This document shows positions 1 to 64,000 of a stretch of 64,000 nt of DNA, one piece after another. How positions within the stretch are numbered: position 1 is the stretch's first letter; the number at the start of each line of letters is the position of its first letter. The notes beneath the pieces were generated by a model, which was not told the origin of the DNA, did no database searches, and was given only the letters and a program-made list of their open reading frames with translations. Both the position numbers and the translations under genes were made by a program. The stretch spans positions 37,141-101,140 of the forward strand of contig CAKOWQ010000003.1 in NCBI GenBank assembly GCA_934122395.1. Direction: 5' to 3'. The stretch is from an uncultured Bacilli bacterium (GTDB lineage Bacteria > Bacillota_I > Bacilli_A > RF39 > UBA660).

Positions 1-351
1 GATACTAATGGAGCTTTGGCATCACTAAATTCGGTTGCAAAAATTAATTATACTTGTTATTGCCGTGATGGAGTTTCAAATACATTTTCTATTATTCCTA
101 ATGCTTTGGGTGATAATGAGGTTTCTAGATTAGATAACTTAGTTGATATTTTAGATGGATATTTTATGCAAGGTGCACATCATTTGAATGTAAATGTTTT
201 GACTAGGGAAACATTGATAGATGCTATGGAAAATCCTGAAAAATATCCTTTACTTACCATTAGGGTTTCTGGTTATGCAGTAAGATTTAATCGGTTAACT
301 AGAAAACAGCAAGAGGAAGTAATAAGTAGAACTTTCCATTCAAGGAGATAA
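1..351 (+). CDS. pflB: Formate C-acetyltransferase (pyruvate formate-lyase), C-terminal fragment. The 5' end lies outside the window.
   Basis: Frame 1 is open from base 1. The translation contains the glycyl-radical fingerprint [11 protein letters not shown]. Its activase gene starts 1 nt after the stop. Confidence 0.9.
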
Positions 352-352
352 T

Positions 353-1060
353 ATGGTTAAAGGTAGTATTGATTCTATTGAAAGTCTAGGACTTTATGAT
401 GGACCAGGAATAAGGGTAGTTGTCTTTATGAATGGCTGTAAGTTAAGGTGCAAGTATTGTCATAATCCCGAAATGTGGGTAAAACGAAATGATAATATTA
501 CTAGTGATGAACTGGTTGATAAAATAAAAAGGTTTAAGAGTTATATTAAGAATACTGGTGGAGTAACTTTTTCTGGTGGAGAACCTTTACTACAGCCTGA
601 TTTTCTTATAGATTGCTGTAAAAAATTAAAGAAAGAGGGCTTTAATATTGTATTAGATACTGCAGGAGTTGGAGTAGGGAAGTATAATGAGATATTAGAA
701 AATGTTGATTTGATTATTTTTGATGTAAAACATGCTGTTTCTTCTGAATATTTGAAATTAACTGGAACTAATATTGATGAGTCTGAAAAATTTTTAGAAA
801 TAGCAAGATCCATGAATAAAAAGTTTTGGGTACGACAAGTTATAATACCTGGTGTTACTGATAATATCGGTTATATTAAAACTTTGAAAAAATATATAAA
901 CGATAAAATTTCAAATGTAGAAAAGGTAGAGTTTCTTCCGTATCACAAATTAGGACAAGAAAAATATGAAGCTCTAGGCATAGATTATCCATATAAAGAT
1001 AAAAAAGAAATGGATAAAGATGAATGCGAGAAATTATATAAATTATTCCTTGATTTATAG
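353..1060 (+). CDS. pflA: Pyruvate formate-lyase activating enzyme (radical SAM)
   Basis: Has the CKLRCKYCHN (CxxxCxxC) radical-SAM cluster motif and GGVTFSGGEPLLQ. The length of about 235 aa and the position right after pflB both fit. Confidence 0.9.
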   Translation: MVKGSIDSIESLGLYDGPGIRVVVFMNGCKLRCKYCHNPEMWVKRNDNITSDELVDKIKRFKSYIKNTGGVTFSGGEPLLQPDFLIDCCKKLKKEGFNIVLDTAGVGVGKYNEILENVDLIIFDVKHAVSSEYLKLTGTNIDESEKFLEIARSMNKKFWVRQVIIPGVTDNIGYIKTLKKYINDKISNVEKVEFLPYHKLGQEKYEALGIDYPYKDKKEMDKDECEKLYKLFLDL

Positions 1061-1067
1061 CATAAAT

Positions 1068-1090
1068 GGAACTTTAAAGTTCCTTTTTTT
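1068..1090 (+). terminator. Rho-independent terminator after pflA
   Basis: Palindrome ggaacttt/aaagttcc followed by a T7 run. Confidence 0.7.
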
Positions 1091-1125
1091 ATTGTTTTAT
1101 TTTATAATTAGTATAGGTGATGAAG

Positions 1126-1995
1126 ATGCTTTTAGCAAAAGATTGGAAAGAGTATGAAATTATTGATTGTTCTAATGGAGAAAAATTGGAAAGATGGGAT
1201 AACATTAAGTTATTAAGACCCGATCCACAAATCATTTGGGATAATGGAGTTTTGAAAGATAAATATAATGATATTAATGCGATTTATATTAGAAGCAATA
1301 AAGGTGGCGGACATTGGGAAAATTTAAGAAAAACACCTGAACGTTGGATAGTTACATATAAAAATTTGAAATTTAATATTAAACAAATGGGATTCAAACA
1401 TACAGGATTATTTCCTGAACAGGCGGTTAATTGGGATTTTATGATGGATAAGATAGCAAAAAGCAAGAGAAATATTAAAGTTTTGAATCTGTTTGCTTAT
1501 ACTGGTGGCGCTACTGTTGCTTGCTTAAAAGCGGGTGCCAGTGTAGTTCATGTGGATTCTTCGCGTGGTATGGTTGATTGGGCTAAAGAGAATGTATCTT
1601 TATCCAATTTACAAGATAGACCAGTTAGATATATCGTGGATGATGTTGTTAAATTTGTTAAACGCGAAATAAGACGTGGAAACAAATATGATGCAATAGT
1701 TATGGATCCACCTTCATACGGTAGAGGGGCTAATGGTGAAGTTTGGGATATTGAAAAAGACCTTTATCCACTAGTTGAATTATGTATGGAAGTATTAAGT
1801 GATATACCATTATTTTTTATCATTAATTCTTATACTACAGGATTATCTAAAGAAGTATTTACTAATATTTTGAAGAAAACCATAGCAACAAAATATGATG
1901 GTGATATTTATTCTGAAGAGATAGGCTTACCTATAAAAAATAGTGATTTAGTTTTACCTTGTGGAATTTGTAGTAGGTATTCAAGTCATGAATAA
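1126..1995 (+). CDS. Class I SAM-dependent methyltransferase (RlmI/YwbD-like rRNA methyltransferase core, no PUA domain)
   Basis: SAM-binding motif VLNLFAYTGGATVA and the catalytic-region motif IVMDPPSYG. The start could be 1117, 1120 or 1126. I chose 1126 for its spacing to the AGG Shine-Dalgarno at 1115. Confidence 0.7.
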   Translation: MLLAKDWKEYEIIDCSNGEKLERWDNIKLLRPDPQIIWDNGVLKDKYNDINAIYIRSNKGGGHWENLRKTPERWIVTYKNLKFNIKQMGFKHTGLFPEQAVNWDFMMDKIAKSKRNIKVLNLFAYTGGATVACLKAGASVVHVDSSRGMVDWAKENVSLSNLQDRPVRYIVDDVVKFVKREIRRGNKYDAIVMDPPSYGRGANGEVWDIEKDLYPLVELCMEVLSDIPLFFIINSYTTGLSKEVFTNILKKTIATKYDGDIYSEEIGLPIKNSDLVLPCGICSRYSSHE

Positions 1996-2674
1996 TTTAG
2001 ATATTTTGTATGAGGATAATCATATAATTGTAGTAGTAAAACCTAATAATATTTTGAGTCAGAGTGATAACACTAATGATATTGATATGCTTACGATTGT
2101 AAAACAATATATAAAAGAGAAATATAACAAACCTGGGAATGTTTATTTAGGATTAGTTCATAGGCTTGATAGACCAGTAAGTGGAGTAATGGTGTTTGCT
2201 AAAACTTCTAAGGCAGCATCCAGATTATCAAAGCAAGTTCAAAACAAAGAATTTAAGAAAAAATACTTAGCGATTGTTAGAGGAGTAGACATAAATGATA
2301 CTGGAGAGTACGTTGATTATATTGTCAAGCAATCAGATTATAGTAGTAAAGTAGTAGACAAAAATACTGGCAAATATTGTAAACTTATGTATAGTGTTTT
2401 AGAAAGAAATAAAGAACTTAATTTAGCTCTTGTTGATATAGATCTTGAAACTGGAAGGCATCATCAAATAAGAGTTCAATTTGCTCACCATGGCCATGTT
2501 TTATATGGGGATCAACGCTATGGCATACAAGATAAAAAACAGATTTGCTTACATGCATATCATCTTGAATTTTTACATCCTATCTCTAAAGAGAGAATGA
2601 TATTTGAAAAATATCCACTATCTATCGGAATGTGGGCAAAATTTAAAAAATGTCAATCAAATGACAAGCGTTAA
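1988..2674 (+). CDS. RluA-family pseudouridine synthase
   Basis: Catalytic Asp motif HRLDRPVSGV and the ETGRHHQIR motif. The ATG at 1988 overlaps the upstream stop (ATGA), suggesting translational coupling. The 1961 start in the ORF track is probably an over-extension. Confidence 0.85.
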   Translation: MNNLDILYEDNHIIVVVKPNNILSQSDNTNDIDMLTIVKQYIKEKYNKPGNVYLGLVHRLDRPVSGVMVFAKTSKAASRLSKQVQNKEFKKKYLAIVRGVDINDTGEYVDYIVKQSDYSSKVVDKNTGKYCKLMYSVLERNKELNLALVDIDLETGRHHQIRVQFAHHGHVLYGDQRYGIQDKKQICLHAYHLEFLHPISKERMIFEKYPLSIGMWAKFKKCQSNDKR

Positions 2675-2740
2675 AAAGTGTTTGCAATTAATGTCTATTT
2701 TTGATATTATTGGTATAGGATAAATAAGGGAGATGAAAAT

Positions 2741-3928
2741 ATGAATATAACTGAATTCATGGATTTCGATTTTGCTTGGTTTACAACTTTACCAGGAATT
2801 TTAATTACTGGAGGAGTAGTAGTTTTATTGATTGCATTAATTATTTTTATTGCATCTAATAAGAAAGACAAAAAGAACAATGCTCCAGAGGTTGCACAAG
2901 TAGACAATAGTAATTTAAATATGCCAAATGATGGTATGAATATGGGAATGCCACTTAATGATTTTAATAATGGTGTTGATATGAATATGCAAATGGGTAA
3001 TACACCAGTAGCAGATTTTAATAACAATGGATTCAATACTCCTGATATGGGTGCTATGAATCCAGTGGATAATAATATGAATAATATGGACAACATGAAC
3101 AATATGAACAATAATTTTTATGGTCAAGATTTTAACAATGGTATGGCTATGAATAGTATTCCAACTATTAATAATTCAGAAGTGCCTAATTATAATTCAG
3201 CTACTCCAACGAATGTAGTTGATTTTACAGCTCCAGTAACACCTGAACCATTATCAGTTAATAATGATTTTAATACTGTTAATCAAAATGTTGAAATGAA
3301 TAATCAAAATAACACTGTGGTTCCAAGTGTTGAAGTACCAACAGTTCCTAGCTATAATGAAAATGTAAATATGGATAATTCTAGTGTTGCATCGGTAACT
3401 TATCCTGAAGTTAATGTTGCTCCAGTAGAAATGTCAGCAACACCTGAACCAGTAGTACAACAACCTGAAGTTGTAGCACAACCTATGTCTGCAGCACCAG
3501 AGCCAACTACTTCTGTTGAAGTTAAGCCCTCAATATATGGAGGAGTGGATCCAGCTAACATAGCGCCAGCACATCATGAAGTAAAACCAGTTATATATGG
3601 TGGTGCTGATCCGTTAGAACATACATCAACATTACCTACAATGACACATGAAGCATATAATATACCAACTCCAGTGGCTCCTGTTGCACCAGCTCCAGTA
3701 GAAATGCCAGCAGTGCCAGAAGAACCAGTGGTACAACAACCTGAAGTTGTAGCTCCACAACCTATGCCAGCAGCACCAGAACCAGTTATGCCTAGTGTAA
3801 TGCCAGCGGTTGAACCTGCTGTATCACCAATGCCAATGACAGGTGCTGAGATGTTTAATACTAGTGATAACAATGGTAACAATGAAGTGCCTAGTGGAGA
3901 TAGTGAAATAGAAACATTAGAATTTTAA
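2741..3928 (+). CDS. Membrane-anchored, Asn/Met/Pro-rich low-complexity protein with an internally duplicated Pro-rich module
   Basis: Has an N-terminal TM helix (LPGILITGGVVVLLIALIIFIA). This is followed by an N/M-rich segment and two copies of PVEM.A.PEPVVQQPEVVA.QPM.AAPEP. SD ggga lies upstream and a strong terminator downstream. Confidence 0.6.
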   Translation: MNITEFMDFDFAWFTTLPGILITGGVVVLLIALIIFIASNKKDKKNNAPEVAQVDNSNLNMPNDGMNMGMPLNDFNNGVDMNMQMGNTPVADFNNNGFNTPDMGAMNPVDNNMNNMDNMNNMNNNFYGQDFNNGMAMNSIPTINNSEVPNYNSATPTNVVDFTAPVTPEPLSVNNDFNTVNQNVEMNNQNNTVVPSVEVPTVPSYNENVNMDNSSVASVTYPEVNVAPVEMSATPEPVVQQPEVVAQPMSAAPEPTTSVEVKPSIYGGVDPANIAPAHHEVKPVIYGGADPLEHTSTLPTMTHEAYNIPTPVAPVAPAPVEMPAVPEEPVVQQPEVVAPQPMPAAPEPVMPSVMPAVEPAVSPMPMTGAEMFNTSDNNGNNEVPSGDSEIETLEF

Positions 3929-3949
3929 AAGGCCGTCGGCCTTTTTTTT
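3927..3949 (+). terminator. Rho-independent terminator
   Basis: Hairpin aaaaggcc-gtc-ggcctttt followed by a T-run. Confidence 0.8.
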
Positions 3950-4015
3950 ATTAAAAATATTTTTGAATATGTTATAATAGAATTATATTGAGAATAAACG
4001 TAGGAGATGTTAGAC

Positions 4016-5728
4016 ATGTTTGGTAAGAAAAAGAAACCATATGCCCCTTGGGAAAAGTATTATACAAAGGAAGAATTAAATATTAAAGTTCCATCAATTT
4101 CAATATATCAAGAAATAGAACAAGCAGCACAGAAGTATGCAAATTGTATTGCACTAGAATATATGGGAAAAAATATTACATATAGACAATTTTTACAATT
4201 AATTGATAGATGTGCTAGATCATTTTTGCAAATGGGATTTGGTGAAGGAGACATTATAACTATTTGTATGCCTAATACTCCAGAAACCCTGATAAGCTTT
4301 TATGCAATCAATAAAATAGGTGCCATTGCTAATATGATTCATCCTTTATCTAGTGAAGAAGAAATAAAGAATTATTTAAAGGAAACTGATAGTACGGCAT
4401 TTATTATGATTGATATATGCTATGAGAAGGTAAGAAATATTATAGATGATACTACTGTTAAGAAAACAATTGTTGTATCAGCAAGAAATTCTATGCCAAT
4501 GTTATTGGGAATAGGGTATATAGTTACTAAGGGATATAAAGTAAAGAAACCTAGACGTAACGATAAGTATATTTATTGGAATGAATTTATGTTAAAAGGA
4601 TATTTATACAGAACTCCGGTTGTAGTTAAATCTAATCCTTCTACACCTTCAGTAATTTTACATAGTGGTGGAACTACAGGAAATCCTAAGGGAATATTGC
4701 TATCCGATTATAATTTCAATGCTTTGGTTATACAAACAGGTACTATTTTTAAAAAATTAACTCCTGGTGATTCTTTATTAAACATTTTGCCTAACTTTCA
4801 CGGATTTGGATTAGGCGTTTCAATGCATTTTCCACTTTCTATTGGCTTAAAACTTGTATTGATTCCTCAATTTAATGCTAAAAAGTTAGATGAATTAATA
4901 GTTAGATATAAACCCGCTGTATTAACAGGTGTACCAACATTATATGAAGCTATGATGACAAATGCTGGAATGCGTCATGTTGATTTATCTTGTTTAAAGT
5001 ATGTGGTTTCAGGTGGTGATTCTTTATCGGTTGCGATGGCTGATAGATTAAATAAATTTTTAGTTGAACATGGTGCTAATGTTAAGGTACTTCAAGGATA
5101 TGGTATGACTGAAAGTTTAGCAGCTACCGCGGTATCACATGGTGAAAGTTATCGTGAGGGTAGTATTGGTATACCATTCCCTGGAAATTATTTTAAAATG
5201 GTATATCCTGGGACACAAGATGAAGTGCCAATCGGTGAAGAAGGCGAAATATGTGTTTGTGGCCCTACAGTTATGATTGGTTATTTAAATAATGAAAAGG
5301 AAACAAATGAAGTTTTACAAAGGCATAAAGATAAAAATATTTGGTTACATACTGGTGACATAGGATGCATGGATGAAAATGGTATTTTATATTTTAAACA
5401 AAGATTAAAGAGAATGATTATTTCATCTGGATATAATGTTTATCCACAACATATAGAAAGTGTTATAGAAGAACATGAAGCTGTTTTAAATTGTACGGTT
5501 GTGGGTATTCCTCATCCATATAAGGTAGAGGTTGCTAAGGCTTATATAGTTTTAAAAGATGAATATAAAGCCAAGAGAAGCGTTAAAAAAAGTATTGAAG
5601 AACATTGCAAGAAAAATTTAGCAAAGTATTCAATACCATATGAATATGAATATCGTGAAGCCTTACCTAAAACGTTATTAGGTAAAGTTAATTATAGAGA
5701 GTTAGAAAAAGAAAATGGGAAGGACTGA
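4016..5728 (+). CDS. AMP-dependent acyl-CoA/acyl-ACP ligase (long-chain fatty acid ligase family), paralog 1
   Basis: Adenylate-forming motifs HSGGTTGNPKG, GYGMTES, TGDIGCMDENG and PKTLLGKVNYREL. The ATG at 4016 sits 9 nt after GGAG; the ATG at 4007 abuts the SD. Confidence 0.85.
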   Translation: MFGKKKKPYAPWEKYYTKEELNIKVPSISIYQEIEQAAQKYANCIALEYMGKNITYRQFLQLIDRCARSFLQMGFGEGDIITICMPNTPETLISFYAINKIGAIANMIHPLSSEEEIKNYLKETDSTAFIMIDICYEKVRNIIDDTTVKKTIVVSARNSMPMLLGIGYIVTKGYKVKKPRRNDKYIYWNEFMLKGYLYRTPVVVKSNPSTPSVILHSGGTTGNPKGILLSDYNFNALVIQTGTIFKKLTPGDSLLNILPNFHGFGLGVSMHFPLSIGLKLVLIPQFNAKKLDELIVRYKPAVLTGVPTLYEAMMTNAGMRHVDLSCLKYVVSGGDSLSVAMADRLNKFLVEHGANVKVLQGYGMTESLAATAVSHGESYREGSIGIPFPGNYFKMVYPGTQDEVPIGEEGEICVCGPTVMIGYLNNEKETNEVLQRHKDKNIWLHTGDIGCMDENGILYFKQRLKRMIISSGYNVYPQHIESVIEEHEAVLNCTVVGIPHPYKVEVAKAYIVLKDEYKAKRSVKKSIEEHCKKNLAKYSIPYEYEYREALPKTLLGKVNYRELEKENGKD

Positions 5729-5732
5729 TAAA

Positions 5733-6335
5733 ATGGAAAGGGTAAAAGTACCTTTAGGTTATAAAATCGCAAGAGGTGTTTTAGGACCTATATTTAAACT
5801 ATATTATCATCCTACTGTTATTGGAAAAGAAAATATCCCAAAGGATGGAGCTATTATAGTTTGTGGTAATCATAAGCATTTATATGATCAATGTCTTCCA
5901 ATAGTTTCTACTAAAAGGTTTTTAAGATATATGGCCAAAAAAGAATATTTTGATGGCAAAACTGCTTGGTTTTTTAAATGGGTTGGATGTATTCCTGTTA
6001 ATAGAAGCATAAAGGATACGGATGCCAAAGATTGTGCAATAGAACATTTAAAAAAGGGTGGAGCTATTGGTATCTTCCCAGAAGGTACTAGAAATAGAAC
6101 TAAGGAATTTTTGCTTCCCTTTAAATATGGAGCAGTGTCAATGGCTCAAAAAACAGGAGCTAAGATAGTTCCTTTTGGAATAACTGGTGACTATAAATTT
6201 AGAAGCAAGAACCTAACTGCAAGGTTTGGTGTTCCGTTTGAGGTACCAAGTGATATGCCTTTAGAAGAAGCTAATGAAAAATTGGAAAAAGCTATTGGCG
6301 ACCTTATGAAAGAGAGTTTAAAGCAAAAAAAATAA
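5733..6335 (+). CDS. plsC: 1-acyl-sn-glycerol-3-phosphate (lysophospholipid) acyltransferase family
   Basis: HX4D motif (GNHKHLYD) and FPEGTR motif. The ATG at 5733 has SD ggaagga inside the end of the ligase gene. An alternative ATG at 5715 would overlap the ligase by 14 nt. Confidence 0.8.
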   Translation: MERVKVPLGYKIARGVLGPIFKLYYHPTVIGKENIPKDGAIIVCGNHKHLYDQCLPIVSTKRFLRYMAKKEYFDGKTAWFFKWVGCIPVNRSIKDTDAKDCAIEHLKKGGAIGIFPEGTRNRTKEFLLPFKYGAVSMAQKTGAKIVPFGITGDYKFRSKNLTARFGVPFEVPSDMPLEEANEKLEKAIGDLMKESLKQKK

Positions 6336-6351
6336 CGGGTTATATGACTCG

Positions 6352-6771
6352 TTATTTTTGTAACATATTTAATAAATTGACTTTAAACATATCTTTTTCT
6401 GGATTAGATTTAGAAATCATAACCCCTTTATAAGTACCTAACTCAGCTCTATGACCTTCATCTAATATTCCTTCAGGAGTAATATTAGTAAGTAAGATTA
6501 TATGTTTATCTTCATAAACTGTATAATGTAATCTGATTTCACCATGGACTTTAGCAAATAATTCATCAGTAGGTAATTTTAATTCATATGATTTAGAATT
6601 TTCTTTTTTATTAACAGCTACTAATTCACCTAAGAAGCTACCGTTTCTTATTTCTGGATAATATTCAAAAGTTAGTTTTTTATATGCTAACATGTTGTAT
6701 TTTCTTACTGTTCTTTCTTTTTTTCTAAAGTCGTTTTCATTTTGGTACTCAAAAATATATGATTGTTTCAT
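6352..6771 (-). CDS. Hypothetical protein (about 139 aa), downstream of spoVS
   Basis: The ORF is in the track. I shortened it to the internal Met (MKQSYIFEY...), which is preceded by aaagggg. No motif I recognise. Confidence 0.45.
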   Translation of the reverse strand: MKQSYIFEYQNENDFRKKERTVRKYNMLAYKKLTFEYYPEIRNGSFLGELVAVNKKENSKSYELKLPTDELFAKVHGEIRLHYTVYEDKHIILLTNITPEGILDEGHRAELGTYKGVMISKSNPEKDMFKVNLLNMLQK

Positions 6772-6893
6772 ATTTAATTCAACCCCTTTTCCCTGAAATC
6801 TCGAACCCCTATTTTCGAAGATGTTTGTATTATAGCATATTATCCTTGATTTGTCAACTTTTTGTTTGTTTTGTAGCTTTTTCTTCAATCTTA

Positions 6894-7154
6894 TTATCTT
6901 GCTTCTACGATTAATTTTATAGCAGTTCTTTCTTCGCCATCTATTACAATATCAGTGAAAGCAGGTATACAAACTAAGTTTTTACCTGAAGGCGCTACAA
7001 ATCCTCTTGCTATAGCTATTGCTTTTATTGCTTGATTTAGGGCTCCTGCTCCAATCGCTTGTATTTCTACGCTGCCTTTTTCTCTAAAAACATTTGCTAA
7101 TGCTCCTGCTACTGAATTAGGGTTAGATTTTGTTGAAACTTTTAATGTTTCCAT
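6894..7154 (-). CDS. spoVS: Stage V sporulation protein S
   Basis: An 86-aa protein, METLKVSTKSNPNSVAGALA...IQAIGAGALNQAIKAIAIARGF...ERTAIKL. This closely matches the highly conserved SpoVS sequence. Confidence 0.92.
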   Translation of the reverse strand: METLKVSTKSNPNSVAGALANVFREKGSVEIQAIGAGALNQAIKAIAIARGFVAPSGKNLVCIPAFTDIVIDGEERTAIKLIVEAR

Positions 7155-7231
7155 AATTGATTCATTCCTCTCTTTCTTTTATTAAACTTTATGCGAGAAA
7201 AAGGTAATTAGAATAAAAAGAAGCGGTATAG

Positions 7232-7260
7232 TTGAAAATGATTGAGAAAAAGTATATAAT
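7232..7260 (+). promoter_or_regulatory. Candidate sigma-A promoter for the pilin gene
   Basis: TTGAAA, 17-nt spacer, TATAAT, located 24 nt upstream of the ATG at 7284. Confidence 0.4.
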
Positions 7261-7283
7261 TTTTATATTAGGAGGCTATGTTT

Positions 7284-8072
7284 ATGAACAAAAAAGGTTT
7301 TACTTTAATTGAACTTTTAGCTGTAGTTGTAATTCTGGGAGTAATTATGACAATTGCAATACCAAATGTTTTATCTACATTGGATAGAAATAAGAAAAAT
7401 ACTTTTATTGAAAATGCTAAAACTATGGTTACACAGGCAGAATATACTTTAAGGAAAGATGATAATGTTGAATTTCCTGGTGAAAAGGGAACTGCCGTTT
7501 TATTAACACTTGAATATTTAAATACTGATGATGTTTCTACTTCACCTTACAACACTAAGTACAGTCCAAGTAAATCATTTGTAGTTATAGTTAATTCTTC
7601 AACTAATGATGGTAAGATAGGCGATGTAAATGGTGACGGTATTACTGATGAAAAGGATGTAGATATGATAAGGCAAGTTCTAACTGGTGGGCAAGTTAGT
7701 TTTACTGAGGAACAAAGAGTTATTGCTGATGCTAATGGAGATGGAGAACTAGATACTAAAGATATATATTATATAAGACGATACATTTCTTCTGGAGACA
7801 TTATCAAGTATGATTATTATGTTCATTTAGTAGCTTGTACAGATTTGGATTGTGCAAATACGGAAGATAATTCAGTTAATAGGAATAGAGGAATTAACTT
7901 AATGCCTTCAAAGGATTTATCAGGAAGTAACAAATATAGTTATGTCAAGGAAGGACCTGATGTAACTGTCTCTTTAGGATTAATTAATAGTGATGGAGCA
8001 TTAGTTAGCGAAGATGAAATAAAAGCAATAACAGGTGCTACTGATATTAAAGTTTTTAATAAATTAGATTAA
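7284..8072 (+). CDS. Type IV pilin/pseudopilin-like protein with an internal dockerin-like module
   Basis: Prepilin class III signal MNKKGFTLIELLAVVVILGVIM (G|F cleavage site, Glu+5). Residues about 115-173 carry two Ca-loop plus helix repeats: DVNGDGITDEKDVDMIRQVLTG and DANGDGELDTKDIYYIRRYISSG. AGGAGG lies 9 nt upstream of the ATG at 7284. Confidence 0.8.
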   Translation: MNKKGFTLIELLAVVVILGVIMTIAIPNVLSTLDRNKKNTFIENAKTMVTQAEYTLRKDDNVEFPGEKGTAVLLTLEYLNTDDVSTSPYNTKYSPSKSFVVIVNSSTNDGKIGDVNGDGITDEKDVDMIRQVLTGGQVSFTEEQRVIADANGDGELDTKDIYYIRRYISSGDIIKYDYYVHLVACTDLDCANTEDNSVNRNRGINLMPSKDLSGSNKYSYVKEGPDVTVSLGLINSDGALVSEDEIKAITGATDIKVFNKLD

Positions 8073-8138
8073 AAAAAATTGACTAACATATTAAATTATG
8101 ATAGTATTTAGTTATAATAATAAGGAGGATAAAATAAA

Positions 8139-8696
8139 ATGAAAAAGTTAAACAAAAAGGGATTTACTTTAATTGAACTTTTGGCAGTTATCATTATTTT
8201 AGGAGTACTTTTACTTATCGCTGTTCCAAGTGTTAGTAAATATATTCAACAATCACGTGAGAAAACATACGTAACTAACTTATCTAAGATTGTTGATGCT
8301 GTTAGTACAGAAGTAAACTCATATTCTGGTGATTATACTTTCAATACTAAAGAATATTTGGTGGTACCAATTGTGTGTGTAGAATTAGAAAGAGGTAGTA
8401 GTGAAAAATCTCCATTCTCTAATTACTTACCATTGCAATCTTATGTAGTTGTTACAAGAAATGAATCTAATGGATTTGATTATCGAGTTACAGCTTTGGA
8501 TGAAACAGGTTATGGAGTTAAATTGGCTAAATCTGATGCTGCATCAGTTGTTAAAGATGCAACACCAGCAGCAATTACTAAAACTACAACTGCTGATGGA
8601 AAAAGCGTATATTCATTATCTTTATCAGATATGGGTGAATTAACAGCTAAAGTTATTACACCTGGATCTACTTGTGAATCTAAATTAGGAGCTTAG
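8139..8696 (+). CDS. Type IV pilin/pseudopilin-like protein
   Basis: Prepilin signal MKKLNKKGFTLIELLAVIIILGVLLLIAVPS. SD aaggagg lies upstream and a strong terminator downstream. Confidence 0.85.
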   Translation: MKKLNKKGFTLIELLAVIIILGVLLLIAVPSVSKYIQQSREKTYVTNLSKIVDAVSTEVNSYSGDYTFNTKEYLVVPIVCVELERGSSEKSPFSNYLPLQSYVVVTRNESNGFDYRVTALDETGYGVKLAKSDAASVVKDATPAAITKTTTADGKSVYSLSLSDMGELTAKVITPGSTCESKLGA

Positions 8697-8706
8697 TGAT
8701 GAATTA

Positions 8707-8735
8707 AAACTTAAGTATTTTACTTAAGTTTTTTT
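8707..8735 (+). terminator. Rho-independent terminator after the second pilin gene
   Basis: An 11-bp stem aaacttaagta/tacttaagttt with a ttt loop, followed by a T-run. Confidence 0.85.
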
Positions 8736-8761
8736 GTGGTAAAATATTTATAGGTGATTAT

Positions 8762-9637
8762 ATGTTAATAATAGGTTCTCATGTTCAATTTAATAGTAAG
8801 GATCAATTACTAGGTAGTTTGAATGACGCTTTAAGTTATGGAGCTAATACATTTATGTTTTACACAGGGGCTCCTCAGAATACAACTCGTTCTGAAATAA
8901 ATGATGAAATTACTTTAAAAGCTTTGGAAGTTATGAAAGAAAATAGCATTGATTATTCTAAAGTTGTTGTTCACGCTCCTTATATTATTAATCTTGCTAA
9001 TAATAAAGAAGATGAAAAATATGATTTTTCAATAAACTTTTTGAAACAAGAAGTAAAAAGATGTGAAAAATTAGGTATAAGTTATATGGTTCTACATCCT
9101 GGTAGTCATGTAGGTTTAGGAGTAGATGTTGGTATAGATAATATTAGTAATGCTTTAAATATTATATTAGAAAATACTAATGTAACTATTTTACTTGAAA
9201 CTATGGCGGGTAAGGGTACAGAAATTGGAAGAAGCTTTGAAGAGTTAAAAAGAATTATAGATAAAGTAAATAACAAGAAAAATATAGGAGTTTGTCTTGA
9301 TACTTGTCATTTAAGTGATGCTGGATACGATATTAGTAAATTTGATGATTTGTTAGGTGAATTCGATAAAACTATAGGATTAGATTATGTTAAATGTATT
9401 CATGTTAATGATAGTAAAAATCCTTTAGGTTCTCATAAAGATAGACATGAAAATATCGGATTTGGTTATTTAGGTTTTGATAATTTAATTAATATTATTT
9501 ATAATCCAAGACTAGATGATATACCTAAAATATTAGAAACTCCGTGGGTAGAAGGATTTCCTCCTTATAAGTATGAAATTGCTATGATAAAAGATAAAAA
9601 ATTTGACAAAGACTTAAAAAGTAAGATTATTAGTTAA
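8762..9637 (+). CDS. nfo: Deoxyribonuclease IV (endonuclease IV)
   Basis: TIM-barrel AP endonuclease family 2 pattern: IGSHV..., VVHAPYIINLA, MVLHPGSH, LETMAGKGTE, CLDTCH, HVNDSK. Length 291 aa. Confidence 0.88.
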   Translation: MLIIGSHVQFNSKDQLLGSLNDALSYGANTFMFYTGAPQNTTRSEINDEITLKALEVMKENSIDYSKVVVHAPYIINLANNKEDEKYDFSINFLKQEVKRCEKLGISYMVLHPGSHVGLGVDVGIDNISNALNIILENTNVTILLETMAGKGTEIGRSFEELKRIIDKVNNKKNIGVCLDTCHLSDAGYDISKFDDLLGEFDKTIGLDYVKCIHVNDSKNPLGSHKDRHENIGFGYLGFDNLINIIYNPRLDDIPKILETPWVEGFPPYKYEIAMIKDKKFDKDLKSKIIS

Positions 9638-9884
9638 TCTTACTTTTTGCATTTTTATAAAAATCATATAATTTTTCATAAGTATTTGGTCTTAATTTTT
9701 CTTTTAACTCATTTAATAAATCTTTAGGTTCGCCTATATAAAATTCACGCCAGTAGTTTTTAGCGTATAAATATAAAATTTTTGCTTCATCATCATTAAT
9801 ATCTATATTATATCCTTTAGCATATTTTTTTATGTCTTCTTCCGTAAGTTTGTTTACATATTCCTTGATTAAAAATTCGTACAT
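9630..9884 (-). CDS. Small conserved Firmicute protein (DUF2624-like)
   Basis: The internal Met (MYEFLIKEYVNKLTEEDIKKYAKGYNI...) is preceded by GGAGGAAG on the minus strand. The upstream 26 codons in the ORF track are an implausible Tyr/His-rich extension. The family assignment is from memory of DUF2624-type sequences. Confidence 0.5.
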   Translation of the reverse strand: MYEFLIKEYVNKLTEEDIKKYAKGYNIDINDDEAKILYLYAKNYWREFYIGEPKDLLNELKEKLRPNTYEKLYDFYKNAKSKIN

Positions 9885-9952
9885 AATCTTCCTCCTATAA
9901 AAATATATGCTATAAGATTTTAAATATGATCCACAATAATAATGGTGATAAA

Positions 9953-11977
9953 ATGAAAGCAAAGAAAAAAGCTAAAAAAGAGGATAAACGTTTTAACATA
10001 ATTGGTGTAATAACTACAATACTATTTACTACATTGTGCTTTTTTTTAGTTAAAGTTATCGTATTTGAAAATGATATTCATATGGCATCTTTAAAAAAGT
10101 TAACTTCATCAATTATTTATGGCGCTTCTTCGCCTAGAGGAAGAATATATGATAGAAATTATAATTTATTAGTTGATAATAAATCAGTTCCTGTTATTTA
10201 CTATAAAAAGCCAAACAAAATAACATCTAAGGAAGAAATAGAAAATGCTTATAATATTTTGAATTTTATAGATATAGACTCTTCAAAATTAACTTTAACA
10301 AATTTTAAAGAATTTTGGATAGCTGATAACCCTAGTTTAGCAAAAGCAAAAATTACTAATGATGAATGGATAAAGTTTAAAAATAGAAAGCTTAATTCTA
10401 AGGATATATATAATTTGCAACTATCTAGAATATTAGATGATGATTTATCTATTTACAATGATGTTGACAAAAAAGCAGCATATATCTTTTATTTAATGAA
10501 TAAAGGTTATTCTTATGAAGAGAAGATAATAAAAAAGGAAGATATAAGTGATTTAGAATATGCATATATTGCCGAAAATTGTGATAAGTTAAATGGCTTT
10601 AATGTTAAATATACGTGGGAGAGAGTTTATTTGTATGGAGATACTTTTAGAAGTATTCTAGGAAATATATCAAGCATAACTAAGGAAGATAGAGATTATT
10701 ATATAAAAAAAGGTTACTCATTAGATGATGTAGTTGGTGTTAGTTATTTAGAAAAACAATATGAAGAAGTATTAAGAGGGAAGAAAGCTACATATAAAGT
10801 TCATGATAGTAATAAACTTTCTTTAATTGAAGAAGGGAAAAGAGGCAATGATATTGTTTTAACTATAGATATAAATCTTCAAAAAGAAATTGAAGAAATT
10901 TTAAAAGAAGAGATACTAAGAGCTAAGAGTGAAGTAAATACTGAATATTACAATCATAGTTTTGTTGTAATTCAAAAACCAAATTCAGGGGAAATATTAG
11001 CAATGAGTGGTAAACAGGCTGTTTATAAAAATGGTAATTATGAAATATATGATTATACACCTGAAATGTTAACTAGTCCTATGACTGTAGGCAGTATTGT
11101 TAAAGGTGCTTCTATGTATGTTGGGTATATAAATAATGCTATTAGTATTGGTGAATATCAAATGGATGAATGCATTAAGCTTTATTCAGTTCCAAAAAAA
11201 TGTTCTTGGTCTAGACTCGGTTATATTAATGATATTACTGCTTTAGCTCAATCATCTAATGTTTATCAGTTTAAGATAGCTATGAAGATCGCAGGGTTTG
11301 ATTATCATTATAATAAAAAGTTCGTTATAAATAATGATGTTTTTGATAAGTATAGAAACACCTTTAATGAATTTGGACTTGGTGTTAAAACAGGAATTGA
11401 TTTACCTATAGAAAGTGTAGGAAATATAGGCAATAGTAAAAATGCTGATTTGTTATTAAATTATGCCATTGGTCAATATGATACTTATACTACTATGCAA
11501 TTATCACAATATATGAATACAATTGCGTCAGATGGTAAGAGATATCGTCCACATTTGTTAAAAGAAGTCTATAATTCATCTGATGATAATGAATTGGGTA
11601 CTTTGGATTATAAGGTGGAAGGAGAGGTGTTAAATACTTTAACTGATGTTTCATACCTAAAAAGAATTCAAGAAGGATTAAAAGCAGTTGTTAGTTATGG
11701 TACTGGGATTAATATTATGGGATATATAGATAATCCAGCTGGCAAAACTGGTACAAGCGAATCATTTTTAGATACTAATAACGATGGAAAAGTAGATACA
11801 GCAACTTTATCTAAAACTTTTGCTGGATATGCACCTTATGATAATCCTGTTATGACCTTAACTGTTACTTCTCCTGATTTAATTAATCCTAATACTAATG
11901 TTGATTATAACAGTTATGCTAATAATAGAATTTCTAGAAGAATAGCAACTAGATTTTTTGAAAGTTACAACAATTAA
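9953..11977 (+). CDS. Class B penicillin-binding protein (PBP2/SpoVD-type transpeptidase)
   Basis: N-terminal TM anchor. Transpeptidase motifs SIVK (SxxK), SSN and KTGT are in the correct order. The ATG at 9953 is preceded by ggtga. Confidence 0.85.
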   Translation: MKAKKKAKKEDKRFNIIGVITTILFTTLCFFLVKVIVFENDIHMASLKKLTSSIIYGASSPRGRIYDRNYNLLVDNKSVPVIYYKKPNKITSKEEIENAYNILNFIDIDSSKLTLTNFKEFWIADNPSLAKAKITNDEWIKFKNRKLNSKDIYNLQLSRILDDDLSIYNDVDKKAAYIFYLMNKGYSYEEKIIKKEDISDLEYAYIAENCDKLNGFNVKYTWERVYLYGDTFRSILGNISSITKEDRDYYIKKGYSLDDVVGVSYLEKQYEEVLRGKKATYKVHDSNKLSLIEEGKRGNDIVLTIDINLQKEIEEILKEEILRAKSEVNTEYYNHSFVVIQKPNSGEILAMSGKQAVYKNGNYEIYDYTPEMLTSPMTVGSIVKGASMYVGYINNAISIGEYQMDECIKLYSVPKKCSWSRLGYINDITALAQSSNVYQFKIAMKIAGFDYHYNKKFVINNDVFDKYRNTFNEFGLGVKTGIDLPIESVGNIGNSKNADLLLNYAIGQYDTYTTMQLSQYMNTIASDGKRYRPHLLKEVYNSSDDNELGTLDYKVEGEVLNTLTDVSYLKRIQEGLKAVVSYGTGINIMGYIDNPAGKTGTSESFLDTNNDGKVDTATLSKTFAGYAPYDNPVMTLTVTSPDLINPNTNVDYNSYANNRISRRIATRFFESYNN

Positions 11978-12921
11978 TTTACTTCAAAGGTTGTATCATC
12001 AATAAACTTATAATTAGTTTTATATTTTAATCCCCTGATAAGACGAAACATTGCATCGTCTTTTTCTTTTGCTTCGATCATTATATCAATATCTGTTTTA
12101 TATATTTTTACTTCTTCAATAAAATCAATAAAAGAATCTAAATCAATATAATCATTGTGGCTTCTTATATCTTTTTTAGTGTTATTTTTAGGCGAAGAAA
12201 AATGTATTTTAGGGTTTTTGCTTTTCCAAGTAGCAAATATTTCTTGATAATACTTTTTAATATCTATATTATCTTTACCATTGCATATGTGATGATGGTA
12301 ATCAAGAACACAAGAAGTGTTTAATTTTTTACATAAATCAAGTGTATCTAAAATATTAAAAATTTTATCATCATTTTCTATTGCTATTGCTTTCTTAAGG
12401 TAATCTGGTAATTTATTAAAATTATTAATAAATCTTGTAAGAGAGTTTTCTTTACCAAATGTGTTGCTACCTATATGAACGATAAGAGTTTTAGATGCAC
12501 CAAGTAAAGATAAAACTTTATATTGATGTTCCAACGATTTGATTGCATTAGTTAGAACATCTTTATTAGTACTATTAATGATAGTGTACTGATCTGTATG
12601 TATATCAACTCGCATCTTAGATTCTTTTATTTTTTTTCTTATATTCTTATAATGATCTTGAAATTTTTCTACATAATTAAAATTTACTTTTTCGTGAGTT
12701 GCTAATGGGATTAAATTGGCGCTTAATCTATAAAAATGAATATTGTTTTTAATGTTATAAGTAATTATCTTATCTAGATCGATTAGATTTTTTTCTATTT
12801 GATAATAAACTTTGTTAATATCACAATTATTTTTTACGTAGTTGGTATAACTTATAGAATGTGATGATGTGACATTAGTTAATGCCTTTGATATTGATAC
12901 ATATCCTAGTCTTATTTTCAT
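11974..12921 (-). CDS. uvsE: UV damage endonuclease (UVDE)
   Basis: MKIRLGYVS..., IENDDK, RSHNDYID and IDIMIEAKEKD match conserved blocks of B. subtilis UvsE/YwjD. The start is shortened to the Met preceded by an SD. Confidence 0.85.
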   Translation of the reverse strand: MKIRLGYVSISKALTNVTSSHSISYTNYVKNNCDINKVYYQIEKNLIDLDKIITYNIKNNIHFYRLSANLIPLATHEKVNFNYVEKFQDHYKNIRKKIKESKMRVDIHTDQYTIINSTNKDVLTNAIKSLEHQYKVLSLLGASKTLIVHIGSNTFGKENSLTRFINNFNKLPDYLKKAIAIENDDKIFNILDTLDLCKKLNTSCVLDYHHHICNGKDNIDIKKYYQEIFATWKSKNPKIHFSSPKNNTKKDIRSHNDYIDLDSFIDFIEEVKIYKTDIDIMIEAKEKDDAMFRLIRGLKYKTNYKFIDDTTFEVN

Positions 12922-13068
12922 AAAATCACCTATAATTAATATACCCATAAGAATAGTTTTTTAATTATTTGTACACATTTTTTAATTAATATATATAAAA
13001 TTACTAAAAATCTTTTGATTTTTTCAGAAAATCTGATATAATACCAATAGAAAACGAGGAGGGATAGT

Positions 13069-13233
13069 ATGGCAAAAGTAGGTAATAGACAAAGAAAAAC
13101 TCTAGTTTGCACTGTTTGTAATGAAGAAAACTATCGTACTGAAAAAAATGTAAAAAATACGACAGATCGTTTAGAAATTAATAAATATTGTGCAAGATGT
13201 CAAAAACATACAACTCATAAAGAGAAAAAGTAA
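13069..13233 (+). CDS. rpmG: 50S ribosomal protein L33 (too short for the supplied ORF track)
   Basis: Manual translation: [54 protein letters not shown]. It has the CxxC...CxxC zinc ribbon typical of L33. SD gaggaggg is 6 nt upstream. An extended -10 promoter (TGaTATAAT at 13034-13042) with TTGATT at 13015 lies upstream. Confidence 0.9.
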
Positions 13234-13259
13234 AAGACAACTAGAAAGGAGAAAATTCT

Positions 13260-13817
13260 ATGATTAACGTTAATGACTTTAAAACTGGTATTACTATTAA
13301 ATTAGATAATAATCTTTATCAAGTAATTGAATTTCAACACGTAAAACCAGGAAAAGGTGCTGCTTTTGTTAGAACTAAATTAAAAAATTTAAGAACAGGA
13401 GCTACTATTGAACATACTTTTAATTCAGCTATTAAAGTTGAAACAGCTAGAATTGAAAGACAAGATATGCAATTCTTATATGCTATGGGTGATGTATATT
13501 ATTTTATGAATATGGAAGACTATAGCCAAATAGAATTAAATAAAAGTTCACTTGGTGACGATGCTAAGTTCTTAAAAGAAAATATTAATGTTACTATCGT
13601 ATCTTATGAAGGAGAGATTTTAGGTATAAATTTACCTGATAAGATCGAAATGAAAGTTATTAAAACAGAACCAGCAGTAAAAGGTAATACTACTAGTAGT
13701 GTTATGAAAGATGCTACATTAGAAACTGGTATGGAAATTAAAGTTCCAATTTTTATAGATGAGGGAGAAACAATTGTTGTTTCAACTAAAGATTCATCTT
13801 ATGTATCAAGAGCATAA
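13260..13817 (+). CDS. efp: Elongation factor P
   Basis: FKTGITIKLDNNLYQVIEFQHVKPGKGAAFVRTKLKNLRTG is the canonical EF-P N-terminus. Length 185 aa. Confidence 0.95.
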   Translation: MINVNDFKTGITIKLDNNLYQVIEFQHVKPGKGAAFVRTKLKNLRTGATIEHTFNSAIKVETARIERQDMQFLYAMGDVYYFMNMEDYSQIELNKSSLGDDAKFLKENINVTIVSYEGEILGINLPDKIEMKVIKTEPAVKGNTTSSVMKDATLETGMEIKVPIFIDEGETIVVSTKDSSYVSRA

Positions 13818-13871
13818 ATATATGTTCTTTTTTTTTTATAATTTGCATAGTTTTTATTAGGAGGACTTTAT

Positions 13872-14387
13872 ATGATAAATAAACAAAGTTTGTGGTTTTT
13901 AACATTATTTAGTTTAATTTTAGTACTTAGTGTTTATTATATTACAATGCCTAATGAATTGTTATTAACTAATAATAGTAATTATAATAAAGATACTAAA
14001 AAAGAAGAAACTGAGAAAGCTGGAGCGGTGATAGAAGAAAGCGAACTCTTAGTAGCAATGAGGGTTAATCTAGAAGAAGAAAGAGCAGCAAAAAAATCTG
14101 ATCTAGAAGGTCTTCTTACAAGTAACTCAGCAACTGCTAAGGAAAAAAACGAAGCTCTTGAACAGTTAAAATATTTAAATATTCTAACAGGACAAGAAGA
14201 GTCATTAGAAGCTAAAATAAAAACAGATTTAGATATTGAATCATTTATTGAAATAGATGGTAATCAAATAAATGTTGTTGCTATTAGTGAAAAACATGAT
14301 AATACTTTAGCTAATAAAATTATGAGAATTATCCAAGATAATTATGAAGATAAAATGCATATAACAGTTAAATTTGAAAAAAAGTAA
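13872..14387 (+). CDS. spoIIIAH: Stage III sporulation protein AH
   Basis: The N-terminus NKQSLWFLTLFSLILVLSVYYI compares with B. subtilis KKQTVWLLTMLSLVVVLSVYYI. Further matching blocks are SATAKEKNEALE, INVVAISEKHD and ITVKFE. Confidence 0.85.
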   Translation: MINKQSLWFLTLFSLILVLSVYYITMPNELLLTNNSNYNKDTKKEETEKAGAVIEESELLVAMRVNLEEERAAKKSDLEGLLTSNSATAKEKNEALEQLKYLNILTGQEESLEAKIKTDLDIESFIEIDGNQINVVAISEKHDNTLANKIMRIIQDNYEDKMHITVKFEKK

Positions 14388-14510
14388 CATTGAAAATAGT
14401 GTTATTTTTTTTACATTTATTTTACATGTTAATCTACTAAATTTTACTGCATAGTTGACATTTTTCTATTTTGTGATAGTTTATTAATATATAGGATAGT
14501 AGGTGATAGT

Positions 14511-16505
14511 ATGAAAAAAATGAACATATTAATTTTTTTAGAAATAGTAGTAGCATTTATTTGTAGTATTACGGTAGTATCTGCTGCAACGGCACAAATT
14601 ACTGGAGGTGAGCCAACTGGAAGTGGTCATTATTGGCCGGATGTTACTCAAAATGTTTATTCTGATATACTAGGATATGCTCCAAAATGGAAGACAATGC
14701 CTTTATATAGGGTAGACCCTGATGGTTCAATTCATGGTAGTGTGGTACTTATGATAAATGGTAAGCCTGTTTATTGCGTTGAGCCAGGAATATATGCAAG
14801 TTATGAGAGTATTGAATATGATACTAATTATCAATATGATGGTGAAAAGCATGCACGTATATATTCAGAAGACATGGCATGGATTTCATACTTTGGATAT
14901 TTATCGCCAGCTGATGGAGTAAATCATTCTGACATTAGTTACTATGATGCTACTCAGAATTTAGTGTGGCAAACAGTATATCCAGGATTTCGTACAATAT
15001 ACTTTACTGATGATAACGCAAAAGATAGTTCTGACACTTATAAAATAGCTGAAAAGTCACAGGAAATATCAAATTTAATTGCTAAAGCTAAAGAAAAGCC
15101 TATAATAAATCAACCAGGAACTGTTACTGTGGGACAGACTATAACGTTTACCGGTGACTATAGCCAGCTAAATGTAACTCTATCAAGTACTAAAGATGCA
15201 ACTATAGTATCTAAAGATAGTTCAGGATTAAAAATAAAATTCAATACATTAAACTCCGTAAAAATAACAGTAAGTAAAATATTTAAAGGGGCTAATGATA
15301 TAAGTAGTGTTGTATATACAAGTAGTGATTCTCAAGACGTTATATCGTTGGGATTAAAACTACCCGCAGTATCAAATAGTATTACTGTAACTCCTAGGGG
15401 AAGTAATATATCATTAAAAAAAGTATCTTCTAGAGTTAGTGGATTCTTAGGAAATACAACATTAAAAGGCGCTGTATATTCAGTAAAATATACTGGAGAT
15501 GCTAGTTATCCTGATTTTGAATTAACAACTGATGAAAACGGTAATGCAACTACTAAAGGTACTAGTCATGATGGTAAATTACCATTAGGTACATATATAA
15601 TAAAAGAAATACATCCAAGTACAGGTTATAGATTAGATACTAAAACTTATACAATAAAGATAACTGCAGATAATTCAACTACAATTCAATCTGTTACTAG
15701 TACTGAACAAATAATTGAAGGTAAGATTCAAATTGTTAAAGTAGAAGCTAATGAAAAAACAGGTATATTAACACCTGAACCTAATAAAGTGTTTAAGTTA
15801 TATCCAAAATTCGGTGATAATCAAAATACAGAAATAGCAACATTAACAACAGATAAAGATGGATATGCAACAGTATCTAATATTCCTTATGGAAAGTACG
15901 TTTTAAAACAAGTAGAACCATATGGTACTAGTGAACCAATTGGTTCAATTGATATTGAAATTAATGAAAAAAATGAGGGGACTACTTTAAAATATGTTTT
16001 AGCAAACGCTCCATATAAAGCTAAAGTACGTATTGTTAAACGTGATAAAGATACAGATAAAGTAATAGAAAGTACTGGATTTAAATTTAAGATTAAATGG
16101 TTAAAAGATGAGAATGATAAAGATGTTAATGAATATGTTACTCAAACAATAACTTTAGCAACAGGAAAAAAGAAAAAAATAGAATACTTTGAAACTGATA
16201 CAGATGGAACAGTAATAACTCCTGAAGCTTTAAAACCAGGATTATATCAAATAGAAGAAATCAGTACTGCTGATGGATATTTAAAAGGTGATAAACCATT
16301 GAAATTTAAAATATCTCCTCAATCAGTAGGTATTGAATTAGAAGATGATTATGGTGCTGTTTTAACAGTAGATTTCTATAATGAAAAAATAGTTGATGAA
16401 CCAGAGCCAAATCCTAGTACATTTGATAATATAGTTTTTGTAGCACTTGGAATAGTTATTACAGTAGGTGTTGGATTTGTAGCATATAGAAAGATAAATA
16501 ATTAA
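14511..16505 (+). CDS. Surface adhesin with an N-terminal thioester domain (TED), Cna-B/SpaA-type repeats and a C-terminal sorting-signal-like anchor
   Basis: Signal peptide present. YCVEP carries Cys89 (nt 14775-14777) and ATQNLVW carries Gln149 (nt 14955-14957), matching the thioester Cys and Gln motifs. Repeated GAVYSV...TDENG...LPLGTYIIKE and KIQIVKV...TDKDGYA...IPYGKYVLKQ blocks are Cna-B-like. The tail is NPSTFD, a hydrophobic stretch, then YRKINN. Confidence 0.75.
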   Translation: MKKMNILIFLEIVVAFICSITVVSAATAQITGGEPTGSGHYWPDVTQNVYSDILGYAPKWKTMPLYRVDPDGSIHGSVVLMINGKPVYCVEPGIYASYESIEYDTNYQYDGEKHARIYSEDMAWISYFGYLSPADGVNHSDISYYDATQNLVWQTVYPGFRTIYFTDDNAKDSSDTYKIAEKSQEISNLIAKAKEKPIINQPGTVTVGQTITFTGDYSQLNVTLSSTKDATIVSKDSSGLKIKFNTLNSVKITVSKIFKGANDISSVVYTSSDSQDVISLGLKLPAVSNSITVTPRGSNISLKKVSSRVSGFLGNTTLKGAVYSVKYTGDASYPDFELTTDENGNATTKGTSHDGKLPLGTYIIKEIHPSTGYRLDTKTYTIKITADNSTTIQSVTSTEQIIEGKIQIVKVEANEKTGILTPEPNKVFKLYPKFGDNQNTEIATLTTDKDGYATVSNIPYGKYVLKQVEPYGTSEPIGSIDIEINEKNEGTTLKYVLANAPYKAKVRIVKRDKDTDKVIESTGFKFKIKWLKDENDKDVNEYVTQTITLATGKKKKIEYFETDTDGTVITPEALKPGLYQIEEISTADGYLKGDKPLKFKISPQSVGIELEDDYGAVLTVDFYNEKIVDEPEPNPSTFDNIVFVALGIVITVGVGFVAYRKINN

Positions 16506-16525
16506 GGCGCATATGCGCTTTTTTT
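16505..16525 (+). terminator. Rho-independent terminator after the adhesin gene
   Basis: Palindrome gcgcatatgcgc followed by T7. Confidence 0.8.
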
Positions 16526-16542
16526 ATGGGTGAATCCCCTCA

Positions 16543-16568
16543 ACTAAAATAAATATTATCATAGAATA
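16543..16568 (+). promoter_or_regulatory. Candidate sigma-K-type promoter upstream of gerE
   Basis: CATAgaaTA at 16560-16568 fits the sigma-K -10 consensus CATA-N3-TA. An AC lies at 16543-16544, so the spacer is about 15 nt, slightly short. B. subtilis gerE is sigma-K dependent. Confidence 0.35.
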
Positions 16569-16599
16569 CTATGAGCAAATATATATAAGAAAGAGGGGA

Positions 16600-16815
16600 A
16601 TTGTTATCAAAGGAATATTAACACTTCGTGAGCGAGAAGTTTTCGAGTTATTGATATCTAATAAAAACACTAAAGATATTTCTCAAGAATTGGGTATAAG
16701 TGAAAAAACGGTTAGGAATCATATATCTAATGTTATGCAAAAACTAGGAGTAAAAGGTAGGGCAGGTGCTGTAGTAGAACTTTTAAAAATGAATGAATTA
16801 TCTTTAGATGAATAA
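16600..16815 (+). CDS. gerE: GerE-like LuxR-family HTH sporulation regulator (too short for the supplied ORF track; start codon non-canonical or uncertain)
   Basis: Manual translation: (I)VIKGILTLREREVFELLISNKNTKDISQELGISEKTVRNHISNVMQKLGVKGRAGAVVELLKMNELSLDE. It aligns along its length with B. subtilis GerE (LLTKREREVFELL...ISEKTVRNHISNAMQKLGVKGRSQAVVELLRMGELEL). The frame is open from 16534 with no ATG, GTG or TTG before the conserved core. Confidence 0.75.
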   Translation: MVIKGILTLREREVFELLISNKNTKDISQELGISEKTVRNHISNVMQKLGVKGRAGAVVELLKMNELSLDE

Positions 16816-16852
16816 AAATAAATAGACATCATAATATTTTATAGGTGATATA

Positions 16853-17809
16853 ATGCTAAAAAGAAAAGCTTTAAAAAAAATCATGATAACCACATTAAGT
16901 GTCTGTTTATTACTTGCTATTTATTTGATGCCTAGTAACAATGTAACTAATAATACCAAAAATAAATTAAAAGTAAAATATTCAGAGTCTTTGGAACAAA
17001 TTAATATTTATTTATTAAATAATGAAAATCTTTTGGTAAGGACTAGTACCTTCGTAGATAAAGACAAAGAATTAATAGATAAAGCAAAGAGTGTTTTAAA
17101 TAATTTAATTGATGCTAGCAACGATTTATTACCTAATGGTCTTAATGGAATTATTCCTAAAAAAACTAAAGTAATGGGGTTAACACATACTGAAGGAATA
17201 GTAAACGTTGATTTTTCTAAAGAGCTTTTAAATGTTGAATTAGATAGACAAGAGAAATTATTGGAAGCTGTAACTTTTTCTCTTTTAGACATTGATGGTG
17301 TGAATGGGGTAATTATACAAGTAGATGGATCTAATATAAATACTCTGTGGAAAAATAAAAATTTACCAATAATTTTTGATAAAAGTTATGGTATTAATAA
17401 AAAATATGACATAAGAAAAACTAAAGATATTCAAAAAGTAGTAATCTATTATATAGAGGAAATAGACAAAGAAAAGTATTATGTTCCTATAACGAAATAT
17501 ATTGATGATAATAGAGAAAAAATAAGTATTATTATTGATGAATTATCTAGTAATTATATTTATGAACCTAATTTAGTTAGTTATTTAAATCAAAATACAG
17601 AATTAATTAACTTTGAAATAGACAATGATACTATGATATTGAATTTTAATACAAGTATATTTATGAGTGATAAGGAAATATTAGAAGAAGTTATTTATAC
17701 AATAAGTTATTCTGTTTTTGATAATTATGAAGTTAAAGAAGTCATTTTTAGAGTTGATAACGAAGAAATTTTAAAAAAAACTTTAAAAAATATTGAATTT
17801 GTAAAATAA
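16853..17809 (+). CDS. gerM: Germination protein M-like (two GerMN domains), membrane or lipid anchored
   Basis: VVIYYIEEIDKEKYYVPITKYIDDNREKISIIIDELSS parallels B. subtilis GerM LTVYYLAENEDSEYYVPVTKRIDNSEKDDITAAINELAKG. It has an N-terminal hydrophobic anchor and sits next to gerE. Confidence 0.75.
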   Translation: MLKRKALKKIMITTLSVCLLLAIYLMPSNNVTNNTKNKLKVKYSESLEQINIYLLNNENLLVRTSTFVDKDKELIDKAKSVLNNLIDASNDLLPNGLNGIIPKKTKVMGLTHTEGIVNVDFSKELLNVELDRQEKLLEAVTFSLLDIDGVNGVIIQVDGSNINTLWKNKNLPIIFDKSYGINKKYDIRKTKDIQKVVIYYIEEIDKEKYYVPITKYIDDNREKISIIIDELSSNYIYEPNLVSYLNQNTELINFEIDNDTMILNFNTSIFMSDKEILEEVIYTISYSVFDNYEVKEVIFRVDNEEILKKTLKNIEFVK

Positions 17810-17844
17810 GTGGTGTATAATCAAATTACTGTTTGGTTATACCT

Positions 17845-17921
<77 letters not shown>

Positions 17922-18042
17922 TTATGAAATGAACTTGGATTAATTTCTAAGTTTTTTTGTTATATTTTTTAAATTTAGGAAATAGTATGTATTAAGTTAT
18001 TTGGTTGTGTTATAACTGTGCTAATGTGTGGTGGGTGAATTT

Positions 18043-18909
18043 ATGGATAGGTTCAATGTTGCCAAAAAGGCGGGTATAATTGGCATTATAGGAAATGCTT
18101 TTTTATTTGTCATTAAAATTATTGTTGCGATATTTAGTAAAAGTCAATCAATGCTTGCTGACTCCGTTAATAGTGCTGGTGATATTTTTGCTTCTTTAAT
18201 GACTTGGATTGGTAATAAAATATCTAGTGTTCCTAATGACGAAGATCATAATTTTGGTCATGGAAAAGCCGAATATTTATTTTCAATGTTCATTAGTATT
18301 TCAATGATGTTAATAGCCATAAAGATGTTATACGATTCAATTTTATCAATTGTACTATCTAATAAATTAAATTTTTCATGGATTTTGATTATTGTGTGTT
18401 TAGTTACTGTTATTGTTAAAATCGCATTATTTATATATACCAAGAAAATATATAATGAAACAGGAAACTTACTAATAAAAGCAAATATGGAAGATCATCG
18501 TAATGACTGTATTATTACATCTTTTACTACTGTAGCTATAATATTAACTAAATATAATATTTATTGGCTTGACGGAGTTGTAGGTGTTGGAATATCAATA
18601 TGGATATTTATAGTAGGATTACAATTATTTAGAGATAGTTATAATGTTTTAATGGATTCATCTATTGATAATAAGTCTAAAGATGTTATTTTAGGCCTTA
18701 TAAAAAATTACCCTGAAATTAAAAGAGTAGGTACTTTGTATTCAATTCCTATAGGATGTAAATATGTTGTAGTTGTCACTGTTTACATGAATGGTAAAAT
18801 GGCTACTATTAAAAGTCATCGTGTGGCTGACAAATTAGAGAAAAAAATTGTAACTGAAATTGATAAGGTAGAAAAAGTAATTGTTCATGTTGAGCCATTT
18901 ATTAAATAA
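18043..18909 (+). CDS. Cation diffusion facilitator family metal efflux transporter
   Basis: Six predicted TM segments. CDF signature regions ADSVNSAGD and DHNFGHGKAEY are present, with a C-terminal cytoplasmic domain. The ATG at 18043 is preferred over the GTG at 18028. Confidence 0.8.
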   Translation: MDRFNVAKKAGIIGIIGNAFLFVIKIIVAIFSKSQSMLADSVNSAGDIFASLMTWIGNKISSVPNDEDHNFGHGKAEYLFSMFISISMMLIAIKMLYDSILSIVLSNKLNFSWILIIVCLVTVIVKIALFIYTKKIYNETGNLLIKANMEDHRNDCIITSFTTVAIILTKYNIYWLDGVVGVGISIWIFIVGLQLFRDSYNVLMDSSIDNKSKDVILGLIKNYPEIKRVGTLYSIPIGCKYVVVVTVYMNGKMATIKSHRVADKLEKKIVTEIDKVEKVIVHVEPFIK

Positions 18910-18951
18910 AAATGCGTTGATATTATAAAATTAAATGTTATAATATCATTA

Positions 18952-19028
18952 GGCCGACTTAGCTCAGTTGGTAGAGCAACTCATTCGTAATGAGTAGGTC
19001 GTAGGTTCAAGTCCTATAGTCGGCACCA
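18952..19028 (+). tRNA. tRNA-Thr (anticodon CGT)
   Basis: Acceptor gccgac.../...gtcggc, D arm agctcagttggtagagc, anticodon stem actca/tgagt with loop tTCGTAa, T loop ttcaagt, encoded CCA. TTGATA-17-TATAAT promoter at 18917-18945. Confidence 0.85.
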
Positions 19029-19279
19029 TTTTTATTAATATAAATGTTAAGATATAAGTAAGATTTTACCAAAATCATTATATTTTTAGTTTAAAAATCT
19101 ACTTTTATCGACTACTTTTTGTGTTTTAATTGAATAGTAGTACAATTTAATTAGAATAAGATATAATTAGAGTCGTTTGACTCTTTTATTTTTGAAATTT
19201 ATGTGAAATTATAGTCGGTTATGAGATTAATTGTAATTTAAAGTGTATAATGAAAATAGTAGTATGAAAGTGTGAATAA

Positions 19280-20794
19280 ATGAATAAAGGTAAAAAATGG
19301 TTTAGGGCTCTATTTAAAAGGCGAGTTCAAGTTGTCATGTTATTAATACTACAAATATTATTAATTGCTTTTTTAATAATTAATGGAAGCAATTATTTAA
19401 TTATAAATATTGGATTAGTAGTTATAAGTATATTAGTTGCGCTTCATGTAGTTGCAAAAGATGATAAGAGTGAATATAAGTTGACATGGGTATTTCTTAT
19501 TTTACTGTTTCCACTTTTTGGAGGATTGTTTTATTTATTATTTAAGTTTCAATCTTCTACTAGAAAATTTACTAAAAGACTGGATAAATTTAGTGATGAA
19601 AATTTAGAACCTAATTATTTTACTAATACTATGTATTGTGATAATCCATTGGTTAGATATCTTACTTGTTATAATAAATTTCCACTATATGATTGCACTA
19701 AAACTACGTATTTAGAAAATGGTCAATTGTTTTATGAGAATCTTTTAGAAGAACTAGAAAAAGCTAAGAAATATATATTTTTAGAGTATTATATTATTGC
19801 TCAAGGTAAAATGTGGAATAGCATTTTTGAAATATTAAAAAGAAAAGTAGAAGAAGGAGTGAAAGTGAGAATTATATATGATGATATGGGATGTTTATTA
19901 CTTTTACCAAATAAATTCGACAAATATTTGAAACAATATGGAATAGAATGTGTAGTGTTCAATCCTTTTAGACCACTTTTAGCTACGATACAGAATAATA
20001 GGGATCATAGAAAAATAGCAGTAATAGATGGAATGGTTGCATTTACTGGTGGAATAAACTTATCAGATGAATATATAAATCCACATTGTAGACTCGGATG
20101 TTGGAAAGATGCTGGAATAAAGTTAGAAGGAAAGGCTGCTTGGACTTTTACTACAATGTTTTTAAAAATGTGGGAAATATCTTGTAATAAAAAAGAAAAC
20201 TATTATGATTACTTTCCATGGAAAAAGAAGAAATGTAATATTTCAACAGATGGATATGTTCAACCATATGCCGATAGTCCACTCGATGGAGAAAATATAA
20301 TTGAACATATATATTTATACATAATTAGTCATGCGAAGAAGTATGTATATATAAATACACCATATTTAATTATAGATGATAACATAATGCAAGCTTTAAA
20401 AATGGCTGCTAAAAGTGGTGTTGATGTAAGAATTGTTGTCCCTCATAAATGGGATAAAAAGTTAGTTCATTTTACTACTAGATCTTATTATCAAACCTTA
20501 ATTAAAGCAGGAATTAAAATTTATGAGTATTCCCTTGGATTTATTCATTCAAAAGTAATTGTATCCGATAATAACATTGCAACTGTTGGAACTGCAAATC
20601 TAGATTTTAGAAGCTTATATTTGAATTTTGAATGTGGTAGTTGTATTTATGATGCTAAATGTATTATGAATATAAAAAAAGATTTTTTATCAACAGTTGA
20701 TGTATCTTTAGAAATAACTTTAGAAGATTGTAAGACGAATTATTTTATAAGAAGTTTACAAGCAATTTGTAGATTATTTGCTCCTTTAATGTAA
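19280..20794 (+). CDS. cls: Cardiolipin synthase
   Basis: Two N-terminal TM helices and two HKD motifs (HRKIAVIDG and HSKVIVSDN). Length about 500 aa. Confidence 0.9.
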   Translation: MNKGKKWFRALFKRRVQVVMLLILQILLIAFLIINGSNYLIINIGLVVISILVALHVVAKDDKSEYKLTWVFLILLFPLFGGLFYLLFKFQSSTRKFTKRLDKFSDENLEPNYFTNTMYCDNPLVRYLTCYNKFPLYDCTKTTYLENGQLFYENLLEELEKAKKYIFLEYYIIAQGKMWNSIFEILKRKVEEGVKVRIIYDDMGCLLLLPNKFDKYLKQYGIECVVFNPFRPLLATIQNNRDHRKIAVIDGMVAFTGGINLSDEYINPHCRLGCWKDAGIKLEGKAAWTFTTMFLKMWEISCNKKENYYDYFPWKKKKCNISTDGYVQPYADSPLDGENIIEHIYLYIISHAKKYVYINTPYLIIDDNIMQALKMAAKSGVDVRIVVPHKWDKKLVHFTTRSYYQTLIKAGIKIYEYSLGFIHSKVIVSDNNIATVGTANLDFRSLYLNFECGSCIYDAKCIMNIKKDFLSTVDVSLEITLEDCKTNYFIRSLQAICRLFAPLM

Positions 20795-20816
20795 ATAGTG
20801 AAAGGTGATGGGAAAA

Positions 20817-22523
20817 ATGTTTAATTTTAGAAAAGAAAAAAATAGTAGTATCAATCTATGGGATAAATACTATAAAGATGAATGGAAAAATGTTAGCTTT
20901 TTTGAAGGCACTGTATATGAAAAAATTAAAGACGTTGCTTTAAAATATCCTAGTAATTATGCACTAGAATACTTTAAGAAAAAATACACATATAAAGAGA
21001 TGTTAAAAGAAATAGATAAGGCTGCTGATTCCTTAATAAGAATTGGGGTAAAAGAAAATGATTATGTAACGATATGTATGGTTAATTGTCCAGAAGCTGT
21101 ATTTAGTTTTTATGCAATTAATAAAATAGGAGCAATTGCAAATATTATTCATCCCTTATCTAGTGAGAATGAAATAAAGCATTATCTTAAAGAAGCTAAA
21201 TCATCATATCTTTTAGTTAGTGATTTCATTTATTACAAAGTTAAAGATTTAAAACTAAAAAAAGTAATAGTAATTCCCATTTCTAATAGTATGAATTTTG
21301 TTACAAAAAGTTTATATAATATTACAACTAAAAAGAAATATAAGGCTAAGGAAATTAGTAAAAATGCTTTGATGTGGAATCAATTCTTAATGCTTAAGAA
21401 AGATGTTCAATACATTTTGCCAAGAAAGAATAAAGATGATGTGGCAGTTGTTTTATATAGTGGTGGAACTACTGGTAGTCCTAAAGGAGTAATGCTAACT
21501 AATTTATGTTTTTCTTCAATTGCTGAATCGTGTGATCTGATGGTTGATGATACAGAAGAAGGTAACAGTATTTTATCTTACTTACCAATATTTCACGGAT
21601 TTGGTCTTGCAATATGTATTCATACACCATTATCTATTGGTATGAAATGTATATTAATTCCTAAAATAAATGTTAAAAAAATAAACAAAATTGTTGAAAA
21701 AACTAAACCTAATTTCTTACCTGTTATTCCTTCAATACTAGAAGTTATGACAAGAGATAAAAGAGCAAGTAAAAAGGCTTTGTCTAGTGTTTTATGTGTA
21801 TTGTCTGGTGGAGATTTTCTAAATTATGATTTAAAGACTAAAACAGAAAAATATTTAAAAGATCATGGTGCTAACGCTGTTATAAGAATAGGATATGGAT
21901 TAACTGAATCAACTGCTGCAACTTGTGTTAGTTTAGTTGAAAACTATGAGAAGGGTAGTATTGGAATTCCATTTCTAAATACTAAATATAAAATAGTTAA
22001 AACTAACACTAATATTACTGCTGATTTTGATGAAATAGGTGAGATATGTATTTCTGGCCCTTCTGTTATGAAAGGTTATTTAAATAATCCTGTTGAGACA
22101 TATAAGACTATAAGAGTACATGATGACGGTATTGCTTGGCTCCATACAGGGGACTTAGGACGTATGGATGAGAATGGTATTTTCTATTTTGAAACAAGAC
22201 TAAAAAGAATGATTATTTCTAACGGATGTAACATATATCCTAATTATTTGGAAGAAATATATAATAAGCATCCTTTAATAGAAAATTCGATTATTGTTGG
22301 AGTACGTGATGAAATAAAGCAACAAGTTGTAAAAGCTATTATTGTATTAAAAAAGAATATAAAACTTACCGAAGAAGTAAAAAATAATATTGTCGAGTAT
22401 GCTAAGAAAAATATCGTTAAATACGCATTACCTAAAGAATATGAGTATGTTGATGATATACCTAAAACATCAATTGGTAAGGTTGACTATAGAAAACTAG
22501 AAAAAGGAAAAGATAAAGAGTAG
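20817..22523 (+). CDS. AMP-dependent acyl-CoA/acyl-ACP ligase, paralog 2
   Basis: Collinear with 4016-5728. Shared blocks include FYAINKIGAIAN.IHPLSSE.EIK.YLKE, YSGGTTGSPKG, GYGLTES, TGDLGRMDENG and PKTSIGKVDYRKLEK. It lies 10-22 nt after cls, so co-transcription is probable. Confidence 0.85.
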   Translation: MFNFRKEKNSSINLWDKYYKDEWKNVSFFEGTVYEKIKDVALKYPSNYALEYFKKKYTYKEMLKEIDKAADSLIRIGVKENDYVTICMVNCPEAVFSFYAINKIGAIANIIHPLSSENEIKHYLKEAKSSYLLVSDFIYYKVKDLKLKKVIVIPISNSMNFVTKSLYNITTKKKYKAKEISKNALMWNQFLMLKKDVQYILPRKNKDDVAVVLYSGGTTGSPKGVMLTNLCFSSIAESCDLMVDDTEEGNSILSYLPIFHGFGLAICIHTPLSIGMKCILIPKINVKKINKIVEKTKPNFLPVIPSILEVMTRDKRASKKALSSVLCVLSGGDFLNYDLKTKTEKYLKDHGANAVIRIGYGLTESTAATCVSLVENYEKGSIGIPFLNTKYKIVKTNTNITADFDEIGEICISGPSVMKGYLNNPVETYKTIRVHDDGIAWLHTGDLGRMDENGIFYFETRLKRMIISNGCNIYPNYLEEIYNKHPLIENSIIVGVRDEIKQQVVKAIIVLKKNIKLTEEVKNNIVEYAKKNIVKYALPKEYEYVDDIPKTSIGKVDYRKLEKGKDKE

Positions 22524-22553
22524 CAATACTCTTTTTTTGAAAATTACATGAAA

Positions 22554-22580
22554 TTTAGCAATCTTTATTGACAACTGCTA
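22554..22580 (+). promoter_or_regulatory. CIRCE-like inverted repeat overlapping the htpG promoter
   Basis: TTAGCAatc-N9-aacTGCTAA has the same 27-nt geometry as the CIRCE consensus TTAGCACTC-N9-GAGTGCTAA. It overlaps TTGACA (22567-22572), then a 17-nt spacer, then TATATT (22590-22595). Confidence 0.45.
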
Positions 22581-22625
22581 ACAAGAGGACTATATTATGT
22601 TATGTACATAAAGGAAGGGATATAA

Positions 22626-24518
22626 ATGAAAAAGAAAGAATTTAAAGCTGAGTCTAAAAAACTTATGGACTTAATGATTAATTCTATTTATACAAATAAG
22701 GAAATATTTTTAAGAGAAGTTATTTCTAATGCTAGTGATGCAATAGATAAATTACATTACATGTCTTTAACTGATAAAAATATTGATATTGATAAGGATA
22801 AATTAGCAATTAATATTAAAATAGATAAAGATAATAGAACATTAATTATTAGTGATAATGGTATTGGTATGACTAGTGAAGAGCTAGAAACTAATTTAGG
22901 TACTATTGCCAAGAGCGGTTCGCTAGATTTTAAGAATAATAATGAACATAAAGAAAACATTGATATTATTGGACAATTTGGTGTTGGTTTTTATTCATCA
23001 TTTATGGTTGCCAACAAGGTAGATGTTATTTCTCGAAAATATGGAACTGATGAAGCTTATAAATGGACATCTAGTGGTGTAGATGGCTATGCTATTACTA
23101 AAGATTCTAGAGATAATTATGGTACTTCAGTAGTATTACATATTAAAGAAGATACCGAAGATGATAATTACAGTAAATACTTGGATGAACATGAAATAAT
23201 CGCACTAGTTAAAAAATATAGTGATTATATTACTTATCCAATTATGATGGAAGTAGAACATAGTCATTTAAAGGAAAAGAAAGATAAAGATGATAAAGAT
23301 GAGTATGAAAATGTAAGAGAACTAGAAGTAATAAATTCGTTAATTCCAATATGGAAACGTGATAAAAATAAAATTAAAGATGAAGAATATGATACTTTCT
23401 ATTCTGATAAGTTCTTTGATTATGAAAAACCTTTAGCAAGAATTCATACTAAAGCAGAAGGTACAGTTGAATATAATTCACTTATATATATTCCATCACA
23501 TGCTCCATTTGATTACTATACAAAAGAGTACGAAAAAGGACTTCAATTATATTCGAATGGAGTTCTTATAATGGAGAAATGTTCAGATTTATTACCTGAT
23601 TATTATAGCTTTGTAAAAGGTGTTGTTGATACTCCTGATTTAGCACTTAATATATCTCGTGAGACTTTACAACAAAATAGAATTTTAAAAACTATTGCAA
23701 ATTCAATTGAGACAAAAATTAAAAAAGAACTAGAAGATATGCGTGATAATAGACGTTCTGATTATGAGAAGTTTTATAACAGTTTCGGAATGCAATTAAA
23801 ATATGGTATCTATAGTAGTTACGGAATGAATAATGATAAATTAAAAGATCTAATCATGTTTACATCATCAAAAGATAATAAGTTAGTAACATTAGATGAA
23901 TATGTAAAAGATATGAAAGAAGATCAAAAGAGTATTTATTATGCATGTGGTGAGTCGGTTGCTAAAATAAATATGTTACCACAAGTTGAAAGTGTAATAG
24001 ATAAAGGATATGATGTTTTATACTGTACTGATTACATTGATGAATTTACTATTATGATGTTACAAAATTATAATGGAAAAGAATTCAAAAATGTATGTGG
24101 TGATGACTTAGATATAGATACAAAAGAAGAGAAAGAATCATTAAATACTAAGAATAGTGAAGCTAAAGACATGTTTAGTGTAATGATGGAAGCTATTCCA
24201 GAAGTGAAAGGAATTAAGTTTACTAACAAATTAAAAAATCATCCAGTATGTTTAAGCAGTGAAGGTGAAGTTTCTGTTGAAATGGAAAAAACAATGAAGA
24301 ACATGCCTTTTGAGAATAGTGTTAAAGCTAATAAGATTCTAGAAATAAATGAAAATCATGATATTGCTAAGAAACTTAATGATTTATATAAGAAAGATAA
24401 AGAACAATTAAAAGAATATGCTAAGATACTTTATGCAGAAGCAAGAATAATTGAAGGATTAACTATTGACAATCCTACTGAGATTAGTAACTTAATCTGT
24501 GAATATTTATCTAAATAA
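22626..24518 (+). CDS. htpG: Molecular chaperone HtpG (Hsp90)
   Basis: REVISNASDAIDK, DNGIGMT, GQFGVGFYSSFMVA and LNISRETLQQN. Length 630 aa. Confidence 0.95.
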   Translation: MKKKEFKAESKKLMDLMINSIYTNKEIFLREVISNASDAIDKLHYMSLTDKNIDIDKDKLAINIKIDKDNRTLIISDNGIGMTSEELETNLGTIAKSGSLDFKNNNEHKENIDIIGQFGVGFYSSFMVANKVDVISRKYGTDEAYKWTSSGVDGYAITKDSRDNYGTSVVLHIKEDTEDDNYSKYLDEHEIIALVKKYSDYITYPIMMEVEHSHLKEKKDKDDKDEYENVRELEVINSLIPIWKRDKNKIKDEEYDTFYSDKFFDYEKPLARIHTKAEGTVEYNSLIYIPSHAPFDYYTKEYEKGLQLYSNGVLIMEKCSDLLPDYYSFVKGVVDTPDLALNISRETLQQNRILKTIANSIETKIKKELEDMRDNRRSDYEKFYNSFGMQLKYGIYSSYGMNNDKLKDLIMFTSSKDNKLVTLDEYVKDMKEDQKSIYYACGESVAKINMLPQVESVIDKGYDVLYCTDYIDEFTIMMLQNYNGKEFKNVCGDDLDIDTKEEKESLNTKNSEAKDMFSVMMEAIPEVKGIKFTNKLKNHPVCLSSEGEVSVEMEKTMKNMPFENSVKANKILEINENHDIAKKLNDLYKKDKEQLKEYAKILYAEARIIEGLTIDNPTEISNLICEYLSK

Positions 24519-24538
24519 AGAACTTCGGTTCTTTTTTT
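24518..24538 (+). terminator. Rho-independent terminator after htpG
   Basis: aagaac-ttcg-gttctt followed by a T-run. Confidence 0.8.
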
Positions 24539-24584
24539 GTTACATTTTTTTCCTTTTTACATAAATTAGAGTAGAGGGGATATT

Positions 24585-25676
24585 GTGAGTAAAAAATATA
24601 AAGTTTATGTTTATGCTATTACTAAGAATGAAGAGAAATTTGTATCACGTTGGGTTGAATCAATGAGTGAAGCTGATGCTATATATGTTTTAGATACTGG
24701 TTCTAGTGATGATACTGTAAATAAATTAAAAGAGTTAGGAGTTAATGTAGTTCAAGAAGTAATTGTTCCATGGCGCTTTGATGTAGCAAGGAACAAATCG
24801 TTAGAATTAGTACCAAGTGATGCTAGTATATGTGTATGTACTGATTTAGATGAAGTGTTTGAAAAAGGTTGGCGAGAAAAATTAGAACAAAATTGGAAAG
24901 ATGATACTACTAGAGCAAGTTATAATTATAATTGGAGTTTTGATGAACATGACAATCCAAGTGTCAACTTCTATATAGAAAAAATCCATAGTCGTAATGA
25001 TTATAAATGGACACATCCAGTACATGAAGTTTTAGAGTATATTGGAAATAAAAAGGAAGAAAAAGTAGTGATAGATAATATTACACTAAATCATTATCCG
25101 GATAAAAATAAATCAAGAAGTTCTTATCTACCTTTATTAGAATTGTCGGTTGAAGAAGATCCAACCGATGATAGAAATATGCATTATTTAGGTAGAGAAT
25201 ATATGTATTATGGCAAATGGAATGATGCAATAGATACACTGATAAAGCACTTGTCCTTACCTAAAGCAACGTGGCGTGATGAAAGATGTGCTTCAATGAG
25301 ATTTATTGCTAGATGTTATATTAATTTAGGTAGATATAATGAAGCAGAAATGTGGCTTGATAAAGCAATAGAAGAAGCACCTTATTTAAGGGATCCTTAT
25401 ATGGAAATGGCACTTTTAAAATATAGATTATCTAATTGGGATGATGTGATTAGTTATTGTAATAAAGCACTTTCTATAGAAAAACATACTAAATCTTATA
25501 TAAATGAACCTTTTAGTTGGGATTATACGGTATATGATTTATTGTCTATTGCATTTTATTATAAAAAGAATTATCAAGAATCTCTTAAAAATGTCGATAT
25601 AGCACTTTCGATGAAACCAAACGATGAGCGACTTTTAAAAAACAAGGAAATTATAACTAAAGAAATTAAAATCTAG
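24585..25676 (+). CDS. Family 2 glycosyltransferase-like N-domain fused to C-terminal TPR repeats
   Basis: VYAITKNEEKFV...LDTGSSDDT...TDLDE is a GT-A DxD-type fold. The C-terminal half has TPR-like periodicity (YLGREYMYYGKWNDAIDTL..., ARCYINLGRYNEAEMWLDKAIE...). GTG start with SD gagggga. Confidence 0.6.
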   Translation: MSKKYKVYVYAITKNEEKFVSRWVESMSEADAIYVLDTGSSDDTVNKLKELGVNVVQEVIVPWRFDVARNKSLELVPSDASICVCTDLDEVFEKGWREKLEQNWKDDTTRASYNYNWSFDEHDNPSVNFYIEKIHSRNDYKWTHPVHEVLEYIGNKKEEKVVIDNITLNHYPDKNKSRSSYLPLLELSVEEDPTDDRNMHYLGREYMYYGKWNDAIDTLIKHLSLPKATWRDERCASMRFIARCYINLGRYNEAEMWLDKAIEEAPYLRDPYMEMALLKYRLSNWDDVISYCNKALSIEKHTKSYINEPFSWDYTVYDLLSIAFYYKKNYQESLKNVDIALSMKPNDERLLKNKEIITKEIKI

Positions 25677-25793
25677 CAATAGATTTTTTTTATTTATTAA
25701 ATAAATAAAAAAGGGTATGTTCATATTGAATTTTTTTTGTTATAATTACACTAGGGTATCGTAGAAATACGAAAGAATAAAGGGGCGCTCAAT

Positions 25794-27230
25794 ATGAAAA
25801 ATTTAATAGGTAATGATTGGAGAGATTCCTCTAATTTAAATGTTATAGAGGTAAAAAATCCTGCTACTGGTAGTTTAATCGATACAATTCCTAATTCAAC
25901 TGTTGATGATGTTGTTTTAACTGTTAACTTGGCCAAGACAGCTCAAGTTAAATGGGAAGCAACACCATTACATGAACGTGCTGAGATACTAGTTAAATTT
26001 GCTAAATTATTGAAGGAAGAAAAAGAAGATTTAGCAAATATTTTATCAGAGGAAAGTGGGAAAGCACTAAAGGAATCAATAGAAGAATTAGAATATTTGA
26101 GTGAATCAGTATTATTAACGGTAGAGGGAGCTAAACATTTATATGGTACAGCTATTCCTGGTGGAGTTGAAAAATCTTTATCGGACTCTTTACAATTTTC
26201 TACTAGAGAGCCACTTGGGGTTGTAGGAGTTATTTTGCCATATAATTTCAGAATGGATTTGTTAGCTCAAAAAATAATTAGTGCATTAATTATGGGAAAT
26301 GCTGTTATAGTAAAACCTTCTAAGAAAACACCTTTAGCTATTACTAAAATTGTTTATATGTTAAGACAAGCAGGAGTTTATGAAAGTGTTGTTCAAGTAA
26401 TCCATGGTGATGGTAAAACAGTAGGACAAGCTATAGCAATGCACCCTGATGTTAGTTTAATATCATTTAATGGCTCAACTGCTAATGGTATTAGAGTTAT
26501 GGGAACATGTGCTAAGAACTTGAGTAAGCCTCTATTAAGTTTAGGTGGAAATAATGCTTTTATCTTATGCAAAGATGCTGATGTTGATTTAGCAGTAGAA
26601 GAAGTTGCAAAAAGTAGATTTTACAATGCTGGTCAATTAAATACATCTAATAAAAGATTTATCGTTCACTCTTCATTAAAAGAAGAATTTATTAATAAAT
26701 TAATAAGAAAAATAGGATCGATCAAACTTGGAATTCCTACTGATAAAGATACTGATTTAGGTTGCTTAATTAGTGAAGCAGCTGCTGAAAAAGTAGAAAA
26801 ACAAGTAAATGATATGATAAAAGTTGGAGCTAAACTAGTAATTGGTGGTAGAAGAAATGGTGCTTTCTATGAACCAACAATAATATCAGATGTTCATCCT
26901 AATATGCCAGTTGCAACTAATTTAGATATTTTAGGACCAGTGGTATCTATTATTGAGTTTGAAAGTTTGAATGATGCTATTAATATAGCTAATTCATCTG
27001 CTTATGGTAATGCTACTAGTGTATTTACAAGAAATACTAAGATCGCTATGAAAGTAGCTTCTCTAATAAAGAGCAGTATGGTAGTTATAAACGGTGGTAC
27101 TCAAAATCAAGTTATGGAAATAACAAGAGATGGATGCAAGTATTCAGGATTAGGTAAAGAGGGTATAAAAGGTTCTTTAGAAGAAATGTCTAAAGTTAAG
27201 GCTATAGTGTTAAAGGATGTATTAAACTAG
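25794..27230 (+). CDS. Aldehyde dehydrogenase superfamily protein lacking the catalytic Glu and Cys (probable pseudoenzyme)
   Basis: Full-length ALDH architecture: PLGVVGVILPYNF, VKPSKKTP, FNGST, GPV..IIEF. The ELGG box reads LSLGG (Ser249, nt 26538-26540). The GQxC box reads GQLN (Asn283, nt 26640-26642). The spacing between the two positions is the canonical 34 residues. Confidence 0.8.
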   Translation: MKNLIGNDWRDSSNLNVIEVKNPATGSLIDTIPNSTVDDVVLTVNLAKTAQVKWEATPLHERAEILVKFAKLLKEEKEDLANILSEESGKALKESIEELEYLSESVLLTVEGAKHLYGTAIPGGVEKSLSDSLQFSTREPLGVVGVILPYNFRMDLLAQKIISALIMGNAVIVKPSKKTPLAITKIVYMLRQAGVYESVVQVIHGDGKTVGQAIAMHPDVSLISFNGSTANGIRVMGTCAKNLSKPLLSLGGNNAFILCKDADVDLAVEEVAKSRFYNAGQLNTSNKRFIVHSSLKEEFINKLIRKIGSIKLGIPTDKDTDLGCLISEAAAEKVEKQVNDMIKVGAKLVIGGRRNGAFYEPTIISDVHPNMPVATNLDILGPVVSIIEFESLNDAINIANSSAYGNATSVFTRNTKIAMKVASLIKSSMVVINGGTQNQVMEITRDGCKYSGLGKEGIKGSLEEMSKVKAIVLKDVLN

Positions 27231-27722
27231 TAATTGCCCTAAACTGATTATTGTAAAAATTATGTCAATGATAAACAAAAGTATCAAAATCCAAGTAATG
27301 AATTTTGGTATTTTTTTTATTATTTTGTCCAAGAAAGGCATTAAGATATATATAACTAAAATACTAGCAAGTCCCCAAATTAAACTCATTTTAAGAGAAG
27401 CATATTTACCAATATTAAATTTTTGATATGAATAATCCCAAAAGACTCTGCCATATAATTTTTCTATTAGTGTTCCACCAATATATTCTATAGTAGACAA
27501 AAAAACAGCAGATAAGATAAATAAAATAACTGGATGAATGTATTTATTAATTTTAAGCTTTTTTAAAACGTTATTTATACCAATAATAACTAATGTTCCT
27601 ATCCCATATATAGGTGTCCATGGTCCTAACAAAATTCCACTATCAACATGAACATATATAAAATTTTCTATTATGTGGCCTAGAATAGATAAAAGGAAAA
27701 ATATATTTAAATAATAGTACAT
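27222..27722 (-). CDS. Polytopic membrane protein (CmpB/DUF1113-like)
   Basis: Five or six hydrophobic helices. The N-terminus MYYYLNIFFLLSILGHIIENF...GPWTPIYG resembles the family often named putative ABC-transporter type IV. The assignment is from memory. Confidence 0.5.
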   Translation of the reverse strand: MYYYLNIFFLLSILGHIIENFIYVHVDSGILLGPWTPIYGIGTLVIIGINNVLKKLKINKYIHPVILFILSAVFLSTIEYIGGTLIEKLYGRVFWDYSYQKFNIGKYASLKMSLIWGLASILVIYILMPFLDKIIKKIPKFITWILILLFIIDIIFTIISLGQLLV

Positions 27723-27826
27723 GATATTCACCATTATTAATATGTAAAGTAATAAAATAATTATGCAAATTTATTGAATGTTTAAAAAATACTAGATATA
27801 ATTCTAATAGTATAGGAAGGTGTCTT

Positions 27827-28441
27827 ATGACTAATTTAGAAATAATGGAGAAAGCTGCATCTTTTACAACAGGTGCTTATATGAATGCATATTATAAAGA
27901 GGTTAGTTCTGGTAACATAACATATGGTGATTTAGAAAGCCTAGCTACTAAGTATTCTGGTAATGCAATAATAAAAACTCTTTATTCTCCTAGTGGAATG
28001 TGTAGTGATTATACCAGACAAGATAATTTAAGATTTGATATGGCAGGTATTGGTGCTGATGGAATAAAGAATGAATTACTTAAAAATGTGGTTAATGTTG
28101 CTGTTTATCATAAAATGAATGATGATAGAGCATCTAATGTTTTGGGTGATGTTTATTCCTCTACCTTTACTGATGATCAAACAGCAGTAATGGTTTTTAA
28201 TAGTATGGTAAATAATGGTGTAGAAAGTGGATATAAACAATTAGAAAATCCTGAAGTTTTAGGAAGTGTAGCTAGAGTTTTTGCTCATTATCGTAGAGAG
28301 GGTAAAAAAGAGACACTAGATAATATAGCAACTACTAACAATGCTGCAGTATATTTAAATAATGAATTAGATACATATTATGCTAAATATGGAAGAAATA
28401 ATGGAACGTATGAAGATCATGGTTCTTATGGTGGAAAATAG
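27827..28441 (+). CDS. Hypothetical soluble protein (204 aa)
   Basis: Clean ORF with SD aggaagg 6 nt upstream. No motif recognised. Confidence 0.5.
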   Translation: MTNLEIMEKAASFTTGAYMNAYYKEVSSGNITYGDLESLATKYSGNAIIKTLYSPSGMCSDYTRQDNLRFDMAGIGADGIKNELLKNVVNVAVYHKMNDDRASNVLGDVYSSTFTDDQTAVMVFNSMVNNGVESGYKQLENPEVLGSVARVFAHYRREGKKETLDNIATTNNAAVYLNNELDTYYAKYGRNNGTYEDHGSYGGK

Positions 28442-28469
28442 TTGAATTTGAAAAAAAAGTGTGTTATAT

Positions 28470-28700
28470 TAGATTTCGTTAAAGCAAGTGCGAAAGACGT
28501 AATTAATAAACTACTTTATAGAGAGCTTTGTAAGGTGAAAGAAAGCAAGTAAGAATTAATTAAGATCACTTTCAAGTTGTGATTTATGGATAAGATAAAT
28601 ACGGTTACGCGTTATAGTAAAGAGATAGAATAATATTCTATGAATTAAGGTGGTAACACGGTAATTTCGTCCTTTGGGTGAAGTTATCGTGTTTTTTATT
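28470..28700 (+). promoter_or_regulatory. T-box leader (candidate Ile specifier) controlling ileS
   Basis: AGAGA box (tatagagagc), distal-loop GGTGAAAG and an F-box-like gcgtta. The T-box sequence is aattaaggtggtaacacgg. The terminator acacggtaa...ttatcgtgt plus T-run lies at about 28664-28700. The candidate specifier ATC(A) is at 28565-28567. Confidence 0.8.
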
Positions 28701-28716
28701 TATAAGGAGGGATAAT

Positions 28717-31700
28717 ATGAAATTTAAGGAATTATCAAAAGAAGATGTTCATACTTTTGAAAGCAATATTAGTAAATCTTGGAAAGAAGAAAACGTTTTA
28801 GAAAAAAGTATTGAAAAAGGAAAAGATTATTTTGTATTTTATGATGGACCTGCTACTGCAAATGGTATGCCTGGAGTACATCATATTTTAGCAAAATTAT
28901 TAAAAGATACTTTCTGTAAATATAAAACTATGCAAGGATATAAGGTTTTACGTAAAGTGGGTTGGGATACTCATGGATTACCTGTAGAAGTTCAAGTAGA
29001 AAAAGAACTAGGTTTTTCTGGTAAATTAGATATTGAAAAATATGGAATCAAAGAGTTCAATGAAAAATGTCGTGAATCTGTATGGAAAAACGAAGAAGCA
29101 TTTAGAAGATTTACAGAAGAAATTGGTCAATTTATAGACTTAGAACATCCTTATGTTACATATGATAATAATTATATTGAAACAGAGTGGTGGATATTAA
29201 AAAAATTCTTTGATGAAGGATTAATTTATGATGGACTAAAAATATTACCTTATTGTCCTAGATGTGGTACTGGTCTTGCTAGTCATGAAGTAGCACAAGG
29301 ATATAAAGAAATAAGTGTTAATACTGTTACTGTTCCATTTAAATTAAAGGATGAAGATAATACTTATTTACTTGTATGGACTACTACTCCTTGGACTTTA
29401 ATGGCAAATGTAGCAGCATGTGTTAATCCAAATGAGAAATATGTTAAATGTTTATCAAAAGGATATAATTTCATTGTTGCTGAAAAACTTGCTCATAAAG
29501 TTTTAGGGGATGATTTTGAAGTAGTAGAAGAATACATTGGTAAAGATTTAGAATATAGAGAATATGAACAATTCTTACCTATACTTAAAGTAAATAAAAA
29601 AGGATTCTATATTACATGTGCTGATTACGTAACTATGGAAGATGGTACAGGTATAGTCCATATAGCACCAGCTTTCGGACAAGATGACTATGAAGTAGGA
29701 TTGAAATACGACTTACCTATGTTAAATCCAGTAGATGAACAAGGATGTTATACTGAAGGACCTTGGAAGGGTAGATTAGTAGTAGATCCTGAACTTGAAA
29801 TAGAAATAATTAAGTATTTAGCTAAAGAAGATAAACTATTCAAGAAACAAAAGATGGAACATAATTATCCACATTGTTGGAGATGTAAAACTCCTCTTGT
29901 ATATTACTCTAAACCAAGTTTGTATATTAAAACAACAGCATTCAAAGATAAAATTATTGAAGAAAATAATAAGGTTAATTGGTATCCTGAATATGTTGGG
30001 GAAAAAAGATTCGGTAACTGGTTAGAAAATATGAACGATTGGGCAATATCAAGAAACAGATATTGGGGTACACCAATCCCATTATGGAGATGTTCATGTG
30101 GACATGATGAAATGATTGGTTCTAGAAAAGAATTAGTAGAAAAAGCGGTAGAAAAAATTGATGAATCAATTGAACTTCATAGACCATATGTAGATGATAT
30201 TCATATTAAATGTCCAGAATGTGGTAAGGAAATGACTAGGGTAAAAGATGTAATTGACTGTTGGTTTGATTCAGGGTCTATGCCTTTTGCTCAATATCAT
30301 TATCCATTTGAAAATAAAGAATTGTTTGAGCATCAATTCCCAGCTGATTTCATTTCAGAAGGAATAGATCAAACAAGAGGTTGGTTCTATTCACTATTAG
30401 TTATTTCAACATTTGTTAAAGGTTGCTCACCATATAAAAATGTTTTAGTAAATGATTTAATTCTAGATAAATATGGTCAAAAAATGCATAAGAGTAAAGG
30501 TAATGCTGTTGAACCATTTGGTATTATTGAAAAGTATGGAGCTGATGCTACAAGATTTTATATGTTAAATGCATCACCTGTATGGACACCATTAAAATTC
30601 GATGAAGATGGTATAAAAGAAATTCAATCAAAATTCTTTAGTACTTTAAAAAATACTTATACTTTCTTCCAATTATATGCTAATACAGATAATCTAGATC
30701 CTAGAGAGTTCCATATTGAGTATAATGATTTAGAAGAGATAGATAAATGGCTATTATCTAAATACAATAGATTAGTAAAATATGTAACTAGTGCTATGGA
30801 TGAGTATGATTTAAATAAAGCTTGTAAAGCAATAAACTTATTCTTAAATGAAGATTTATCTAACTGGTATATAAGACGTAACAGAAGAAGATTCTGGGCT
30901 AGTGAGTTAGATAATAGTAAGAAAGCAGTATACCAAACTACTTATGAAGTATTGATTGGACTATGTAAATTAATCGCTCCAATCGCTCCATTTGTTGTTG
31001 AAGAAATATATCGTGATTTAACTGGATGTGAAAGTGTTCACCTAGCAAGTTATCCAGTATGTGATGAAGAGAAGTTTAACTCTTTAGTAGAAGAGAGAAT
31101 GGATAAGGTACGTGATTTAATATCACTTGGTCGTAATGCTAGAGAAGAAGTTAAAATAAAGGTTCGTCAACCTATAAGTGAAGTAATATTAGATGGTAAA
31201 AATGAACAAATCATTAGTGATTTAGTTGATTTAATTAAGGAAGAGTTAAATGTTAAAGAGGTAATATTTGAACAAGACTTAAGTAAATATATGAACTTTA
31301 ATGTTAAGCCTAATTTTAAAGAAGTAGGTAAGATTCTAGGACCTAAGATTAAAGTATTCCAAGAAGCATTAACTAAGTTAAGTAGTGATGAAGTAAATGA
31401 ATTAAAAAATGGTAACAGTATTAATATCAATCTTGATGGAGATAACTTTACAGTAGAAGCTAGTATGGTAGATATAAGAGTTGAATCTAAAGAAGGATTT
31501 ACCGCATCTTACGAAGGAGATAACTTTATCGTATTAGATACTACTTTAACACAAGATTTAATTAATGAAGGTGTTGCAAGAGAATTAATTAGTAAAGTTC
31601 AACAATTAAGAAAGAGTAAAGATTTTGATATTTTAGATAGAATTGATATAAGATATGTAGAAAATAGTGAATTTGAAAATGCTATTAAAGATTATATTGA

Positions 31701-31809
31701 TTTTATAAAGAAGGAAACTTTATGTGATGATTTAGTTAAAACAAGTGATATTACTGAAGTAACTAATCTAAATGGATTAGAAGTAAAATTTGATGTTATA
31801 AAAAAATAA
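28717..31809 (+). CDS. ileS: Isoleucine--tRNA ligase, type 2 (long, eukaryote-like form)
   Basis: YDGPATANGMPGVHHILAK (HIGH region) and KMHKSKGN (KMSKS region). About 1030 aa without the C-terminal Zn-finger region of type 1. The ATG at 28717 follows AGGAGGG. The 28678 start in the ORF track runs through the T-box terminator. Confidence 0.92.
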   Translation: MKFKELSKEDVHTFESNISKSWKEENVLEKSIEKGKDYFVFYDGPATANGMPGVHHILAKLLKDTFCKYKTMQGYKVLRKVGWDTHGLPVEVQVEKELGFSGKLDIEKYGIKEFNEKCRESVWKNEEAFRRFTEEIGQFIDLEHPYVTYDNNYIETEWWILKKFFDEGLIYDGLKILPYCPRCGTGLASHEVAQGYKEISVNTVTVPFKLKDEDNTYLLVWTTTPWTLMANVAACVNPNEKYVKCLSKGYNFIVAEKLAHKVLGDDFEVVEEYIGKDLEYREYEQFLPILKVNKKGFYITCADYVTMEDGTGIVHIAPAFGQDDYEVGLKYDLPMLNPVDEQGCYTEGPWKGRLVVDPELEIEIIKYLAKEDKLFKKQKMEHNYPHCWRCKTPLVYYSKPSLYIKTTAFKDKIIEENNKVNWYPEYVGEKRFGNWLENMNDWAISRNRYWGTPIPLWRCSCGHDEMIGSRKELVEKAVEKIDESIELHRPYVDDIHIKCPECGKEMTRVKDVIDCWFDSGSMPFAQYHYPFENKELFEHQFPADFISEGIDQTRGWFYSLLVISTFVKGCSPYKNVLVNDLILDKYGQKMHKSKGNAVEPFGIIEKYGADATRFYMLNASPVWTPLKFDEDGIKEIQSKFFSTLKNTYTFFQLYANTDNLDPREFHIEYNDLEEIDKWLLSKYNRLVKYVTSAMDEYDLNKACKAINLFLNEDLSNWYIRRNRRRFWASELDNSKKAVYQTTYEVLIGLCKLIAPIAPFVVEEIYRDLTGCESVHLASYPVCDEEKFNSLVEERMDKVRDLISLGRNAREEVKIKVRQPISEVILDGKNEQIISDLVDLIKEELNVKEVIFEQDLSKYMNFNVKPNFKEVGKILGPKIKVFQEALTKLSSDEVNELKNGNSININLDGDNFTVEASMVDIRVESKEGFTASYEGDNFIVLDTTLTQDLINEGVARELISKVQQLRKSKDFDILDRIDIRYVENSEFENAIKDYIDFIKKETLCDDLVKTSDITEVTNLNGLEVKFDVIKK

Positions 31810-31816
31810 TTTAAAT

Positions 31817-31846
31817 AACTGATGGAGTAATCTATCAGTTTTTTTA
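31817..31846 (+). terminator. Rho-independent terminator after ileS
   Basis: aactgatgga-gtaa-tctatcagtt (one G-U pair) followed by T7. Confidence 0.8.
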
Positions 31847-31912
31847 TTGAACAAATATGAAAGTAGTGGTATTATAAAAAGCACTTTTAACTTTAATGGG
31901 GAAGTGATTATT

Positions 31913-32605
31913 TTGGAATATGTCTCAGTATATGAAGGAATAAAACTACCTGATCCATTGGATCAAGAAACTTTATGTAAGTACTTTTTAAAAATGCGTA
32001 ATGGTGATGAAACTGCCAAAGATATAATAGCGAAACATAATATTAAACTTGTTATAGGAATGGTATCTTATTATTTTAAGTCTAATAATTGGGATATGGA
32101 TGAATTAGTATCAACAGGTACAATAGGATTAATGAAAAGTATTGATGCATTTGATCCTAATAAGGGGAATAAATTTAGTACATATGCTTCTGAATGTATA
32201 AGGAATGAAATACTAATGTCTTTGAAAAAACAAGTAAAGCGTAGTGAAGATATAAGCTTAGAGGAATCAATTGTTGATGGTGATCATTCATCAGTTAAAT
32301 TGGGTGATTTATTAATTGCTACTGATGATGATCCAGTTGAAAATTACGAAGAAAAAGAATTATATATGAATGTTAGAAAATATGTAGAAAATCTACCAGA
32401 TAGAGAACGCCAAATAGTAACAATGATATTTGGGTTTAATAGTGATGAACCAGTAACTCAAAAAGAGATTGCATTATCATTAGGCATGTCTCAATCACAA
32501 GTTTCTAGAGTTTTAAAAGCAACTTTAGAACAAGCTAAAAATGATTTTAGTAAAGAATATGGTGGTAGTAATAATGCTAGAAGTCTTGTCAAAAACTCAA
32601 AATAG
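31913..32605 (+). CDS. Sporulation-type sigma-70 family factor (SigE/SigK-like); start uncertain
   Basis: TGTIGLMKSIDAFDPNKGNKFSTYASECIRNEILMSLKK parallels SIGTIGLIK...KLATYA.RCIENEILM.LR of SigE/SigK. The region 4 HTH is TQKEIALSLGMSQSQVSRV. The 31847 TTG in the track lies in the ileS terminator tail with no SD. The TTG at 31913 is 11 nt after GGGGAA, and the GTG at 31904 is also possible. Confidence 0.65.
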   Translation: MEYVSVYEGIKLPDPLDQETLCKYFLKMRNGDETAKDIIAKHNIKLVIGMVSYYFKSNNWDMDELVSTGTIGLMKSIDAFDPNKGNKFSTYASECIRNEILMSLKKQVKRSEDISLEESIVDGDHSSVKLGDLLIATDDDPVENYEEKELYMNVRKYVENLPDRERQIVTMIFGFNSDEPVTQKEIALSLGMSQSQVSRVLKATLEQAKNDFSKEYGGSNNARSLVKNSK

Positions 32606-32664
32606 CATTAAGCGTATTGCTAAATATTTATGATTAAAGTATACTAAATTTAGGTGGTGATATA

Positions 32665-33969
32665 GTGAATACAATTTTACCTGCTGATACATATATCGTT
32701 GTTAATAAAACGATTATAGATGATGTTGATAGAAAGTTAGTTACAATGCTATATCAACCAATAATAGGGCATACTGCTACTACATTGTATTTTACATTAT
32801 TTGATGATCTGTTACGTCATGAAGTTATGAGTGAAGAATTAACTCATCATCATTTGATGGCTACTATGCAGTTAAAATTAGAAGATATTTTAATTGCAAG
32901 AGAAAAACTAGAGGCAGTAGGTCTTTTAAAAACGTACTTAAAAAAAGATCATGTTAATAATTTTGTTTATTTATTATATGCACCATTATCAGTTAATGAA
33001 TTTTTAAATCATCCTATTTTGAATGTTGTTTTATATAATAATTTGGGGAAAAAAGAATATGAAAAGATTGTAAATGTTTTTAAAGTTCCTAAAGTAAATC
33101 TTAGGGATTATGAAGATATTACTCAGTCATTTAATAAAGTATTTTCAAGCGTTAGCAGTAATACCTTTATAGGTAATGATAATATAGTAAGTAAGAACAA
33201 AGGTAATATTGAAATAACTTCAGGGGTAGATTTTAATTTGTTAATTTCTTCTATTCCTAAAAGTATGGTAAGTGAGAAGTGCTTTAGCGATGAAGTAAAA
33301 GATTTAATTAATTCGCTAGCATTTGTTTACAATATAGACGATCTTAATATGCAAGGATTAGTTCGTAATAGTATTAATGAAAAAGGACTTATCGATAAAA
33401 CTGAACTTAGAAAAAGTGCTAGAAACTTTTATCAATTTGAGCAGGGAGGAAAACTACCAACACTTATTTATAGTAAACAACCAGATTATTTGAAAACTCC
33501 TAGTGGTGATACTTCTAATTGGGCTAAACAAGTATATACTTTTGAAAACATAACACCGTATGATTATATAAGAAGTAAATATAAAAATGGTGAACCAACT
33601 TTAAGAGAATTGCAAATTATTGAAGATTTGATGGTTAAACAAAAAATGAAACCTGGAGTTGTTAATGTTTTAATTGATTATGTTTTAAAAGTTAATAATC
33701 AAAAATTTACTAGAAGTTATGTTGAAACAGTAGCAGCTCAATGGAGTAGGTTGAATATTGAAACTGTCGAAGCAGCTATGCGTACGGCTGAGAAAGAACA
33801 TAAAAAATTAAAAAAGAAACTAAATAAAGATAAAGAAGATTCACAAAATAAGCATTATAAACCTAAAGAAGAATCGTTACCATCCTGGTTTGATAAGAAA
33901 ATTGAGAATAAGGAAATGTCTAAAGAAGAAGAAGCTGAATTAGATAATCTATTAAAAGAATTTAGTTAA
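32665..33969 (+). CDS. dnaB: Replication initiation and membrane attachment protein (Bacillus DnaB / DnaD-domain helicase-loading factor)
   Basis: The N-terminus ...LVTMLYQPIIGHTATTLYFTLFDD... matches the conserved start of the family. The DnaD-like C-domain is YVETVAAQWSRLNIETVEAAM, followed by a charged tail. GTG start with SD aggtggtg. Confidence 0.7.
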   Translation: MNTILPADTYIVVNKTIIDDVDRKLVTMLYQPIIGHTATTLYFTLFDDLLRHEVMSEELTHHHLMATMQLKLEDILIAREKLEAVGLLKTYLKKDHVNNFVYLLYAPLSVNEFLNHPILNVVLYNNLGKKEYEKIVNVFKVPKVNLRDYEDITQSFNKVFSSVSSNTFIGNDNIVSKNKGNIEITSGVDFNLLISSIPKSMVSEKCFSDEVKDLINSLAFVYNIDDLNMQGLVRNSINEKGLIDKTELRKSARNFYQFEQGGKLPTLIYSKQPDYLKTPSGDTSNWAKQVYTFENITPYDYIRSKYKNGEPTLRELQIIEDLMVKQKMKPGVVNVLIDYVLKVNNQKFTRSYVETVAAQWSRLNIETVEAAMRTAEKEHKKLKKKLNKDKEDSQNKHYKPKEESLPSWFDKKIENKEMSKEEEAELDNLLKEFS

Positions 33970-34029
33970 TAATTAAAACTTGACATACCTATTTAGTTCT
34001 ATTATATATATAGTAGAAGGAGGAAAAAA

Positions 34030-34851
34030 ATGGATAGTGGTAAAAGAAAGTCTTCAGCAGGAATTATAGCAGTTTTAGTAATTATCGTATTAGCTTTAGG
34101 AGGTTATATTATCTATGATAAAGTTTTATCTTCACCAAAAGATAATGTAGTTGATAATAATAAAGATAATAAAGATAATAAAGATAACAACGTAGTAGAA
34201 GATAAAGAATTAGCTTTAAATGATTATACTGTTGTAAAATTATACAAATATATAAATGGTTATGACCGTTATATAGAAGAATATTTTCACTCTAATGCAG
34301 AACTTACTAATAAAACAGTAAGTAACGAGATGAAATTACGTACAGCTTATTTTGCAAATGGTTTTAATAACTATAATTTTTCAACTATAAAAGAACCTAC
34401 TTCAACATCTCCTAAGACTACAATATTTACAATAAGTGCTGATACTGTATTAGGACAAATAAATGAAATATTTGGTAGTGATAATGGATATTCTCATAAT
34501 AATGAAGGTATTGGTGGAAGCCTTGGATTAGAATGTGCTACATTAAAGTATAATCAAAGTAACTATGAGTTAAGCGTAGCACCAGGTTGTGGTGATATAA
34601 CTACTTATGCTTTATACACTAAACTAGTTAAAGCAGTCAAAACAAAAGATTCGATTGTCCTAACTGAAAAGTCATATGTGCTATACAGTGATAGAGTTAC
34701 TAAAGACCTTACTCAAAATAGTCCAGTAATTGCATCTAATGTTTCTAATCCTAGTGATGAATACTTTGATAAAGGTTCAACTGTAACTTATACGTTTAAG
34801 TTAAGCCACAATGGAACTTACTATTTTGATAATAGTAAAATAACTTATTAA
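34030..34851 (+). CDS. Membrane-anchored hypothetical protein with a (DNK)n linker
   Basis: N-terminal TM helix (AGIIAVLVIIVLALGGYIIY), a DNNKDNKDNKDNN linker encoded by a 9-bp repeat, then a globular domain. SD aggagg upstream. Confidence 0.55.
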   Translation: MDSGKRKSSAGIIAVLVIIVLALGGYIIYDKVLSSPKDNVVDNNKDNKDNKDNNVVEDKELALNDYTVVKLYKYINGYDRYIEEYFHSNAELTNKTVSNEMKLRTAYFANGFNNYNFSTIKEPTSTSPKTTIFTISADTVLGQINEIFGSDNGYSHNNEGIGGSLGLECATLKYNQSNYELSVAPGCGDITTYALYTKLVKAVKTKDSIVLTEKSYVLYSDRVTKDLTQNSPVIASNVSNPSDEYFDKGSTVTYTFKLSHNGTYYFDNSKITY

Positions 34852-34911
34852 TATGGAGTTGAAAAACTCCTTTTCTTTTGCTATAATACCTCTTACACAT
34901 GGAGGTAATTT

Positions 34912-35271
34912 ATGAAAACAATTATGTTTGCAACACCAATTTCATTGGAAGAGGCTGAAAGGTTAAGTTGTTTTGATTATTCTATTGCTTATTTTGATCC
35001 GAATAAAAAAAGAAGAAAAAAATTAAAAATTGCCAGTGCTGATTATGATGGTACATTTATGGATTGCGATGCAGTACTAGAAGCTAGCAAATCTGATGCT
35101 GTTATGTTTTTGAGACATGTTCCTAGACAAGACATTAAAAATGTAAGAACATCTTTATTAACATTAATAATAAATGATGATAGAGAGATAGAACGTGTTA
35201 TATCAAATTCAAAATACTACAGTAATGTTCAAACATTCAGCGGTAATGTTTTGGAAAAAAGATTGAAATAA
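34912..35271 (+). CDS. Hypothetical protein (119 aa)
   Basis: ORF with SD ggaggt upstream. No recognisable motif. Confidence 0.45.
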   Translation: MKTIMFATPISLEEAERLSCFDYSIAYFDPNKKRRKKLKIASADYDGTFMDCDAVLEASKSDAVMFLRHVPRQDIKNVRTSLLTLIINDDREIERVISNSKYYSNVQTFSGNVLEKRLK

Positions 35272-35295
35272 AAAAGATTTTATGTTATTATACTT

Positions 35296-35505
35296 TTAGA
35301 AATCGAAGATTGAGATTAGTAAGTTTTTAATTATTTTATAGAGAATTAGTGGTTGGTGGAAACTAATAATAATATTACTGAATCAACTCATGAGTGAAAT
35401 AGGGAAATTTAAGTATCTATTTCCGGGATGACCGTTATTTAAATTAAGTCAATTATAGGATGGCACCGTGATTATTCACTCCTATACTTGGCTTTTTTAT
35501 TTTTT
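35296..35505 (+). promoter_or_regulatory. T-box leader (candidate Ser specifier TCA) controlling the HD-GNAT-serS operon
   Basis: AGAGA box (tatagagaatt), distal loop GGTGGAAAC and GAA-TCA-A in the specifier position (TCA at 35383-35385). F-box ccgtta is at 35432-35437. The T-box sequence aattataggatggcaccgtg is at 35451-35470, followed by a tatagga/tcctata helix and T-runs. Confidence 0.75.
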
Positions 35506-35517
35506 AGGAGGAATATT

Positions 35518-36015
35518 ATGCTTAAGGATTATTTTGATTTAGAAAAATATGAAGAGTTAAAAAACTCGAATGATTTAATTTATAAGGCACTTGAGATTGT
35601 ATCTACTTTATTTGAATATGATACTGATAAAGGTGGCATGCCATATATGCTTCATATTATATATGTGTATAGACATGTTAATACTAAAGAAGAAAAGGTA
35701 ATAGCACTTCTACATGATGTACTAGAAGATAAAAAGGTAACAAAAGAAGATTTATTAGACATTGGATTTCCAAAGAAAATTGTTGCTGATGTTGAAATAT
35801 TAACGAGAGTAAAACCTATAGATTATAATGATTATATTGATAATATCATTAAAAATGGTTCTGTTGAGGCTTTAAACGTAAAACTTGCGGATCTTGAAAA
35901 TAATATGGATTTATCGAGAATAAAAAATCCTACTATTAAAGATTTTGAAAGAATTCAGAAAAGATATATTCCAACTCATGCTAAGATAATGGATAAATTA
36001 AAAAGTAATTCATAA
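35518..36015 (+). CDS. HD-domain protein resembling a RelA/SpoT-family small alarmone hydrolase
   Basis: GGMPYMLHIIYV...VIALLHDVLEDKKVTKEDLLDIGFPKKIVADVEILTR matches the His...HDxxED...T(R/K) pattern of (p)ppGpp hydrolase domains. The ATG at 35518 follows AGGAGG. The 35488 start lies inside the leader terminator. Confidence 0.7.
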   Translation: MLKDYFDLEKYEELKNSNDLIYKALEIVSTLFEYDTDKGGMPYMLHIIYVYRHVNTKEEKVIALLHDVLEDKKVTKEDLLDIGFPKKIVADVEILTRVKPIDYNDYIDNIIKNGSVEALNVKLADLENNMDLSRIKNPTIKDFERIQKRYIPTHAKIMDKLKSNS

Positions 36016-36025
36016 TGAGGTAAAA

Positions 36026-36565
36026 ATGGATAACATATGGTTAAAGATGTTAGAGTTGGATGATGATAGACAGTATTGTGATTTGCTAATAGAACTTGCT
36101 AATTATGAAAATGCTTTTGCTAGACCTGTTCCAAAAGATTTTGGGTATGAGGATTTTGAATTTTTCAAAAAAGCAAGAGTAGCAATGGTTACTGGTGAAG
36201 TTTTTAGTAGGAAAGTTGTTCCTGTTAATACATATTGGGTGATGTCTGATAGTACTCCTATTGGATACGCTACTTTAAAGCATGAAGCAGCTTATGATAA
36301 GCCTGGAGGACATATTGGATGCTGTTTGAAAAAAGAATACCAAAATCAAGGAATAGGAACAATAGTATCTGATATTTTATCTAGTATAGCATACCATGAT
36401 TTAGGAATAACAGAATTGGTTTATTCGTCTAAAAACGAAAATACTCAAAGTCAAAAATCAGTTGATAAAATAGGTGGTACATTAGTTGCTGTTAATAACG
36501 GATATCACTTTTACAAGGTAGATTTAGAAAAGAGATTTAATAATGAAAGAAGGGTAATTAAATGA
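36026..36565 (+). CDS. GNAT family N-acetyltransferase
   Basis: Acetyl-CoA binding motif YQNQGIGT (Q/RxxGxG). About 180 aa. The 3' end overlaps the serS start by 4 nt. Confidence 0.7.
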   Translation: MDNIWLKMLELDDDRQYCDLLIELANYENAFARPVPKDFGYEDFEFFKKARVAMVTGEVFSRKVVPVNTYWVMSDSTPIGYATLKHEAAYDKPGGHIGCCLKKEYQNQGIGTIVSDILSSIAYHDLGITELVYSSKNENTQSQKSVDKIGGTLVAVNNGYHFYKVDLEKRFNNERRVIK

Positions 36566-37848
36566 TAGATATTAAACTTATAAGAGAAAATAAAGAATTA
36601 GCAAAAGAAAATATTAAAAAGAAATTTCAAGATGAAAAACTACATTTAGTAGATGAAGTTTATGAAATGGATAAAAAAGTAAGAGATGTTCAAACTAGAG
36701 TAGATAGTTTAAAAGCCGAAAAGAACAAGTTGAGTGGCGAAATTGGCAAATTAATGAAAGATAAGATGATTGATGAAGCAAGTAAGATTAAAGATAAAAT
36801 AGCTGAAATGTCTAATGAGATTGCGACTCTTGAAGAAGAATTTGTAAAATTAGGTAAAGAAATAAAAGAACGTATGTTAGTAATACCAAATATCATGGAT
36901 AGTTCTGTTCCAATTGGTAAGGATGATTCATGTAATGTTGAAGTACAAAAATTTGGTGAACCAACAGTTCCTAGTTATGAGATACCATACCACGCTGATA
37001 TCATTAATAATTTAAAAGGTATGGATAAGGAAGCAGCAGGACGTACCAGTGGAGAAGGTTTCTATTTCCTATTGGGGGATATTGCAAGGCTTCATGAAGC
37101 TATGTTAGCGTGTGCTAGAGATTATATGATAGATAATGGATTTACTTATGCTATTCCTCCATTTATGATTCATAGTGATGTTGTAACTGGTGTTATGTCT
37201 TTTCCTGAAATGGAAGCTATGATGTATAAAATAGAAGGTGAAGATCTATACTTAATTGGTACAAGTGAACATTCTATGATTGGTAAGTTTAAAGACCAAA
37301 TAATTAAACGTGAAGAATTACCAATAAGCATGACTTCTTATTCTCCTTGTTTTAGAAAAGAAGGAGGTTCTCATGGACTAGAAGAACGTGGGCTTTACCG
37401 TGTTCATCAATTTGAAAAACAAGAAATGATTGTAATATGTGAACCAGAAGATTCTATGAAATGGTATGAAAAAATGTGGAAATTAACAGTTGACTTATTT
37501 AGAAGTTGGAATATTCCGGTAAGACAATTAGAGTGCTGCAGTGGTGATTTAGCTGATTTAAAAGTTAAATCTTGTGATATTGAAGCATGGAGTCCTCGTC
37601 AACAAAAATATTTTGAAGTTGGTAGTTGTTCTACTTTAGGCGATGCTCAAGCAAGACGTTTAGGAATAAGAACTAAAGGAGAAAAAGGGACATATTACTT
37701 ACACACTTTAAATAACACAGTAGTTGCAACACCTAGAGGATTAATTGCATTACTAGAGAATAATTACAATGAAGATGGAAGCGTTACTATTCCAGAAGTA
37801 TTAAGACCATACATGGGTGGTAAGGATAAAATCGTTCCACAAAAATAA
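36562..37848 (+). CDS. serS: Serine--tRNA ligase
   Basis: N-terminal coiled-coil arm and class II motifs (FRKEGGSHGLEERGLYRVHQFEKQEM, TLNNTVVATPR). Length 428 aa. Confidence 0.92.
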   Translation: MIDIKLIRENKELAKENIKKKFQDEKLHLVDEVYEMDKKVRDVQTRVDSLKAEKNKLSGEIGKLMKDKMIDEASKIKDKIAEMSNEIATLEEEFVKLGKEIKERMLVIPNIMDSSVPIGKDDSCNVEVQKFGEPTVPSYEIPYHADIINNLKGMDKEAAGRTSGEGFYFLLGDIARLHEAMLACARDYMIDNGFTYAIPPFMIHSDVVTGVMSFPEMEAMMYKIEGEDLYLIGTSEHSMIGKFKDQIIKREELPISMTSYSPCFRKEGGSHGLEERGLYRVHQFEKQEMIVICEPEDSMKWYEKMWKLTVDLFRSWNIPVRQLECCSGDLADLKVKSCDIEAWSPRQQKYFEVGSCSTLGDAQARRLGIRTKGEKGTYYLHTLNNTVVATPRGLIALLENNYNEDGSVTIPEVLRPYMGGKDKIVPQK

Positions 37849-37907
37849 AGAGCTTGCGCTCTTTTTTTTCTATATTTATCGTGGTATAATGATAATGAGG
37901 TGGTACT

Positions 37908-38309
37908 ATGAAGGAACTAACTGAAAAAGAAATAGCAGAAAAATTAGATAAAATGCGTGAAAAAGCTATTTTAGAATTACATGAATGGGATTCAACTAAG
38001 GGAAAAGGTTTTATAATCAATCCTGATGGTACTATTTATGATTATAATTGGTTTTTGGGTTTTAACAGCAAAACAAATAATTTTGGAATGTGTACTTCTC
38101 TTGAAATGCGAAACATAAAAGCTGATTGTGATAAAATTAAGAATTATTTACAAGATGATTTGATGATTTTTGATATGGAATACGATACTAATTTTCATCA
38201 AGATGGTGGATGTGATATAATTGTTAAATTTGATGATAAAAATAAGTATTCTAATAATATTAAATTGTTCAAAAGAATATCTAAAGAAATAGATAAAATG
38301 TTTAAATAG
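37908..38309 (+). CDS. Hypothetical protein (133 aa)
   Basis: ORF with SD gaggtgg upstream. No recognisable motif. Confidence 0.45.
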   Translation: MKELTEKEIAEKLDKMREKAILELHEWDSTKGKGFIINPDGTIYDYNWFLGFNSKTNNFGMCTSLEMRNIKADCDKIKNYLQDDLMIFDMEYDTNFHQDGGCDIIVKFDDKNKYSNNIKLFKRISKEIDKMFK

Positions 38310-38320
38310 GAGGATTTATA

Positions 38321-39319
38321 ATGAAGATATTAGTAACTGGTGGATGTGGCTATATTGGTAGCCATACATGCGTTGAATTATTAAATGGAGGATATGAAGT
38401 AGTAGTAGTAGATAATTTTTCTAACTCTAAAAAAGATGTGGTAGACAAAATAAAAGAAATTACACATAAAGATTTTACCTTTTATGAAGGGGATGTATGT
38501 GATAAAGAATTAATGGAGAAAATCTTTTCTTCAGAAAAAATAGATGCAGTTATTCATTTTGCAGGATACAAAGCAGTAGGTGAGTCTGTTAAAAAACCAC
38601 TTATGTACTATCGTAATAACTTAGATTCGACTTTAACACTATGTGAAGTAATGAGTGAACATAATGTTAAGAAGTTGGTATTCTCTAGTAGTGCTACAGT
38701 ATATGGTAGTCCTAAAAGTTTACCTATAAAAGAAGATTTTCCGTTATCAACTACAAATCCATATGGTTCAACTAAATTAATGATAGAAGGAATTTTAAAA
38801 GATTTATATATATCTGATAATGAATGGAGTATTGCAGTATTAAGATACTTTAACCCAATAGGTGCTCATGAGTCTGGGTTAATTGGTGAAAATCCTAACG
38901 ATATACCAAATAACTTGATGCCATATATAGTAAAAGTTGCAATTGGGGAGTTGGAATGTTTGAATATTTTTGGTGATGATTATGATACTAAAGATGGTAC
39001 AGGTGTTAGAGATTATATTCATGTTGTTGATTTGAGTAAAGGACATTTAAAAGCAATCGAAAAAATTAAAAACAGTAAAGGAATTGATTATTATAATCTA
39101 GGTACAGGAAATGGGTATAGTGTACTTGAAATAGTAAAAAATTTCTCTAAAATAAATAATGTTAAAGTAAACTATAAAATAACTGAACGTCGTCCTGGAG
39201 ATATTGCTGCATGTTATGCTGACCCTAGTTACGCTAAAGAACAACTTGGATGGGAAGCGGAAAAGGGTATTGAAGATATGTGCAAAGATGCATATAACTT
39301 TGTAATGAAGAACAAATAA
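38321..39319 (+). CDS. galE: UDP-glucose 4-epimerase
   Basis: MKILVTGGCGYIGSHT (Rossmann fold), SSSATVYG, YGSTKLMIE (YxxxK). Length 332 aa. Confidence 0.92.
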   Translation: MKILVTGGCGYIGSHTCVELLNGGYEVVVVDNFSNSKKDVVDKIKEITHKDFTFYEGDVCDKELMEKIFSSEKIDAVIHFAGYKAVGESVKKPLMYYRNNLDSTLTLCEVMSEHNVKKLVFSSSATVYGSPKSLPIKEDFPLSTTNPYGSTKLMIEGILKDLYISDNEWSIAVLRYFNPIGAHESGLIGENPNDIPNNLMPYIVKVAIGELECLNIFGDDYDTKDGTGVRDYIHVVDLSKGHLKAIEKIKNSKGIDYYNLGTGNGYSVLEIVKNFSKINNVKVNYKITERRPGDIAACYADPSYAKEQLGWEAEKGIEDMCKDAYNFVMKNK

Positions 39320-39320
39320 T

Positions 39321-40343
39321 ATGGAAGAAATTAAAGCAAGTAGAATTAATGGGCGACTTGATTTAGATGAATATTTTAGTCAAAGAGGAGTGCCTAATTG
39401 TGTAGATCTAGAAGAATTAGCAAGCAAAGGATTAATAGAACCAGAAATATCAGGAATATGTGATAAATTTTGGATATTATCTAGTGATAATAACGAACGT
39501 ATTGCATTATTTAAAGTATCAGAAGCAAACTCTTATGCTGATTATGCTGAACTTTTAGCTGAGGAAATGGCTAAAGTTATGGAAATAAAAACCGCACATT
39601 ATGATTTGGCAACGTTTAATGGAATGAATGGAGTTATAAGTTATAATTTCTTAGATGAGTATGATTCCATATATCATGGTACGGATATTATATTAGATTA
39701 TTATGATGAAAAAATAGAGGATAGTGCAGAGCTTTTATCGATGTATGGCTTAACTAGTAAAGATTTAATTGATGATGTTTGCCTTAAATTAAATAACTTA
39801 GAAGATATATGGTCAATTATAGAACATAAATATAAAGATTATAATAATAAAAGTGGAATCGTTAAACGCGTTATGGACGGATTAGTTGACAAATTAATTT
39901 TTGATGTTTTGACTAATAATGTTGATGACCATTCAGAGAATTGGGGTATTATTGATACTGATTCTGGAAAATATCTAGCCCCAATGTATGATAATAGTAG
40001 AATTTTAGGACTTTATAAAAATGTTGTTGTAGAAAAGGCATTAAGGCAAAAGCAAGACGAGGAGTCACCTTTATATTTGACTGTTGATAATTCTAGTGAT
40101 AAATATCCAGCGGAAGTATTAGATAAATTTTTACGTATTTCTAGTAGTGAATACGTTGATTTAGTAAAAGAAAAAATATCTTTGTTACAGGAACACGTAT
40201 GTGAAATTCCAGAAATGGTTGAAGCACGTACTGGTGTACAAATGAGTGATTTCTTAAAAAGATATTTTAATGAGTCTATCGCAAACAATTTAGAAACTGC
40301 TAGTACAATAGTAGATAAATATGATAGAAAACGTGCTAAATAA
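39321..40343 (+). CDS. HipA-like Ser/Thr kinase domain protein
   Basis: The catalytic-loop-like VLTNNVDDHSENWGII and LAPMYDNS resemble the HipA_C motifs (NxDDHxxN ... aPxYD). The ATG is 1 nt after the galE stop. Confidence 0.6.
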   Translation: MEEIKASRINGRLDLDEYFSQRGVPNCVDLEELASKGLIEPEISGICDKFWILSSDNNERIALFKVSEANSYADYAELLAEEMAKVMEIKTAHYDLATFNGMNGVISYNFLDEYDSIYHGTDIILDYYDEKIEDSAELLSMYGLTSKDLIDDVCLKLNNLEDIWSIIEHKYKDYNNKSGIVKRVMDGLVDKLIFDVLTNNVDDHSENWGIIDTDSGKYLAPMYDNSRILGLYKNVVVEKALRQKQDEESPLYLTVDNSSDKYPAEVLDKFLRISSSEYVDLVKEKISLLQEHVCEIPEMVEARTGVQMSDFLKRYFNESIANNLETASTIVDKYDRKRAK

Positions 40344-40346
40344 TTG

Positions 40347-40386
40347 ACACTTTGTAAAGATTACTTTACAGGTGTTCTTTTTTTTA
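40347..40386 (+). terminator. Rho-independent terminator after the HipA-like gene
   Basis: Stem tgtaaag/ctttaca with flanking extension, followed by a T8 run. Confidence 0.65.
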
Positions 40387-40431
40387 GAATAATAAAGTGC
40401 TATACTTAAATTATAAAAAATAGGAGGTTAT

Positions 40432-41121
40432 ATGTATTCAAAAGAAGTAGAGGACATGTGTACTGTGAATAAAGGTGCTAATCATGGACCAGCTCCTATA
40501 CCTGAAGAAGGAAAGTTTGTTGAGGCTAAAGAAATAAAAGATATTTCTGGACTTACTCATGGTATAGGTTGGTGTGCGCCACAACAAGGTGCTTGTAAAT
40601 TGACACTTAATATTAAAAATGGAATTATAGAGGAAGCTTTAGTAGAAACAGTAGGTTGTTCAGGAATGACTCATTCAGCTGCTATGGCTTCAGAAATATT
40701 AGTAGGTAAAACATTGCTTGAAGCATTAAATACTGACTTAGTTTGTGATGCTATTAATACTGCAATGAGAGAATTGTTCTTACAAATAGTCTATGGTAGA
40801 AGTCAATCGGCTTTCTCAGAGGGGGGGTTACTAGTAGGAGCAGGACTTGAAGATTTAGGTAAAGGACATCGTAGTCAAGTTGGTACTTGTTACAGTACTA
40901 AATTAAAAGGTCCTAGATATCTAGAATTATCTGAAGGATATATTACAGAAATAGGATTAGATGAAAATAATGAAATCATTGGATATAAGTATGTTAACTT
41001 AGGTAAGATGATGGATAATATAAAAAAGAAAATGGAGCCGCTAGAAGCAATTGAAAAAGCTAGTGGTAAATATGGAAGATTCGATGAAGCAGTAAAAGTA
41101 ATCGATCCAAGGGAGGAGTAG
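40432..41121 (+). CDS. NifU/IscU-like Fe-S scaffold-domain protein
   Basis: GWCAPQQGACKLTLNIKNGIIEEALVETVGCSGMTHSAAMASEIL has the three-Cys layout of the NifU_N/IscU fold. It is followed 2 nt later by the GGGtGRT gene. Confidence 0.65.
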   Translation: MYSKEVEDMCTVNKGANHGPAPIPEEGKFVEAKEIKDISGLTHGIGWCAPQQGACKLTLNIKNGIIEEALVETVGCSGMTHSAAMASEILVGKTLLEALNTDLVCDAINTAMRELFLQIVYGRSQSAFSEGGLLVGAGLEDLGKGHRSQVGTCYSTKLKGPRYLELSEGYITEIGLDENNEIIGYKYVNLGKMMDNIKKKMEPLEAIEKASGKYGRFDEAVKVIDPREE

Positions 41122-41123
41122 TT

Positions 41124-42125
41124 ATGGCATTATTTGAAAATTATGATAGAAGAATTAAACAAATAGAAGCTACTCTAAATAAGCATGGAATTGCTACTAT
41201 AGAAGATGCTAAAAAAATATGTGAGGAAAAAGGTATCGATGTTTTTGAAATAGTAAGAGGTATTCAACCAATTTGTTTTGATAATGCTTGTTGGGCATAT
41301 ACGGTAGGTGCTGCTATTGCAATAAAAGAAAATGCTAAAACAGCAGCAGAAGCAAGTAAGTATATCGGAGAAGGTTTACAATCTTTTTGTATCCCAGGAA
41401 GTGTTGCTGATGAGAGAAAAGTTGGATTAGGTCATGGTAATTTAGGTGCTATGTTATTAAGTGAAGATACAGAGTGCTTTGCATTCTTAGCAGGACATGA
41501 ATCTTTTGCAGCAGCAGAAGGAGCTATAGGTATTGCAAAATCTGCTAATAAAGTAAGACAAAAACCATTAAGAGTAATACTTAATGGATTAGGTAAAGAT
41601 GCTGCTCAAATAATTTCTAGAATAAATGGATTTACTTTTGTAGAGACTGAATATGATTTTGCAACTTCTACTTTAAAAATAGTTAGTGAGAAAGCTTATT
41701 CTAATGGTGAGCGAAGTAAAGTAAAATGTTATGGAGCTAATGATGTAAGAGAAGGCGTTGCTATAATGCATCATGAAAATGTTGATGTATCTATTACAGG
41801 CAATTCAACTAATCCTACAAGATTCCAACATCCAGTAGCAGGTACTTATAAAAAAGAAAGATTGGAGCAAGGTAAAAAGTATTTTTCAGTAGCAAGTGGT
41901 GGAGGAACTGGTAGAACACTTCATCCTGATAATATGGCTGCTGGACCTTCTAGTTATGGTATGACAGATACAATGGGTAGAATGCATAGTGATGCTCAAT
42001 TTGCTGGTTCTTCTTCAGTCCCTGCTCATGTAGAAATGATGGGATTAATAGGAATGGGGAATAATCCAATGGTTGGTGCTACTGTAGCAGTAAGTGTAAA
42101 AGTATTTGAAACTTTAAATAAATAA
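41124..42125 (+). CDS. GGGtGRT family protein (uncharacterised)
   Basis: Contains the family-defining SGGGTGRTLHPDN motif. The 333-aa length matches my recollection of the Pfam GGGtGRT family at about 330 aa. Confidence 0.75.
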   Translation: MALFENYDRRIKQIEATLNKHGIATIEDAKKICEEKGIDVFEIVRGIQPICFDNACWAYTVGAAIAIKENAKTAAEASKYIGEGLQSFCIPGSVADERKVGLGHGNLGAMLLSEDTECFAFLAGHESFAAAEGAIGIAKSANKVRQKPLRVILNGLGKDAAQIISRINGFTFVETEYDFATSTLKIVSEKAYSNGERSKVKCYGANDVREGVAIMHHENVDVSITGNSTNPTRFQHPVAGTYKKERLEQGKKYFSVASGGGTGRTLHPDNMAAGPSSYGMTDTMGRMHSDAQFAGSSSVPAHVEMMGLIGMGNNPMVGATVAVSVKVFETLNK

Positions 42126-42150
42126 AAATGGTCGTATGACCATTTTTTTT
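42125..42150. terminator. Bidirectional Rho-independent terminator between convergent genes
   Basis: aaaatggtc-gtat-gaccatttt flanked by an A-run and a T-run. Confidence 0.8.
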
Positions 42151-42673
42151 ATTTGTTATTTAGTTGTTTATCAATTCCAAATTTTATTCGTTTTACTAGT
42201 TGCTGATTACAAGGGGAAATGCGCTCTTCATTAATAGATACATTAATTCCTTCATTTAATGCATTTTCTATTCTAACATAGTTTAATAATCTTTCCATAT
42301 TATTGCTATGACTGTTTCCTAAGGTGTGTAATAATAAACCTGTTAATTGAACTCTATCTAAGTCGCAGTCTTGGATGTTTTTACAAGATAAAAGCCTTCT
42401 TAACTTAACTAGACAATCTTTTTCTTCACTAAAATAGCTTGAAAAAGAAGTAACTGTAGTTTGATCATATGAATCTTGTTGAAACTTTAATATAGGAAAA
42501 GTGATTAATTTCATGTGATTAATAGACGTTATTAATTCTCTTCTCAGATGTAGAATATATCTTTTTGCTTGTCTGTCTCCACAAATTACTATACTCTTAT
42601 TTGTAAATATTTCCCACACTTTATCATCTGTAGTTTTTAAATATTCAACAGAATCTTTAATTATTTGTTCCAT
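42149..42673 (-). CDS. Hypothetical protein (174 aa), divergent from sigG
   Basis: ORF with SD on the minus strand (aagaaacgaggaaa). No recognisable motif. Confidence 0.5.
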   Translation of the reverse strand: MEQIIKDSVEYLKTTDDKVWEIFTNKSIVICGDRQAKRYILHLRRELITSINHMKLITFPILKFQQDSYDQTTVTSFSSYFSEEKDCLVKLRRLLSCKNIQDCDLDRVQLTGLLLHTLGNSHSNNMERLLNYVRIENALNEGINVSINEERISPCNQQLVKRIKFGIDKQLNNK

Positions 42674-42740
42674 AAATTTTCCTCGTTTCTTGGCTTATTA
42701 TTATATATTTGGTAAATTAAATAATCAATACTAATTTATT

Positions 42741-42770
42741 GAATAATATTAACTTATCTTTTTCATTATA
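42741..42770 (+). promoter_or_regulatory. Candidate forespore (sigma-F/sigma-G type) promoter of sigG
   Basis: GAATA, exactly 18 nt, CATTATA. This fits the sigma-G consensus GHATR-N18-CATXHTA. It ends 21 nt before the sigG ATG. Confidence 0.5.
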
Positions 42771-42791
42771 AAATGGGAGGGATGAATAATT

Positions 42792-43568
42792 ATGGCACGT
42801 CACAAAGTTGAAATTAGTGGCGTGAATACAGCAAATATCAAAGTATTAACAAGTGAAGAAATGGAGGACTTATTTAAAAAATTACAAAATGGTGATGAAT
42901 CAGCAAGAAGTGAATTAGTAAATGGAAACTTAAAATTAGTTTTATCTATTTTAAAGAAATTTTCTAAAAAAGACGAAAATATGGATGATTTATTCCAAAT
43001 AGGTTGTATAGGTTTATTAAAAGCAATAGATAATTTTGACTTATCTTATGGAGTTAAGTTTTCAACTTATTGTGTTCCAATGATCCAAGGAGAAGTAAGA
43101 AGATATTTAAGAGATAATAGTAGTATAAGGGTTAGTAGATCTCTAAAGGATTTAGCATATAAATCTTTAAAAGTAAAAGATGAATTTATCTTAGAAAAAG
43201 GAATTGATCCAACTACTGATGAGATTGCTAATATTTTGGGTGTTTCTAATTATGAAGTTATTAATGCATTAGATTCGTTAAGGGATCCAGTTAGTATCTT
43301 TGAACCAATTTATTCTGATGGAGGAGACACTATTTATTTATGTGATCAAATAGAAGATAAAACAGTAAAAAATAATGACTTAGATATTAAATTATCAATT
43401 AATGATGCTATAAATAGTTTAGAAGAACGTGAGAAGTTTATTCTTGATCAAAGATTTGTTGTAGGAAAAACTCAAATGGAAATAGCAAGTGAATTAGGTA
43501 TTAGTCAAGCTCAAATATCTAGAATAGAGAAAAATGCAATTGAAAGTTTAAGAACTACTTTGAAATAA
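42792..43568 (+). CDS. sigG: Sporulation sigma factor SigG
   Basis: MARHKVEISGVNTANIKVLTSEEM...LVNGNLKLVLSILKKF...DDLFQIGCIGLLKAIDNFDLSYGVKFSTYCVPMIQGEVRRYLRDN is nearly collinear with B. subtilis SigG (NKVEICGVDTSKLPVL...FSTYAVPMIIGEIRRYLRDN). Confidence 0.85.
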   Translation: MARHKVEISGVNTANIKVLTSEEMEDLFKKLQNGDESARSELVNGNLKLVLSILKKFSKKDENMDDLFQIGCIGLLKAIDNFDLSYGVKFSTYCVPMIQGEVRRYLRDNSSIRVSRSLKDLAYKSLKVKDEFILEKGIDPTTDEIANILGVSNYEVINALDSLRDPVSIFEPIYSDGGDTIYLCDQIEDKTVKNNDLDIKLSINDAINSLEEREKFILDQRFVVGKTQMEIASELGISQAQISRIEKNAIESLRTTLK

Positions 43569-43628
43569 TGTTATGGATTTTTTCTTATCTTATGTGTATA
43601 ATTAAAATGTAAACATAAGAGGTGAAAA

Positions 43629-44726
43629 ATGAAAGTTTTATTATATACAGAAGGACTTGAACATATTGGTAAAAGTGGTTTAGGAAAAGCTATTAAGCAT
43701 CAAATGAAAGCATTAGATTATGTAGGTGTTAGTTATACACTTGATCCAGATGATGATTATGATATAGTTCACATTAATACATATGGGCCAAAATCTTTTG
43801 CACTAGCTCAAGCATCTAAGAAAAATGGTAAAAAAGTAGTATACCACGCACATTCTACAGAAGAGGATTTCAGAAATAGTTTCGTTTTATCAAATCAAAT
43901 TGCACCAATATTTAAAAAATGGATTGTTACTTGTTACAAATTAGGAGATCATATTATAACTCCAACACCATATTCTAAAAAGTTATTGGATGGTTATCAT
44001 ATGCATAGAGATATTACTGCTATATCTAATGGTATTGAAATAGAAAGATTTGTAACTGATAAAAAATTAGGAGATATTTTTAGAAAAACATATGGATATA
44101 AAAAGAATGATAAAGTAGTAATGGGAATCGGGTTATATTTAGAAAGAAAAGGTATATTAGACTTCGTAGAACTTGCAAAAAGATTACCACAATATAAATT
44201 TATTTGGTTTGGTTTTACTCCTTTATATACAGTTCCTGATAAGATTAGAAAAGCAGTTAAGACTGAGCTTTCAAATTTAACTTTTGCTGGATATGTTGAA
44301 CAAGAAATGATTATAAATGCTATGAATGGAGCAGATTTATATATATTCCCAACACTAGAAGAGACTGAGGGTATTCCAATACTAGAAGCATGTGCTTGTA
44401 AAGAAAAAGCATTAATTAGAGATATTCCAGTTTTTGATGAATGGTTAGAAGATGGAGTTAATGTATATAAAGCAAAAGATGTAGATGAGTTTGAAAAGAA
44501 AATTGTTGATATTTTAGAAGGGAAGTTACCTGATTTAACTGAAGAAGGTTATAAAGTAGCTTGTTCAAGGGATTTAAGAATTATTGGTAAACAATTGAAG
44601 GAAGTTTATGAAAAAGTCTTAGAAAATCCTGCAATAGATAAGAAGGAAAGTAGAAAAAGAGATAAAGAATTCCGTAATAAGCAAAGGGAAGATAGAAAAA
44701 AACTAAAAGAAACAATAAAAAAATAA
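43629..44726 (+). CDS. GT4-family (GT-B fold) glycosyltransferase with a Lys/Arg-rich C-terminal tail
   Basis: E-x7-E motif region PTLEETEGIPILEA. The N-terminal GKSGLGKAI is typical of glycolipid or sugar-transfer GT4 enzymes. Confidence 0.7.
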   Translation: MKVLLYTEGLEHIGKSGLGKAIKHQMKALDYVGVSYTLDPDDDYDIVHINTYGPKSFALAQASKKNGKKVVYHAHSTEEDFRNSFVLSNQIAPIFKKWIVTCYKLGDHIITPTPYSKKLLDGYHMHRDITAISNGIEIERFVTDKKLGDIFRKTYGYKKNDKVVMGIGLYLERKGILDFVELAKRLPQYKFIWFGFTPLYTVPDKIRKAVKTELSNLTFAGYVEQEMIINAMNGADLYIFPTLEETEGIPILEACACKEKALIRDIPVFDEWLEDGVNVYKAKDVDEFEKKIVDILEGKLPDLTEEGYKVACSRDLRIIGKQLKEVYEKVLENPAIDKKESRKRDKEFRNKQREDRKKLKETIKK

Positions 44727-44749
44727 TGACTAGAAATAGTCATTTTTTT
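44726..44749 (+). terminator. Rho-independent terminator after the GT4 gene
   Basis: atgacta-gaaa-tagtcat followed by T7. Confidence 0.8.
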
Positions 44750-44750
44750 A

Positions 44751-44781
44751 TTGCCAAATCCCTAGGGGGGGGGGGTATAAT
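44751..44781 (+). promoter_or_regulatory. Candidate sigma-A promoter whose spacer contains a G11 tract
   Basis: TTGCCA (44751-44756), a 19-nt spacer aatccctaGGGGGGGGGGG, then TATAAT (44776-44781). It lies 34 nt upstream of the ATG at 44815. Confidence 0.5.
44765..44775 (+). repeat. Homopolymeric G11 tract
   Basis: Counted directly: 11 consecutive G residues. It is the only long G/C homopolymer I saw in this AT-rich window. Confidence 0.95.
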
Positions 44782-44814
44782 AATTATAGATAAATATAAT
44801 TCGGAGTGAGAAGG

Positions 44815-46272
44815 ATGGAAAAGAAGTATATGAAAGCCAAAAAGATTATAGTTATAACGATGTGTACCTTAATATGTATAATGGCAATAGGATATGCAGC
44901 GTTTGCAACTAATTTAACAATAACAGGAACATCAAATATAGGGTCAACTTGGAAAGTAGAATTTACTAATATTGAGGAAGTATCAAAAACAAGTGGAGTA
45001 ACAATAAAAAACGTACCAACAGCAACAGGAACAACAGCAACTTTTAATGTAGATTTAACAAGTCCAGGAGACAATATAGTCTACAAAATAACAGTAGCAA
45101 ATAATGGAACATTAAATGCAGTAATAGATGATATAACAGCAAGTGAAACCGGAAGTGATGCAATAAATTTTGAAATAATAGGGATAAAGAAAGGAGATAA
45201 ATTAGCAAGTAAAACAACAACAACATTTGATGTAACAATATCATATGATAACAATGTAACAAGCCAACCTAATTTAATAGATAGTACATTAACAATAAAT
45301 ATTAATTATGTACAAGATACAGGACAAACGATAGTAACAGATGATACTATAATAGTACCAACAAGACTAGCAGCAAAAATATTGAAAGACAATGAAGCAC
45401 AAGCGGATACAAGTATAGATTTTTCTAAGATAAGTAGTGATACAAATGGTAAAGGATTATATTATACAAGTACCAATACCGAAGATAATAAAGTAACATA
45501 TTATTTTAGAGGCGCAGTAGAAAACAACTATGTAACATTCGCAGGATTTACATGGAGAATAATAAGAATAAATGAAGATGGTTCAATAAGATTAATAAAA
45601 CAAGATTCGATAGGAGATAGTGCATTTAATATAAACGTATTTGACAATGCATATGTAGGATATATGTATGGAATGGCTGGAGCTTCAACATATGAAGAGA
45701 CACATGCAAATACTAATTCGAGTACAATAAAGACTTTTATAGATGAATGGTATCAAAATAATTTAATAAGTTATTCAAGTTATTTAGCTGATTTTGGATT
45801 CTGTGGTGATAGGAGTATAACCGATGGTTGGGAATTTGATGACTATGATTCTGAGATAGATACTCTATATTCAGCATACACTAGATTAGCAGAAAACAAA
45901 ACTCCACAGTTCAAATGTCCTCAAGCAAACGATTTATATACAACCAAGACGAGTAATAAAGGTAACAAAGCTCTAGATTATCCAATAGGATTAATAACAG
46001 CGGATGAAGTAACATATGCAGGGGCTAGTTATCCGAAAGATAACAATAATTTATATTTAGCATCATTGGTTCAAATTAATTCTTGGACAATGACTCCATT
46101 TAATTATTATGGCGGTGTTACTTTATATTTTTGGTCTTGTAATGGTTATTTAGGTGATGATGCTGTTGATCCTGGAAATGAGGTAAACCCTGTAATAAAT
46201 CTAAAATCAACAATAGAAATTACAACTGGCGATGGAACTGTTGATAATCCATATGTAATTAAAACTAATTAA
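44815..46272 (+). CDS. Secreted or surface protein with a TasA/camelysin-like N-terminal region and a large C-terminal domain
   Basis: Signal/anchor KKIIVITMCTLICIMAIGYAAFATNL; the YAAF resembles the SipW-type signal of TasA/camelysin. It is followed by LTSPGDNIVYKITVANNGTLNAVID (TasA-like PGD...N.G.L block) and YYFRGAVENNYVTFAGFTWRIIRINEDGSIRLI. The ATG at 44815 is 8 nt after GGAG. Confidence 0.6.
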   Translation: MEKKYMKAKKIIVITMCTLICIMAIGYAAFATNLTITGTSNIGSTWKVEFTNIEEVSKTSGVTIKNVPTATGTTATFNVDLTSPGDNIVYKITVANNGTLNAVIDDITASETGSDAINFEIIGIKKGDKLASKTTTTFDVTISYDNNVTSQPNLIDSTLTININYVQDTGQTIVTDDTIIVPTRLAAKILKDNEAQADTSIDFSKISSDTNGKGLYYTSTNTEDNKVTYYFRGAVENNYVTFAGFTWRIIRINEDGSIRLIKQDSIGDSAFNINVFDNAYVGYMYGMAGASTYEETHANTNSSTIKTFIDEWYQNNLISYSSYLADFGFCGDRSITDGWEFDDYDSEIDTLYSAYTRLAENKTPQFKCPQANDLYTTKTSNKGNKALDYPIGLITADEVTYAGASYPKDNNNLYLASLVQINSWTMTPFNYYGGVTLYFWSCNGYLGDDAVDPGNEVNPVINLKSTIEITTGDGTVDNPYVIKTN

Positions 46273-46281
46273 AGAAGATGA

Positions 46282-47412
46282 TTAATAATATTTCATCTTC
46301 TTTTCTTTGGTATTATAAATATTTAAAAGTAATCCAGTTAATATCATATAAGATAATAAACTACTTCCACCATAACTTATAAAAGGTAGAGTAATACCTG
46401 TTATAGGTAACATTCCTATAGTCATACCTATATTTTGTATTTGCTGATATAAAAAAATGCTTAAAATACCTACAGTTATATACTTATCTATTCTATTTAC
46501 AGTAACTTTTCCTAGTTTAGTAATATTAATATCAAATATAAAAATGACAATTATTAGAAAGAGTGAACCAATTAATCCAAAATTGGAAGCATATACCGAA
46601 AATATAAAATCAGTTCCGGCTTCTGGAAAATATAGAGGAGTTTTATTAAAACCGTGTCCTGTTATATAACTAGAACCTATAGCAGCTAGTGAGTTTTCTA
46701 ATTGCATTCCACTACCAATTTTCCAATTAATAATTCGATCCATTCGATAGAAAAAATTACTACCAAAAATACTAATAAATAAATCTTGTTTTAAAAAGTA
46801 TAAATAGAAAAATATGCCACCGATTATAGAAATAATAATAGCTAATAATAAATACCAAAAAAGGCTTATACCGCTTATAAATAACATACTTAATGTAATA
46901 ATAAAATAAATTATTACTGCACCTGTATCTGGTTCTAAAAACGTTAAAACACTAGGAATCATTACTATAAAAAATACTTTAATTAATAAAACAAATTCAT
47001 CTTTTAACTTTGGCTTTTTATTATTCAAGTGAAAACTATCTAAAGTTTTAGCTAATATTAAAATAAGAGATATTTTCATGAATTCACTAGGTTGAATACT
47101 ACCAATACCTTTTATTATGTACCAACATTTACTACCGTTAATATCTGGTGCTACAAAAAGTAGTCCAGCTAATAAAATTACGTTAATTAAATATATATAC
47201 CAAGCATATTTATAGAAAAAGTTATTCTTGGTTTTGATAATAATTATTATTACTATTATACCTATTAGATACCATAAGCTTTGTTTTAGTGCCAGATTAC
47301 CTAAAGTAGGTGATAAATACATTGATGCAGAGTATATAGATATTACACTTATTATAAAAAATATTGATATACATATAACAGTTGTCTTATCTAATTTGAA
47401 TTTTCTTTTCAT
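46282..47412 (-). CDS. SEDS family peptidoglycan polymerase (FtsW/RodA/SpoVE)
   Basis: Ten-TM profile with conserved blocks GSKCWY...IQPSEFMKI, EPDTGA and LPITGITLPFISYGGSS. Confidence 0.88.
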   Translation of the reverse strand: MKRKFKLDKTTVICISIFFIISVISIYSASMYLSPTLGNLALKQSLWYLIGIIVIIIIIKTKNNFFYKYAWYIYLINVILLAGLLFVAPDINGSKCWYIIKGIGSIQPSEFMKISLILILAKTLDSFHLNNKKPKLKDEFVLLIKVFFIVMIPSVLTFLEPDTGAVIIYFIITLSMLFISGISLFWYLLLAIIISIIGGIFFYLYFLKQDLFISIFGSNFFYRMDRIINWKIGSGMQLENSLAAIGSSYITGHGFNKTPLYFPEAGTDFIFSVYASNFGLIGSLFLIIVIFIFDINITKLGKVTVNRIDKYITVGILSIFLYQQIQNIGMTIGMLPITGITLPFISYGGSSLLSYMILTGLLLNIYNTKEKKMKYY

Positions 47413-47493
47413 TATATCACCAATATTATTATGGAATTTTTTAGTAATTTTTATTTACTTCATACATAAAATATTTATAGAAAGAGTGATGTT

Positions 47494-47820
47494 ATGAGTA
47501 AGGATTTACCTTCTATTTTTAAAAATACTCCTAATAGAAAAATTAACAATAATAAAAACGTATACTATTCCAAGTATGGCAATTTAATAGAACCAGTAAG
47601 AAATGATGAATCTATTATAGAAGATAATAGTTTAAATGGTACAGTAAATAATATGCTTAAGAATAGACAATTTGTATTTAATGTACCAGTGGAAATAAAA
47701 ACAAAAGATGGAATATTTAATTCTAGTATAGTAAGTAAAGTAGGAGATCACTTATTAACTAGTGATGGTAAAACTATAATAATAGAAGATATTTTATCTA
47801 TAAAACTAAGGAGTATTTAA
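47494..47820 (+). CDS. Hypothetical protein (108 aa)
   Basis: ORF followed immediately by a terminator. No confident motif. Confidence 0.45.
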   Translation: MSKDLPSIFKNTPNRKINNNKNVYYSKYGNLIEPVRNDESIIEDNSLNGTVNNMLKNRQFVFNVPVEIKTKDGIFNSSIVSKVGDHLLTSDGKTIIIEDILSIKLRSI

Positions 47821-47843
47821 GCAACTTATGTTGCTTTTTTTTT
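47821..47843 (+). terminator. Rho-independent terminator
   Basis: gcaac-ttat-gttgc followed by T9. Confidence 0.8.
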
Positions 47844-47844
47844 A

Positions 47845-47867
47845 GAAAAAAAGACCATAGGTCTTTT
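47845..47867 (-). terminator. Rho-independent terminator for the minus-strand cotY/Z-like pair
   Basis: On the minus strand: aaaagacc-tat-ggtctttt followed by T-runs. Confidence 0.75.
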
Positions 47868-48282
47868 ATACTCCACTTATGTATGTATCACCTAAACATT
47901 TTATTGCACCAATACATTTTAAGTTAATAGTGAAATAATCATTAGTAGCTACATAAGGATAGGTTTCTTGCTCTTCAGTATTAGGATTTGGTGCTAATAC
48001 TCTAAATGTTGCACAATTATCATCTAAGTTTTCAATTCTAAATACTGTACTTGTTCCTGGTGTTCCATTTAATGTATAAGGCATTGTCCATAATGTGTTA
48101 TTGCAACAACTGTACAATGAAATAGGTCTTGTATTTAAACATACATTATTTAAAATAGGTCCTAGGAAAGGTTTACTACATCCATTTTCTACATCACATA
48201 CTTCTCCTTTTTGTTGAAGCATAAGAATTAGTTCTAGTGTTTTGATAAAAGAACAAGAGCATTCATTATTGTTTCCACACAT
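47866..48282 (-). CDS. CotY/CotZ (ExsY)-family cysteine-rich spore coat/crust protein, copy 2
   Basis: Family pattern: N-terminal C.C..IKTLELI..LQ, then CLNTRPI, FRIENLDDNCATFRVL, and a C-terminal INLKCIGAIKCLGDT. This compares with B. subtilis CotY/Z C.C..V..IL..Q ... FFRVE.L.D.CATL..L ... VDL.CFCAIQCL. Confidence 0.75.
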   Translation of the reverse strand: MCGNNNECSCSFIKTLELILMLQQKGEVCDVENGCSKPFLGPILNNVCLNTRPISLYSCCNNTLWTMPYTLNGTPGTSTVFRIENLDDNCATFRVLAPNPNTEEQETYPYVATNDYFTINLKCIGAIKCLGDTYISGV

Positions 48283-48299
48283 TTTTTCTTCCCCCTTTC

Positions 48300-48710
48300 T
48301 TATAAATCAACTATAGTATCGCCTAAGCATTTTATTGCACATACGCATCCTAAATTAATAGTAGCTGTATTTCTAGTAGTTATATATGGCCTAGTTGTAT
48401 CTGTTGTATCTGGATTTGCAATAAGAATAGATACTACTACACATCCGTCATCAACTTTTTCAATTCTAAATATGCTGCTTCTACCAGTACTTGCTTCACC
48501 ATTTATAGTTGTAGAATAATCAAGTTCTATTAAATTATTGTTACATCCATAGAAAGTTATAGGTCTAGTGTTTAAGCATAGAGTAGGTACTTCTACTCCT
48601 AAAAATGGTCTATTACATGTATTATCAAAACATTCATCTTTTTCAGCACTGCGTTGTAAAAGATCGATTATTTTTAATGTTTTAGTAAAACAACAACAAT
48701 TTTCACCCAT
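48300..48710 (-). CDS. CotY/CotZ (ExsY)-family cysteine-rich spore coat/crust protein, copy 1
   Basis: A paralog of 47866-48282 with the same blocks: CCCFTKTLKIIDLLQ, CLNTRPI, FRIEKVDDGCVVV, INLGCVCAIKCLGDT. It is separated from copy 2 by 17 nt that contain only an SD. Confidence 0.75.
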   Translation of the reverse strand: MGENCCCFTKTLKIIDLLQRSAEKDECFDNTCNRPFLGVEVPTLCLNTRPITFYGCNNNLIELDYSTTINGEASTGRSSIFRIEKVDDGCVVVSILIANPDTTDTTRPYITTRNTATINLGCVCAIKCLGDTIVDL

Positions 48711-48903
48711 CTAATCAACTCCTTTTTATCTTTTTCTATTATAAGATATTCAACTCTTCTTATCTGGTGTCGTGTTAATACCTATAATTCATAATATTCT
48801 AATTAATAATTAATAATGATGATGTTTGTAAATTAGATTAAATAAATTTACTTTTTTAATATTTTTTGTTATTATTATAGTAATAGAATAGAGGGATTGT
48901 AAT

Positions 48904-50481
48904 ATGAAGAAGTATTTAATTATTATGTCGTTTTTATTTTTAATTTTACCAGGAAGTGTTTATGCATCTAGTTTGAAATTAAATTGTGATAGTACTAATG
49001 TAGCGGGGAATGTATTATCTTGTGGTATGTCACTTACACTTGATGAAGATGTTACTTATAATAAATTGGAAGCAGTTATTAAAGTAGATAATTCTTCAAG
49101 TATAACTTTTGAAGCAAAAAATGGTGTTGATGCTACTATTAATAATAATAATCTTGTTATTAATGGTGCTAATGTTACTGATTTTGGTAGTTTAAAAATA
49201 AAGTTTCCTAGTGAGGCTTCTGGTAGTAAAAATATAACGGTATCAGCATTAAAACTTTATAATGATGATAATTTAGTGGCGTCTTTAGATGATGCTGTTA
49301 GTAAAGTTAATGTAAAGTCTAGTGTTAATACATTAAAATCTTTAAGTGTTAGTAATTGCGATAATTGTACGATGAGTCCTTCATTTAAAAGTAATACAAC
49401 TGTTTATATTGTATATACTAAATCTAATAAAATTACTATATCAGCAAGTGCTAATGGTAGTGCTAAAGTAATAGGCGCAGGTACTAAGAATTTAACTAAA
49501 GATAGTGAAACTTTTAAAATAACAGTTACTTCAGAATCTGGTAGTTCAAAAGTATATAAAGTAATTGTAAACAAAGAGAAAAGCAATGATATTTCATTAG
49601 CTAGTTTAACTATAGATAAAGGAACATTATCTCCTACGTTTTCTAGAAGTGTAACTAGTTATTCTGCTGTGGTTGATAGTGATAAAGTAGTTATAAAAGC
49701 AACTGCAAGTGATACTAGTGCTAGTGTATCTGGTACAGGTGAAAAATCATTAGAATATGGAAGAAATGAATTTACTGTTACTGTAACTGGTAATAATGGA
49801 AATACTAAAAATTACTTAATTACAATTTCTAGACCAGATACAAGAAATGCCAATGCTTATTTAAAATCGTTAACTATAGATGGTAAAGATATAGAATTCG
49901 AAAAAGATATTGTTGAATATGAGTACAAAGTTGGTAAGAATGTTGATAGTCTTGATATAAAAGCAGTACCTGAACTTGAATCTTCAAAAGTAGAAATATC
50001 TGGTAATGAAAAATTTCAATTGGGTAAGAATACTGTAACTATAACAGTAAAAGCAGAAGATAATAGTGAAAAAGTTTATAAAATTATTGTCATAAAAGAG
50101 GAGAACGTTTCAGACGATCTTTATTTGGATAATTTAAAAATTAAAGGATATGACATTAATTTTGATAAAGAAAAATTTGAATATACTTTGAAAATAAAAA
50201 ACGAAAAGGAACTTGATATTATAGCTTTTGCCAGTAATGGGTACAAAACTGAAATTGTTGGTAATGAAAGTTTAAAAGATGGCAGTATAATTAAAATAAT
50301 TGTTAGTGATGAAGATGGAAATAGTAATATTTATAAAATAAAGATAGAAATGGATAATAACGAAGTATCATCTAGTAGTAGTGATGGTATTAACTATATT
50401 CCTTATATTATGACTAGTTTATTAGTTATATTGTTTATACTAGATTTAATACAAGTTATAAAAAGATTGCGTAATAAATAG
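48904..50481 (+). CDS. Membrane-anchored surface protein: N-terminal beta-rich module, four cadherin-like beta-sandwich repeats and a C-terminal TM anchor
   Basis: Signal peptide (LFLILPGSVYA|SS). Four repeats of about 85 aa start L(K/A/D)(S/N)L(S/T/K)(V/I) and end VYK(V/I)IV.KE, YLITISR or IYKIKIE (nt 49324-50349). The C-terminal anchor is IPYIMTSLLVILFILDLIQVIKRLRNK. Confidence 0.7.
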   Translation: MKKYLIIMSFLFLILPGSVYASSLKLNCDSTNVAGNVLSCGMSLTLDEDVTYNKLEAVIKVDNSSSITFEAKNGVDATINNNNLVINGANVTDFGSLKIKFPSEASGSKNITVSALKLYNDDNLVASLDDAVSKVNVKSSVNTLKSLSVSNCDNCTMSPSFKSNTTVYIVYTKSNKITISASANGSAKVIGAGTKNLTKDSETFKITVTSESGSSKVYKVIVNKEKSNDISLASLTIDKGTLSPTFSRSVTSYSAVVDSDKVVIKATASDTSASVSGTGEKSLEYGRNEFTVTVTGNNGNTKNYLITISRPDTRNANAYLKSLTIDGKDIEFEKDIVEYEYKVGKNVDSLDIKAVPELESSKVEISGNEKFQLGKNTVTITVKAEDNSEKVYKIIVIKEENVSDDLYLDNLKIKGYDINFDKEKFEYTLKIKNEKELDIIAFASNGYKTEIVGNESLKDGSIIKIIVSDEDGNSNIYKIKIEMDNNEVSSSSSDGINYIPYIMTSLLVILFILDLIQVIKRLRNK

Positions 50482-50529
50482 ATTTGGAAAAAACTATATA
50501 TTATAGTATAATGATTGTGGTGAAGAAAA

Positions 50530-50841
50530 ATGAAAGTTGAATACATAATTATTTTAGTAGTAGTGTTCATAATTCTTTTAGCTATATTAAAGGCTGGAAA
50601 AAAAGATGCACATTTACAATTAAACAAGTTAGTAGATTATCTTGGAGGTAAAGATAATATATTAGCTACTGAAGTTAATTTGTCTAGATTTAAAGTTACT
50701 TTAAAGGATATATCAATAGTAGATAAAGAAGCTATTCAAAAATTGGGTGCTAAAGGTATAGTTGAAATTGATAATCAGTTAAAAATAATATTAGGACCTA
50801 ATTCAAAACAATTAAAAAAATATATTGATGATTTAAAATAA
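50530..50841 (+). CDS. Membrane-anchored PTS EIIB(Glc)-like domain protein lacking the phosphorylatable Cys
   Basis: N-terminal TM helix. LVDYLGGKDNILATEVNLSRFKVTLKD...LGAKGIVE...LKIILGP aligns with the EIIB motif [20 protein letters not shown]...LGAAGVV...QAIFG. The Cys position is Asn50 (nt 50677-50679). Confidence 0.6.
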   Translation: MKVEYIIILVVVFIILLAILKAGKKDAHLQLNKLVDYLGGKDNILATEVNLSRFKVTLKDISIVDKEAIQKLGAKGIVEIDNQLKIILGPNSKQLKKYIDDLK

Positions 50842-50851
50842 AATAATATAT

Positions 50852-50878
50852 TTAGACAAAATTCGACAAATTTCGACA
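50852..50878 (+). promoter_or_regulatory. Three tandem Spo0A-box-like repeats (TT[A/C]GACA, the reverse complement of TGTC[T/G]AA) at 10-bp phasing
   Basis: TTAGACA at 50852-50858, TTCGACA at 50862-50868, TTCGACA at 50872-50878. The last two are exact reverse complements of the 0A box TGTCGAA. A TATAAT lies at 50890-50895 and the kinase ATG at 50918. Confidence 0.55.
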
Positions 50879-50917
50879 AAATAATCTCATATAATGTAAA
50901 AAGAAAGAAGGCATTAT

Positions 50918-52177
50918 ATGAGGTTTTTTGATGGTTTTGTATTAAATACAATTTTACTTTTATTTCCACTTTTTATATATCTTATTTTTATAGTTTATAA
51001 AAGTGATGAGAATAAAAATACAATCAATAATTATTTTGATGTTGCATTATTATTATCTTTATTTTTATTAACTAAGTTTGGATATTTTAAAAGTGACTGT
51101 TATGTATCTGTTTTGATAAACATTCCACTTTTATTTGCATATTTAAAAGGTAGACGTATAACAGCAGTAGTTATTTCTATTATTTTAGTTATTTATTCTA
51201 TAATTATGTTTGGTTATAATCCTTGGATAGTTATTTTTGAGTATGTAGCATATTTTGCTATATATGTAATTTCTAATAATAAATCTATTACTTCAAGATA
51301 TATAATTAATAGTTTTACTATAATTAAAAGTTTTGTTTTATCATTTCTAACATTTTGTTTTATAGGTCCTAACAATACTCTTGTCATTAATTTATTAAGT
51401 ATAATTATAACAGTAGCAATATTTTATATGACTAGTATTGGTTATTATTATTTAATTCAAAAAATAGAAGATTTTATTACTTTAAATGGTGCTATAAAAG
51501 AATTGGAAAAAGAAAAAACAATAAGGAACTCTTTATTTAAAATAACTCATGAAATAAAAAATCCTATAGCAGTATGTAAAGGATATTTAGATATGATAGA
51601 TCTTAATAATAAAGATAAAATTAACAAATATATTCCAATAGTTAAAAGTGAGATCAATCGAACATTATCACTTATGGATGACTATTTAGATTATTCTAAA
51701 ATAAAGATTGAAAAGGATATCATAGATATAATTATGCTTTTGGAAGAATTAGTAAGATCTATTGAAGGTTTACTTAAAGATAATGATATATCGATGACAC
51801 TTGACATAATAGATGATGAAGTTTATATGATGGCTGACTATAATAGGTTGAAGCAAGTATTTATTAATATTATAAAAAATAGTATTGAAGCAAAAATGGA
51901 AGATCAAAAATTAGTTATATCTATTAAAACAGAACTTCTTGATAATAAAATAAGAATTATTATTAGTGATAATGGAATAGGTATGACTAGTGAAGAATTA
52001 GAACATTTAGGTGAAGCTTTTTATACTACAAAATCTCATGGTACAGGAATAGGAGTTAATTTATCAAGAGATATAATTGAAAGACATAAAGGCACCTTAA
52101 AATATTCTTCTTTAAAGTACTCTGGTACTGATGTTATTATAGAGTTACCAATAGATAAAGAGTTGAATTTAGTGTAA
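50918..52177 (+). CDS. Orphan sensor histidine kinase with a polytopic (about 6 TM) N-terminal domain; candidate sporulation kinase
   Basis: H-box ITHEIKNPIAV, N-box NIIKNSIEA, G1 DNGIGM, G2 GTGIGV. No response regulator gene is adjacent on either side. Confidence 0.8.
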   Translation: MRFFDGFVLNTILLLFPLFIYLIFIVYKSDENKNTINNYFDVALLLSLFLLTKFGYFKSDCYVSVLINIPLLFAYLKGRRITAVVISIILVIYSIIMFGYNPWIVIFEYVAYFAIYVISNNKSITSRYIINSFTIIKSFVLSFLTFCFIGPNNTLVINLLSIIITVAIFYMTSIGYYYLIQKIEDFITLNGAIKELEKEKTIRNSLFKITHEIKNPIAVCKGYLDMIDLNNKDKINKYIPIVKSEINRTLSLMDDYLDYSKIKIEKDIIDIIMLLEELVRSIEGLLKDNDISMTLDIIDDEVYMMADYNRLKQVFINIIKNSIEAKMEDQKLVISIKTELLDNKIRIIISDNGIGMTSEELEHLGEAFYTTKSHGTGIGVNLSRDIIERHKGTLKYSSLKYSGTDVIIELPIDKELNLV

Positions 52178-52236
52178 TTTGACATTTATTATCGATTATG
52201 TTATAATAACAAACATCTTTAAGGGGGAATATTAAA

Positions 52237-52647
52237 ATGTCAAAAATTAATAATTTTAAAGCTGATTTTTCAAGAATATTAGAAGAAGATTATCAATTAA
52301 CAAGAGAAGAAATTGGTGATTTCTGGGAAGATAAAAAACAAGAACGTAAATATAACAATACAAAATATTTAATAGCTAGTATTGGTGCTGGTGGTCTTGC
52401 TGGGACAGCTGCTTTTACTTGTGTAGATGCTTCTAATGGATTAGATTGTATTGTACCAATTGCTATAGGGTTTGGTATTTCAGCGCTTGTTACAGGAGTA
52501 TCACTTGTAAAAGGTAATCCATACAAGGAATTATATTCAGATGAATTAAATGATGAATATAAAAAAGAAAAAAAAGGATACGAAAAACGAATAAAAAGAC
52601 AATACAAAGAATTTATGAAAAAAGTAAAAAAAGAAAAAAACAAATAA
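52237..52647 (+). CDS. Hypothetical membrane protein with a Lys-rich C-terminus
   Basis: Two central hydrophobic helices (IASIGAGGLAGTAAFTCV, IVPIAIGFGISALVTGVSLV). SD aaggggg upstream. Confidence 0.5.
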   Translation: MSKINNFKADFSRILEEDYQLTREEIGDFWEDKKQERKYNNTKYLIASIGAGGLAGTAAFTCVDASNGLDCIVPIAIGFGISALVTGVSLVKGNPYKELYSDELNDEYKKEKKGYEKRIKRQYKEFMKKVKKEKNK

Positions 52648-52658
52648 TTCTTAAAATA

Positions 52659-52690
52659 AACCTAATTGAGTTAAAATCAATTGGGTTTTT
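52659..52690 (+). terminator. Rho-independent terminator
   Basis: aacctaattga-gttaaaa-tcaattgggtt followed by a T-run. Confidence 0.75.
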
Positions 52691-52781
52691 ATATGCAAGG
52701 ATTATCCTAAATATTTCTTTTTATATTGATAATAGAAAGAAGATATATTATACTGTATATGATAGGATAGGTGTAGGGAGT

Positions 52782-54038
52782 ATGCGAAAGATAAAGGCTA
52801 GACATATAGTTATATTTATTTTAACTTCTATAGGCGTACTTTCTATTTTTTTAGGAGTATTTGTATCTATTTACTATCAAGAGTTAATGATTGAATACAA
52901 GAATAAAACATATAAAAGTACTTATATTAATGATTACAGTTTTTCTGATGTTAATTTTAATAAATTAGAAGGAAAAGTTAATACTTTAATTAACAATGCT
53001 TTAAATAAAGATATAAATTTTATATATAATGGCAAAACAGTTAAATATAAATTAAAAGATTTCGAACCAATTATAGATGTTGATTCTGTTATTAATAAAA
53101 TAAAAGAAGATAGTAAAAATGCTTCATATTCTGATAAAATCAAATTAATAAAAGGCGAATCTTTAAGAAAGTATTCTTTGAATGTTAATTTTGTAGATGA
53201 AAAAATTGAAGCAATAATAAAGGATTTAGCAAGTAAAGTTAATTGCGATGTTAAAGAAGAAAAATTAGTATTAAATCCCGAACATGTTGTAGTATTTGAT
53301 GCTGGTAGTGATGGATATAAAATGGACATTGAAAAAACCAAGCAAGATTTAGTTAGTTATTTGAATAGTGAAAAAAGTAAATTTATTAGTGACGAAGACA
53401 ATTTTAATGTTGAAATATCGGGTGCCGTAATAAAAAAGAAAGAAACAAAATTATCTTTGATAAATAAAAAAATATCTACTTTTTCAACGGATTTTAATAA
53501 TTATGGTAATAGAGGACAAAATATTGAAATAGCAGTAAGTAAGCTTAATGGTACTTTATTAGAAAAAGATCAAGTATTTTCTTTTAGACAAGTAGTAGGG
53601 CCTTATACATGTGATAACGGTTATAAAGTGGCTCCTGTTCAATCAAGTTCTGGATATGGTTGTGGTGGAGGAGTGTGTCAAGTATCTACTACACTATATA
53701 ATGCTCAATTACTAGCAGGATTACAAACAGTTGTGAGGTATAATCATGGTTATGCTGTTAACTATGTTCCAAAAGGACAAGATGCTACTGTAGGAGGAGA
53801 TTGGGTCGATTATCAATTTAAAAATCAATATGATTATCCGATATATATTGTTGGGTATGTTGAAAATAATAAAGTTGTTATTGATATTTGGTCTAATGAT
53901 GATGCATTACAAGGTAAGAAGTTTATAGTTACTTCTAATAGAGTTGCATCTGGTGGATATGAGACTTATTTATCTACTTATCAAGGAGATCAACTAATTA
54001 GTAGAGTATTACTTCATACTTCATATTATTTGGGTTAA
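52782..54038 (+). CDS. VanW family protein
   Basis: N-terminal TM helix. The C-terminal block FSFRQVVGPYT..GYKVAP...GGGVCQVSTTLYNA......HGYAVNYVPKGQDATV is the VanW-domain signature. Confidence 0.8.
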   Translation: MRKIKARHIVIFILTSIGVLSIFLGVFVSIYYQELMIEYKNKTYKSTYINDYSFSDVNFNKLEGKVNTLINNALNKDINFIYNGKTVKYKLKDFEPIIDVDSVINKIKEDSKNASYSDKIKLIKGESLRKYSLNVNFVDEKIEAIIKDLASKVNCDVKEEKLVLNPEHVVVFDAGSDGYKMDIEKTKQDLVSYLNSEKSKFISDEDNFNVEISGAVIKKKETKLSLINKKISTFSTDFNNYGNRGQNIEIAVSKLNGTLLEKDQVFSFRQVVGPYTCDNGYKVAPVQSSSGYGCGGGVCQVSTTLYNAQLLAGLQTVVRYNHGYAVNYVPKGQDATVGGDWVDYQFKNQYDYPIYIVGYVENNKVVIDIWSNDDALQGKKFIVTSNRVASGGYETYLSTYQGDQLISRVLLHTSYYLG

Positions 54039-54040
54039 TA

Positions 54041-54072
54041 AAAAGACTTTACAAAAAATGTAAAGTCTTTTT
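54041..54072. terminator. Bidirectional Rho-independent terminator between convergent genes
   Basis: A 13-bp stem aaaagactttaca/tgtaaagtctttt with an A5 loop. Confidence 0.85.
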
Positions 54073-54073
54073 T

Positions 54074-54589
54074 CTATCCAATAATTCCTTTTAATAATCC
54101 ATACGATAGTATCATCATAATAATTCCTGCTCCAGCAACACCTAGTGTAATTGCTAAGAAAGATTTCTTTTTATCCATATCTAACATAGCTGCTATTAAA
54201 GCACCAGTCCATGCTCCTGTTCCAGGAAGAGGTATTGCTACAAATAGGAATAATCCCCAATAACCATATTTTTCTATTTGACCTTTTTTCTTTTCTACTT
54301 TAGCTTCCATTTTATCTACTATTTTACCTAGATGTTTAGTCTTTTTGAATTGTTTAAATATCCATCTTATTAATAATAAGATAAAAGGAATTGGTAAAAG
54401 GTTAAAGATATAACATACAATAAAACTTAATAAACCATCTAAATTTAATAATGCTGCTGCAATTAATCCTCCACGTAGTTCTATAATTGGTAGCATAGAT
54501 AGTATTGCTATTATTGCTATTTTTCCTAATTCACTATTTTTGTTACCTCCAAAGAGTTTTACAAAAAAGTTTACTAATTTTTCTGTCAT
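54074..54589 (-). CDS. Small multidrug-export-like membrane protein (COG2426 type)
   Basis: SMLPIIELRGGLIAA and IPLPGTGAWTGALIA blocks, four TM helices, 171 aa. The family assignment is from memory. Confidence 0.55.
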   Translation of the reverse strand: MTEKLVNFFVKLFGGNKNSELGKIAIIAILSMLPIIELRGGLIAAALLNLDGLLSFIVCYIFNLLPIPFILLLIRWIFKQFKKTKHLGKIVDKMEAKVEKKKGQIEKYGYWGLFLFVAIPLPGTGAWTGALIAAMLDMDKKKSFLAITLGVAGAGIIMMILSYGLLKGIIG

Positions 54590-54697
54590 AATAATTCCTT
54601 TCTTTTATTCTTCTTTATAATTATATGATATTAAATAGCTAGGGTCAAATAATTTCATTAGTTAAAAATAAAAACATATAATTTAAAAGGTGATAGT

Positions 54698-55309
54698 GTG
54701 GATAATTATGTATTAAATTTAATTGGTAATTTTGGATATTTTGGAATGTTTTTAGGCATGGTTTTAGAAGCAGTTATAATTATAATTCCAAGTGAACTTA
54801 TATTAGCTACAGGTGGAATACTAGCAGGAAGTGGTATTTTTTCGTTTTGGGGTGCTTTTATTACAGGTCTTTTAGGTAGCGTTTTTTGTGCAGTTATCAT
54901 TTATTATATGGGATATTGTGGTGGAAAAGAATTTGCTAAAAAATATGGAAAATATTTTTTTATGAAGGATAACGAAATAGAAAAGAGTAATTCTTGGTAT
55001 GACAAATATGGACTTATTGCTTCTTGCATTGGAAGAAATGTTCCTATTGTAAGAACATTAGTATCTCTTCCTATTGGTATTGCAAGACTATCCTTTAAAA
55101 AGTTTTTAATATATACAACGATAGGTAGTATTCCTTGGACTTTTGTTTTTGTTTATTTCGGATATACTCTAGGTAATAATTGGGTTATTCTAGAACAAAT
55201 TACTTCTAGAATAAAAGTACCTATTAGAATATTATTAATTATATTAGTACTATCATGGTTATATAAAATGATAAAGAATTTTATTTCAATTAAAAAAAAT
55301 AATACATAA
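54698..55309 (+). CDS. DedA/SNARE-associated family membrane protein
   Basis: GYFGMFLGMVLEAV.IIIPSELIL..GG and the R.VPIVRTLVSLPIG block are typical of DedA. GTG start with SD aaaggtga. Confidence 0.75.
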   Translation: MDNYVLNLIGNFGYFGMFLGMVLEAVIIIIPSELILATGGILAGSGIFSFWGAFITGLLGSVFCAVIIYYMGYCGGKEFAKKYGKYFFMKDNEIEKSNSWYDKYGLIASCIGRNVPIVRTLVSLPIGIARLSFKKFLIYTTIGSIPWTFVFVYFGYTLGNNWVILEQITSRIKVPIRILLIILVLSWLYKMIKNFISIKKNNT

Positions 55310-55315
55310 CTTGTA

Positions 55316-56791
55316 TTATTTTATACTTATATTATAAACGCTTGGACCTTTTATAGCTTTACCATCAATATCGAATCTAGATCCATGACAAGGACAATCC
55401 CAAGTTTTATCTGTTGTATTAAAAATTAAATTGCATTTCATATGGGGACATATATTAGAAACAATATGTTCTTTATTATTTTCGTCAATATAAATGCCAC
55501 ACTTTTTGCCATCACGCATTTCTACTTTTACATTTTTAGGATAAAACTTATAATTATTTTTAAACTTTCCACAAACAAACGACATACCATTCTCAAAATT
55601 ATATCCAATAGTATTAATTATTTTGGTAGGAGTTGTGCAACGTCTAGGGTCGAATAAATATGAATATTTATTATCCTTCTTTTTAATTAAATCGCTCAAA
55701 ATTTTACCTGCAATAGTTCCATTAGTCATTCCCCAAGTATTAAAACCTGTTCCAATTAATAAATTAGGATTATTTTTTTCATAGTATCCAATAATAGGTA
55801 ATCCGTCAGGTGTTATAACATCATAATTAAACCAATAATATTTTATGTCTTTTGTAAGATGCGATTTAACATGCCATAATAGTTCATTATATTTTTTTCC
55901 ATTATCTATATTATCTTTCAATGTATTAGAAAGTCCAACATAAATTATATAATCTTTTGAATCAGAATAATATCTAATAGAATGTTTACCATCTATACTT
56001 ATAGCGTTAAACATTTTATTCTTCTCAATTAATCCACTTGTTACGAATGACTTTTCTAAATAAGTTTTAAAAGGAAAAAGTCCAGGGGTTAAGAAGAATG
56101 GATAATGACAAGCAAGAACTACCTTTTTAGTTCTAATTGCATATTTTTCTGTTTTAACTATATAAAACTCGTCATCTTTATACATATCTATAGCTTTAGT
56201 TTTTTCGTATATATGAATATTTTTCTGTTTAAGAAGTACCTCTTTTAAGCCTAATATATATTTAACAGGATTAAATACTGCTGTATCATTAACTTTTAGA
56301 CTGTATTTACAAGGATATTTAATTGGAATGTTTTTACTTAATTTATAATCTATTTTAGCTTTAGATAATATTTTGGCAGTAGTTGCTATTTTAGAAACGT
56401 CTTGTTCTTTATCAGTAAATATATAAGAACTGTTACTTTCAAAATTACATTTAATGTTATATTCTAAAATATTATTTTTTACTAGATTTATTGCATCTTT
56501 CTGACTGTTTATGTAATTGGTGGTGGCATTATAACCATAATTATTTTTAATTTTATTTAATAGGGAATCTTGAAGATATGTTAACTTACCAGTTGTTTTA
56601 GCTGTAGTTCCATGTGCTATCTTATTACTATCTATTATAGTTATATTTAACTTAGTATCTTTTAAATAAAATGCTGTAGTAATTCCTGTTATTCCACCTC
56701 CAATAATTAGTACATCGGTAGTTATATTTTCTTTTAATTGTGGTAATAGCTTAGTTTTAATACCTTTTAACCATATTGAACTATTATTCAT
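55316..56791 (-). CDS. FAD-dependent oxidoreductase fused to a C-terminal Rieske [2Fe-2S] domain (YhfW-like)
   Basis: N-terminal dinucleotide fold DVLIIGGGITGITTA. C-terminal CPHMKC...(17 aa)...CPCHGSRF Rieske motif. The start is taken at MNNSS, preceded by ggtga. Confidence 0.8.
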   Translation of the reverse strand: MNNSSIWLKGIKTKLLPQLKENITTDVLIIGGGITGITTAFYLKDTKLNITIIDSNKIAHGTTAKTTGKLTYLQDSLLNKIKNNYGYNATTNYINSQKDAINLVKNNILEYNIKCNFESNSSYIFTDKEQDVSKIATTAKILSKAKIDYKLSKNIPIKYPCKYSLKVNDTAVFNPVKYILGLKEVLLKQKNIHIYEKTKAIDMYKDDEFYIVKTEKYAIRTKKVVLACHYPFFLTPGLFPFKTYLEKSFVTSGLIEKNKMFNAISIDGKHSIRYYSDSKDYIIYVGLSNTLKDNIDNGKKYNELLWHVKSHLTKDIKYYWFNYDVITPDGLPIIGYYEKNNPNLLIGTGFNTWGMTNGTIAGKILSDLIKKKDNKYSYLFDPRRCTTPTKIINTIGYNFENGMSFVCGKFKNNYKFYPKNVKVEMRDGKKCGIYIDENNKEHIVSNICPHMKCNLIFNTTDKTWDCPCHGSRFDIDGKAIKGPSVYNISIK

Positions 56792-56919
56792 TTGAATCAC
56801 CATTATATAGTGATGTTTATTCTTAATAATTATACATTAAAGTATTTTATAAGGCTAAAATATTGATTTTCTCGTAATTTGTGGTATAATTTAAAAAGTT
56901 TTTAAAGGGAAGTGTAATT

Positions 56920-58731
56920 ATGAAAAAGAGAAATATAGCAATTATAGCGCATGTTGACCATGGTAAAACTACATTAGTAGATGAAATATTAAAAACAAGT
57001 GGAACATTTCGTGATAATGAAGATTTAAGTAATGTTACTATGGATTCCAACCAAATAGAAAAAGAACGTGGTATTACTATTTTAGCTAAAACTACAGCAG
57101 TAGATTATAATGGATATCGTATTAATATATTAGATACTCCAGGACATGCTGACTTTGGTGGTGAAGTAGAACGTATCATGAACATGGTTGATGGTGTTTT
57201 ATTAGTAGTTGATGCTTATGAAGGTACTATGCCTCAAACTAGATTCGTATTAAAAAAAGCACTAGAAGCACATGTAAAACCAATTGTTGTAATTAACAAA
57301 GTAGATAAAGAATCTGCAAGATGTAAAGAAGTACTTGATGAAGTATTAGATTTATTTATTGATTTAGGTGCTGATGAAGATTGGCTAGACTTTAAAGTAG
57401 TTTATGCATCTGCTATTAATGGAACTTGTAGTTTAAGTGATGATTTAAGTACACAAACACCAGGATTTACTGAATTACTTGATTTAATTATTAGTGAAAT
57501 CCCTGCACCAAGTGGAGATCCTAATCTTGATTTACAATTTCAACCAGCATTATTAGATTATAATGATTATGTAGGAAGAATTGGTATTGGTAGAGTTCAT
57601 AATGGTAAAATTAAAGTAGGTCAAATGGTTGACTGTATGAGACTTGATGGTTCAGTTAAACAATTTAGAGTACAAAAATTATTTGGATATTTAGGATTAA
57701 AAAGAATTGAAATAGAAGAAGCAGAAGCAGGAGATATATGCGCTGTAGCAGGACTTATGGATATTTCTGTAGGTGAAACTTTATGTGAAGCAGGTAAGAG
57801 AAATCCATTACCAATATTACATATAGATGAACCAACACTTCAAATGACTTTCGGTGTTAATACTTCTCCATTTGTTGGTAGGGAAGGTAAAATATTAACA
57901 GCAAGAAAAATAGAAGAACGTTTAATTAAAGAAACTCAAAGAGATGTAAGTTTAAAAGTTAGACAAAATGATAGTGAATCATGGATTGTATCAGGTCGTG
58001 GTGAACTTCATTTAGGCATTTTAATAGAAAATATGCGTAGAGAAGGATTTGAATTACAAGTATCAAAACCTGCAGTTATCTTAAAAGAAGAAAATGGCGT
58101 TAAAATGGAACCATATGAAGAGTTAATGATCGATGCTCCTGAAGATACCGTAGGTACAGTTATTGAACAATTAGGTACTCGTGGTGCTATTATGGAAAGT
58201 ATGACTAATGTTAATGGACAAGTTAAGATTGTTTATACTATTCCTTCACGTGGATTAATTGGATTTACTACTAACTTCTTAACATTAACTAAAGGTTACG
58301 GTATTATTAACCATACATTTAAAGAGTATCGTCCAGTTGCTAATGTTGAAGTAGGTGAACGTAGTATTGGTGTTCTTGTTTCTATGGAAAATGGTAAAGC
58401 TACTGCTTATGCATTGGGTTCACTTGAAGAACGTGGTGTTATGTTTATTGAACCAGGTACTGAAGTTTATGAAGGTATGATAGTAGGTGAACATAATAGA
58501 GATAATGATTTAGCAGTTAACGTTGTAAAAGGTAAGCAATTAACTAATATGCGTGCTGCTGGTAGTGATAAGACTGTTGTATTAAAACGTCCTAGACCAA
58601 TTCCTTTGGAATATGCACTAGATTATATTAATTCAGATGAATTAGTAGAAATTACACCTTTAAGTATAAGACTTAGAAAAAGAATACTAAATACAGAGTT
58701 AAGAAAAAAAGCTGAAGCTAGAAACCAATAA
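56920..58731 (+). CDS. typA: Translational GTPase TypA/BipA
   Basis: [32 protein letters not shown] and NKVDK. Length 603 aa with EF-G-like domains. Confidence 0.93.
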
Positions 58732-58740
58732 TATAAATTA

Positions 58741-58779
58741 AAATGATGAAAACTAATTTGTTTTTTCATCATTTTTTTG
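58741..58779 (+). terminator. Rho-independent terminator after typA
   Basis: aaatgatgaaaa ... ttttcatcattt followed by a T-run. Confidence 0.8.
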
Positions 58780-58813
58780 TTATACTAATAATATGTGGAA
58801 AGGATATGATTAT

Positions 58814-59353
58814 ATGGTAAAAGAACTTAAAACAAAGAAAGAGAAGTTAAGAGAAATTCCTAGAAAAAATTATATTATAGTTGGAGTTATATTTGTTGTA
58901 ACTATTATTTTAGTTTTCTTTTTAAGAAGTTGGTATATATCATATCAGGATTATGCTAAAACTATTCCAGTATTAAAGGGAGTTGTTAGTGAAGTGAGAT
59001 ATAATGAAGTTCATAATTACATAAGCGATAATCAAACAGTAATACTTTATATGGGGGTTGCTGATGATGAAGATTGCCGTAGTTTAGAAGTGTCTTTAAA
59101 GAGGCTTATTCAAAAAAGACATTTAAAAGATAAAATTGTTTATTTCAATATTACTGATGTAGCAGATAAAGATTTATTATTAAAAGAGATAAATGACAAG
59201 TATATTGTTAATGATAAGATCTATTCTTATCCTGCTATTATGTTGTTTGAAGATGGAAAGATAGTTGACTTCAAGAGTAAAAATGCTAATAGTAATTTAC
59301 TAATAAGTGATGTAGAACAAATTTTGGATGAATATGAAGTACATGGTGATTAG
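58814..59353 (+). CDS. Membrane-anchored hypothetical protein, possibly thioredoxin-fold but without CxxC
   Basis: One TM helix (YIIVGVIFVVTIILVFFL) followed by an alpha/beta-like domain (TVILYMGVADDEDC...YPAIMLFEDGKIVDF). No CxxC motif. The start is chosen 9 nt after aaagga. Confidence 0.45.
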   Translation: MVKELKTKKEKLREIPRKNYIIVGVIFVVTIILVFFLRSWYISYQDYAKTIPVLKGVVSEVRYNEVHNYISDNQTVILYMGVADDEDCRSLEVSLKRLIQKRHLKDKIVYFNITDVADKDLLLKEINDKYIVNDKIYSYPAIMLFEDGKIVDFKSKNANSNLLISDVEQILDEYEVHGD

Positions 59354-59355
59354 TT

Positions 59356-59865
59356 ATGTTAAATGTTGTGTTATATGAACCTGAGATACCTGGCAATACG
59401 GGTAATATTATGCGTACTTGTGTTGCTACTGGTACTAAATTACATTTGATTGAACCACTTGGTTTTTCACTTGATGAAAAGCATTTAATAAGAAGTGGTG
59501 TTAATTATATAGATAAATTAGATTATACTGTTTATAAGAATTTTGATGATTTTGCAAGTAAAAATAAAGGCACTTATTATTACTTTACTAGATATGGTCA
59601 TAAACCTCATACTAGTTTTGATTATTCTAATAAAGATGAGAATATTTATTTAATATTTGGAAAAGAATCAACAGGAATTCCTAAAGAAATATTAAGACAT
59701 GATTTAGATAGATGTATGCGTATTCCAATGACAAGTAACGTTAGAGCATTAAATTTATCTAATTGTGTTGCTATAGTGGTTTATGAAGCACTAAGACAGC
59801 AGAATTATCGAGATTTATTATTTGAAGAACCTCATAAAGACAAAGATTTTATTATTTTGGATTAA
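59356..59865 (+). CDS. trmL: tRNA (cytidine/uridine-2'-O)-methyltransferase TrmL (SpoU/TrmH family)
   Basis: LNVVLYEPEIPGNTGNIMRTC, LIFGKESTGIP and LNLSNCVAIVVYEA. About 165 aa. Confidence 0.85.
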   Translation: MLNVVLYEPEIPGNTGNIMRTCVATGTKLHLIEPLGFSLDEKHLIRSGVNYIDKLDYTVYKNFDDFASKNKGTYYYFTRYGHKPHTSFDYSNKDENIYLIFGKESTGIPKEILRHDLDRCMRIPMTSNVRALNLSNCVAIVVYEALRQQNYRDLLFEEPHKDKDFIILD

Positions 59866-59931
59866 AATGTATTGACAACTTAATATTCTAAGTGTTATGA
59901 TGTTATCACTGAGTTGAATTACAACTCATAT

Positions 59932-60007
59932 GGGGCATTAGCTCAGCTGGGAGAGCGCCACGTTTGCACCGTGGAGGTCAGCGGTTCGATCCCGCTATGC
60001 TCCACCA
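59932..60007 (+). tRNA. tRNA-Ala (anticodon TGC)
   Basis: Acceptor ggggcat/atgctcc including the G3:U70 identity pair. D arm agctcagctgggagagc, anticodon stem ccacg/cgtgg with loop tTTGCAc, T loop ttcgatc, encoded CCA. Confidence 0.9.
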
Positions 60008-60019
60008 TATTGAAATTAA

Positions 60020-60042
60020 GCGACTTAGTAAGTCGTTTTTTT
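60020..60042 (+). terminator. Rho-independent terminator after tRNA-Ala
   Basis: gcgactt-agt-aagtcgt followed by T7. Confidence 0.7.
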
Positions 60043-60062
60043 GTTGTATAATAGGTGGTAAT

Positions 60063-60422
60063 ATGATTAATAATGATATTGATAATTTATTTGAAAGGCT
60101 ATCTAAATCTAGTTTTAGAAGTAAATTTAGGCTTAAAGATAAAGATATATTATATGTAAAAGAAAAAGGTATAGATAAGATTAGAAGTCATGCTATAGAC
60201 TTTATTTCTAAAAGATTAGCACCGTGTAATTTACCTAATGATGGAAAACAGACTCCGATGCGTGGACATCCTGTTTTTATTGCTCAACATGCTACTGCTA
60301 CTTGTTGTAGAAGTTGTTTATATAAATGGTATCATATCCTTCCTGATCATGATTTAACTAACAACGAAGTTAATTATATAGTAGATGTAATTATGAAGTG
60401 GATTAATAATCAAATTAAATAA
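60063..60422 (+). CDS. DUF4186-like conserved hypothetical protein
   Basis: ERLSKSSFRSKFRLKDKD...HPVFIAQHATATCCRSCLYKWYHI matches my recollection of DUF4186 proteins. The ATG at 60063 follows aggtggt. The 59964 start in the track overlaps tRNA-Ala. Confidence 0.6.
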   Translation: MINNDIDNLFERLSKSSFRSKFRLKDKDILYVKEKGIDKIRSHAIDFISKRLAPCNLPNDGKQTPMRGHPVFIAQHATATCCRSCLYKWYHILPDHDLTNNEVNYIVDVIMKWINNQIK

Positions 60423-60508
60423 ATGTATTAAAGTGTAAAGCAATTTTGTTACTATATTGCTTTTTTTAATTGGTATGATAAAATATCTTTGAAAAGAGGA
60501 GCGGTATT

Positions 60509-61222
60509 ATGAAAGCGTTAGTAATTATTCCTTGTTACAATGAAGAAAAAAGTATTGTAAATACGGTAAAAAAGATAGAAGATACTAAAATAAAAGGAGT
60601 TACATTAGATTATATAGTTATTAATGATGGATCTAATGATAATACTAAACAAATATTAATAGATAATAAAATTAATTATATAGATTTACCATTTAATTTA
60701 GGAATAGGAGGGGCTGTTCAAACTGGTTATAAATATGCTTATTATAACGATTATGATATAGCTATTCAGTTTGATGGCGATGGCCAACATGATGCTTCTT
60801 ATATAAAAGACTTAATTGATGAAATAAAGAAGGGTAATGATATAGTAATAGGTTCTAGATTTGTAAGTGAATTAAGTACTTTTAAATCTACTAGATTAAG
60901 ACGTCTTGGGATTAATTTTTTATCTAAATTAATTGAGTTTGTAACAGCTAAAAGAATATATGATCCTACTAGTGGATTTAGAGCTTGTAATAAAAAAATA
61001 ATAGAACTATTCTCTTTTAATTATCCAATAGATTATCCTGAACCAGATACTATTGTAACAGTAATAAAAAAGGGATATGAAGTAAGTGAAATTCCAGTAA
61101 AGATGAATAAAAGAGAAAATGGAAAGAGTTCAATTAATCCAATTAAATCTATCTATTATATGATTAAGGTTAGCCTAGCAATAATAATTGCAGCTACATC
61201 TTTTAAGAAAGGAAATGATTAA
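60509..61222 (+). CDS. GT2 polyprenyl-phosphate glycosyltransferase (GtrB/CsbB/DPM1-like)
   Basis: ALVIIPCYNEEKSI, INDGSNDNT and QFDGDGQHD (DxD). About 237 aa and soluble. Confidence 0.8.
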   Translation: MKALVIIPCYNEEKSIVNTVKKIEDTKIKGVTLDYIVINDGSNDNTKQILIDNKINYIDLPFNLGIGGAVQTGYKYAYYNDYDIAIQFDGDGQHDASYIKDLIDEIKKGNDIVIGSRFVSELSTFKSTRLRRLGINFLSKLIEFVTAKRIYDPTSGFRACNKKIIELFSFNYPIDYPEPDTIVTVIKKGYEVSEIPVKMNKRENGKSSINPIKSIYYMIKVSLAIIIAATSFKKGND

Positions 61223-61223
61223 T

Positions 61224-61562
61224 ATGCCAGCAAGACTAGTTGCTATACTTATAATAATTGCATTATTATTTGTTATATATGTATGGCGTAATGTTGTAAA
61301 AAGAAAATTAATTATTAAATATGCGCTTCTTTGGTTACTATTTAGTTTATCAATGATAGTTGCTGTTTTAATACCAGACTTATTAAAAACTATTTGTAAT
61401 TGGGTAGGTATAGCAACGGTATCAAACTTTATATTTTTCTTAGGTTTTGGACTTTTATTATTTATAACATTTGTTTTAAGTGAAATAGTATCTAATCAAA
61501 AAGTTAAAATAACAACTTTAGCTCAAGAAGTTGCAATACTAAAACACCAAGAAAGAAAATAG
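61224..61562 (+). CDS. DUF2304-like small membrane protein
   Basis: Three TM helices, about 112 aa. The position between the GT2 gene and a large membrane protein is typical of this cassette. The ATG at 61224 comes 1 nt after the GT2 stop. Confidence 0.55.
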   Translation: MPARLVAILIIIALLFVIYVWRNVVKRKLIIKYALLWLLFSLSMIVAVLIPDLLKTICNWVGIATVSNFIFFLGFGLLLFITFVLSEIVSNQKVKITTLAQEVAILKHQERK

Positions 61563-61572
61563 GTAATTAATT

Positions 61573-63795
61573 ATGGAAAAAATATTAGATCTTATAAAAA
61601 AATATAAACTATTTTTAAAGTATATTGTATCAGCTGGGATATCTTTTGTTTTAGATTTATCACTTTTTACAGTATTTTCCATTTTATTAAAAGGAAATAA
61701 AGTAGTTAATTATATTTTAATTGCTACTATCTTAGCTAGAATTATTTCTTCACTAATTAATTATTTACTAAATAGAAATAGTGTATTTAAGAAAAATGAT
61801 AAGGTAATGGATGCTAATACATTAATTAAGTATTATGTACTAGTGGTAATCCAAATGTTTGTATCTGCTACTTTAGTAAGTCTAATTTATGATGCTACTA
61901 ATATATATGAAACAGTTATTAAAATTCCAATTGAAATAATACTATTTTTGGTTAATTACTTTGTTCAAAAGAAATTTATTTTTAATGATAAGGTAAAAAA
62001 AATAGAGTGGAGTAAGCATACTAATCTAATTAGTGTTTTATTAGGTATAATTACAACTTTTAGTCTTTTGTTTCAAGTAACATCTAAGCTTAAGTTTACA
62101 CGTAGTAATACTATGATGATGACTTATGTTGTATTAGCTGTTTTACTAATATGCTTTTATAAAAAATATTTATTTAAATTTGAAAATAAATTAACGTATT
62201 CAATTATTTCGATAATTTTCAGTTTATTAATGGTATTTGGATATAGTTATGATGTAGTACATAATGCCTCTTTAGTAACTGGAAATATTGCTTTAATTAT
62301 TTTTTCAATATTAAAGTTTATCGGATATTATACCCTTTTTAATACTAGTATTAAATTATTTGATAATGTAGTTAAAAAAAGTAAGTTAAAAAATAAAAAA
62401 TTACCTAAAATATTTGACTTATTTGATAAGCATCCTTTTATGTTTAGCTTTATAGTTATTTTAATATGTTACCTACCATATATAATAGCATTTTATCCAG
62501 TAATTATTAATTATGATGCTGCTAATCAAATAAAAGAGGTTATGGGGATGCATACTAGATATATGGATAGTGTAGTATTATTAAATCCTAATGTAACTCT
62601 TACTAATTTTAATCCTCTTATTCATACGTTATTACTAGGTGGATTATTTAAATTTGGTTATTTAATAGGCAATGTTAACTTTGGAATGTTTTTATATTCT
62701 ATAGTACAGTTAAGTATTGTTATAAGTGTTTTTGCTTATTCTATATATTATTTAAAGAAGTTAAAAGTCAATAATACTTTAATTTTAGTTGTTTTAGGAA
62801 TATATTCTTTAGTACCGCTATTTCCTTTATATACGATGACTGCTGTTAAAGATGTTATATTCTCATCACTTGTATTTCTTTATGTAATTATGTTATATGA
62901 TATGTTGAAATTTAAATGGAGTAAGAAAAAGTATATAGGATTTGCATTTTTAGTATTGTTAATTATCTTATTTAGAAATAATGGTATATATACAATTATT
63001 CTATCACTTCCTGTTGTATGCATTTTAAAGAAAGAATTAATGCTACCAATCATTCTTGTATTAGTATTTAATATTGGAATGTATATTGGTTATAACAAAA
63101 TATTATTACCTCACTATGAAATTGCTAATACAAGTGTTAGAGAAATGTTATCAGTGCCTTTTCAGCAAACTGCAAGACTAGCTAAATATTATGATGAAGA
63201 AATTAGTGATGAAGATAAAAAAACAATTGATAAAGTCTTAGGATATAATGATTTAGGTGAAAGATATCGTACTGATTTATCTGATCCTGTTAAAAATAAA
63301 TTTAATAAGTATACAACAGATGAAGAATTAAAAGATTATTTTAAAGTATGGTTTAAGTATTTATTAAAAAGACCAGTTGTATATATTGATGCAACCATAA
63401 GTAATATGTATGGATATTTTTATCCTAATACTAGTGCTTGGTATGTATATACTGATTTAAATCATAAATTACCTGAGGCTGGTTTTGATTATCATTATAA
63501 TAATTTATCTTATTTAAGAATTGGATTAAAAGGCATTGCAGAAGCTTTTCCTTATATTCCAGTAATTGGTGCTATTAGTAATATAGGAATAGTAGTTTGG
63601 ATTCATATTTTATTAATAGGTATGTTAATAGTTAATAAAATGAAAAAATATATAGTGGTATTATTGCCATCATTGACATTTATTTTAGTATGTATTGTAG
63701 GACCTGCTAATACGTATTTTAGATATGTATTGCCATGTGTTTTTGCACTACCAACAATAATTTGTATTTTGTATAATGAACTAAAAAATAATTAG
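61573..63795 (+). CDS. Fusion of a GtrA-like (4 TM) domain with a large polytopic membrane domain (candidate GT-C-type extracytoplasmic glycosyltransferase)
   Basis: The first 140 aa or so have the GtrA pattern (KYIVSAGISFVLDLSLFTVF...INYLLNRNSVFKK...VNYFVQKKFIF). About 12 more TM helices and a soluble loop (YDEEISDEDKKTIDKVLGYNDLGERYRTDLSDPVKN) follow. Confidence 0.6.
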   Translation: MEKILDLIKKYKLFLKYIVSAGISFVLDLSLFTVFSILLKGNKVVNYILIATILARIISSLINYLLNRNSVFKKNDKVMDANTLIKYYVLVVIQMFVSATLVSLIYDATNIYETVIKIPIEIILFLVNYFVQKKFIFNDKVKKIEWSKHTNLISVLLGIITTFSLLFQVTSKLKFTRSNTMMMTYVVLAVLLICFYKKYLFKFENKLTYSIISIIFSLLMVFGYSYDVVHNASLVTGNIALIIFSILKFIGYYTLFNTSIKLFDNVVKKSKLKNKKLPKIFDLFDKHPFMFSFIVILICYLPYIIAFYPVIINYDAANQIKEVMGMHTRYMDSVVLLNPNVTLTNFNPLIHTLLLGGLFKFGYLIGNVNFGMFLYSIVQLSIVISVFAYSIYYLKKLKVNNTLILVVLGIYSLVPLFPLYTMTAVKDVIFSSLVFLYVIMLYDMLKFKWSKKKYIGFAFLVLLIILFRNNGIYTIILSLPVVCILKKELMLPIILVLVFNIGMYIGYNKILLPHYEIANTSVREMLSVPFQQTARLAKYYDEEISDEDKKTIDKVLGYNDLGERYRTDLSDPVKNKFNKYTTDEELKDYFKVWFKYLLKRPVVYIDATISNMYGYFYPNTSAWYVYTDLNHKLPEAGFDYHYNNLSYLRIGLKGIAEAFPYIPVIGAISNIGIVVWIHILLIGMLIVNKMKKYIVVLLPSLTFILVCIVGPANTYFRYVLPCVFALPTIICILYNELKNN

Positions 63796-63843
63796 TTCAT
63801 TTTCTTTTTTTAGCATGTTATAATGAGATAGTAGAGGTTATGT

Positions 63844-64000
63844 ATGAAGAATATTTTTAGTAAAAAAATAATTATAATATTTGTTATAACATTGAGTATT
63901 ATGTTAGTAATATCTAGTATTTTGTTATATTTCTTTTTGAAAAATCAACGTCTTACTTTTTCTTTAGTGGGTGATGAAGTAGTAACCTTAAAAGTTTATC
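63844..64000 (+). CDS. 5' fragment of a membrane-anchored protein; continues beyond the window
   Basis: Manual translation: MKNIFSKKIIIIFVITLSIMLVISSILLYFFLKNQRLTFSLVGDEVVTLKVY. SD agaggt upstream. The frame is open to the window end. Confidence 0.4.
   Translation, partial: MKNIFSKKIIIIFVITLSIMLVISSILLYFFLKNQRLTFSLVGDEVVTLKVY

Follow-up and report, generated by a model that had tools for sequence, protein, structure and literature searches.

Among the protein plug-and-socket systems of bacteria, cohesin-dockerin pairs are the best known. Dockerin-like modules are also widespread in non-cellulosomal proteins without a known cohesin partner. Type IV filaments gain functions via extra modules. 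In S. sanguinis, PilB carries a vWA module and PilC a lectin module (Raynaud et al. 2021, PNAS, PMC8179133). The characterised modular pilins, i.e., PilB and PilC of S. sanguinis, CofB, GspK and ComZ, are all minor and tip-located (PMC8179133). Dataset S1 of the same study lists the domain architecture IPR012902-IPR002105-IPR002105 for two proteins without comment, and a dockerin architecture is neither discussed nor tested in that catalogue.

Here, we describe a modular type IV pilin (pilin 1) with an internal type I dockerin, encoded in a window of 64 kb, i.e., the whole stretch of DNA that was analysed, from an uncultured Bacilli bacterium. A dockerin-pilin would unite type IV filaments with cohesin-dockerin docking, and the filament would gain a docking site that is specific, depends on calcium and binds with high affinity. 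We have little doubt that pilin 1 is a real, functional dockerin-bearing pilin. To the overall explanation, namely that the inserted dockerin is carried on an assembled pilin and docks to a cohesin-type module, we assign a probability of roughly 45%.

A pilin pair with an internal dockerin

The features of the locus are compiled in Table 1. Pilin 1 has the basic leader, Gly, Phe+1 and Glu+5 of a type IV pilin with a class III signal peptide (MNKKG/FTLIELLAV, with the slash marking cleavage between G5 and F6), and the leader of its paralogue pilin 2 is built alike (MKKLNKKG/FTLIELLAV, Glu at +5). Both products match Pfam N_methyl (32.2 and 32.5 bits, respectively; cut-off 21.2), and TIGR02532 reaches 33 bits in the pilin signal (cut-off 16.3). 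Likeness of the pilin 1 N-terminus to ComGC and GspG is found only below the cut-offs of these families, and solved pilins match pilin 1 by sequence over the alpha1 helix only. The likely start of pilin 1 is the ATG at 7284, which follows an AGGAGG (7271-7276) at a distance of 8 nt; the mechanical open reading frame opens earlier, at 7278, and encodes 264 aa. The start of pilin 2 is preceded by AAGGAGGA. An initial sequence-only reading of the window had proposed two tandem prepilin genes with G/F cleavage sites and Glu+5, the first starting at 7284; the genes and their signals are confirmed, and this start is the likely one.

Table 1. Positions of the pilin pair, its predicted signals and the candidate docking partner (window numbering)
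Feature	Position	Strand	Description	Basis
Promoter-like site upstream of pilin 1	7232..7260	+	TTGAAA, 17 nt spacer, TATAAT	Consensus scan
Pilin 1	7284..8072	+	262-aa type IV prepilin with internal dockerin	Pfam, RBS, AlphaFold
Inserted type I dockerin	7620..7802	+	Residues 113-173; two 12-residue Ca-binding loops, a helix after each	
Pilin 2	8139..8696	+	185-aa type IV prepilin paralogue, no extra modules	Pfam N_methyl
AT-rich hairpin and T-run	8706..8736	+	12-bp stem, 3-nt loop in predicted fold	RNA fold
Candidate docking partner, 525-aa surface protein	48904..50481	+	Signal peptide, cohesin-like N-domain, Cadherin-like repeats, C-terminal TM anchor	
Cohesin-like N-domain of the 525-aa protein	48967-49323	+	Residues ~22-140	Predicted fold

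Pilin 1 and pilin 2 are co-oriented with a gap of 66 nt, adjoin each other in every related contig and form one small operon. The site upstream of pilin 1 is promoter-like as a pattern match only: it agrees with the consensus at 11 of 12 positions, and the number of such sites in the region is not above that in shuffled sequences. The hairpin downstream of pilin 2 (-10.1 kcal/mol, z = -2.84 versus shuffles) is probably the operon terminator, judging from its predicted fold; it was missed by the consensus scan because its stem has fewer than three G-C pairs.

In the AlphaFold model of pilin 1 (pLDDT 87.4), an alpha1 helix of ~50 residues (8-58) is packed on a C-terminal beta-sheet with strands at residues 70-75, 99-104, 176-185 and 202-208, as expected for a type IV pilin. 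The insert, of ~7 kDa, lies between sheet strands 99-104 and 176-185 and has three predicted helices (123-133, 142-148, 158-169). It matches Pfam Dockerin_1 (PF00404) with 35.4 bits (cut-off 22.9, E 1.3e-8) across profile positions 2-56/57, corresponding to residues 115-170 of the 264-aa frame or 113-168 as counted from the 7284 start. Its two calcium-binding loops, DVNGDGITDEKD and DANGDGELDTKD, keep D1, N3, D5, G6 and D12 in all 27 full-length distinct variants from three clades. Foldseek superposes the predicted insert on solved type I dockerins (1ohz_B, TM 0.87; 2ccl_B, TM 0.84) with an rmsd of 1.2 Å. With a full-module HMM match, a duplicated loop-helix unit and a three-helix predicted fold, the insert conforms to the canonical type I dockerin both at the HMM level and in its predicted fold. 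The HMM search thus bears out the dockerin that had been recognised by eye from its two loops, and in the model the module is a separate helical domain and not a set of ordinary pilin beta strands.

A motif scan found no other dockerins in the window or in related loci. Used as a query, the dockerin retrieved 2632 proteins at E <= 0.001, the best of which each bear many tandem dockerin-like repeats. There is, furthermore, a second pilin family with three to six C-terminal tandem dockerins (P0242, P0246, P0278, P0341; L052, L108, L109), which is encoded in an nrdDG-dut-[pilin]-rpmB-dnaE locus of uncultured Firmicutes.

Insertion into a conserved pilin locus

Among 772 homologues of pilin 1, Dockerin_1 is limited to the three closest clusters (99, 83 and 69% identity), while the remaining homologues are ~180-230 aa long, mostly ~200 aa, and carry N_methyl only. 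Aligned with insert-less orthologues, the dockerin is a single clean indel of 58-61 residues, bordered by 'SFVxIVNxxxN' upstream and 'I(T/I)(E/K)YxYYVHLVAC' downstream and followed by ~90 pilin residues. The insertion loop is a beta-hairpin that already varies by 3-11 residues among orthologues. Insertion at a hairpin turn of the globular domain had been suggested from the alignment of the two paralogues; the orthologue comparison, which shows the insertion better than the comparison with pilin 2, and the position of the module in the model both agree with this suggestion.

Insert-bearing and insert-less genomes have a common gene order (AMP-ligase, PlsC, SpoVS, 139-aa gene, pilin1, pilin2, nfo, PBP), and pilin 1 is therefore an orthologous gene that gained a module. 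The pair upstream of nfo and the PBP gene is conserved in dozens of metagenome-assembled genomes (MAGs) of uncultured gut Bacilli, and the label 'orphan' given to it in the sequence-only reading is misleading. The dockerin-bearing pilin itself is restricted to one lineage, which comprises two or three uncultured Bacilli species of the human gut. Its sequence in the window is identical to that of a cluster member present on 23 contigs (P0136), and several variant-bearing contigs derive from Hadza human-gut assemblies. That the architecture is an artefact of assembly or gene calling, e.g., a chimeric contig, has a negligible probability and is refuted by the recurrence of the same 261-262-aa protein, in the same synteny, on many independent contigs from different samples and assemblers.

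We propose that the common ancestor of these two or three species acquired, through an in-frame insertion, a complete type I dockerin of ~60 residues in the length-variable beta-hairpin loop of a conserved ~200-aa pilin. A foreign origin of the insert was considered and rejected: its GC3 (14.8%) matches that of the host gene (14.4%), and no near-identical donor dockerin was found among the matches listed, which are 30-45% identical. The higher overall GC content of the insert is due to its amino-acid composition. The locus also exemplifies the insertion of a domain into a pilin loop in a dated case for which ancestor-like orthologues remain available for comparison.

The pilin is under strong purifying selection, and the insert is clearly under such selection as well. 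At a dS of ~1.1, dN/dS is 0.43 for the insert versus 0.14 for the rest of the pilin 1 gene, and it ranges from 0.08 to 0.22 for the pilin. The dockerin is 43% identical between clades as compared to 77% for the rest of the pilin. The dN/dS values argue against the explanation that the pair is a relic without assembly machinery in which the dockerin insertion was tolerated as a neutral accident, as do the absence of frameshifts and stops in all 27 pilin 1 variants and the conservation of the pair across dozens of MAGs. A relic would be consistent with the lack of machinery near the pair in any close relative and with the rearranged region upstream of the pilins, where the SpoVS/139-aa block has the opposite orientation to that in insert-less relatives; even so, we regard it as very improbable.

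Proposed filament assembly and the search for a docking partner

Annotation of essentially all open reading frames found no pilus-assembly genes in the 64 kb window, and an HMM search found no GspE-type ATPase there, which agrees with what had been noted from the sequence at the outset. Likewise, no prepilin peptidase, assembly ATPase or platform gene was found in the window or in ~100 kb of related contigs, the latter scanned with the ATPase HMM. One distant relative only (L040) encodes a GspE-type ATPase of 397 aa beside the orthologous pilin cluster, as identified by HMM. Pilus ATPases picked up by a Walker A pattern beside the pilins of four further relatives (L034, L035, L060, L061) were rejected, as these open reading frames read as ABC transporters, and the view that the locus commonly carries pilus machinery was withdrawn, with the HMM leaving L040 only.

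Pilin 1 keeps its class III signal peptide and its alpha1 assembly helix, and we infer that machinery from elsewhere in the genome still processes it and assembles it into a type IV filament or a short pseudopilus. On such a structure, the dockerin, loaded with Ca2+, would be exposed on the outside, where it would most probably dock to a cohesin-type module. As the characterised modular pilins are minor and tip-located, one dockerin per filament subunit is not a given. Pilin 1 could instead be a low-abundance minor pilin or pseudopilin, located at a tip or within a short pseudopilus resembling that of Com or T2SS systems, with the dockerin present in one or few copies. Besides the precedent of the characterised modular pilins, among which GspK also has a beta-sheet insertion (PMC8179133), the two to six pilin paralogues at the locus of relatives, which are typical of minor-pilin sets, and the sub-threshold resemblance of the N-terminus to ComGC and GspG would fit this explanation. 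However, pilin 1 is the first gene after a near-consensus promoter-like site and has a strong ribosome-binding site, the insert is small, and the window reveals no further candidate for a major pilin. We consider a minor role a serious alternative, if one that we would not expect to prevail; it would allow cohesin binding but contradict a polyvalent scaffold. A polyvalent filamentous docking scaffold had been put forward in the sequence-only reading. Here, each subunit would display a Ca2+-dependent dockerin, and the filament would plug into a cohesin-like module at the stalk tip of the surface protein encoded at 48904-50481, be it on its own cell or on a neighbouring one; such a scaffold appears quite improbable to us. 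The occurrence, in the window, of a surface protein with a predicted cohesin-like fold speaks in its favour. A polyvalent filament might also recruit other cohesin-bearing proteins.

The best candidate for a partner of the dockerin is this 525-aa surface protein. Pfam recognises only Cadherin-like repeats in it, with two stretches above threshold, and four repeat units can be discerned by eye. Its N-domain sits at the tip of the repeat stalk on the transmembrane anchor and was modelled from seven sequences as an all-beta domain (AlphaFold, pLDDT 72.7; shallow alignment, moderate confidence). The best match of this model in the PDB (Foldseek) is 2jh2 (E 4.9e-5, TM 0.61/0.67), followed by 2w1n, 5n5p, 2vo8 and 2xdh. 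Ranks 1-8 are all cohesins (E 4.9e-5 to 1.4e-3, TM 0.48-0.67), with other beta-sandwiches close behind. By sequence, the N-domain matched no cohesin (PF00963 or solved cohesins) at E <= 10 in Pfam or PDB, either with single sequences or with a 5-sequence profile (HMMER); hhalign against type I cohesins (CipA) gave a probability of 0.4%. The N-terminus as a homologue query retrieved nothing at E <= 0.1, and no cohesin was detected by sequence anywhere in the window. On its predicted fold, the N-domain may be cohesin-like.

Syntenic orthologues of the 525-aa protein occur in the 69% clade and are 60% identical overall, with ~25% identity in the N-domain and roughly three-quarters or more in the repeats, as read from the alignment by eye. 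The N-domain is thus the fastest-diverging part of this protein, as the dockerin is of pilin 1. The protein, including its N-domain, is also encoded by relatives with a dockerin-less pilin (L106, L015; same MAG), so that there is no co-occurrence signal. We infer that the 525-aa protein may belong to the pilin system, and its specific pairing with the dockerin is doubtful at this stage. A thioester/SpaA adhesin (14511-16505) was considered as a lineage-specific partner and rejected as unrelated because the 69% dockerin clade lacks it.

The lack of a sequence-detectable cohesin in the window is also what would be expected if the insert were a Ca2+-binding structural or adhesive module without a cohesin partner, serving pilin stabilisation, calcium sensing, pilus bundling or the binding of host or dietary ligands. 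Ca2+ sites in pilin loops are structurally important in type II secretion pseudopilins. In addition, the best dockerin-query matches, with their many tandem repeats, are unlike classical cellulosomal enzymes, and the tandem dockerins of the second pilin family are closer to a surface array of repeats than to a single plug. Yet one loop would suffice for calcium binding, while the insert comprises the whole duplicated F-hand dockerin and superposes closely on cohesin-binding dockerins, and the same genome encodes a surface protein with a predicted cohesin-like fold. We hold a partnerless module to be unlikely, though by no means far-fetched; in that event, pilin 1 would add to a catalogue of modular pilins that is already very diverse. 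That pilin 1 acts by binding a cohesin-like module is a tentative proposal that we place slightly short of even odds. Docking to the N-domain of the 525-aa protein would join the filament to the cell surface, or cell to cell. If the dockerin binds the cohesin-like surface protein, this would represent a new route for the surface organisation or aggregation of uncultured gut commensals and a natural template for engineering decorated filaments.

Comparison with known modular pilins and docking systems

Like the modular pilins catalogued by Raynaud et al. (2021), pilin 1 combines a pilin module with an extra module whose type is not confined to pilus biology and which the filament presumably displays. 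In those proteins, however, the extra module is joined C-terminally by a short linker, whereas that of pilin 1 is nested inside the beta-sheet. GspK, a minor pseudopilin of type II secretion, likewise has an extra domain between pilin beta-strands (PMC8179133). The GspK insert is an alpha-domain of >100 residues that belongs to no recognisable family, whereas the insert of pilin 1 is a recognisable, self-contained docking module, and the two proteins have no sequence relationship beyond the alpha1 helix. Many other modular pilins occur in the lineage itself; one of them has modules of the Flg_new and Cadherin-like families at the orthologous position.

The tandem-dockerin pilins also combine a class III signal peptide, a pilin module and Dockerin_1, and each is encoded as a lone pilin among housekeeping genes; neither a cohesin nor assembly machinery was found near them. 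They belong to a different pilin family and have their dockerins appended C-terminally, whereas pilin 1 has a single, internal one, and the dockerin fusion arose independently in the two families. The sequence-only reading had not recognised the architecture of pilin 1 as a described one. Given the listing of the domain pair for two proteins in Dataset S1 (PMC8179133) and the existence of a second dockerin-pilin family, this has to be narrowed: the pairing of N_methyl and dockerin was already catalogued, and the novelty is the nested insertion.

As regards docking, the N-domain of the 525-aa protein is structurally matched best by the non-cellulosomal cohesin-dockerin pairs of C. perfringens (2jh2, 2w1n, 2vo8), although the cohesins of this species have no detectable sequence similarity to the domain. 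These pairs, known from glycoside hydrolases and toxins, also belong to a low-GC gut Firmicute and operate outside plant cell-wall degradation. In C. perfringens, both modules reside on secreted enzymes, whereas here a pilin bears the dockerin, and a repeat protein anchored in the membrane bears the cohesin-like domain. With the cellulosomes and amylosomes of C. thermocellum and Ruminococcus spp., pilin 1 shares the canonical type I dockerin signature and predicted fold. The window annotation contains neither a CAZyme-dockerin protein nor a multi-cohesin scaffoldin and thus, within the window, no cellulosome. The carrier of the dockerin in those systems is an enzyme, whereas here it is a pilin, i.e., a filament subunit. 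A polyvalent scaffold, if true, would parallel cellulosome assembly on the basis of a pilus, serving cell-cell or cell-surface organisation and not fibre degradation.

A type I dockerin nested in a prepilin

The dockerin-bearing pilin of this uncultured, spore-forming Bacilli bacterium is real. As claimed in the sequence-only reading, 7284-8696 holds two tandem prepilin genes, whose products carry class III signal peptides (MNKKG|FTLIELLAV in pilin 1, MKKLNKKG|FTLIELLAV in its plain paralogue, pilin 2) and exceed the curated cut-offs of both Pfam N_methyl and TIGR02532. Pilin 1 additionally matches the whole Pfam Dockerin_1 profile (35.4 bits, cut-off 22.9, E 1.3e-8); the earlier observation was therefore correct in all its sequence details, including the start at 7284. 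An AlphaFold2 model of pilin 1, built from 29 family members (mean pLDDT 87.4), comprises an alpha1 helix (residues 8-58), sheet strands 70-75 and 99-104, three helices (123-133, 142-148, 158-169) and a sheet that resumes at 176-185. The module is thus predicted to lie inside the pilin globular fold, in agreement with the initial proposal. The sole confident Foldseek matches of this model in the PDB were type I dockerins (1ohz_B, TM 0.87; 2ccl_B, TM 0.84; rmsd 1.2 Å each).

Features of the window (GC about 28%) and of related loci (L numbers)
Feature	Position	Orientation or context	Remarks
139-aa protein gene	6352-6771	- strand	no Pfam or NCBIfam match
Promoter-like site	7232-7260	upstream of pilin genes	near-consensus pattern
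Pilin 1 gene	7284-8072	co-oriented with pilin 2	strong ribosome-binding site before it
Pilin 2 gene	8139-8696	co-oriented with pilin 1	strong ribosome-binding site before it
AT-rich hairpin and T-run		3' of pilin 2	
664-aa surface protein gene	14511-16505	+ strand; insertion between SpoIIIAH-like and GerM-like genes	thioester domain (weak TED match), three SpaA/prealbumin-like domains
488-aa secreted protein gene	44806-46272	+ strand	no family match in window copy
Two tandem CotZ-like spore-coat genes	47866-48710	- strand; divergent from 525-aa protein gene	arrangement conserved in relatives
525-aa protein gene	48904-50481	41 kb downstream of pilin genes	signal peptide, N-terminal domain, Cadherin-like repeats, C-terminal membrane anchor
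GspE-type ATPase (397 aa) locus	L040 1654-6206	Erysipelotrichia MAG	
Homologue of 488-aa protein	L061 8239-9969	within pilin cluster	DUF6273 and Cadherin-like domain
711-aa prepilin	L068 9989-12124	Erysipelotrichales MAG; orthologous position of pilin 1	Flg_new (Listeria-Bacteroides repeat), Cadherin-like domain; C-terminal transmembrane segment, an odd feature
Five tandem prepilin genes	L058 1255-12040	Hadza gut Bacilli MAG	about 675 aa each
Tandem C-terminal-dockerin pilins	L052 5657-6616; L108 10001-11422; L109 5220-6641		3-6 dockerins each (count of Ca loops)
Paired SLH-domain and Peptidase_C39_2 proteins	L100 5961-9059; L101 5172-8204	relative within the same 90% BipA cluster	

Distribution and age of the insertion

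A homologue search with pilin 1 returned 772 proteins. N_methyl is combined with Dockerin_1 in the nearest three clusters (identities 99, 83 and 69%); the other homologues among the matches listed lack the insert, all being about 180-230 aa long with N_methyl only. In alignments the difference is one clean 58-61-residue gap flanked by 'SFVxIVNxxxN' and 'ITEYKYYVHLVAC'; even orthologues without the insert vary by 3-11 residues in this loop. Genomes with and without the insert share the gene order AMP-dependent ligase, PlsC-type acyltransferase, SpoVS, 139-aa gene, pilin 1, pilin 2, endonuclease IV (nfo) and penicillin-binding protein (PBP); the orthologous pilin therefore gained the dockerin module and is not a different gene. 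Recurrence rules out an assembly artefact: the proteins at 99% and 69% identity belong to 90% clusters with 14 and 23 members (37 sequences in all), which come from dozens of independent contigs, the longest 839 kb.

Synonymous divergence between the window and the 69% clade approaches saturation (dS about 1.1), yet the insert is still in frame; dN/dS is 0.43 for the insert versus 0.14 for the remainder of the gene, and identity 43% versus 77%. D1, N3, D5, G6 and D12 are kept in both calcium loops of all 27 full-length distinct variants. Third-position GC of the insert equals that of its host gene, so the insertion is an old, ameliorated one rather than a recent transfer. The related contigs belong to MAGs recorded as 'uncultured Bacilli bacterium', several of them from Hadza human-gut assemblies. 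Selection has maintained the canonical type I dockerin of pilin 1 within a narrow clade of Bacilli from the human gut.

The 139-aa protein is exceptionally well conserved: across MAGs it is 87-100% identical, versus only 47-85% for neighbouring housekeeping proteins. Its gene lies about 78 nt upstream of, and co-oriented with, pilin 1 in insert-less relatives; the SpoVS/139-aa block is inverted in the dockerin lineage and has additionally lost a 104-aa gene in the window species. The 664-aa thioester/SpaA protein occurs only in the window's species and is missing at that position in the 69% clade and insert-less relatives.

Filament machinery and a candidate docking partner

We infer that, most likely, the dockerin would be displayed on a type IV filament or pseudopilus and would dock, in a Ca2+-dependent manner, to a cohesin-type module, with a candidate partner, the 525-aa protein, encoded within the same window. 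Its Cadherin-like repeats (two stretches by Pfam, four units by eye) follow an N-domain for which no sequence-level family match was found. The AlphaFold2 model of this domain (seven sequences, pLDDT 72.7) is all-beta, and Foldseek ranked cohesins first, with other beta-sandwich folds close behind: the Clostridium perfringens non-cellulosomal cohesins 2jh2 (E 4.9e-5, TM 0.61/0.67) and 2w1n, followed by the Ruminococcus flavefaciens type III cohesin 5n5p, 2vo8 and the archaeal cohesin 2xdh. The protein is kept in synteny in the 69% clade at 60% identity overall, the N-domain being about 25% identical and the repeats and anchor roughly at least three-quarters (alignment by eye); the N-domain is also its most polymorphic part within species. 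Profile searches of Pfam and the PDB, and hhalign against CipA cohesins, gave no cohesin match for the N-domain, and the same domain occurs in 525-aa orthologues of relatives with a dockerin-less pilin. These negative searches, the close rival folds and the occurrence in dockerin-less relatives weigh against the partnership, and a main alternative is that the insert is a calcium or adhesion module without a partner. If the N-domain is a cohesin, it is older than the pilin's dockerin, and the pilin would then have joined a pre-existing system. The SLH-domain proteins of L100 and L101 suggest an S-layer-type cell envelope in this group of bacteria.

Annotation found no pilus-assembly genes in the 64-kb window, as had been stated from the sequence, and none turned up in about 100 kb of related contigs. 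ATPases picked up beside related pilin clusters by an early regex match were rejected as ABC transporters. Among uncultured-Bacilli loci, an HMM derived from genuine GspE-family ATPases retrieved a single GspE-type ATPase, in L040, directly upstream of and divergent from two minor-pilin-like genes, which are followed by four pilin paralogues, nfo and PBP. This adjacency, which has no bearing on the window's genome, shows that the nfo-linked cluster can belong to a type IV filament system. In the other main alternative, pilin 1 would be a low-copy tip pilin and not a polyvalent scaffold. The 488-aa protein may be pilus-associated: homologues are encoded within pilin clusters of related MAGs (L061; also L016, L032 and L093). 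A class III signal is absent from its own N-terminus (…AIGYAAFATNLTITG).

Comparison with other modular pilins

The architecture is not entirely new, contrary to the sequence-only reading. 'Modular pilins' were defined by Raynaud et al. 2021 (PMC8179133), whose catalogue comprises >1,200 proteins with 264 architectures, and their Dataset S1 lists an N_methyl-type plus dockerin combination (IPR012902-IPR002105-IPR002105, IPR002105 being a dockerin family) for two proteins; dockerins are absent from the main text, and full-text literature searches found no discussion of a dockerin-bearing pilin. Large modular pilins (300-1000 aa) are common in MAGs of the surrounding lineage. With the dockerin segment as query, an exhaustive HMMER search yielded 2632 proteins at E <= 0.001, and 4 of the best 150 representatives were pilins with at least three tandem C-terminal Dockerin_1 modules. 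They form a second family, unrelated to pilin 1, at a conserved locus (nrdD-nrdG-dut-[pilin]-rpmB-dnaE) near which neither pilus machinery nor a cohesin was found (L052, L108, L109). Whereas these pilins have 3-6 modules appended at the C-terminus, pilin 1 has one, inserted internally. Its unusual feature is this nested rather than C-terminal position. Pilin 1 is most aptly regarded as a new, nested form of the already known 'modular pilin', resembling GspK, in which an alpha-domain is likewise nested in the pilin sheet (PMC8179133).

Follow-up and report, generated by a model that had tools for sequence, protein, structure and literature searches.

An eleven-residue G tract (G11) located between the -35 and -10 hexamers upstream of a gene for a 485-residue protein is, in our assessment, probably a phase-variation switch, in which slipped-strand changes in tract length would alter the spacer of a sigma-A-type promoter serving one member of a family of secreted or surface-anchored paralogs. 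The tract was studied within a 64,000-nucleotide stretch of DNA, referred to here as the window, and coordinates are positions in that stretch. Slipped-strand mispairing at replication would add or remove single G residues, and each 1-bp step would shift the -35 hexamer relative to the -10 hexamer by about 34 degrees. The change in promoter strength would then give each paralog a heritable, reversible transcriptional switch that operates independently of those of the other paralogs. The features of the locus are as follows.

43629..44726, plus strand: upstream GT4 glycosyltransferase gene of the IagA/BgsA family (LTA glycolipid anchor), matching NCBIfam NF053513 (E = 3.6e-150) and Pfam Glycos_transf_1 and Glyco_transf_4
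44725..44749, plus strand: intrinsic-terminator-like hairpin with U-run (8-bp stem, GAAA loop, inverted repeat I1)
44751..44756, plus strand: -35 hexamer TTGCCA, a 5/6 match to TTGACA
44757..44775, plus strand: promoter spacer aatccctaGGGGGGGGGGG (aatcccta plus G11), 19 nt, read from the sequence
44765..44775, plus strand: G11 homopolymer, the proposed slipped-strand switch and the sole G/C run of more than 7 residues in the 64 kb
44776..44781, plus strand: -10 hexamer TATAAT, directly adjoining the G tract and invariant in 21/21 tabulated cassettes
44795..44800, plus strand: second TATAAT, judged non-functional as a -10 hexamer (unconserved in the cassettes and lacking a -35 partner)
44803..44806, plus strand: Shine-Dalgarno GGAG, 8 nt 5' of the ATG (cGGAG is conserved in the cassettes)
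44815..46272, plus strand: gene for the 485-residue protein, a member of an expanded variable family (ATG at 44815, stop codon at 46270-46272)
46272..46305, no strand given: hairpin AAGAAGATGA/TCATCTTCTT with a T-rich tail between convergent gene ends, read directly from the sequence

The elements that the original prediction had described (TTGCCA, a 19-nt spacer, G11 and TATAAT) were all present at these positions. G11 sits between conserved hexamers, with the terminator-like hairpin immediately 5' and with GGAG and the ATG at the proper distance downstream (the -10 hexamer is about 33 nt from the ATG), and the TTGCCA/TATAAT pair is the candidate promoter of the gene. The TAA stop codon of the glycosyltransferase gene occupies positions 44724-44726, and the arms of the hairpin, AAUGACUA and UAGUCAUU, occupy 44725-44732 and 44737-44744, followed by a T-run to 44749. 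The folding energy of this RNA was -9.4 kcal/mol (z = -4.6 versus shuffles), and similar hairpins were found 5' of the cassettes at other paralog loci (L085, L089, L101 and L140). The hairpin insulates the promoter 3' of it; the glycosyltransferase gene is a locus marker only and is outside the proposed switch. At the other end of the gene, the hairpin at 46272-46305 is probably a bidirectional terminator. A scan for consensus promoters and terminators reported neither at this locus because the rules of the scanner exclude both elements, as it accepts spacers of 16-18 nt only and requires at least three G-C pairs in a terminator stem.

The original prediction had identified the second TATAAT as the main threat to its interpretation, since a transcript starting from that box would place the tract outside any spacer. 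This scenario was removed by several observations. The second box is not conserved, being absent from the orthologous and paralogous cassettes (L005, L090, L096 and others), and it has no -35 partner. In addition, a transcript from it would begin at or after GGAG, removing the Shine-Dalgarno sequence, and the first TATAAT is invariant.

The tract was confirmed to be the only long G/C homopolymer in the window, whose G+C content is 27.8%. As an unbroken run of 11 it exceeds the length of about 9 G/C residues from which slippage is expected. The next-longest runs were G7 (40821-40827, within coding sequence) and C5, and the number of G/C runs of at least 11 expected by chance per window was 2e-4 (order 0) to 5e-4 (first-order Markov). 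A run of this kind could be produced during sequencing or assembly, for example as the poly-G of two-colour Illumina chemistry, and one related locus, L159, does look like such an artefact, as it opens at a contig end with G-rich sequence that terminates in G18. The window tract, by contrast, is internal, has conserved flanks, and recurs in at least 8 assemblies made independently in several projects and with several assemblers, as well as at more than 30 paralog loci. This reproducibility across assemblies refutes a poly-G artefact at the window locus, and as a general explanation of the tract an artefact is scarcely credible; the G18 of L159 is probably the one true case.

To compare tract length at single loci, we used 8 assemblies for the window locus, 3 for a paralog locus following secA, and 7 for the P0089 locus, with all tract lengths being assembly consensus calls in which some homopolymer miscalls are possible. 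At the window locus the tract was G11 in seven assemblies (the window, ERZ1749067, ERZ15609718, ERZ28613879, ERZ27287108, ERZ27286970 and ERZ28613985) and G12 in one (L190, from ERZ27287105). The G12 assembly had 0/2000 mismatches to the window upstream of the tract and 0/540 downstream. At the secA locus two tracts were G11 and one was G12, on flanks (1949 + 1751 nt) that showed 0 mismatches. For the paralog located 3' of P0089, the 7 assemblies had tracts of 11, 10, 10, 12, 11, 11 and 10 residues, with 0-1 mismatch across 2542 nt upstream. The heterogeneity in length that had been proposed as a check was therefore found across assemblies, as G11 and G12 at the window locus and as G10, G11 and G12 across the two paralogous loci. 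Tract length was the sole polymorphism on otherwise identical DNA, including that of the window locus, and variation of the tract alone on kilobases that are otherwise near-identical is as expected from a simple sequence repeat (SSR) whose indel rate is greatly raised.

The agreement of seven G11 calls, some of them from contigs of only 5-10x coverage, argues for low technical noise and rare miscalls. A second tract upstream of P0089, about 1.6 kb from the pure tract on the same contigs, has the interrupted form G5AG5 and was invariant in 7/7 assemblies; this comparison cannot separate technical from biological slippage, as an interruption lowers both alike. We expect that switching would be frequent within a population. 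The window-locus tract itself was mostly stable among the assemblies, with G11 in 7/8, which speaks against a switch.

The same arrangement was found upstream of dozens of paralogs. Reaching the family required an alignment-based search, as a locus search with the single protein reached only three distant relatives. The alignment-based search identified 412 family relatives in a handful of gut "Bacilli" MAGs, with at least 12 loci in CAKPHC01 and at least 25 in CALVYA01, many of them at contig ends. The shared cassette consists of a small terminator, TTG(A/C)(A/C)A, 7-8 nt, G10-13, TATAAT, about 24 nt, GGAG and the ATG. In more than 30 paralog cassettes the -35 position is kept as TTGCCA, TTGCAA or TTGAAA, 7-8 nt 5' of the G tract. 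Cassette-bearing paralogs occur in unrelated contexts: some follow secA, others a thioredoxin gene, a gene for a prepilin peptidase or ylbE, and some form tandem pairs. Conservation is much higher in the cassettes than in the coding sequences. Unique pure tracts were G10 in 11 contexts, G11 in 11, G12 in 10 (with L190 counted) and G13 in 1, giving family spacers of 17-20 nt (mode 18-19) whose length is set by the tract.

The association of the tract with this promoter position and this family was strict. TATAAT lies immediately 3' of 36 of the 45 unique runs of at least seven G residues in 1.2 Mb of related loci. A run of at least nine G residues was found within 110 nt upstream of 29/88 family ORFs versus 1/723 other ORFs (Fisher p = 2.7e-29), and these upstream tracts were always poly-G on the sense strand, with no poly-C among them. 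We also observed a G9 tract 93 nt upstream of an 839-residue relative (L004), and a G12 tract upstream of a secreted protein that does not belong to the family (L045). Pattern searches had a narrower reach: the exact cassette with a variable gap had no match in species-representative genomes, and a degenerate pattern matched only two cassettes in the closest MAG and, in the JGI metagenomes, only L001 (a 52,785-nt contig).

Several paralogs have interrupted tracts (G5TG6, G5AG6, G4AG7, G4TG7, gggaggagggg and G7tgg) upstream of intact genes, with spacers of 18-20 nt; these tracts were stable and the copies are presumably locked. The persistence of interrupted tracts of the same length as the pure ones (G5AG5, G4AG7 and G5TG6) suggests selection on spacing or G-richness and not on mutability. 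This would be consistent with the G-rich spacer being a fixed promoter element, for example one that sets the strength of the promoter or is bound by a regulator, with length differences of one residue reflecting neutral drift or technical noise. The presence of G11 in 7/8 assemblies of the window locus points the same way, as does CCCTAGGG, an 8-bp palindrome at the 5' edge of the tract in one cassette subgroup. The palindrome is missing, however, from the TTGAAA..cct and ..ccgat subgroups, and was rejected as a general operator on that basis. A fixed element also does not account for pure runs of at least ten G residues being confined, in a genome of 26-30% G+C, to one promoter position in one family, for length being the sole polymorphism over kilobases at three loci, or for a poly-G tract in a relative (L002, described below) that moves a coding sequence in or out of frame. 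We therefore consider a fixed element rather unlikely and favor a slippage-prone switch. The central claim of the original prediction, that a slippage-prone G tract fills part of the -35/-10 spacer of a gene for a secreted variable protein, is strongly supported by the length polymorphism and by the recurrence of the cassette.

How a given tract length would affect transcription, which we expect it to alter, is less simple than was originally predicted. The prediction had treated a 19-nt spacer as poor and a 17-nt spacer as optimal. In L102, L103 and L108 the tract has decayed to mixed sequence, and the spacers of these tract-less copies are 17-18 nt, which fits the canonical optimum, with the tract-bearing copies straddling that optimum at 17-20 nt. 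The predicted rule is plausible in view of the tract-less copies, but the mode of 18-19 nt in the family consensus and the 18-20 nt of the locked copies with intact genes do not fit it in a simple form. The spacer distribution does not single out an ON length: pure tracts give 17-20 nt, locked tracts 18-20 nt and tract-less copies 17-18 nt. With G11, the window locus may be OFF or weakly expressed, or this length may be tolerated in the ON state.

The 485-residue product has more than 4600 homologs in metagenomes, and Pfam and NCBIfam searches gave no curated family assignment. An AF2 model of moderate confidence (pLDDT 70) has an N-terminal helix (residues 3-32), an Ig-like beta-sandwich (about residues 48-167) and a C-terminal alpha/beta domain. 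The hydrophobic N-terminal helix is a signal or an anchor. A family alignment showed the N-terminal half to be conserved and the C-terminal part to have hypervariable segments between conserved blocks, with the C-terminal domain ending in the conserved ...PVINLKS..GDGT..NPYVIKTN. Foldseek comparison of the model to the PDB gave no match at E<=1e-3, the top matches being generic Ig-like sandwiches, and a PDB sequence search identified nothing specific. We also considered whether the protein is a lipoprotein and rejected this, as its N-terminus (MEKKYMKAKKIIVITMCTLICIMAIGYAAFA, followed by T) shows no lipobox when read by eye. By the same reading, the conserved residues C17 and C21 have no lipobox context and are too near the N-terminus. 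TRF identified only one 19-nt, 2-copy match in the gene, and there are no in-frame tandem repeats that could provide size variation.

The proposed resemblance of the N-terminus to TasA, camelysin and other SipW substrates was not borne out. The protein does share with TasA and camelysin a signal-like helix at the N-terminus that precedes a beta-sandwich, and a loosely similar G-Y-A-A-F motif ends its hydrophobic region, but it differs from them in having neither an HMM match nor a structural match. No Peptidase_M73, TasA or SipW-cognate signal model matched at E<=1 in Pfam, or at E<=10 in NCBIfam with the N-terminal 168 residues, and TasA was not among the Foldseek matches in the PDB of the pLDDT 70 model. 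The sole weak N-terminal matches were to a DUF11-type repeat (E = 1.2e-3, below the cut-off) and to choice-of-anchor D.

Two loci gave evidence of a different kind of variation. In the L189 strain the window locus has a mosaic allele whose identity is 93-100% in the first 800 nt and 48-84% beyond them. At the P0089 locus, 7 assemblies have identical DNA 5' of the tract but two versions of the gene 3' of it, which diverge from about codon 13. These findings indicated that segmental recombination diversifies the C-terminal domain, and in the proposed mechanism recombination in the C-terminal half of the gene would form a second layer of sequence variation. The same data could be read to mean that the terminator-promoter-leader cassette is mainly a site of homology for, or initiation of, recombination, with antigenic variation arising by gene conversion and expression switching being secondary or absent. 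The conservation of the cassettes, which is much better than that of the coding sequences, would be in keeping with such a role. The observed breakpoints, however, are within the coding region and not at the tract, and a role in recombination leaves unexplained why a pure homopolymer fills the spacer exactly and adjoins the -10 hexamer, and why spacers are 17-20 nt. It is, moreover, compatible with phase variation and does not replace it. We consider a mainly recombinational cassette very unlikely and retain the promoter switch as the probable function of the tract.

A related form of variation was observed in L002, the distant relative mentioned above, in which G11 is located inside the 5' coding region. 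The ORF is frameshifted and, as assembled, encodes a 23-residue stub; with G9 or G12 it would encode a 636/637-residue protein with a signal peptide. L002 is thus a translational form of the same poly-G strategy.

The neighboring genes in the window are chromosomal housekeeping and sporulation genes (galE, the gene for a GGGtGRT protein, sigG and rodA/ftsW). The closest relatives of the glycosyltransferase are from uncultured gut MAGs from Hadza and other humans, rabbit, goat and sheep, labeled as Bacilli, Tenericutes, Mollicutes or Erysipelotrichaceae. A named relative, Ca. Faecenecus, has been placed in GTDB order RF39, family CAG-611 (PMC8035907), and RF39, RFN20 and ML615J-28 are uncultured orders related to Mycoplasmatales (PMC10868615). 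Based on these affiliations, we infer that the window organism belongs with the Mycoplasmatales-related uncultured orders. A full-text literature search identified no account of this protein family, nor of phase variation in Bacilli of the RF39/RFN20 type. Mechanisms of this kind are well known; it is the family, the lineage, the scale of dozens of dispersed copies with a common poly-G cassette and the commensal setting that we did not find described.

SSR phase variation has been documented mostly in pathogens. The present system, recovered from metagenome assemblies alone, comprises dozens of variable secreted-protein genes behind one poly-G cassette in a gut commensal lineage without cultured members, and bears on the question of whether SSR phase variation at multiple loci is truly confined to pathogens (PMC11868660, which reviews SSR phase variation in general). 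If the wider proposal of a Vlp-like system, set out below, is correct, this commensal lineage would have a large multi-locus SSR "phasome", which would suggest that homopolymer-promoter antigenic variation is ancestral to, or has evolved repeatedly in, the Mycoplasmatales-related radiation and is not a speciality of wall-less pathogens. In gut metagenomes from humans (Hadza and others), rabbits and ruminants, the tract length of each paralog would be a testable marker of surface switching at the level of the population, and the family proteins are candidate targets of host IgA or phage pressure. There is also a caution for the annotation of MAGs, in that family genes break contigs and some relatives would be frameshifted by design.

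The closest parallels are in the mycoplasmas, where spacer indels switch the transcription of vlp in M. hyorhinis, maa2 in M. arthritidis and vmm in M. mycoides (PMC2268961). As summarized there with reference to Citti & Wise 1995, slippage of a homopolymer between the -35 and -10 hexamers turns each Vlp gene ON or OFF independently (PMC2268961). The present family resembles Vlp in that its many genes encode surface proteins and each gene lies behind a conserved promoter of its own bearing a homopolymer, through which it would be switched; the host lineage also appears related to Mycoplasmatales. The family differs from Vlp in several respects. The Vlp spacer tract is poly(A) whereas that of the present family is poly(G), the present proteins have no lipobox and so are non-lipoproteins, and the present gene has no in-frame tandem repeats for size variation. 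Furthermore, the Vlp genes are clustered, whereas the present genes are dispersed singly around the chromosome in dozens of copies, and the present host is walled and has sporulation genes (sigG and CotZ-like genes) in the window. The wider proposal, that RF39-like gut Bacilli run a Vlp-like combinatorial surface variation with dozens of independent poly-G switches and mosaic recombination of the C-terminal domain, could equally well prove right or wrong.

Two further systems share the G/C character of the tract. In Neisseria meningitidis, a tract of about 9-14 nt (poly-G in porA, poly-C in opc) fills the spacer between the -35 and -10 hexamers, and 1-nt steps in its length lead to graded or ON/OFF expression. 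The present cassette likewise has a G/C homopolymer filling this spacer. However, porA and opc are single genes in a Gram-negative pathogen, whereas the present system is a family of paralogs with one cassette, and G11 corresponds to a 17-bp spacer in porA and to a 19-bp spacer at the window locus. In Campylobacter jejuni, intragenic poly-G tracts of 9-13 nt form contingency genes that are concentrated among those for surface structures, in a genome that is AT-rich. The present family is similar in having poly-G in an AT-rich genome, and L002 is exactly the translational version; the C. jejuni tracts lie in coding sequence, whereas at the window locus and in most paralogs the tract is part of the promoter.

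Not every G tract upstream of genes of the secreted-protein paralog family was uninterrupted. Interrupted forms (G5TG6, G5AG5, gggaggagggg, G4AG7, G5AG6, G4TG7 and G7tgg) were found with the promoter position of the cassette unchanged and with -35/-10 spacers, tract included, of 18-20 nt, at these loci:

L006, L101/L176-L182, L113, L115, L118, L119, L136 and L175: interrupted G tract upstream of a family gene

The G5AG5 tract was invariant across seven assemblies, and interrupted tracts are probably "locked" derivatives of the cassette.

Variation was also seen in the coding sequences behind the cassettes. At the same chromosomal locus as the family gene of the window, another strain carried a mosaic allele encoding 503 aa:

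L189:5023-6534: mosaic allele; window counterpart 44815-46272 (+)

The first 800 nt of this allele were 93-100% identical to the window gene and the last 700 nt were 48-84% identical and contained indels, which indicates that the C-terminal domain has undergone segmental recombination. In L176-L182, from approximately position 2620, the paralog following an identical cassette occurred in two versions of 548 and 573 aa that part from about codon 13 on, which suggests that coding sequences were exchanged behind a constant promoter and leader.

Very often, a contig boundary lay inside a family gene or a short distance upstream of one (L088, L131, L133-L135, L143, L147, L185-L187 and many more). 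The paralog family fragments metagenome-assembled genome (MAG) assemblies, with tract heterogeneity perhaps also contributing, and copy numbers are therefore underestimates. One contig had a G-rich start (L159:1-90; …GGGGGGTGGTGGTGGGGGT G18) joined to a normal TATAAT cassette. We consider the G18 to be probably a two-colour Illumina poly-G artefact that lengthened a real tract, and this contig was left out of the tract-length statistics.

Apart from the G11 of the cassette, the window contained a single G run longer than five:

40821-40827: G7 run within the NifU-like ORF 40432-41121 (coding sequence given as that of the GGGtGRT-family protein); neighbour at 41124-42125

This G7 codes for Gly-Gly, and no sign of variability was seen in it, L093 having an identical G7. 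Nearby A/T runs also showed single-base indels relative to the window (L189:4950-4965; L184/L186 near 497), including one in a terminator tail (tagtcATTTTTTT in the window versus tagtcTTTTTTT in L189) and a second in the intergenic region past the GGGtGRT gene; AT homopolymers thus also vary between strains.

Other genes and RNAs identified in the window were as follows:

17845: tRNA-Arg(TCT)
18953: tRNA-Thr(CGT)
35297-35486: T-box leader (RF00230, 97 bits)
39321-40343: protein of 340 aa whose kinase domain is HipA_C-like (E = 6e-10), immediately past galE
47866-48710 (-) and 48904-50481 (+): a pair of neighbouring CotZ-like spore-coat ORFs, plus a cadherin-like-domain protein of 525 aa, just past rodA
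59932: tRNA-Ala(TGC)

The Pfam labels for the CotZ-like ORFs and the cadherin-like-domain protein come from an identical locus, L187. Together with sigG, these ORFs suggest that the organism would be able to sporulate.

Poly-G may be a marker of additional secreted-protein genes in the clade. A G9 tract (L004:1510) precedes an 839-aa relative, whose leader contains a terminator-like hairpin, by 93 nt. A G12 tract (L045:6200) precedes a non-family ORF by approximately 100 nt, and the N-terminus of this ORF (…GVSVYGTYAMFTSS…) has a signal style like that of the family. In a distant relative of the family the tract was within the gene itself:

L002:1234-3146: distant family relative with an intragenic G11 (MAG CALVOC010000061.1)

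The G11 occupies codons 11-14 and, as assembled, causes a frameshift that leaves a 23-aa stub. With the tract set to G9 or G12, the product has 636/637 aa and includes a signal peptide, which makes this gene a candidate for translational phase variation. Annotation would treat it as a pseudogene or an N-terminally truncated ORF.
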